A stretch of 37,669 nt of DNA from positions 1-37,669 of the forward strand of contig JAHLWZ010000961.1 of NCBI GenBank assembly GCA_020536535.1. The letters run 5' to 3'. Each line of letters opens with the position of its first letter. The first letter of the stretch is position 1. Shown piece after piece: positions 1 to 37,669 of the stretch. A program made the position numbers and the translations under genes. Source of the DNA: Pelomyxa schiedti. Taxonomy: Eukaryota > Protista > Evosea. The notes under the pieces were generated by a model that saw only the letters and a list, made by a program, of their open reading frames with translations, was not told the DNA's origin and did no database searches.

Positions 1-307
1 TTTGGGTATTTGTAAATATTTGCCATATCTTGCATCATGTGCTCTTTATTTGGTGGTGTGGCGTTTGTTGTTCCCTCCGAGGGTGGGTGGCCCCTACTAT
101 TCGCAACCTCTTACTTCTCCCCGCTGCCCAAGTGACGGTGCAGCAGCGCTCACACCGGCTGTGAATTTTAACTCAGAGCTCCCTGTTACATCCAATTTGG
201 TTTATGAGTTAGGGCTTTAGTGTCTCACGCTCTTCCTCGTCCGTTGCAACGCCTCACACCAGTCCGCGGAAAGATGATTGATTCAAACCATTTTTATTGG
301 AAAACGA

Positions 308-1745
308 ATGAGTTGTTTGCCTTTGTCGGAACAGCCAACACCCGTCACTACTTCTACGTATGCCACGTCCTCATCGCTGGTTAGGTACTCCCAACCAATC
401 CCCGCGCCTGTGGGACCTCAATGCTCTCCGTCGCGACAACAGCAGCTACGGACTCATGGGAGGCAGAGCCAAAGACAAGACAACATCGTGAGCAAAGCCG
501 AGCCGCGGGCCAAGAAACCACCTGTTGCAGCAACGCCAACAACAACAACAACAACAACAACTACATCGACGCCAACAACAATCAAGAACGGCACCCTGCC
601 TGAGTTGACCAAAGTGCCGCCAAAGAGGAGACACAATCCCACCGGTGGGACAAACACAGGCACAAGCAGGCAGCAGGCAACGTCTCCGAGCCGCGCGAAT
701 TCGGCGCACCCACAAGTGCAACCCGCGGCCGCAGTGCAACAGACACTGGTACAGAGCGCGGCTGCGCTGCCGCCCCCGGCACCGCCGCCCCCGCCGCCGA
801 CGTCGACGATCCTGCTGCCGCCTTTGGCTCGTGCAAGTGCAACTGCGGCGAGTGACGTCACTGCGGCGAATAGTGGTGTGCTGCCGGGGCTTGGTGATTT
901 GGATAGGGATCCGACTGGAAATTTGTGTGACATTCTGGATGCCATTGTGCCCAAGAGGTGGTAAGGCGTTACAGAAAACTTTAACTTTGTGTGACATTCG
1001 GACTTGCGATTTGTGTTTATTTGTTGGGCTACTATCTAAAAGGCACACAGAGAATTTATGAAGGATTCCACGCACTGGGAAATTCATGCCTCTACCATAC
1101 CCGCCACGAGAAATGATGTAATTCTACTAGCGGTACATATTTCAAACCGTGCCTACTCACCTAACGGGTATTGTTATTGAGAAAGAGATGCAAAAACGTC
1201 TTGTTCAACGTCAAGCTCGTGGCACAGGACTATGTCCAATAAGAAGAGAGCTATACTCCCAATTATTTGGTAAGTTCACAAGAAACGTATTTATTGTTCC
1301 TTACCGATAACTACTAGATGAGATCATACGTCAAGAGACAGTAAACTGCACGGAGCGCGGAATACTACTTACACACGTTAGAAATGAGCTCCATACAACT
1401 TTACATGCTTACCTAACATTGTATGAAAGTGGAATCGCTTTTGGCCTGAGAAAGGCTCTTGATGCTGAACAGGGCAGAGTGGACCTTGAATCAAAGGTTT
1501 AAGACTCAAGAAACTGTTTGAAAATCCCAGTTTATTGTTCTGGGCAGATAACCACCCTCGAAGCTGAGAAGCAAAGCCTCGAGACACAAGTCGCTGAGCT
1601 AAAGGCAAAATGTGAATATATTGAGAAAAGAGATATCGAGAGGTGGCAAGAGGAAGAAAAGAAACATACAGAAGAAGTGGCTTTCCTGAAGAAAGTCAAT
1701 CTGCAACTAAAAGCACAACTGGAGTCCATTCTTAAAAAAACCTGA
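308..1745 (+). CDS. DNALI1: Axonemal inner-arm dynein light intermediate chain p28 (DNALI1 family) with a ~200-aa low-complexity N-terminal extension; 4 introns
   Basis: Splicing (introns ~958-1050, 1133-1181, 1270-1317, 1497-1547) gives DILDAIVPKREFMKDSTHWEIHASTIPATRNDVILLAKEMQKRLVQRQARGTGLCPIRRELYSQLFDEIIRQETVNCTERG...LYESGIAFGLRKALDAEQG...EEKKHTEEVAFLKKVNLQLKAQLESIL, which matches p28 along the whole domain. Confidence 0.93.
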
Positions 1746-1949
1746 CATCCCACCTTCCATTGTAAAAACATGATAACACAAATTCTAAAACAGAACAGTG
1801 TACTTGATACACGCACATAGTCTTTTGCGTGTACCATTTTTCTTTTGTTGAAACCAATTCACTCTTAGCATTGCAACTTGATCATTCCATGGCTGTGATC
1901 AGGATTTGATGGCATTATGTCACTCACATATCCCCACCCAAGGATGCAC

Positions 1950-2305
1950 GAATAAAGCTTCAAAGTCGAATTTCTTCGGCTTTTTTGTCCTTCGTCGAAG
2001 CTTCGAAGCACCACCAGTTCTTCGGCTTCGATTGTTTTTTTTTTTCCTTTTCATCAAAAAGTTGGTCGCCTTAACGACAGTGAGTCTCAAACACTGTGCA
2101 GCATGTGGGAAGTAACAGCCAAGTGTTTCCAACACTAGGATTGTTGCCCCAAACCATGTGTGTCGTAGTTCTGGCAGAAAAGGAAAGTTTTTCAAGGAAT
2201 CATCAAATCTCTGAGTCCCCAGTCTACGAACCGACTTGGTTTTGGGCTCGAATCGAAGGTGTGATTCGAGCCCACCTTCGAGGTCGAAGCTGTTCTTCGA
2301 TTGTT
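1950..2305. repeat. TTCGA/TCGAA-rich region with a 12-bp-stem hairpin; possible transposon-end remnant
   Basis: Clustered cttcg/tcgaa motifs. TGGGCTCGAATC (2243-2254) pairs with GATTCGAGCCCA (2263-2274). Confidence 0.4.
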
Positions 2306-2700
2306 CCCCCCTTTGTGCATCCTTGTCCCCACCAACGTTGGCACACTGGGGTGGTTGCTATCTGTTCCCATAATTCCTCAGACTTGATTTCCACGTAGCT
2401 AAACAAAGTGCTGATAGAAGAAAAAGTGACTTGCACATCTTCATCATATATCACACAGTCCTGGGGCACTTTTGCACCTTGCAACAAACAGCTTACATAC
2501 CTGCAAATGTCTGTGCAGCCACTGCACGGCCTCTCTGGTTGCCGGTGTGTTCATGGTGTAGGACTGCAATGATCCATCCATGGATACCAGAGTTTTGAAC
2601 TTCAACAACTTGATTTCAAACTCTACAAAGTTGGAGAATATTGTTTCCCATGTGACTGTGACGTGGGGTTATTCTTTTTACACTGAAACAGGCAGCCACA

Positions 2701-2903
2701 GTACCTGGGGCTTCCAGAATGATAGTTTGATTTGGGGTGCCATACAGCATTCTGTTTGCTTCCTGGTCTATGTCCAAAACATGATAGAACATTGCTATGT
2801 GCTGATGTAAGACCCTTTCAGGCCAAAACATGACAGACCAGGAAGCAAACAGAATGCTGTATGGCACCCCAAATCAAACTATCATTCTGGAAGCCCCAGG
2901 TAC
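2701..2903. repeat. Perfect 69-bp inverted repeat with a 65-bp spacer (MITE/foldback-like)
   Basis: 2701-2769 is the exact reverse complement of 2835-2903. The spacer carries the direct repeat CCAAAACATGA twice. Confidence 0.9.
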
Positions 2904-3168
2904 ATGTTCTTTGCAACCATTATGGGGGTTTCCCCAGTAAACGACTACAGAGGCTAAGTTTTATGAGGGTTTTTTTTTTTGGTTTTGTACTTATGGGAAC
3001 TGTAGATTCTTGTGATAGAGCGACGTGCAGACTAGAAATCTAATGCAAGTTGCAGTACTGGCGTTGGCATCCTTGTCCTGCCTGCCCCATGTTAAACGCA
3101 CTTGATCTTTGTATCCAAAGGGAAAAACAATTTGTTTTGTTGATCATAGATAGTAGTTCACTATTTTA

Positions 3169-3180
3169 TGGTGGAGGTGC
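3169..3180 (+). promoter_or_regulatory. Primer-binding site complementary to a tRNA-Ala 3' end
   Basis: TGGTGGAGGTGC is the reverse complement of GCACCUCCACCA, a typical eukaryotic tRNA-Ala acceptor end. It lies just upstream of gag. Confidence 0.7.
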
Positions 3181-3360
3181 TGTTTTGATACCTCACCTTA
3201 AGCCACCCTAACATCTTTGACAAGCATCTAAGGTATTACAACTCTCAACCAAGATCTAGATGAAAGAAGTCTAGCAACAAACATCCACCTGCACCATTGT
3301 CGAGTAAGGACAAGGGATGATGGCGAAAAGCCTGGCGACAATGTGTCAGATCCATAGAAG

Positions 3361-6300
3361 TTGGTGAGCTTGCCCACAGTGCAGCAACAGGCTGAGATCG
3401 AAAGTGGGAAGAGAATCACCACATTGGAAGACATACTCGCACAGATATTGGCACAGCTCAAGGGAAAAGAAAATACAGATGGCGCCAATCACGGTAATTC
3501 CCAAGTAGAAGCTGATACAGACATAACCAGTCTAGTCATACTATTACAATCAAGACTAGGTACCACAAGGACTACTGGAGGTTCTAGTCAGTCTGGTCAA
3601 TCAAATACTACTACACCAAGTAAGAGTGGTGGCTTAACGCATGGAACAAGGGAACCTGAGGGCAAGGGATCACACAAGTCAATACAGTGTTACAATTGTC
3701 ATGTATATGGACATACTGCGAAGAACTGCAGAAAGCCAAAAATGTGTGGATTGCAACCAAAGAGCAAGGGAAAGACCAAAAAGTCCAAAGTCAGGGTGGG
3801 AAGCCTCAGAGTAAGTCGGGAGGTAGCACTGTCTACCCTGCCAAGGTGGACGGTAAGGAGAAGGTGGAAGAGCCGGCAAGTTCTTTACCTTCGTCTGCTG
3901 CTCCTACTGAGACTAAGCAGACCAAGCACACTTTCGATGAGAAAACAAGCTATTGATTATCCTCACTCCTTGGAAAAGTAAATGGTAAGCCACACTGATG
4001 ATAGATAGTTGTTCGTCTATTTCAGTGATCAGCAAAGATGCACTCCAGCATATTGCGCCAAATGCGGAAGTAACATAAATGCCCAGTTTGGTGAAAGCCG
4101 AGGCTATCAATGATACATTAGTCGAATTATGGGGAAGAATTGACCTACAAGTAGAAATCGGCAAGGCAATTCACCCAGTAACATTCACAGTCACCAGAGG
4201 ACTGAAGAATATGATACTTATCAGATGTGATGCACAACACATTACAAAGGAGATATTTTGCTCCTGTAACGGTTTTAGATGGCAAAACGGGAAGAAAGTC
4301 AGTTTACTTTCTCAGAACAGAAACAACAAATGTATTCTTGCAAGCAAGATATTACTATCCCAGGATGGTCTACTGTTGCAGTGGATGTCACGCTGCCTGT
4401 AGGACTGCATATCGGAGAGCCACTCCTGGTGGAGAAATGCAAAGAAGCCATCATGCACGGAATATGCACGCAGTCATCTGTTCGGAGTACCCAAGACCAG
4501 GAATATCCAAGTTCAAATCGCAAATACTCGCAGGAAGAGAAGATATACCAAAGACTGCATTCAGTTATGCTCTTGGACATCTCGAAATGGTTCGCATGCC
4601 ATTCAGGTTGGTAAACGCTGGTGCGACCTACCAACGCGGCATGAGTCAATTGTTCCAAGGCAAACAATGGCAGTACATACTTACATACATTGATGACATA
4701 ATTGTGTTTTCACATACATTTGAAGAGCACATGCAACATTTGCAAGAAGTCTTCAATTGTCTGAACGATGCTGGTGTGAGGTTGAAATACACCAAGTGTG
4801 AATTCTGTATGGAGAAGATTAACTTTCTAGGTAACATAATCAGCAAAGAAGGAATCAGACCTGATCCTTCCAAGATGGAAGCCATTACGCAGTTTCCAGC
4901 CTCAAAGGGGTTGAGGAACTGAGGCGATTTCTGGGAATGACAGGCTGCCATCAAATGTTTGTGAAGGACTACACAATCAAAGCAAACGCACTGGTAAAGA
5001 GACTATCAAGTGAGGGGCAATGGAATCGGAAGGAGCAACTCGCTTTCGAAAACCTGAAGAAGGAATTGTGGCAAGCACCTATGTTAGGACATCCTAATTG
5101 GTCCCTACCATTTAACTTGGAAACAGACGCTTCCAAGGCAGGTGTTGCTGCAGTGTTGTCACAAGGCACACCTTGGACCAAAGAGTATAAGATGATAGGA
5201 TGTTGGAGCAGAAAATTGAAGAAGTATGAGCGGAACTACGCAATAACGGAACTTGAAGCACTTGCAGTAGTCTGTGGTATTGTAAGATTCCGAGAATATC
5301 TGGAAGGGAGACCATGGATACTGTATACAGATCACTCTGCACTCACAAGGTTGAATGATACTTGTCCCGCAAACAGTAGAGTTTGGTGGTGGTATGTTAC
5401 ATTGCAAAGTTGTCTACTGTCCAAGATTGTCTATGTGAAAGGCAAAACTAACGTGGTAGCAGATGCTTTGTCAAGAGCACCCGTTCTTGCTGCAGAGAAC
5501 GAGGTAGTTACTGAGGATCACGCAATTGAGAACCCTGTATTATTTGCCTGTAAGGAGTTTACACTGAAGGAGATGTATGACTTCCAAAGAGCGGACCCTG
5601 AATTGGATTTCATCATCAATTGTCTGGTGGGTAGGGCCAAACCATCACCAGAATTGGCATGGAAGTTGCCATGGTATTTCTTCGACGAGGATTATCTATT
5701 GAAACATTGTCAGAAAGATCAGAAAAGAGATTCTATTTCGTCTGGTGTCGTTGTACCTAAAGACAAGAGATGGGAGATTTTCGCATATTATCACAATAAT
5801 GATCTAGGAGCACATCGGAACGCCGATCAAACACTCACTAGGATACTCCAAACGTTCTGGTGGGATACCACAGTCAGCGATGTGCACAAGTAAGTCAAGT
5901 GTTGCCCAGAATGTCAACAGTGTAACACGTTGCAGCAACCAGTAGCACATGCAGTGTCTAGACACGTCTATGCACCGTATCCATTCCATACTATTCAATG
6001 GGACCACACTGGACCATTTGGTAAGAAAGCAACTGCTAATGGGAACAGATTCATACTCAATGTGATTGGTATATTTTCAAACTACTGGATATGCATTCCA
6101 ACTCCAAATGAAGAATGTGCTACAACAGCTAAATTGCTGTGGGAACATGTGTTTTCGAAGTTCGGTATACCTCAGATTGTGATGACTGACGGTACCGTAA
6201 GGAACACAGCTCAAGTGATTGAACAGTTACATACATTCATGAACACGGTTCATAATGTCAATGCACCTTATAGACCTCAAACAATAGGAAGAGTTGAGCA

Positions 6301-6623
6301 CGTTAATTCCGTTCTCAGAAGAGCACTGAAGAAAGCTGGTGACAAAAGTGTCAAGTGGGATCAAATCATACCTGCTATCGTGTACGCACACAACACAGCG
6401 CCGAATACTGCAACGTACCGTTTACACTCATAGTCGAAAGAGAACCTGTCGAACCAATGCAGCACTGTTTACGCGCATTGAGTGCAAGGAGGCCCACACT
6501 TACATCAAGCAGATACAAAAAGGATGGGAATTTGCTAACGAACTTAGAGAACGCATTAACGATACAAAGGATAACCGCGTACCGCAGAAGCACAATTTCA
6601 AGCCGAATTCGTCGGGGTATTGA
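3361..6623 (+). pseudogene. Disrupted gag-pol
   Basis: Frameshifts (e.g. ~3990, ~4910, ~6420), an in-frame TAA at 5891-5893 inside the integrase zinc finger, apparent deletion of the N-terminal RT motifs near 4500, and protease DSG changed to DSC. Confidence 0.88.
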
Positions 6624-7080
6624 GGGGTGATGGCAGCCAAGTTGGCCAACTAATTATGGTCATTCACGGGAACGAGTGAGTTCAAGCTAACAGACACCAG
6701 CCAACCGAGCACCCCCTCTGCATCGTGTAAATAGTTACGACGAAGTTGTTAGATAAAACATCTAACACACCCGAGGACAGCAACACTATTCAGCCCACAA
6801 CGTCCCTCACCCAGACCGCCACTCTTCACCGGCCAACGAACCCACGTTATAAACCCCCTCTTGTTTTGTGAAAATGGTTGGACAAAGATTGAGACCAGAT
6901 TTTCCCTGAATGGATCAAGAAGTCTATTGCCCGGTCCTTCAAAAATCGAAAACATTCGACTTTGTTGCGTCCCGTCAAACAGGCAGACTCTCTGCGTTGG
7001 GTTGACACGAGATATCAACACAATTGACAACAAAGCACCGGGAGGGAGGTTTGGTGAGATCTTCTGGTGTAATCGATGCA

Positions 7081-8580
7081 ATGTCCGGAAGGGACTGTGA
7101 GTACTACTATTACTTCACTTATGAAGTTCTGGCAATAGTAGAGTTGCCCAACATTCATAACTACGGTGCGTTGTAGAGCTCGGTTTTTTCTTAACATAAC
7201 TTTCTTCAAGCTCCGTTTGACAGCCTTGGAGACGAAGTGTTAGTACGGATACTTTCGTATTTGAACTATAGAGCCCTTGTGGTGGCCTCTCGCGTGTGTA
7301 AGCGATGGCAAACTGTCTGCTCCCTGCCGCTACTAGCACCGACAACAATGTATTGTGCCTTTTCCTTTTGATTCTTAGTGAAATCGGTTACATTCTAGAT
7401 GTCGTCCAGGCCTTACAACTGTACCTAATGATGTTGATCGCAGACGAACATTCAAGTGGAAGAAAATGCTTTGCAACTGGGATTATGTTATCAAATTTAA
7501 GAAAAAGAAGGTCACTGGACCTTCTTCTGGTAATCACCTTATGCTGTACCTAGTTATACGATCGTTGTTGCAAGGGAATACCCGACTGCGTGCGCAGTAG
7601 GGCCTGGTATTTGCTATCTGGGGTCCCTCTTGCAACACCTTCTCCGGCTCATTCACATATGATTTACAAAGTATGCACTTACTACTTATAGTACTCATAG
7701 TTATAGGAATTGCTTGCACACCCATGCCCTTGGGAAGATACCATTACAGTTGCATGCAAGGATGCAGTTAATCGTGATATACTTGGATATAGGCAAGCTT
7801 ACCACCCCGCACTAGAAGCTTACTAACTATCCCTCAGGGTGCAGAATGTTATCCAGGCGTACAGCTTGTATGACCCAGAGATTGGCTACTTCTGGGGACT
7901 TGACAAAATCGTCAATTTTCTTCTAATGTATATGCAGGAAGAAGATGCATTTTGGTGTGTATCAATGTGAGGGAACATATCTGACATTTGTTGTAGGGTT
8001 CTAGCGCAACTTCTAAATGACAGCCGGTATAATATGCGAGGTTTTTTCCTGAAGGGATTGCCGGGGCTCCATGCTGCCACGGTGCGGTTTGAAGAACTTC
8101 TACGAAACCAGCTTCCAGCACTTTCAGACCACTTCGTTGTCATTCCAAACTGTTTTTCCTTTGGCTAACTCTTTTTTCTATTAGAGCCATGAAGCCCTTA
8201 CGACTTCAGCTATATATATCAAGGCATGTATCTTTTTTTTCTCCAGGAAATGGGGCGACTTCTAAACCCCTCCAGGAGTGGCTGACTGTGATGTTCATAA
8301 ATACTCTGCCCCATGAAATGTGTGCCAGACTGTGGGACGTGATGTGGTTCGAAGGAACTGATATGATGTTTGGTGTGGCCTTGGCTATCCTTAAAAGTCT
8401 ACAAAGTATATTCCCAATCAAAACAATGAAACAGGTTTCCCTCTTCTAACTTTCGTCTAAAGGTAAGCTCCTGCGAAAAACTTTTGAGGAATGTGTTGCA
8501 ACATTCAAGAAATTGCGGGACTGGGACTTGCCTCCTGATGAATTGGTTAAGAGGGCACTCTCCATACCCGGCACTTTGTA
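7081..8580 (+). CDS. F-box + TBC (Rab-GAP-like) domain protein with degenerate catalytic motifs; many introns; start uncertain (possibly ~6874)
   Basis: F-box: FDSLGDEVLVRILSYLNYRALVVASRVCKRWQTVC (~7215-7320). TBC: KWKKMLCNWD...KLYDRCCKGIPDCVRSRAWYLLSG...NVIQAYSLYDPEIGYFWG...LLMYMQEEDAFW...EWLTVMF...RLWDVMWFEG...VALAILK; stop TAA at 8578-8580. Confidence 0.85.
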
Positions 8581-8664
8581 ATATGTTCCCCATAGTGTTG
8601 TTGTAAAACCTAGAGCAAAAATTTAAAACAAAAACAAACAAGTTTCTTTTTTTAAATCAAACAG

Positions 8665-11600
8665 CTAGTGTGTGTCTTGTGTTACATAGGAGATGGTGAT
8701 GTCATGCTGAGATTTTGTTGTGATTGTGTCTGGTGGCGGTGCAGGTGGTGGTGTGTCGCTGTAGTAGAATTCCATCAGTTCCCCAACAGGGAAGCGGAAT
8801 CCACCCTTTGGCGTTAGAAGGCCATCAGGGAACGGGGGAGGTGGAGGCGGAGGCGGTACTGTTGGCGGCGGAGGGGGTGTTGTCATGAGGGCTTCCAAGT
8901 CGAGTGGTGGAAGGCTCATTGGTGGGGGTGGAGGCGGTGTCATTAGTGTCTCTAAGTAAAGAGGGAGATCGGGTGAAGGAGATGCGGCGGCGGTGGTGGA
9001 GGTTGAAATGGGCTTAGGTGCACGCTTGTGGGTGTGGGAGCGGGTGTGCTTGGCCGTTGGTTTTTCATGAGTTTGATGGAGTGGTTCCTGCGGTAGTTTC
9101 TGTGTGGGTGGTGCTGGTGGAATGGGGCCGGGTGTGGGTGAAGGCGGAAGTTGTTGATCTTTTGGATCGCGTTCCGTTGTTGTGAGGGTGGATGGATGAG
9201 ATGCTTGTTGCGCTTCAAGGTTTTGACCTGTGTCCGGTTCGTTTGGTTTAACTCCAGGTAAAGGAGGTTTTGGTGAAACGCGCAAGTAGTATTCGAGTGC
9301 TTGTTCCAGTGCAGAAACTTTATTTTCGAGAAGAGAACATTTCGAAAGCAGGTCAGAATTCTCCTTCTCAAGTACACGAACCCGCTCACAGAGTAGGCAT
9401 TGCTCATAGTCTCCTATTTTCATTAAAGCCGATGAGGAGAGGCGTGCGGCGGAGGAGATCACTTGTGAAGGGTGTTCACTTGACACATCAACTTTAGCTC
9501 CGCTGGTCCCACTGTTGGAATTTTTGAATAAAAGCTGGTCAGTTGCATCTGGTTCGTCCTTCTTGGGTGATTGAGCAGCGAGTTCATCCATTGAAGATTT
9601 ATTGGGCCATTCTTTTTGTTGTGTGACAACCCCGCCTGTCTTGTAACCCTTCTTGCGTCTCACTTTGGGAGGTTCAGGAGAATACATGCCCTCGATATCG
9701 AAAGGTTTAGGCTCTGACTCCATGGCCCCTTCACTTCTTGAAGGCATAATTCCTAGGCCACCAGCCATACCAGAAATCCCAGCCAAAAGTTGTGGGTTCC
9801 ACCCAAGATTGACTGAATCTCTATTCATTGAAGACGATATCATTGTAGACAGTAATAACTTTTCAGACTTTTCCAGTACCCCAGTGTCCCAGTGGACATC
9901 CCTTAGGTCAAGAGCCAAATCACACTCTCTTAGATAATACGACTTCCAAAGTTTCATTTGTTCTGGGTCACAAGATATCTTCAGTGGAAGAACCTCACAC
10001 GTAGGAGATATTCGGCTTATTTGGTGTCCCGCGTACTGGGGGTTGAGGTATCTGGGACAGGTTGCATTTATCATTGACCAAACGGAGTTGGTTCTTTCAC
10101 TGAGATGTAAGGTCGTTCGTTGCTGCTCGTTATCACACAAAAAAGTGCCAAATCTGCAAGAATGGACTGCTGCTGCAATGTCACATAGAAATACATCACT
10201 GAATTCAAACTTAGATGGATTTTGTTCCATGATCTGAAACACACAGTCCAAAAACTGTATGAAAATAGGAGAGCGCTCAGACTCGGCAGCTAAGGGTGCG
10301 TTGGGCATTTGTGCGTGACCTACCCTTGTGTTGAACATGTGACCAAAACTGAGCCAGTCTTTTTCAACCAGGACCTGGTGATTGGATTAAAATAAATTGT
10401 GGTTGGAAGGAAACCTCAAATCCGTAAATTGTGCGAAAAAAAGGATCCAGAAGTAACATTGCAAGAGCACAAATTTGGGCCGTCCTATCCCAGCCATCTG
10501 AACAGTGAACTAAACAGGAACTCCCACGCTCCAATGCGGTGGCAACCTGCTGCGCACCTTGTAATATTTGTGCAACGTGATCCAGCCATTTGGTAGAATC
10601 GAGGCGAGCTCTCCAGGTGGATTCACAATTAAGCTAAGAACATCAAATAATACTTGGGGGTATTGTATTAGTACCTCTTCTTTTGTCAATGAGAGGCAGA
10701 AATCCCCGAGTTTTTCGTGAGCTGATCTCATAACATGCACATTTTCCACCTGGTGAAAATGAGTGAATGCACTAACGGAACGATATCTCTTACCCCTAGA
10801 AATTGAAGTTCCGTGTTTTCGTAAAGAGAAATGTCTTCTGTTCCACCCTTAAAACAATTATTCACTAAGCCAACAGTTCAAACATACTTGGTTTGCTCTA
10901 TTTATTACTGCATTGACACGAGGCCTGGCGTCCATGATAATAAAGGTGTCATTGTTGAGTGATGCCTTTCTTGCCTTCGATAAAAGTGTTTGGTCATGAA
11001 TGCTTCTGTTTGATAGAAGCCCAACACAAGGCTGCGCCGATCTCAGAAGAGCAGCGTGCGTGATAGGATGCCTCCAAGTAAGGGCAGGGATTCGTCCGGC
11101 TAGTGAGCATTTTAGCGTCATTGGAGTAACTAATGCTAAATACCTTTTCTGAAGTCGACTACATTGAACAGAAGGGTATCAGGCGCATCGGCCGGTACAC
11201 ACAGGACCCTGCGAACATAAAATCAGGGAGAAAAAAAGTAATAAAATATGTCCACCTTGGGTATGATGGGCAAAAGGAGTACATCGAGTTTATACTACTT
11301 AATCGCCAGCCAGTTCCAAGTACACCAAGCCGGCGGTACTCATCTTCAGCTTTATAAACCTTTGGATTTTAGATGTAAGCAGATTGGCCAAAGCAATAGA
11401 CAAGACATACTAGCCAACCATCTGATGGAAGGGGAGATTTGTCCTTAAATGCAAACAATTTCTCGACTTGACAAGAAAATACAATAGTGTTTAACCACTG
11501 ATCCAGTATTTGACAGAGTGTAGACTGATGAAAACTGAAGTGCAAGTATAGTCTTCGGAAATCCTTGCATTTGATAGTGAGCTTTCTTCTCCTCGATCCT

Positions 11601-12901
11601 GACCAACTGAAATAGACTTATTAAGAGTACAGAAATTAGTAAGAGTACTGTGCAGAAGAAATGCAAGAGCGGGGTACACTGAAATCTCCATAAATAACTC
11701 TGTAAGATGTAAGAAGCAAAACGCCTTCATAAGGTTTTCTATGTCGACACCGTGCATCAACTTTTTGAGAGGATTAGCTTCCAAAACGGGACAGAGGAAT
11801 AACTCCCACAGTTTAAATATTTTTAACATTTGCTTGAACTTATACAGAAAGAAAAAGCAGCACCAAACCGGCAAGCACACGCTTCTCTCCAGTAAAAAGG
11901 ATGTCCGCGTCACTGAAATTTGTATTATCACCCATCAAACTTGATAGAGACTGTTGTAATGACACAGTTCTACCAGAGTGCTCAAATGGTTGTGTACTGG
12001 GAAAATGGGTCTTTGTAACTTTTTGGGAGCTAGATGCACTCTCCTTCAGGATGCAAGAGTTTACCATACGACCCGTGGATGGGGACATAGTGGTATGCGG
12101 TGCAATAGTGAGTGGTATTTCAGGAGAAAAAGTTCCTATAGGAGCTCCACTTGGTACTGATACTGGCCGGATAGGTGTTTCATGAAAACCGTTTGGTGAA
12201 ATCGGGTTTGACAGTGCAATAGGACCCAGTGTAACGGTTGTTTCAGAGGCAGTGTTCTCTTTCTTCTCCTGAGTTGCTGTCACTTGGACCTGATTCTCAT
12301 CGCCTACACAAGTGTCCAGTTCTTCAGGACTATCGCTGTCAGAATTGTCGTCTGTTACATCTTCGAGGTTTTCTGGTCTTGGTGAGGTCGATGGAGAAAA
12401 AGGTGGAGACATTTGTTTAGGAGTATCTGGTGGTGAAGGGCTGTTCTCTGCGTTCCGATATGGAGAATCAATTGCAGTAATGTTTACGGGGTGTTTTTGG
12501 AGTGATGCCAATTTGAGGAGCAAGGAGTTTGGTTGCAGTGTTTTATAGTGAGGGGCTTTGTTGCGAGAAGTGCATGAGGGGTCTGCTGTTCTCTTGAAAT
12601 AGTCAAGTGTCATAGTTACATTAGGGGTGCCCGTGTAACTATTTGTTGTTTGTGCAGGGGACGTCAAGCAGCCAGAGTTGTTTGCAGTCGTCGGCGAATT
12701 GAAATCAAACGCCGATGTCACTATTCGCACACGCAGCTGGCGGTTTCGGTACGCAACAGAGCGGTTTGCGCTTATTCTTTCCTCAAGCGACAATGTCGGT
12801 TTATCCACCTCACCAACAGAAGAAGATCGCACCAGTGTCTGTGGTTCATCAGTAATTGGCGGCGTCGCAGATCTCGACAAAGGCGGCGGCGACCCCTCCA
12901 T
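8665..12901 (-). CDS. Myotubularin-related phosphoinositide 3-phosphatase (active signature), multi-exon, with Ser/Pro-rich termini and a coiled coil
   Basis: Catalytic LVHCSDGWDRTA at ~10480-10515. Also GRIPALTWRHP, LRSAQPCVG, IMDARPRVNA, ENVHVMRSA, EKDWLSFGHMF, ERSPIFIQFLDCV. Confidence 0.92.
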
Positions 12902-13172
12902 GCCTTGTTTTTTTTTTCGTTTTGTTTTTTGTTTTACCCGCAGGATCTTGTAAATGTATGTATTCTTCCCCTTAACCGTTTTAAAGACGTGAGTACCCGG
13001 CGGGCAGATCGTTCCTGGAAGACATCGAAAAAAGATCGGAAGGGAAGAGAAATAAATATATTTTCGGTTTTTCTAGTGGATTGCAACGAGGATTGCACTC
13101 CGAATACACGACAGTTACGACTACGACTGTTTGTTGTTGTTAGTGAGTTTGAAAGATCATTTAACATGTACG

Positions 13173-13856
13173 TTAACGCCTCTACGAGATCTTCACTAAT
13201 AGTAAAGTACATGTAGGGAATGAGTACTCACATGTTCACCCTTGACCTCGTCATGTGGGGCATCGACGACAGCACCTTCGTCGTGGTGCTCGACCTTCGC
13301 ATCGACGGTGACTTCTTTCTTGTCAGGAGACGACGTCCCGTGCTTGTGGTGGTGATGGTGGCGTCGGTGCTTCTTGCCATCAATCAGAGGCTCACTTGCT
13401 GTAGTTTTGTTGGTGTAAGCTTAGCTCAGCTAATGACACTTCTTAGTTTCTTACACAGCTTTTATTTATTTAATAACAGTCTCCTCACCGTGCCCTCCCA
13501 ATAGTATTAGTAGGATATTATTCACTGTATCTAGGCCATGCACTCCTAGATATGTATTACATGACTGCTGTACCTTTTTTAGGAGGAACGCAAGGCAAAC
13601 AGCAGCAGCAGGTTCGACAAAACTGCGAGCATATGCCTGACTTGTGATGCTCCTTCTTGTGGTGATGCTGATGCTCCCCCGAAGCACTACTACTGGAACT
13701 ACTTGCACTCGTTGTGGTAGTGGTACTTGTACTCGTGGTACTTGTGCTCGCCGCTACCATGGTATGTATTATCGAGTTAGAAACAGGCACACCAACGGCT
13801 GTGGTCCCCTTTTACCCTCACATACGTGCAAGAGGCGTTTCTGCGGTTTCGGTCAT
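13173..13856 (-). CDS. Small hypothetical protein with a cysteine string and His-rich tracts (exon structure tentative)
   Basis: ATG at 13856, GT-AG introns. Spliced product includes HQHHHKKEHHKSGICSQFCRTCCCCLPCVPPKK and KKHRRHHHHHKHG. Confidence 0.55.
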
Positions 13857-13957
13857 GTTGCTTTTTATTATGTAACTCGAAAAAAAGTTGAGCTTTTCAC
13901 ACACAAATTTGCTTTACGCGAAGTGAAGCCGAAGGGCTTCTGATCAGATAAGGGGGT

Positions 13958-15576
13958 TCACTGTTTTGTTATCCATGTCAAACATACAACATTCTTGGGG
14001 TCCAGGTTGTGACTGGTTATAACCTCTTGCATGGTTGTGGTTGAGCCCAAAACTGTACCGTTTAGTCTGACTTCAACCTAGTATTTGGGTGGGTAAGGAA
14101 TGAATGTTTGGGGGAATAATGAGTGAGTACCTGTGTGGGTGGTGCTATGGGTAGTAATTGCATTATGATGAGTTGCACTGTGTGAATTGTTGCTTGTGTA
14201 GTTGTCTTGAAGTATTTTGAGGGCAGGTTACGAGGGTCACTTTCACTTTTTTTTGTTGTAAGGAAAAATAGATGATTTTGGAGAAACTTACGTTGGATCC
14301 CTTGTTAATCTAAAGCATACATAGGAGGAATAGTGGTCTTGATTGAGTTTCTTTGCAGTTGGCATTCGTTCTTTTTTGGTAATGTCATATTTCAAGTAGG
14401 TCAAATTGGATGAAGCTCGTTTTTCTATGGAATTTGAGGAATAACAGAGGCTATTACACAAAGAACAGAACAAACCATCTTCAGTGGGAACTGGAAGATT
14501 TCTGGCCTTGTAGAATTCTCGCTTTTTGTTGTTGGTTGGTTCTTGGGTGTTTGTTGGTTTTGATTTATCTCGTTTTTAAGAAAATAGTTTGATATTTGAG
14601 AGGTGTTTCTTACCTCTAGAGTTTTTTCTCTTTCAGCAGCCTGTGGTAGTAACCGGTCAACGATTGTCTGTATCGGTCCGTCTTGCCTGTGTGAGAATTA
14701 GAATCCGGAATTATGACTTGAGCTTGATGGTACTTACTTTACATAAACAAGAGGGTTTGGTTTTAGAGAAATGTGGCATACAGGGCAATCATCATGAATT
14801 ATGACAGAGTCAACGTTGAGGTAATACTTGAAAATGCAACTTTTACAAACTTGTGCCATTGTTACAACCTCCCATAAATCCCCCCCACAAAACAACAACA
14901 ACAACAACAAAAAAAAAAAACCACAATATTGAAACCTATGAAAAATAGGGGGAAAGAAAAAAAAAAAAAAAAAAAAAAACCCAAAGAGGGAGGGACCATA
15001 TCACACAGTGTTCATACAAGTGTGTAGGCACTCGGCTATGGTGTGTGCATCACGAAAGTACCCCCGGCACAGCGGGCACACCAGGAACTTCCCCACCACC
15101 TTGGCCGACACCGCCATCGTGCTTCCCCCTCTCTTCCTCGGCGCCGTGGCAGCCGGCGTCGTCGCCGTCGATGCCACGGTCTCGGCCGGCGTCGGCGTCG
15201 GCGTCGCGGCCCTGGCCCCCGCCACGCCCGCGGCAGCGCTTGCTGGTGCAGTTGCAGCTGCTTCCTGTGACGTCATCGCGGCGTCCTGGGCGCCGCCATC
15301 GGCGCTGGCCGCGGGCTCGCCGGGCGGCGGCTGCGACGACGACGACGAGGAGGAGGAGGCGGAGGCGGAGGCGGGCTGTTGCTCGTGCTCGTGCTTGGGC
15401 ACCACGCCGTCTGTGCACATGGGCTCGGGGCACTGGTGCTCGTGGGTGGTGTCTGGTCGGTCACTGTCCTTGGCCTTCTCCTCAACCATGTCCGTGGTGG
15501 TCGTGATCGTGGTCATGTTGTTGGTGGTTGTCATCTGGGCTGTGCTTTGGTCATCCGGCTGTGGCGCAGCCGACAT
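13958..15576 (-). CDS. PCGF: Polycomb group RING finger protein (PCGF/BMI1-like), RING + RAWUL; 6 introns
   Basis: Spliced RING: [32 protein letters not shown]...CPVC, followed by KQDGPIQTIVDRLLPQAAEREKTLEREFYK. C-terminal RAWUL-like segment KYFKTTTQATIHTVQLII...VEVRLNGTVLGSTTTMQEV. Confidence 0.87.
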
Positions 15577-15861
15577 GGAAAACAGCGAATTTGGGTGTGT
15601 TAAGAGGCAATGGGAGAATGAGATTTTTCTGTGTGGAAGGAACACTAAGTCTTGTCTGACCAGTCAGTGAGAGGCACCTGGAGTCTTGTACAAAAAGTGG
15701 CTGAGGAACACCTACCTATTCAAGCAATCACAGATGAATTAAAAAAGGAAAAATCGAACGGGAAAAATATTTCGATCACACCGCTCAAACAAACACAAGG
15801 AACAAACGAGCCGGGGAGTTCCTTCTTTGTTTTTTACTACGAAATGTTACGGCGTAGAATC

Positions 15862-18088
15862 ATGAAGAGTGCTGCCAACCTCATGGGGGTAAGTCCTTTT
15901 TTTTTTCTGGAAGGCTTGTGTTCTGATGAAAGCCTAATGCCGTTGTACTTTCTAGGATCGCTATGAGGTTGATGACCTCACTCCGTCCATGTTTGAAAGG
16001 CACGAGAACAACTGCGGCGTGAAGCTCTACGAGGACGCTAAAGGGTACAACCACTGCTGGAACGATGTGTCCGATGATATGGAGGCCGCAAGGCAGTTCA
16101 TTTACATCACAGGCTGGAGCGTAGACACTTCAACCAAACTCAGGCGCAAACCCCCAAAACCAACAGGCACTCCTGCCACTTCTACTCCTACTTCTTCTAC
16201 TTCCACTTCTACTTCAACTTCCGCTTCCACTACAACTGCGTCTTCGGCTACGGCTGAGACTGAGGATTTGACAAATTCGTTTGCGCAGTTGCTTAGGACG
16301 TCGAGCATTGGGGCTAGTTTGAGAACAAGCAGTGTTGGGGTGGACACTGGGGGCGAAACAATTGGAGAGTTGCTAAAGAGAAAGGCTGGGCAGGGCGTCC
16401 GCGTGCTGATTCACGTTTGGGACGAAAAGACCAGCGGGAAGCTCGGTCTGATTCAGGGAATAGCTAAAACTCACGACGAGGAAACTCGCATGTACTTTGA
16501 GAGGACCCCAGTGGCTGTATGTTCCCACTAACCATTAACGAACAAAAATTCTCTTTTTGGACTTCTAAGGTTCTGGTAGGTATGCCTATCATATCGCCAT
16601 GATGCTGCGAAGGCCAGTGGAGCTACGTTCCTGTTTTCGCATCACCAGAAAACAATCATAATGGATGCTCCTCCCAAAGGGCCAGGCCAGAGGCCAAGGA
16701 TTATTGCCTATGTTGGTGGCCTGGATTTAACCACTGGAAGATATGACACCCCTCACCACCACTTGTTCTCGACTATTGACACCCGTCACCAGAATGACTT
16801 CTACCATGTACAAATCTACTCACGTTTTACTATTCATATTCACTTATACAAAGACTTGGGGATTACATCGCACTGTTGGGCCAAGACAACCCTGGCACGA
16901 TATCCATATGAGAGTGCACGGTCCCATAGCGTGGGACGTCTTACAGAACTTTGAGCAGAGATGGAAGAAACAATCTAATCGCCCCGACTGTTTACTTCGT
17001 CTTGATCGTGCTAGTTATGACTTAACTGCAGACCCAGCAGCTGGTACTTGGTGGGTACAAAATCATTACAAACAACAACCAACCAGAAAATAAGGACTTG
17101 CACTCTTCTTCGATCAATTGATAAGTTTTCTGCTGAGGGAGTGGAAGACGTTGAAAGCGGCATCCAGCTTGCCTACGTAGATGTTATTCGAAGCGCAAGA
17201 GAATTCCTTTACATTGAGAACCAGTATTTCCTTGGCTCCGCACATAATTGGGTCTTGCCTAATGCTGTTCCATGCTGCAATCACATTCCATGGGAGATAA
17301 CCAAGCGAATCATTTCTAGTATTGAAACAAGAAGGCCATTCCGAGTATTCGTTGTTATTCCGCTCTTTCCTGAAGGCAATCCTGAGACTGCAGCCCTACA
17401 AGAAATCCTTCACTGGGAGTACAAAACCATGCACATGATGTACCACAATATCGCAAAAGCTCTTCACGAAGCAAAGAAGCAAAAACAAAAGCACGGTGGC
17501 CCAGACATTCCTTGGCATCCTCGGGACTACTTGAACTTCTTCTGCTTGGGTAATAGGGAGAAAATGCCAGCAGACAGGATTCCTCCTGGAACTACTTTGC
17601 CTGATATGCACCTCCGCCTCGTACAATCACAGCGATTTATGATCTATGTGCACAGCAAAATGATGATCGCCGATGATAACGCGATCATTATTGGCTCGGC
17701 AAACATAAACGAGCGCAGCATGAACGGCGCCCGAGATACTGAAATCGCAGTACTGGCAAGCCCTTCAAACGCCGCCTCGGCTCAGGACATACAAAAACTG
17801 AGGCTGGCCCTTTGGAAAGAGCACACTGGGGTCGTGCAGCCAGAGTTTGAACGTCCCAACAACCCTCAGGCCATTGCAACCCTAAGGGAGATTGGGAAGC
17901 AAAATTGGAAGGTCTATTCAGCGCCTACTTTCGCGCCGATGACGTCACACTTGATGAACTACCCCATGGAAATAGACGAGGACGGCGACATTTCTTATCC
18001 ACTCAAGCACTTCCCTGACACCACGGCGCTCATCTGTGGTGCTTCGTCCACAGTAACCTTTCTTTTCCAAAACACAACTAAATTCTAA
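15862..18088 (+). CDS. PLD: Phospholipase D, plant PLDalpha/delta-like core without a C2 domain; 4 introns (alternative start 15844)
   Basis: Two HKD motifs, [11 protein letters not shown] and [12 protein letters not shown]. Also [65 protein letters not shown]. Confidence 0.95.
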
Positions 18089-18434
18089 CCCACACTCCAA
18101 TAGACAATGCCAGACATGTTGACTACGTAACGTCACTGAACATGATTCGGCCAAAAAAACAATTTCTTTTTTTTCATGCCTCTAAATTCCGTCCGCATGG
18201 TTACCCAGTATCAAGTGGGCTAACACATGAACAGGAAGGAACCAACAAAAGTAGGAGCGGAAGGTAAAAACAACAAAGAAGGGAGCTGGTTTTGATGATT
18301 AATCAGCAGCAGTTCAGCTCATGGGGATATTCGGTAGTAATGACTGACAGTCGTCATTGACCAGGTGAGTCTTCTGCTTGCTGTGCTGATCTTCCGGGAA
18401 TGATTCTCGGAAGGCGAGCAGTTTCCCATCCGAA

Positions 18435-19721
18435 ATGGACACGAGTATGCAGGAACGGTACTGTAGACAGACCACAATCCAAGGGTTTGGAGTGTCAGGT
18501 AACTATTTTCGAAATCCTTAAACATTGTGTGCTGCGTTGAACACTGACAACTGCAGGACAAGAGAGGCTTATGCAAGGATCAGTTGTGGTAGTTGGTGCT
18601 GGGGGACTGGGGTCACCTGTCCTTCTGTACCTGGCTGGTGTGGGAGTGGGTATGTGATGTTTGTTTACAAATGTGGTGTGAGTGGGAGCTGGGGTGGATT
18701 TGGAGTGTCCTTACAGCGGCGCTCTTTTCCCCTGGAACAGGAAGGATTGGTATATGTGATGATGACTGCGTATCTGTTTCGAACTTGCCACGACAAGTCA
18801 TACACTGTGAATCAAATGTTGGGAAAAACAAAGCCGTGAGTGCTAAGGAAAGAATGATGAGGTTCCTTGGCACCTCTTGCTACTTTTCATCTAAACCTTT
18901 GCAGTCTCAATTCGCACTCCACATATGATGTGTACCCAGCAAGGATCACCGCTGAGAATGTTTTTTCAATAATTGTCAAGTTCTACCTTCTTTCAGACAG
19001 CTACAGCTGACAATACCCCCAAGGTACGATGTAGTAGTTGATGCCACTGATAACTTTGCTGCAAGGTAAGTGTTTGTTCACATTAGTCCGAACTTAATTG
19101 AGAAAGATACTTGCTGAATGATGCCTGTATAGTTCTCAAGAAACCACTTGTTTCTGCTGCTGTACTGCGCTTTGAGGGACAAGTAATTACTACCACAAGA
19201 GGCATCATTTTCACATCAAAAAAAAAAATACAGATCACTGTCTACTCATACAAAGGCGGACCATGTTACCGGTGCCTCAATCCTTCCCCTCCCCCACCCA
19301 GTTCAATAGTTCCATGTGCCTCTGCTGGTGTTATGGGGCCTGGTACGCTTCAAAACGCTCATAACAACACACCTCAATTAATTCACATGAAACAGTACCC
19401 GGCGTTGTGGGATGCCTTGAAGCTGTAGAGGTTGTAAAAATTCTCACCCAGGTTGGAGGTGTGGATTCCAACTGCGAATTTTCAAAAAGAGTAACACTAA
19501 TGCTGACTGAACATCAGAACCTTTGAGTGGGCGGATGCTCCTCTATGACGGTCTTAATGCCACTTCCCGTGTTCTGCGAGTAAGTACCTAAACGCCACAA
19601 ACCCATAATGAACACCCCAAAACAAAAGACAAGGCCAAAGCAAGACACATGCCCCTGCAGTCAAAATCCCCAAGAAGAATTTGTTTCCGGCAATGCCTCT
19701 TTTTATGCCTCCCTACTTTGA
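18435..19721 (+). CDS. ThiF/MoeB/MOCS3(UBA4)-family E1-like adenylyltransferase without a C-terminal rhodanese domain; ~9 introns; start uncertain
   Basis: Spliced: ERYCRQ...GFGVSGQERL...[43 protein letters not shown]...[21 protein letters not shown]...GPCYRCL...[24 protein letters not shown]. Confidence 0.9.
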
Positions 19722-19758
19722 AAAAAAACAAGCCAAAATTTGTTGTGCTGATAACTCC

Positions 19759-21074
19759 TCAACGTGAAACAAATTTCACAAGTACAAACGCAACAACAAG
19801 TAGGATAAGGAGTGGCAGAACATGGCTTATGGGAATGACACCCAGCCAGGACTTGATAGCACACACAGAGTTGTGGTGGATTTCTGAAGTTGTCCAGTTG
19901 TTCTGAGGGCAATCAGAACCCGTTGGAATGACTATATCAGCCGGCTGAGTTGCCCTAGTGATTACATCTGGCGGTGGTAGTGGCATTGAGGTATGGAATT
20001 GGCGGCCCTGGGCACATGGAACCCTCAGTGCTTTGAAGGGGCACAGTGCAACACACCGGGAACAGCCGAGGCAGTTGCGAGATATTGAAGGGGTTCCGCT
20101 ATCCGGTAGTGTGATTGCACTGACCGGACAAACTCTGGTGCAGAGGCCGCACTTGGTGCACATAGAAGTATCCACTCTTACACGCCCTACAATGTGGGGT
20201 AACATCTGGTATTATGGTGTGAGGTGAGAAAAAGGAGTAGGTGGCATACCGATGGCTTGAAAAGCCTGGCACTGAAACGCTCCCAGAGTGTAGGGGATAG
20301 TTGGGAGACCTAACAAAAGTGTTATATGATTGGCATTGTGGTTTGAGTCATCTTACGGGGGTGAAAGAATTGTCTGCAATGGCTTTCTTGAGTGATGAAC
20401 CAAAATTAGTAAACTGTTCTATCTCTGTGTATCCCCATTTCCATTGTTTCCCTTTCTGGGGAAGGTTCCATGGGAAAGTTGGTGGAGCTCTTGAATAGCA
20501 CAGCTGAGCAAAAACAGTCCCTCCTTTTATGGAGATTAAGTTTTTTAGCTGTTCGCCGGCCATGATCGCTGAGGATGATGCCGTGACAACCACAAAGCAA
20601 CGTTTTTGCTGGAAATAATCATCTCCTAGCTTGGTATAACCAATTAGGGAAAAAAATTACCAGGTAACATAAAAACAAACTGAGCCAGAAAGAAAGAAAA
20701 TGGCCTCCCATAATACTAGTGATAAAACATACCCTGAGCATCAAAGCAACGAAAGGCGGTGGCAGCTGTGAGCACCACACAGGGGCCGCGAAGCCAACAA
20801 TGTCGGATACCATAATGGCGTCTCTGGTGGCAATAAACTGGCACTTGTCGCAGCAGCCACACGGGGAGGCCCCGCTACAATACGCATTGAGAACGGCTGC
20901 TGCGTTTTGCAATTGTGGGTGCTCCTTGAACCACGAGTAGCGCGAGGCCGGCACAGCGTCGACGAGGTCGACCGCCGAAAATGGAGCCGGTGGAGCCATG
21001 AGCTCACGTGCAATTGATGCACAAGCTAGCCTCGTGTTCCCAGTGTGCGAATAGCACACAAGGCACCCCTTCAT
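19759..21074 (-). CDS. EFR1-type flavodoxin + 2[4Fe-4S] ferredoxin fusion with a C-terminal transmembrane tail; 3 introns
   Basis: YSHTGNT FMN loop; DIVGFAAPVW; CTKCGLCTRVCP and CLGCSRCVALCP cluster motifs; hydrophobic tail VLPLLILLVVAFVLVKFVSR*. Confidence 0.85.
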
Positions 21075-21400
21075 CGATCAAAAAAGAACGGCGTTCTTCG
21101 CGGTTGAAATCTTGAAGATTTTGGAGGGTTCTCGGTTGCTGGTGAGATAGACTTTAGATCGCGGGATTAGAATGGCAAGAGATTCCACCAAAGCTAAGCT
21201 TGACACCTTTGGCACCATTCCCCTGCGTAGCATTTATCAGATCTCCGTTTCAACGAGATCACAATGGTAGTTAAATTGGTTGAGAAATTGAGTGTTGAAT
21301 AAAGTATTGTTGCGTTTGAGTTATTTGGTCTTGTGAAGGAAAAGCTAAGTCGCTATTACGAGCGTCGTGTAGGAGAAACACGAGTGGGGAAAGGAAAAAC

Positions 21401-22621
21401 ATGGACGACACACCTGGAACACAGCCCATTATTACGGTTCACCTCAATGCACGAGAGCAGTTTTTTGCTCTGGCAGTTTCGTCCCACGTTCATTGCGGTG
21501 CCAAAAGCCTCGCCCGCGGGGTCACGTCCCGGCCGGTGCTGTTGCGGTACTTATGGGACCTGCTGTTCTCGCCCCCGCCCACAATTGCGTTCGGCGTGGT
21601 CGTTTCCGCGCTCATGTCCACCGCCGAAGCCGTCCGCAGCAAAATAATGTCGTTCAGCGTGTCTTCCACACTCGGGGGCGTTTTGACAGAACCCCCGGTC
21701 TACGTCAGTATCGTGTGGCAGGACAACACCGAGGACTTCGGATTTACGTGTGTGAGGGACCTTTCTGGAAGCCAGTTATGGGTCGTGGAGAAGCTCAGGG
21801 TAAAGGCGCAACAGGCAACGGTTTACTGGAAAAGGCTTATCACAAGCAGAGACCACGTGATGAGGTTCCTGGAACACATTGAATCAATGGATTCTGTCAA
21901 TGCAGTGAGTAGCAAGTGGCTGATTCATGGTGACTTGGGAAGAGCTGGTCTGGAAGTGCGCAGCCTTTTTACGCTTGAGGACAGCGCAAAGACATTGGGG
22001 ATTCCGGATGGCGGCCCTGGAACACTGGAAAGTGTACCACCAGAAAGAATGTTCTTCAACAGGAACAACTGGGATGAGGCTGTGGTTGTGACCCAGGGAT
22101 ACGTTTTTGTGGTGATTGATGTGGCACAGTCATTTAATGATGGGGTTGCGAAAGTATTGAGCGAGACACGGTGGAATAAATCAAGTTCATTCGGCGACAT
22201 GGAGAAAGTGCTGGTGTTCAACATGAAGAAGAAGGGTAGTGGCTCCCAGAGGCGGTTTATTGTTCTGGTGGAATCTTGGGAGGACTTTGGTTTTGCATTG
22301 TTTTATGTTGATGAGGGCACTGGAACTTCGGAGAAGATCTGTGCCCAGGTCTGGGGGCTGTCACAGCTGAACGAAACCATGTTCTGCGTGTCACTACCCA
22401 CAAAGTATGAATTGTGGGATGTAAACAACACAGAGAACCCACTGTGGAGCTTTCCGCTTGGAAATGCACGAATTGTCACGGCAGAGTGCGGATTCCTGTT
22501 TCGTTGCACAGAGGGTGGGGCTGTGGTTGAAGTGACGCAGGCATCAACAGGAAACCTCGTGGTGTCCCTCAGCCACCTTCCCCCCAAGAACACAACCTCT
22601 ATCTCTGGATTTGTTTTCTAA
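21401..22621 (+). CDS. Intronless hypothetical protein of the AR(D/E)QFxALA family, possible beta-propeller
   Basis: 406-aa uninterrupted ORF. N-terminal LNAREQFFALA...HCG and motif SVSSTLGGV are shared with 28190-29398. Confidence 0.8.
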   Translation: MDDTPGTQPIITVHLNAREQFFALAVSSHVHCGAKSLARGVTSRPVLLRYLWDLLFSPPPTIAFGVVVSALMSTAEAVRSKIMSFSVSSTLGGVLTEPPVYVSIVWQDNTEDFGFTCVRDLSGSQLWVVEKLRVKAQQATVYWKRLITSRDHVMRFLEHIESMDSVNAVSSKWLIHGDLGRAGLEVRSLFTLEDSAKTLGIPDGGPGTLESVPPERMFFNRNNWDEAVVVTQGYVFVVIDVAQSFNDGVAKVLSETRWNKSSSFGDMEKVLVFNMKKKGSGSQRRFIVLVESWEDFGFALFYVDEGTGTSEKICAQVWGLSQLNETMFCVSLPTKYELWDVNNTENPLWSFPLGNARIVTAECGFLFRCTEGGAVVEVTQASTGNLVVSLSHLPPKNTTSISGFVF

Positions 22622-22899
22622 TAATGGTGGCTCTGTGTCGTTGCAACTGCAACGCTCCCAAAACCACCTTTTCCTGATAAAGTTGGTTTTGGTAAAGGAG
22701 GGTTGTGTAAAGAAAATAATCATTTTTTAAAACAAACAGAAAAACCAAGCTCGACCCAGCAACTTGGTTGTCGACACCGGGTTGTACAACCCGCCCAAAT
22801 GGGCAATATCCATGTCCAAGGGTCTGCAATGAGGGTCATTCCCAGTTGAGTTTTTTTCTGTTTTTAGTCATTAGTTGACTTGACCCAGCATCCACTGAA

Positions 22900-25413
22900 A
22901 TGGCTCATGATGGCAGCACCGCAGATGACTCTGAGCCTGACCTCGATTCCAGCCGGCGGCTGGCAAAATTTTGTGGAGATTCATTTGTATTCAGCGAGGG
23001 ACTGCCCCACTGTATCGAGGAGATCTCAAACAGTCCAGCACTCTCAACTTTTGTTGTAAGCTTCCTTGGCCGAACGCAGGCCGGCAAATCCACCTTGTGC
23101 AGGTTCTTGCTGAACCCCAAGGGGGACCTCTTTGGTAAGTCCATCAGGTTGATTTATTCCAAGGTTCTGACTCTTTTCGCTAACATTTGATATTTTCATT
23201 GTAACAGCCCACAAATTGGAAATACTACTGAAAGTAAAACTCGTGGAGTATGCTGGTACTCTGTTGATATATTTATTGAGCCAGAGGCGTTACCTTCACA
23301 ATCAAGTGAGAGCACCCAAGGTTACCCTCTGGACGCAGGTACAACGACTCAGGCTCTCATTTCCTCTACTACTCCCACAATGAGTACAGCTACCACTGAC
23401 GCTACAACTACCTCAACTACTCAGACCCTCCCCCCATCTCCTCCACTCTCCCAAAATACATCACCACTCTCCTCTGGAACACAAGAACAGAGCGATCAAT
23501 TCGTTCCTACAGCCCCGCCTTTGGCGGACTTGCCCTTGAGCGGTGAACCTGTGTCTTCACCTGTACCAGAGCCATCACTAGTTGAGGGAAGTTGTAGCAT
23601 CCCTCCAAATCAAAGCACTGATGCTCCAACAAGACTCGGGAGCTCTTCATCTCAGATACCAACGACTCAGAGAGGTTACTTAATAACCATAATAGTACTG
23701 GACTGGGAAGGCTGTGGTGAGGCAACAAGCAAGGTTTGTGACCGACTTCTTGTCTGTTAGTTGCCTCTGCAAACCATGAGTTTAACAGGCCAATTTTGTA
23801 TTTCCAAGACTTGGGCACCTTACATCCTCAGTTCTAGTTTGGGTTACTACTGGTGCTCTAGCAGAAGGGTTGACTGAACTCAGTGGTCTTTGTGAGAACG
23901 CAAGAATTGACATGGCTGATGTATTGATTTTTATTTTCGAATTTCTGTTTCACCACCAGAAAGGTCACGCAAAAGCCAGTCCTCGTTGTTGTTTTCAATA
24001 ACAAGACCAAAAGTGAATACGAAGTGCTTCGAAAAACAGACATTAGGACAAGGGTATTAAAAAAAATTCCAAACTGGGAAGAAATATTCCAGGACATACA
24101 AGTTCTCGTTATCCCCGCCACTGAGAACCCAAATTTTGGAACCCAATTGAATCACTTTTATGTATTTCTGAGATTCTCTGATTTTTGGTGACTCCTGTTT
24201 GAAGGGTCAAATTCGGGAGCTGCAGTCCCAAGTCTATTTCCATCTTACACCAAGACAGTGGCTGGACACTTTTTGTTCCATCGGGCCATTGGTGTGTTTC
24301 ATTTCTCCATATAGATCGAATTGTCATTCCTGAGAAGGTGGCGGACGGAAAGCCTGTTCACATGTGTAAAATTATGGACCAAGCAAAACAATATTCCCTG
24401 AATTCTTACCCACTCTCTGTTGGAGTGATTGCTTTTTCAGAAAAAGCACCTTTAAAAACATGCACCGACGATGTTTTTAATCAGGCATTTCAATTTGGAC
24501 AGGAGGCCCTTGCAAGGGAACTTGCTGTGTTTCAGGTCTATTACAGCTGTGACAAACCCCAGGTTAGCAGACCCAATTAAATGTCTTTTGAACTTATGTC
24601 TTCCCAGATGTTACATATCATTCAGATGTACCTTAATGAAATGGAAGAATCAAAGCCTTGCAGTCAATGCACTTTCAAAAAGAAATTTCATCCAAAGAAC
24701 CACCCTTTCCAAACAACCATTGAATCTGCTGAGAAGATGTACTCATCTGCCCGATGGATCTATGACGTTGAGGAAAACTGCAAGTACTTACATACCGCCC
24801 AGGTACTTCACTTACACCCACTACCCACTTTTTTCTCATCTGCCAACAGGTTATTAATGTGCCCACAGGAAAAGGTAAGTTTCTTTCTTTGCGCCCCACT
24901 GCCTTGAAAGAGGAGAATCAAGAAAAATACTCTGCGTTGATTGACCTGGCGAATGGGGACACCCTCAAGGTTACTTCTACCATAATGAAAATCAACACGT
25001 TAATTCCAAATCAGGACAAACTGAAATTCGGAGGAGGTGTTGCTACTGGGGCAATTTGTGGAGCTTGTGTAGTTGCCCCTGCTGCAGCATTTATCGCTGG
25101 GTGCACTTTTGGGCTTGGTCTCCCCGTCAGTCTTCTAATCGAGGGTGTGTCGGCTTCCCCCTGTCCGGGTGTGTACTTTGAGTAACAGTCTACTCACATG
25201 GCACTAGGGTCTGGAGCTGCTGTAGGAGCAGCTGTGGGTCTTGGTATTGGCGCTCTTGCTGGCTGTGCGACTTCTTACATTGCAAATAAGCATTTCTGTC
25301 AAAGGCAAAAGCTACTCTCGGACCAAGTCATTCACCACGAAATCTTTGCTGTCTGGTACCAAGAAAACCCCTTAATGATGAAAATCTGGAAAAAGAAAAC
25401 AAAACGGTCGTAA
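22900..25413 (+). CDS. GBP/atlastin (GB1/RHD3)-like P-loop GTPase with a Ser/Thr/Pro insert and a C-terminal glycine-zipper hydrophobic region; multi-exon
   Basis: G1 VVSFLGRTQAGKSTL; G2-like IGNTTESKTRGVCWY; G3 LDWEG; C-terminal GAAVGAAVGLGIGALAG. Confidence 0.7.
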
Positions 25414-25449
25414 CCACAGATCCTCTTTTTGTTTGTTTATTTCCCACTT

Positions 25450-27676
25450 ATGGCAGACACCGAACAAACAAAAGGCTCAACGTCTCCTACAACAGAAGAG
25501 ACCGAGGACCACAACCAACAGCAGTCACAAAAGGCCGAGAGTACGGAAGCAACAAACAACGACACTGTCGGTCTCACTGTGGATTCGAACACACCAGCAG
25601 AGCGACCCACCCGCGACACGCAAGTAGCGGGAGAGATCTCTACGGACGCTACGCAGCCGGAAACCGCTACTACGAGCAAAGACGCTGCCTACGAGCCTCG
25701 CCAAAGCGACGGTTCAAGCGCCGCACCAACAGAAAATTCGCAGGCAGTGGTACCGGCCACGCGTGGGAGAGAAGGAGAAGAACAAACAGAAAAAGGAAAA
25801 ATCGAGGATGTTGCCACTGGACCGGGGTCTGAATCTGTTTCCACAACTTCGCAGGCTTCTACTGCTGCTCCTTCAACTTCAAAATCACAGTCTCGCTCCC
25901 GATCTAACTCACGGTCTCGTTCGAGTTCTAGCAGTTCCAGCTCCAAGTCACGGTCTAGGTCTCGTTCACATTCACGTCACGCTTCTCGTTCTCGATCGCG
26001 ATCGGTCTCCAAATCCCCTCCCCCAGTTGCACAACCAAGGAGGAGGCGGAAACCAGAAGCCTTGACGGCTGTGGCAAATAAGATTGAAGGAGTTGCTACC
26101 ACAGTGGCTACAAACATAAGTGGCGTAGCGACGACTGTGACCTCCACTGCTGGCGGTGTTGCCACCAATGTCACCTCAACAGTAGGGGGAGTGGCAACCA
26201 ATGTAACTTCTAGTGTGGGTGTTGTAGCAAGCACTGTATCGACCAATGTTTCTGGGTTGGCAACATCTGTTTCAACAAATGTATCTGGACTAGCAACATC
26301 CGTTTCAACAAATGTGACCGAAGTCGCACAGGATGTGGCAGATGTGGCAATCGAGATTGCGCAAGTGGCTTCTGGGACTGTTATGGCTGCTGGTCACGCA
26401 CTCTTCGACCTCTCAAACAAGACAACTCTGGACAGATTTTCTGATCGCACAGCAAGAATAGCCAAGAAGGTTTACCCATCAAATTTGGCAGCTTTGATGA
26501 AGGTATGCAGAGTGATGAAAGGCAGAGACAGTGCAAACGCACCAACAGAGTAGGAGTTTTAAAAAAGTATGGGATACCATTATTTCCATAAGCTTCTGGA
26601 TCAGAGTACTGTGGTCATATGGATCTTCAGTCACGATTTATCTGCTGCTGACTTATGACTTATATCTTTACAGCTGGTATTTATTTACATGAATGAAAAT
26701 CAATTTTTAATCCTTTCAAAAAGGGGTGAGCTCACATATAATTCTACTGCTACTGACACTGAAAATTCTCACAGTATTTTGTGGGCAAACCCATCACCGG
26801 ACTGTTATAACTGGACTAGAGTACGATCCACAAAAGATAAAAATTCGCATTTTCATATACCTGTTCAGATTCACTGTGCGGATGAAGTCTTTATGGAGCA
26901 GGAGAAACAAGATGGGCACATTACATCAATCACAGGGCTGTATGCAATTGGAGTTACTGCATCAATGGTGCTCTTATGTCTGTCTTTTATCATCACCGAC
27001 ACCTTCTTGATATTCTTCAGAAAACCTGGTGCACAGTACATTGAAGTACGCCGGGCTCTCTTTTTACAACTCTAAAAAACCAAAAGCATATCTCCAATAC
27101 TATGACTATAGACTTGTTTGCTGTTATCTACAACGACATGAAAAACAACTTCAAGTGGGCGAAGGTGGGCCAGATTGCCTTCTACGTAGCCTTATGTCTA
27201 TTACCATGTGCGACTATACCAATTGTGTAAGTTTATTTTTACCATCAGCAAAACTTAAATGGAATAGAAACCAGTTCCTGATAGATGCCCCTTTTGTACT
27301 TGAGGTTGAAGATATCCCCAACATGTCACCTGACTACTGCCGGTGTGCCTACATGTGGAGTTCTTACTGGCGAACCAAACAATTCGTTGAGTGCACATCG
27401 GCCGCGGTTTTGCTTGTCTACTTATGCTTCTGCACAACATTATGCTACAGTGTCGGTGCGATTCCCTCGTATCTCTGCAACTTAGCATTCCCGGACCAAG
27501 TGAAGGTACTGCAAATAGTGGAGGCACAAAAATCGGACGACGATGATCAAAGTGACAGCGACACTGATGATGATACTGCACAGAACGGCGGGCCAGGGGG
27601 AGGTACCCAAAGCACGCCAACAAGCTCCACCACACATGACCCAGGAGAAAAAACACCCCTACTTCAAAGCCATTGA
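25450..27676 (+). CDS. Hypothetical protein with SR-rich and 11-mer amphipathic repeats; multi-exon
   Basis: Long first exon with an SRSRS tract and repeats VATTVATNISG/VATTVTSTAGG/VATNVTSTVGG/LATSVSTNVSG. Downstream exons are flanked by GT-AG introns and run to TGA at 27676. Confidence 0.7.
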
Positions 27677-27890
27677 GTTGGAGAACACTGTTTTTCGAAT
27701 TCCTAAAACATATTTCCAACTTGGGAATTCCCGAGTCTTTTTAAGTTTCCAAAAGTCCCAGGGGAGACTAAGGGAGACTTGCCCTTCGAGTTTGTCGACA
27801 TTAAAATGCAAAAGAAAGAGAAACTAAAGAAACTAAGTGTTTTCAAACAGAACCGAGGCACAAGTTAAGGTTTAACGCCAAAGCCGATTT

Positions 27891-27898
27891 TATAAATA
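27891..27898 (+). promoter_or_regulatory. Candidate TATA box
   Basis: TATAAATA ends ~20 nt upstream of the ATG at 27918. Confidence 0.4.
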
Positions 27899-27917
27899 CA
27901 AACACCTATCAGAAAGA

Positions 27918-28112
27918 ATGCGGAGCCTTCTCATCATTCTAATGTTGCCACTGTTGGTGATATCTGGCCCAGCAGCATACGCCACCTGTCAGGCTGCATG
28001 TGCTGCAGGATGCGTTGCGTCTTCCGTGGGATTTGTGGCCTGCTACGCAGCGTGCCAAGCGGGGTGCGCTGCATTGCTGGCCATGCCTGAACCATCATGT
28101 GTGATTCTATGA
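27918..28112 (+). CDS. Small cysteine-rich peptide with a signal peptide, twin CX3CX3C motifs and C-terminal CVIL
   Basis: MRSLLIILMLPLLVISG|PAAYATCQAACAAGCVASSVGFVACYAACQAGCAALLAMPEPSCVIL*. Confidence 0.8.
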   Translation: MRSLLIILMLPLLVISGPAAYATCQAACAAGCVASSVGFVACYAACQAGCAALLAMPEPSCVIL

Positions 28113-28189
28113 TCAGTGAATGACCCAGCCAAACAATGTAGATAGTGACGATTAACATGTGTATATTCTGGCTTTTTTTTTCCCCCCAT

Positions 28190-29398
28190 TCAAAGTGAAT
28201 GTACACCAAGAGTAGGAAGTGGAGGCCTGGTCGACTTTGGTTGGTTTATGGTAAATATGGAAGCACCAGTGAGGGCAGCAATAACCGAGATACGGCTACC
28301 TATTCGGCTTAAAAACAACCCCCCCTGAGGTTGGTTCATAACACGAACAGGACGGTGCACAATGAGAGGGCGTGACAGGTCAGTGACACTGAACACTTGC
28401 ATGGTTTGCGATTTGGAGTATTCTACACCAATGTGGGTTTCGTCAATGAACCACACAATCTTTCCTGTAAAGTCATTCCGCTCTCCAGTGCGGGTGTTGT
28501 ACAACCCACAAGTCGCAACCACGATTTGGTCCCCGGTGCTGTTGCGGACCACGCCGTTGGCAGAATCCGCGATGTCATAAGGGACCGGGTATGCCTCATC
28601 CGGGCTCCTTTTCACTTTCCCAGTCACGTAGCTGCTGGCCAAGTCGATCCTGAGAATATGCACAGCACTCGAGTCAGAATGCGGTGTTGACTTCCCTGTG
28701 CCTTTCTGGGAAGTGGGCCGCGGAGTCGCGCTAATCGCGAGTGACAGCAGTCCCCTGCCTGCAAATTCCATCACATGGACCTTGTTGCTGTGGCTCTGGT
28801 CCAGTCCCAGAGTCAGTATCACACACCCGCTGGCTTCCGGCTGCCCCTCTGGCGACAGCTTCCACACGTACAGCGAGTTATGGGAGGGGTCCAGGCCCAC
28901 GACCCACGACCTGTTGGCAACGCACCGGGCAATGGTAATAGAGACGGAACCAGGGAGTGGTCCAGGAATGTCGCCGAGCGGGACGATTTGGCTGCTGGGC
29001 TCGTCATTGCGGATTATGAAGGGGAGCCGGTAGCCGTTGACCACGTAGGCCAGGCTGTTGAGCCAGCCGCTGATAGCCGTGGGCCCGTCGGGGCTGTTGT
29101 AGGTGAAGGGCAGCTGGCAAACGCCCATTGTGGGAGACAGCCCGGCGCAGACGCACGACGACTCGGCGGCGTCGCCGGTGGTCACGCACACCATGGCCCC
29201 CGCCCCCATGCGCCCCCCGATTATGGGATACGGCACGACGAACGAGCGGCCGATCGACACGAGCAGGTGCGGAGGGAGCGTGGCCAAGGGAGGACCGTGG
29301 GCCACGCAACGACGCACGAGGACTCCGCAGGCCAGAGCGACGAACTGGTCACGAGCCATAAGCATGCCGCGCAACTCCACGTTTCGCGAAGTGATCAT
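28190..29398 (-). CDS. Intronless hypothetical protein of the AR(D/E)QFxALA family
   Basis: 402-aa ORF: LMARDQFVALACG...RC...LPPHLLVSIG...GLSPTMGV, with a beta-rich C-terminal region. Confidence 0.8.
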   Translation of the reverse strand: MITSRNVELRGMLMARDQFVALACGVLVRRCVAHGPPLATLPPHLLVSIGRSFVVPYPIIGGRMGAGAMVCVTTGDAAESSCVCAGLSPTMGVCQLPFTYNSPDGPTAISGWLNSLAYVVNGYRLPFIIRNDEPSSQIVPLGDIPGPLPGSVSITIARCVANRSWVVGLDPSHNSLYVWKLSPEGQPEASGCVILTLGLDQSHSNKVHVMEFAGRGLLSLAISATPRPTSQKGTGKSTPHSDSSAVHILRIDLASSYVTGKVKRSPDEAYPVPYDIADSANGVVRNSTGDQIVVATCGLYNTRTGERNDFTGKIVWFIDETHIGVEYSKSQTMQVFSVTDLSRPLIVHRPVRVMNQPQGGLFLSRIGSRISVIAALTGASIFTINQPKSTRPPLPTLGVHSL

Positions 29399-29500
29399 GC
29401 TTGGTTTTTTTCAGGGAAAAGGATTTTTTCGATTTGAGATTGACTTGCTTGAAGTGGCGAGGAACAAAAACAAATAAACTTGGTGCACCAAGGCAGAGTG

Positions 29501-31902
29501 ATGTCTCTGACTGGCAGCTATAGCGCCCCGAAGGTGACTAGTAGTAGTGGAATTGGGGCCGTGGTGTCTGCTTCTGCGTTGAGGATTGACTCGAGTGGAG
29601 TGACGGCGGAGGCAATGGCAATTTGGAGACGACAGCGCAAGTTGCCTCCTCAATTGAGGGCAGATGCTTGGAAGGTTTTTTTTTTCCCTGTTGACATGTT
29701 CGTTTGGTTTTATTTTATGTTTTGGGTGTGTTGGCGTATTTACCTGCGAGATAGTTGTCAACGACTTTTGTTTCGCTCCTTATTATATTTTTTATTTAAT
29801 ATGAAAGCACAGGCGATGCTCAAAGTTAACTCGACAATGCTCTCGAGTTCTCCTGCATCTACTTTGGATGAGAGGCTTTTGTTGGCTGTGTCATCCACTA
29901 GTCATCACGGTGGTATGTACTTCTTCACTCTTCACATTTTTGTGGTTAAGAGTCATAACCAGAGTTTACCAGTGAGGGTGGGGTCGTGGTTGCAAGACTA
30001 GCCTCAATTTTTTGCTCATCAAGAAGTATCTCTTCTAAGTACTTGATTTTTTTCGGCCTATGCCTGTTAACATATATTATTAGTTCCTCAAACATCAAAT
30101 ATGTAATGGAAGTTGCCAGTGCGTTTTCTGGCCTGCGCATGATGGATCAGGAGGGAGCAGCATGTTTGGCTGTTATTGAAAGTCGATATCTGCCACACTC
30201 TTTGGGTGCAGATTCTCCTAAAATGGCTGTAATGACAGGTATGCTTATTTAGTGACTACACCTCATAGTCAAAAGGACTTGTCAGACTCTTCTACCTATT
30301 GGTGACATACCACGATCCTGTTTTAGCCTCTTCTCTCTTGCGTGCCGACAAACCACACACTTTTACACATGATTGGGTTAAATTCTTTAGATACTTGACA
30401 CTCTAACTTACAACATACAAACAGCTTTGCTGCCTTTTCGCCCACACATGTTCATCTCTTGATATATTTCTACAACTTTGTGATGCCTATTTCCTATTGG
30501 AAGACTCTCTGTTATTTATGTTCATGGCTGTCAGTTTAGTCATGTCAGTTCGGTTGGTGCATTCCTTCTCCAGTTTTAATCTTTCTGTGTTTTTCCTTTT
30601 ATAACTTGTTCCACTCTTCTCCTCTTTCTCTGAAAAGAAAAACTTTGATCGCCTCAAGTCAAAGAGAACTTGAAAATCTATTAAACAAACTCCGCATATC
30701 ATCATCTGACCAACTCCAAACTCTCATTACAAGGGCTCTTGCCATTTCGTCTCATACTCCATCCTCCTTCAGGTCATTGTGCCCTCCTTCTTCTGTTAAA
30801 TGAATTCACCTGTAGGAAACAGTTATATTCCACAATGACAGACATGGTTTCTCTTGCCATTCTTGTGTATTCTAGCCTGATGCAAACAGGTCTATTTCCA
30901 CGCATGGATTTATAGCTACTTGGTAAACTCTCCTTGCTTGCACATTTCCGTACTCGATATGTTGGCAGACCAAGTACACAACAGCTTCCCCAAACTGTGA
31001 AGAACTTACCCTCCAAATAAAACCAGAAGAAGAAAATTCCCTACTACATCTGTGACTGTCGCCCACAAGACCACTTTGATGCTGGGCACCTGCCAGAGGC
31101 TCATCACATTCCCCTTCCTGATGTATCTTTTCCAGTTTTTTTTTTAACTATTAATTCACTCGATCAGCCCTCAGATAAATCCGCATCTCTAGACGAGTTT
31201 GTGCAAGAATTGAAAGGGGTGTCCTCATCAACAGATGGTATGAAACATGTTCACATTGTCCTATGTGGTATTGGAGCACACGAATCTCCTACGGAAGTTG
31301 ATGAAGAAATGAACACGGCTCTCTTGGCTCTTCTCAAAGCCGGGATAATGAGGATTTCTGTATTCCACCGTGGTTATGAAGGTAACACTTCCGTAGTTTT
31401 AGTTTCATTGAAGTACGAACTCATCGAGAGCCACCCTTTTAGGCTGCCATGAACTATTTGCTGCAGGCATGTAGTATAGTTATTCTTTAGGAGCTCTGCA
31501 TTAATTACCTATTTCTCAGGAAAGATTGAACTTGAAAGCCATGTCGTGACTGGATGTTCTCCCTGTAAAACTCCCAAAAAAGTGGAAATCAAAAAGCCCG
31601 TTGCCACTTCTAATGCTGAGGTTGATATTTTAATCCAGTTATTCCACATACCCCCAATACCCACATGTTAACAGGTCCGGAAATCTTCTTTCTTTGGGCG
31701 GAACATCATGGATATGATTTCCTCCAACACCCCACCACCCGCACCGTCGCCTGTTGTTGTGCAACAACCACAAGAAAATACACCAACACCCACTCTATCA
31801 TCCCCGCTAGGGGATTCCCCTCTTCTGCTGGGATTCCCTCACCTCCACACTCTTTTTCACCCTCCAAGCATCACCACAGACAGCAACGACAACCCGCCGT
31901 GA
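29501..31902 (+). CDS. TBC1D23: TBC1D23-like protein (TBC + rhodanese-like domain), multi-exon
   Basis: LPPQLRADAWK; LVRLFYLLVTYHDPVLA; SHTPSSFR; YICDCRPQDHFDAGHLPEAHHI; HIVLCGIG...MNTALLALLKAGIMRISVFHRGYEG. Confidence 0.82.
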
Positions 31903-32113
31903 CAGCACACCTCTGCTGGGATTTTCCTCTCAGCAACAAGTGTAGCTTGTTTTTATTAAAACAACAACGTTCCTCTACGAGTTTTTCGTCTCCATTTCTC
32001 TTCTCTGGGGTGAGGTCAAGGCATTTATTCTGGAGCTATGTATCTGGTGTATCTTTCTTTACCTAATCCCACCGGCCAATTTTCAAAACATTACAGAGGT
32101 TGGTATTATTTTG

Positions 32114-35100
32114 TTACATTCTCCTAGACCTCGGTGCAGAACTAGAGGCAGAAGGAGTCAACGAACGTCCAAGTGTTGCCACATTTGAAGTCAGTACAGG
32201 GGTAGTGGCGGCCGAGTAGCTGTTTGTTGGGTTTGTGCCTGCATCCCTTCGTATTGTTACCGGAAGCTTGTTGGTCAGCTCCTTGAGTACCATCGGGTCC
32301 ACTTTTCTGTGTGGCTTGCGGACTTCCAGTAGCGTGCGGTATTCTTCAAACTGGAAGAGTTGTGTTGCGCCTTGTTCACTTTGTTCTGTGATGTGCTCAA
32401 GGAGTTCCTTTTTGAGGGTTAGTGGGAGCTGATAAACGTAGAGAACATGACTTGCCTGTTCATCCAGAGCAAGCAATTCAAAGTATCGTCGTGCTCTGTC
32501 AAAGTGGAACTCTTTTTTGTGTATCGTATGGGTGAGATTTTGTTGCAATGTAAACACGTTTTTGCACAGCTTGGATATGGCATTGCTGTTGACAGCCGAC
32601 ATAGTACTCACACTACGAATAAGCAGAGCACCAATTAGCAACGCCAGTCCATCAATCACAAACCTGGCGCAGGATTAAGGAGGTGGAGGTTTTAATCTAC
32701 TGACCTAGATTTTCTTTCTGATAAAAGAGGAATGAGGGTCTCTTCTACTTGAATGAGATCTTTGTTAAGTTCCACAATAAATGTGTCAGGTTGAGGCATT
32801 TTTTCTTCTTTGGTATAGGTTTGCTGAAAAAGGTTAGGTCAAAACAAATAGAGGCTGCCCATACTCCTTTAAATTGACTGAGAAAGTGAAAGCAATGTAG
32901 ACGAATTTCAAGTCGCAGAGCCATGAGAGAATTGTTTGCCAAATCTTTGAATCCTGAAACAATAGGAACCAGCTTTTGTTCCAAGAAAGTACGCCAATCC
33001 GAGCTTTGCTTCCTACATCTCGCATTAATTGTCACCCTAACCATTTTATCATCAAACCGGTTTTGAGCTGTTTTTTTTGTGGCTTCACATATTTCCTGAA
33101 TACGGTGTGCACACCAATCCTTTGACTTTTTAGGGGAGAGTTTATGAAGGAGAGAGTATACCAGAGACTCACACAAACTGCCAAGAAGAGCAATTCTTTG
33201 TTGTTCCAAAATCAGTTGTTCACGCTGTACAACAAAGGTAGGATCATGCACATATCTGTCCAATAAAGCCTCACACTCATAAAAACTGAAAGCACCTTGG
33301 CAGAATTGGGTGCTTGTCTTGTCGAATATATTATAGTACCTTTATCACGCCCAATCTTCTGGGTGCTCAGGGATGCAGTAATTCCTTTCACATTACCTGG
33401 CCAAAGAGGGTCTGATTGTAGTTGTTCTATCCAGGTGGCACTATAGCACTGTCATTTAATCCACTGCGTGGCAAAGAAGAAATACCAATCTGGCCCTGTA
33501 AGTAGAATAGCAGTCAGAGTCAGAGGTCTTTCTTCAGGCTTTATTCCCAAAACCAAAGCGTACACTGATGTGCACTTTTCAAAAAATCTACAAGAAGGAT
33601 GTGGGTCAAATAGTGGTAAGCATTAATATACCCCATAACAGTTTCTTCGAATAATGATACAAAACCACGCTGACTTGCACCTTCAAATGACTGTACCACT
33701 CCAATGAGGTCCTCCAATAGAGCAATCATTTTGGGTGCGCACTGTACTCTTGGTGAACAGAGTGAGTTTATAAAGCACTTTGGCATACCTGCATCAGTGG
33801 CACGCCAGATTTGTACGGGGTTTCAGATGGTCTAAATGAATCACTTGCTACACGCAAAGATAAGTATGTATAGGCTTTTCAAACGTTATACACACTTTCT
33901 AATGCAAGCCGTATTTTATTTTTGGTATCCTTTTCTAAGTGTGGAATGAACTTTTGTTGTGTGAATGTTTTCAAGAAATCTCGGAGCGGCGTTGCAACTG
34001 GTGGTGCAAACCTTTGGTACTGAGTAATGAATATAAGTCACACTACGGAAGATAATACTGGTTGCAGTCGAAAACATCCAGGACTTTGTCATCAAATTGT
34101 GTGAGTATTGGATATAGTTTACTAATGCTCTTGAGATCCACTGGGACAGAGGTTCTAGCAGAGTTTCTCATTGCTGCTTCAAAGAAGTAGGATGAAGAAT
34201 TCTCAAATGAGAATATCTGAAATCAGATGTTACATTTCTAGCAATTAGATACCAATTTATACTTTAGAACCACGGGCACCTAAAAGTGGAGTTGTTGAAA
34301 TGGAGTCATTCAAGGCTGCAAACAAGTACGGCACCAGAGCATCCTTGAACTTGGGAGGGTTATTAAGTTAAGGAATATTGAATTGAGAGGCATACCACAT
34401 CTTGAGCTTGACTCCAAATAGTAGAAATGTTGTAAGTCGACGTTGGTGAAAGGGACTTGAACACTTGCGAGAGATAGCCATGGTTCTTCAGTACTTTACA
34501 AAAAGAGTCTGTTGCAGATTGAAAGGCAGCAACGAAGTCTTTTGCTTCCTCTAGGCTGATGTTGTTTAAAAAGTTGAGAGGTGGAAATTTGCACGCACAC
34601 TGAAGGTTGATGTGAACTGGAACTTTGCTGAACTTTAATTTTATTTTCTTCAAGAAGCCGAATTATTTCACTTTTTGCATTCTGTAACTGCACAGCAACA
34701 CTCTACAAAGAGATACTCTTGTGAAATAAAATGCAACAGCTAACAAACATACTGTGGCCAATCCCAATTTTTCAAGTGAGGCAACACAATTTTTAAGGAA
34801 AACCCTATACAGAGTTCAAAGTTTGTTTTTAAGTTGGTAAATAACCTTGGGTCCGCCTCGGGATCAGTCACAGACATCCAATCCTCCTGTGATAAGAAAA
34901 CAGAGTCTAGCACCAAGCCTGAAGGAATGTGAATAAGTTAGCCAAGCACATGGACACGGCACCTTTAAAAGTAGAGTTGTCATTCATTCTGAAAAGAGAC
35001 GAATCTAAAACAGGTTGTGGTTTCGACGCGGAGGTGGGGGAGTATCGCAAATACACATGGTCACATATTTTTTTTGTGACAGTGGTTGTGAAATCCTGAG

Positions 35101-36454
35101 AAATGGTGAGTACTAACAGGGATTGGTAGTGCTTCAACCTGCTTCATCTCTACAAGATATACACTTATATCCTGTAAGGCATTGACCTTCAAGAGACCCA
35201 AATCCGTTGAGACATCAATTGCCCGCCTGAGAAGAGCTGCAGCGTGAACAAACCACCGAGCTTTCACAAGTTCCTCTATTTCTCGAGTAGATGAACCCAG
35301 CCATTTTCTGTGAAAGGTAAGTTGGGGGAACATAAGATCAACATGTGCTCAGAAAGGGGGCCACATTTTGTCTATCAGGTCAATCATATCGTTTTGCTCC
35401 AAGTACTCCACCCATTCAGTTTTCAGGGCAGACACATTTTTATCAAGAAAAATGCGAGACTGTGTGATGTACTCCATCAATTGTTCTGATGAATCCTCTG
35501 CAGTAGAAACGATTTCCAAGAAAGTGGAGCATGACTTGATCGATTTATTGAATCCCTCATAGTAGGCTACCCAAAAAAAAAAAGTAAGCAAATCAACAAT
35601 AGCAGCACCCAAAAAGTAAGCAAAATCTTGCACAATCTACAATCCCTTTCCAATTCCCAAAATTCAGTATGTTGTGCACTTGTAGTACTCCACGTGACAC
35701 CACCACACATAAAACCAAAAACGAAAAACAAAACAAAACAAAACAAACAACAAAACCTCTCAACCAAACCTTCAACAACCGAGTTCATCGCGAAATCCGC
35801 GCTCTTGCAGAACTGGTCAAGGGCCTTTGCCTCGCCCGTGGGGTTCCCCTTCATCAGCCTCAGGGCCTCCCTTATCGGCGAGCAGTTGGGCTCCCTGAAC
35901 TGCCTCGGGGCCTGCGACACCGCCGTCGCGATCACCTTGGCCAGGCCCCTCGCGTTGAGCGGCCGGCCCTCCGAGTCAAAGTCGTTCTCGGGGTCGTCGT
36001 CCCCGCCGCCGCCGGGGCCCGCGCGGCTGCCGCGGCGGCCCACCACCGAGCCCCGCCGGCCCGCCGCCGTCACCGTCGTGGGCCGCCGCTCCGCCGACGT
36101 GGAGGCGGTGCGCGCCCGCGTGGTCGCCGATGCCGGCATCGTGGGCACCTTGGCTGCGGGGGTCGCGGGGGCCGCAGGGGCCTTTGCGGGGGTAGACGCG
36201 GCCGCCTGCTGGGGGGGCACCTTGGAGGCCTGCGGGGGGGCGGCGGCAGCGGCGGGCTCCTTGGTGCTGCTTGCTGCGGCGGTTGATGAGGACGAAGGTG
36301 TGGTGGTAGAGGGTGCTGTGGTAACTGATGACGAGGAGGAAGGGGTGGGTGTTGGGAGGACTACTTCCTCTTCGTCGTCTTCGTCGCTGTCATCATTCTG
36401 GTCGAGTAAAGAGGGGTCGATGTAGTCGCCATCCAACAATGATAAACCCGCCAT
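32114..36454 (-). CDS. EXOC4: Exocyst complex component 4 (Sec8), multi-exon, with a low-complexity N-terminus
   Basis: N-terminal AMNSVVEAYYEGFNKSIKS; C-terminal ALRLEIRLHCFHFL and KLCKNVFTLQQNLTH...FDRARRYFELL. Confidence 0.88.
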
Positions 36455-36492
36455 AAAGCCGTTTTACGGGTGCGTTGCACAGAAGTTTTTTT

Positions 36493-37669
36493 TCAATTTA
36501 CGGTTACGGATTGATTCTGTACAGTGTAGCGGAACACGTGAGTGTCGGTGTTGGTTTTGTTTGTGGCTGTTGTGCCCGCCTTGACCACAACAACAACCAA
36601 CCCGTGGTTCCCATCAACCGTGTGGTCGCCGGTTGTTGGTGCCACGCAACCACCGGCACCGTCGCGGTAGTGCTCGTTGTTGGTCTCGGGTGGCGTCGTG
36701 GCTGTGTTTCGGGCGGTGGCACGTTGGCCACACACGGTGCGCGAGCTGATCACACCCACAACACACCCACCATCACCTACCACCCCACTGCCACTGCTGC
36801 TGCTCGTTGTGGCTGTGGTTGTCGGTGCCACCACGTACCCACTCCCTCCCCCTCCCCCACTGTCACCCTGGCTGCAGGTGTGTCCACCACCACCCCCGTA
36901 CAGTCCCCCACCCCCTCCCCCGCCACCATAGTCGTCGGTGCCTGTGGGTACGTTGGAGCCGTCACCACCGCGGAACTTGTCACCGCACTGTGGGGAGTTG
37001 TCACCCCAGCCACCTGGTGCCTCCTGTGTTGCCCTCTTGCGCTGGTCCCCGTCCGCGCTCCCTGTCTCGCCCCCTCCCCCTCCCCCGTACCCGTGCGTGG
37101 TGTGGTTTATTGAGGAGCCGCCGCCGCCGCCAGCCACGACGAGGGGCACACCCCCCACCATCACCGCGCTGCATCCACCACCCCCTCCCCCACTGTAGCC
37201 ACGGGGGGTACCGGTGCAGCCACCACTTCCACCACCACCAAATGAGCTCCTAGTTGTTGGTACCACTCCACCTGGGCCGTAGACCACACCGGCACCACCC
37301 TGGCCCACCATGATGGTGAGTTGTGTGCCAGTCTTGATCAGCATCCTGGCTGTGCTGAACCCCCCTGGGCCTCCTGCCATCATGTTGCCGTTTTCTGCGC
37401 CGCCAGCGGCACCCCATGCAAACACCTCAACCTCCCTCGTCGGTGTTGGTGGGAGTGGAGGGACAGTGGCACGCTGTGTTGGCTCAGATGATCCAACGAG
37501 GCTCACTGCACAAACAGCAACACTCACCTCGCTTTTGGAGTCCACTGCCACATCACACTTGGTTGTCTCCCTCCCCTTCACCTCAAACAAGGACACCATG
37601 GCCTCCAATGGCCTTCTCGTCGCGCCCACTCTTCCTTCTGTTTCTGTTGCTGGTGGTGATGAAGAAGCA
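36493..37669 (-). CDS. Glycine-rich-domain protein (ALK/LTK Gly-rich-like); the 5' part probably lies outside the window
   Basis: VEVFAWGAAGG...GGPGGFSTA...LTIMVGQGG...FGGGGSGG...GGGGGCSAV...LVVAGGGGGS...GGGGGGLYGGGGG...SGGGGGSGYV. Confidence 0.7.
   Translation of the reverse strand, partial: ASSSPPATETEGRVGATRRPLEAMVSLFEVKGRETTKCDVAVDSKSEVSVAVCAVSLVGSSEPTQRATVPPLPPTPTREVEVFAWGAAGGAENGNMMAGGPGGFSTARMLIKTGTQLTIMVGQGGAGVVYGPGGVVPTTRSSFGGGGSGGCTGTPRGYSGGGGGGCSAVMVGGVPLVVAGGGGGSSINHTTHGYGGGGGGETGSADGDQRKRATQEAPGGWGDNSPQCGDKFRGGDGSNVPTGTDDYGGGGGGGGLYGGGGGHTCSQGDSGGGGGSGYVVAPTTTATTSSSSGSGVVGDGGCVVGVISSRTVCGQRATARNTATTPPETNNEHYRDGAGGCVAPTTGDHTVDGNHGLVVVVVKAGTTATNKTNTDTHVFRYTVQNQSVTVN

What the first reader, a model, noticed from the sequence alone, without database searches (positions are those of the whole stretch)
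7081..8580. F-box fused to a catalytically dead TBC domain: a possible SCF receptor for Rab GTPases
Seen: one spliced ORF joins a clear N-terminal F-box to a TBC1D10/USP6NL-like TBC domain. The Gln finger YxQG reads YFWG (~7883-7897). The IxxDxxR Arg-finger region reads ITVACKDAVNRD and is shortened, so it lacks an intact motif in either register. Known: TBC GAPs need both fingers, and F-box proteins use their C-terminal domain to recruit substrates to SKP1-CUL1. Inference: a pseudo-GAP repurposed to bind Rabs and target them for ubiquitination. I do not recall this architecture as characterised. The ORF track misses it because of the introns.
Basis: partly seen in the sequence, partly recalled or inferred. 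Interest (0 to 1): 0.8.

Follow-up and report, generated by a model that had tools for sequence, protein, structure and literature searches.

The report
F-box fused to dead RabGAP domain
An anaerobic amoeba (Pelomyxa schiedti) expresses a conserved gene that joins an SKP1-binding F-box to a Rab-GAP (TBC) domain lacking both catalytic fingers. It probably binds a Rab GTPase and hands it to, or holds it on, the SKP1 machinery instead of switching it off by GTP hydrolysis.

Summary
Window 7081-8581 (+) is a 10-exon gene for a 360-aa protein. A spliced cDNA contig (run X4) crosses all nine junctions in frame, so the F-box and TBC exons are on one transcript. The product is identical to GenBank KAH3743814.1 of Pelomyxa schiedti, auto-named "EVI5 protein".

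Pfam finds an F-box (residues 32-68) and a full RabGAP-TBC domain (E 3e-39). USP6NL is the closest solved structure. In an alignment of 94 near relatives, the family's D, R and Q fingers read A167, D170 and W199. The segment after the Arg finger is 8 residues short.

A second copy (P0151, 80% identical, same exon structure) carries the same three changes. Synonymous sites between the copies are saturated while pN is 0.11, so both domains are under purifying selection.

The F-box docks on Pelomyxa SKP1 in silico: ipSAE 0.80 against a best control of 0.00.

No F-box+TBC relative was found outside this genome, and no paper describes one. Rab binding, CUL1 assembly and ubiquitination are inferred only. 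Yeast Roy1 and Rcy1 show that a non-SCF role is a serious rival.

The parts
7081..7165 (+). Exon 1 (start codon 7081; residues 1-28 plus the first base of codon 29). It encodes an N-terminal segment conserved with the paralogue.
   Evidence: cDNA contig junction 7165/7211; exact spliced mapping of P0002; in-frame stop upstream at 7003-7005
7211..7349 (+). Exon 2: F-box (Pfam residues 32-68 = 7219-7329). The LP motif reads L34-G35.
   Evidence: Pfam F-box-like E 1.4e-11 on this exon alone; predicted SKP1 contacts at residues 27-61
7399..7510 (+). Exon 3: linker and start of the TBC fold (the family's KW..M..W motif).
   Evidence: aligned to USP6NL from residue 88
7554..7670 (+). Exon 4: TBC motif A (KGIP...R..W..L.G).
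   Evidence: P122, R126 and W130 match nearly invariant family columns
7707..7792 (+). Exon 5: degenerate Arg-finger motif, I164 (7743-7745), A167 (7752-7754, family D), D170 (7761-7763, family R). It is followed by a segment 8 residues shorter than the family norm. The donor of the following intron is GC.
   Evidence: GC..AG junction seen in cDNA
7838..7954 (+). Exon 6: Gln-finger motif reading Y197-F-W199-G200 (7887-7898). This is the stretch most conserved between the paralogues.
   Evidence: Pfam RabGAP-TBC E 2.9e-12 on this exon; column counts Q 89/94, W 2/94; 95% identity in windows 191-220
7997..8135 (+). Exon 7: TBC core.
   Evidence: Pfam positions 114-156
8185..8223 (+). Exon 8: TBC core (13 codons). 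The following intron has a GC donor.
8276..8405 (+). Exon 9: TBC core (W..F....P....R.WD motif region).
   Evidence: Pfam positions 169-212
8463..8581 (+). Exon 10: C-terminal helices of the TBC fold and stop codon TAA at 8579-8581.
   Evidence: model helices 329-355 at high confidence

Best explanation
The gene encodes an F-box protein whose substrate-recognition domain is a catalytically dead TBC domain of the USP6NL/TBC1D10/EVI5 type. Shown: it is transcribed and spliced as one mRNA. The TBC fold is intact, but the Asp and Arg of the IxxDxxR finger and the Gln of the YxQ finger are replaced by Ala, Asp and Trp. An old paralogue keeps the same state under purifying selection. SKP1 and cullin genes are present in the genome. 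Supported in silico only: the F-box binds the C-terminal helices of Pelomyxa SKP1. Inferred: without fingers the TBC domain cannot stimulate GTP hydrolysis but can still dock on the switch regions of its cognate Rab, presumably the GTP form. The protein would then act as a receptor that brings an active Rab, or proteins on the membrane that Rab marks, to an SKP1-CUL1 ligase for ubiquitination. Rab inactivation by GTP hydrolysis would be replaced by inactivation through ubiquitin. FBXO8, an F-box plus a Sec7 domain with no GEF activity in vitro, reportedly does this to ARF6.
For: One transcript: spliced contig across all 9 junctions, in frame, identical to the annotated protein. Domains: F-box E 1.8e-10 and RabGAP-TBC E 3.1e-39 on the full protein. 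Fold: TBC part pLDDT >90; best match is USP6NL in complex with RAB43, rmsd 1.8-1.9 A. Dead fingers: A167/D170/W199 against D 88/94, R 86/94 and Q 89/94, while 14 of 16 other nearly invariant positions are kept. Selection: paralogue P0151 has the same exon structure and the same three residues. pN is 0.109 with pS 0.82 (saturated), and the F-box has the lowest pN, 0.078. The stretch around the former Gln finger is the best conserved, 95%. In a second haplotype the coding differences are 5 synonymous and 2 conservative, and all indels fall in introns. SKP1: ipSAE 0.80 in three runs against a best control of 0.00. That mark was reached by 51 of 78 solved complexes and 2 of 108 mismatched pairs. 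The runs agree in at least 77% of contacts, partner pLDDT is at least 66, and the interface is SKP1 100-160 with F-box 27-61. Machinery: at least 5 SKP1 loci and at least 6 cullin loci. [quoted passage not shown]
Against: No test of Rab binding was possible. The Trp at the Gln-finger position and the 8-residue deletion next to the Arg-finger helix lie in the Rab-contacting groove and could have changed or abolished Rab recognition. The F-box has Gly in place of the LP proline in both copies; one report links that proline to CUL1 association, and another disputes this (PMC3098594). The characterised Rab-binding F-box proteins of yeast are non-SCF (PMC3084679). The SKP1 model may score high from memory of solved SKP1-F-box complexes. 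The family is so far seen in one species only, so conservation across species is untested.
Confidence: 0.45

Rival explanations
1. Non-SCF SKP1 complex. The protein binds SKP1 but not a cullin. Like yeast Roy1 (with Ypt52) or Rcy1 (with Ypt31/32), it regulates a Rab stoichiometrically, by sequestering or masking it or acting as its effector, without ubiquitinating it.
For: Roy1 binds Skp1 but not Cdc53, needs Skp1 to bind the Rab5-like Ypt52, and inhibits it without changing its turnover (PMC3084679). The LP proline is Gly in both paralogues. A finger-less TBC domain is well suited to hold a Rab without turning it over.
Against: The proline rule is contested: proline-less F-box proteins were found in CUL1 immunoprecipitates (PMC3098594). 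The F-box is the most constrained part of the protein, which fits either model. FBXO8 shows that the SCF route is used for a small GTPase.
Confidence: 0.25
2. The Rab is an address, not a substrate. The dead TBC domain binds a Rab-GTP only to place an SCF ligase on a particular membrane, where it ubiquitinates other proteins such as cargo, SNAREs or Rab effectors.
For: The same structural evidence as the main explanation. Nothing in the sequence distinguishes substrate from anchor.
Against: No second substrate-binding module: the protein is only an F-box plus TBC, 360 aa. In known F-box proteins the single C-terminal domain is normally the substrate binder (established knowledge).
Confidence: 0.12
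3. The TBC domain has been re-used to bind something other than a Rab, as TBC1D7 is a non-catalytic subunit of the TSC complex. That partner would be the SCF substrate.
For: Both fingers are lost and there is an 8-residue deletion beside the Arg-finger helix. TBC1D7-TSC1 structures appear among the weaker fold matches, showing that TBC folds can serve as scaffolds.
Against: 14 of 16 non-catalytic nearly invariant positions of the Rab-GAP family are retained. The best fold match is a TBC domain caught on its Rab. The former active-site region is the most conserved between the paralogues.
Confidence: 0.1
4. It is still a working GAP that uses substitute residues, for example R174 or R180 near the old finger, and the F-box only controls its own stability or location.
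For: Two Arg residues (R174, R180) lie within ten residues of the lost finger.
Against: R174 aligns with a non-finger position of USP6NL. Nothing substitutes for the Gln finger; Trp cannot position the attacking water (established dual-finger mechanism). A single R-to-A change inactivates RN-tre/USP6NL (R150A, PMC2064371). Here three catalytic-motif residues are gone.
Confidence: 0.05
5. Artefact: a mis-assembled or mis-annotated fusion of two genes, or a decaying pseudogene.
For: The genome comes from a fragmented assembly of 5337 contigs. The RNA evidence is an assembled contig, not raw reads.
Against: DNA contigs of 7.8 kb from two further runs are colinear with the window. The cDNA contig crosses the F-box/TBC junction with 110 nt on each side at uniform depth. 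A second locus on another contig has the same ten-exon fusion. Purifying selection is strong.
Confidence: 0.02

Closest known systems
FBXO8 / FBX8 (F-box + Sec7 domain; vertebrates)
   Same: An N-terminal F-box is fused to the catalytic-type domain of a small-GTPase regulator, with no other domains. [quoted passage not shown] This is the same logic as proposed here.
   Different: FBXO8 uses a Sec7 (ARF-GEF) domain rather than a TBC (Rab-GAP) domain, and its target family is ARF rather than Rab. It is an unrelated lineage, so the fusion is independent. Here the loss of catalytic residues is directly visible in the sequence.
USP6NL (RN-tre), TBC1D10A-C, EVI5: active dual-finger Rab GAPs
   Same: These are the closest TBC domains by sequence (USP6NL E 9.6e-36) and by fold. 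The TBC core and most invariant positions are shared.
   Different: They keep IxxDxxR and YxQ and are active GAPs; R150A kills RN-tre (PMC2064371). They have no F-box. The GenBank name 'EVI5 protein' is a similarity label only; no EVI5-type C-terminal extension is present in this 360-aa protein.
Yeast Roy1 and Rcy1: F-box proteins that bind Rab GTPases
   Same: They are F-box proteins that bind SKP1 and a Rab (Ypt52; Ypt31/32) and act in endosomal traffic (PMC3084679).
   Different: Their Rab-binding parts are not TBC domains, and they form non-SCF complexes. Roy1 prefers GDP-bound or nucleotide-free Rab.
Non-catalytic TBC proteins (TBC1D7 in TSC; other finger-less TBC domains)
   Same: A TBC fold is retained without GAP chemistry. 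Among the 94 nearest relatives one other protein (P0099) also lacks all three catalytic residues.
   Different: None of them carries an F-box. TBC1D7 binds TSC1, not a Rab.

Membership tests
F-box protein family | F-box motif recognised by the curated profile | tested here: met
   PF12937 at 40.8 bits (cut-off 24.3) and PF00646 at 33.3 bits (cut-off 20.5) on the full protein; 44.4 and 37.6 bits on exon 2 alone
F-box protein family | Binds SKP1 through the F-box | tested here: inconclusive
   In silico only: ipSAE 0.80 against a best control of 0.00. That mark was reached by 51/78 solved complexes and 2/108 mismatched pairs. Runs agree in at least 77% of contacts, partner pLDDT is at least 66, and the interface is canonical. 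The score may reflect memory of solved SKP1-F-box complexes. No binding assay was done.
SCF-type (CUL1-assembling) F-box receptor | Assembles with CUL1/RBX1 and directs ubiquitination of the bound protein | not testable with these tools
   SKP1 and cullin genes exist in the genome. The LP proline is Gly, and its meaning is disputed (PMC3098594).
TBC / RabGAP domain family (fold) | Full-length match to the RabGAP-TBC profile and a TBC fold | tested here: met
   PF00566 at 135.3 bits over positions 3-216 of 216; model pLDDT >90 over residues 86-355; Foldseek probability 1.00 to 9ltp, 3hzj and 4nc6
Dual-finger Rab GAP (catalytic membership) | Arg finger in IxxDxxR | tested here: not met
   The motif reads I164-T-V-A167-C-K-D170, whereas the family has D in 88/94 and R in 86/94 relatives. 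The HMMER alignment to USP6NL also places no Arg at the finger.
Dual-finger Rab GAP (catalytic membership) | Gln finger in YxQ | tested here: not met
   The motif reads Y197-F-W199, whereas the family has Q in 89/94 relatives. The paralogue reads the same.
Dual-finger Rab GAP (catalytic membership) | Stimulates GTP hydrolysis by a Rab, and binds a Rab | not testable with these tools
USP6NL/TBC1D10/EVI5 subgroup of TBC domains | Groups with this subgroup rather than other TBC classes | tested here: inconclusive
   Best solved relative is USP6NL, E 9.6e-36, against 7e-26 for RABGAP1L. The nearest Atlas fold cluster is named 'EVI5-like'. No phylogeny was built.
FBXO8 family | F-box followed by a Sec7 domain | tested here: not met
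   Pfam finds no Sec7 domain; the C-terminal domain is TBC. It is a functional analogue only.

The most novel reading that the evidence does not exclude
Pelomyxa uses a ubiquitin-based off-switch for a Rab. A finger-less TBC domain traps the active, GTP-bound Rab and, through its F-box, delivers it to an SKP1-CUL1 ligase. The Rab is then removed or disabled by ubiquitination instead of by GTP hydrolysis. This would be the first Rab-directed SCF receptor built from a pseudo-GAP. It would be an independent re-invention of the FBXO8-ARF6 logic, kept as two ancient paralogues that may address two different Rabs.
Probability: 0.3. Interest if true: 0.75.

Novelty: new variant of a known kind. Interest (0 to 1): 0.55.

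Why it matters
Rab GTPases are normally switched off by TBC GAPs. How ubiquitin ligases select Rabs is poorly understood, and no cullin-RING receptor that recognises Rabs through a GAP-derived domain has been described in the papers searched. This protein is a natural Rab trap wired to SKP1. If it works as proposed, it shows that pseudo-GAPs can evolve into ligase receptors, in parallel with FBXO8 for ARF6. It would also offer a compact 360-aa module for targeting a specific active Rab for degradation. In addition, it corrects a database label: the 'EVI5 protein' is neither an EVI5 orthologue by architecture nor a plausible GAP. The limits are that it is known from one hard-to-culture amoeba and that every functional step beyond sequence and models is untested.

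Tried and rejected
1) My first hand-drawn gene model (after) had four wrong splice sites: an exon-1 donor at 7097, an intron-3 acceptor at 7574, an intron-6 donor at 7967, and intron 9 as 8435-8467. The cDNA contig and the exact mapping replaced them.

2) Exons 1, 3, 4, 5 and 10 alone give no Pfam match. They are too short, which says nothing against the domain.

3) Searches for the architecture elsewhere all came back empty.
- Among the 94 longest of the 150 best matches to exon 6 in 1.84 billion representatives, only the two Pelomyxa proteins have an F-box.
- A word search with the F-box region (residues 10-89) finds only those two.
- A full-length word search adds only plain TBC proteins.
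- The metagenome scan gave 600 pattern matches, none confirmed.
- The Atlas searches by features and by fold list only TBC clusters without an F-box.
These searches have limited sensitivity and do not prove absence.

4) A possible third fusion on contig C88 (F-box about 6 kb from TBC exons) was rejected. Plus-strand ORFs of up to 135 aa that look like separate genes lie between the two; I did not annotate them, and the F-box ORF looked Kelch-like to my eye only.

5) P0001, the top-scoring hit, is a leucine-rich-repeat protein whose repeats match a short stretch by chance.

6) The N-terminus of P0153 resembles the 'FDSLG.E' start of the F-box, but Pfam finds no F-box in it.

7) Alternative splicing that restores the fingers is rejected. 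Both motifs lie inside exons 5 and 6, the introns are 36-57 nt, and the paralogue encodes the same residues.

8) dS could not be estimated because synonymous sites are saturated, so no numeric dN/dS is given.

9) The notes returned by the search of earlier findings concerned other places in the window and were not used.

Full report
**What is there.** The window is contig C961 of a 52-Mb, 5337-contig eukaryotic assembly. The region 7081-8581 on the + strand has no long ORF. Six-frame translation shows F-box-like and TBC-like pieces in changing frames, separated by very short gaps.

- Exon 2 alone matches Pfam F-box-like (E 1.4e-11) and F-box (1.7e-09).
- Exons 6, 7 and 9 match RabGAP-TBC at model positions 73-114, 114-156 and 169-212, which is colinear.

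**Are the exons one transcript?** Four public runs of one sample hold the stretch.
- Two carry 7.8-kb contigs colinear with the genome.
- One, X4, carries a 1110-nt contig covering 7059-8586 with nine precise excisions. Seven are GT..AG. Two are compatible only with GC..AG: introns 7793-7837 and 8224-8275.
- Every junction keeps the reading frame, and the frame runs from ATG 7081 to TAA 8579-8581.
- The junction joining the F-box exon to the first TBC exon (7349/7399) has 110 nt on each side.

One caveat: this is an assembled contig from a run of unrecorded type, not raw reads.

- The exhaustive search with exon 6 alone returned a 360-aa protein, P0002.
- A local script confirmed that P0002 is the exact translation of the ten exons defined by the cDNA contig.
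- In that script the exons were joined only to check the translation and to count substitutions, not to search.
- P0002 is GenBank KAH3743814.1, 'ecotropic viral integration site 5 protein [Pelomyxa schiedti]'.
- All full-length analyses used this stored id.

**Domains and catalytic residues.** The full protein has an F-box at residues 32-68 and a complete RabGAP-TBC domain at 125-325 (E 3.1e-39, model positions 3-216 of 216).
- The AlphaFold model gives pLDDT >90 for almost all of residues 86-355. Confidence is low for the N-terminal 80 residues, which only two sequences cover in the alignment.
- The best solved relative by sequence is USP6NL (E 9.6e-36).
- The best fold match is USP6NL in its transition-state complex with RAB43 (rmsd 1.8-1.9 A over 282 columns).
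- In an alignment with 93 relatives, the columns holding I/D/R of IxxDxxR read I164, A167 and D170. The family has D in 88/94 and R in 86/94.
- The Gln-finger column reads W199, where the family has Q in 89/94.
- The Arg in '...VNRD...' aligns with a downstream, non-finger position.
- The segment after the finger is 10 residues, against a family median of 18.
- Fourteen of the other sixteen nearly invariant positions are kept.

This is a selective loss of the catalytic apparatus in an otherwise intact TBC domain. A single Arg-to-Ala change at the finger already inactivates RN-tre/USP6NL (R150A, PMC2064371).

**Is it functional?** A second locus, G000:C751:10814-12465 on the minus strand, encodes P0151 (411 aa, 80% identical).
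- It has the same ten exons. Exons 2-10 have identical lengths, and all its introns are GT..AG.
- It has the same A/D/W residues and the same shortened segment.
- Between the two copies 82% of synonymous sites differ, which is saturation. Only 10.9% of non-synonymous sites differ. By region the non-synonymous figure is F-box 7.8%, TBC 10.0%, linker and C-terminal tail about 20%.
- The duplication is therefore old. The dead state predates it, and both domains have been kept by selection since.
- The best-conserved stretch, 95% identical, surrounds the former Gln finger. This fits a binding site still in use, but that region is also the most conserved across the whole family.
- A second haplotype (run X2) differs at 13 single-base positions and 4 indel sites. 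The seven coding changes are five synonymous and two conservative (L34I, I176V). All indels lie in introns.

**SKP1.** The genome has at least five SKP1 loci and at least six cullin loci, and at least 148 F-box matches.
- A 166-aa SKP1 (P0172) matching the locus on contig C76 was recovered through one of its exons.
- The complex prediction of P0172 with residues 12-90 of the protein scored ipSAE 0.80 in all three runs. The best of three controls scored 0.00.
- That mark was reached by 51 of 78 solved complexes and 2 of 108 mismatched pairs.
- The runs agree in at least 77% of contacts, and partner pLDDT is at least 66.
- The interface is SKP1 residues 100-160 against F-box residues 27-61, which is the canonical arrangement.
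- Many SKP1-F-box complexes are solved, so this shows likeness rather than binding.

**How it most likely works.**
- Shown: a conserved, expressed F-box + finger-less TBC protein.
- Supported by a model: SKP1 docking.
- Inferred: the TBC domain still recognises a Rab but cannot stimulate hydrolysis, so the protein holds a Rab on SKP1.

Two outcomes are then possible. The first is an SCF ligase that ubiquitinates the Rab or its neighbours. FBXO8 is reported to do this to ARF6 while lacking GEF activity in vitro (PMC6727740, PMC6724607).

The second is a non-SCF SKP1 complex that regulates the Rab stoichiometrically. Yeast Roy1 does this with Ypt52: it binds Skp1 but not Cdc53, and Ypt52 turnover is unchanged (PMC3084679). 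Rcy1 is the other yeast case.

The F-box has Gly instead of the LP proline in both copies. One report tied that proline to CUL1 association, and another found proline-less F-box proteins on CUL1 (PMC3098594). The sequence therefore does not decide between the two outcomes. I rate the SCF-receptor model at 0.45 and the non-SCF model at 0.25. The remaining weight goes to Rab-as-anchor, a non-Rab partner, residual GAP activity and artefact.

**Comparison with what is known, and novelty.**
- It is a member of the F-box family by motif and of the TBC family by fold.
- It is not a member of the dual-finger Rab GAPs, because both defining motifs were tested and not met.
- It works like FBXO8 but is not related to it.
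- The GenBank name 'EVI5' is a similarity label.
- I found no F-box+TBC protein outside this genome. I looked among the nearest 94 TBC relatives, by word search with the F-box region, in JGI metagenomes and in the ESM Atlas. All of these searches have limited reach.
- No paper in the library describes the architecture.
- A candidate third fusion on contig C88 is two separate genes.

I class it as a new variant of a known kind: an F-box receptor with a new, GTPase-regulator-derived recognition domain. The sequence itself is already public but uncharacterised.

**Verdict.** Interest is 0.55.

Noticed in passing
window 7793-7837 and 8224-8275: Two of the gene's nine introns have GC donors (GCAAGC, GCATGT) and are spliced in the cDNA contig. 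The paralogue has GT donors at both homologous introns. All introns are very short, 36-57 nt, often with a CTAAC-like branch site.
   Followed up: partly
window 8665-10338 (-): The convergent neighbour is the last exon of a myotubularin-related phosphatase gene (Pfam Myotub-related E 3.9e-24). It has a long Pro-rich, coiled-coil-like C-terminal tail. Only 83 bp separate the two stop codons.
   Followed up: partly
G000:C751:10814-12465 (-) (loci L001, L002, L005): Paralogue P0151 has an extra, strongly basic N-terminal extension of about 55 residues in exon 1 that the window copy lacks. It could be a localisation signal that separates the roles of the two copies.
   Followed up: no
window 7081-7165 (residues 6-29): The segment before the F-box (C-E-Y...F-T-Y-E-V/I-L-A-I-V-E/D-L-P-N-I-H) is conserved between the paralogues but matches no Pfam family. 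Residues 27-31 touch SKP1 in the model.
   Followed up: partly
window 7018-8700, run X2: A second haplotype or strain differs at about 1% of positions. One change, L34I, falls on the Leu of the F-box L-(P/G) motif.
   Followed up: partly
G000 contigs C76, C911, C832, C165, C1244: SKP1 is multi-copy, with at least five loci, and F-box matches number at least 148 of 405 candidates. This suggests a large SKP1/F-box system in this amoeba.
   Followed up: no
alignment A1, protein P0099: One other near relative (265 aa, source not looked up) also lacks D, R and Q (it reads A, K, P) but has no F-box. Finger loss therefore recurs in this TBC subgroup.
   Followed up: no
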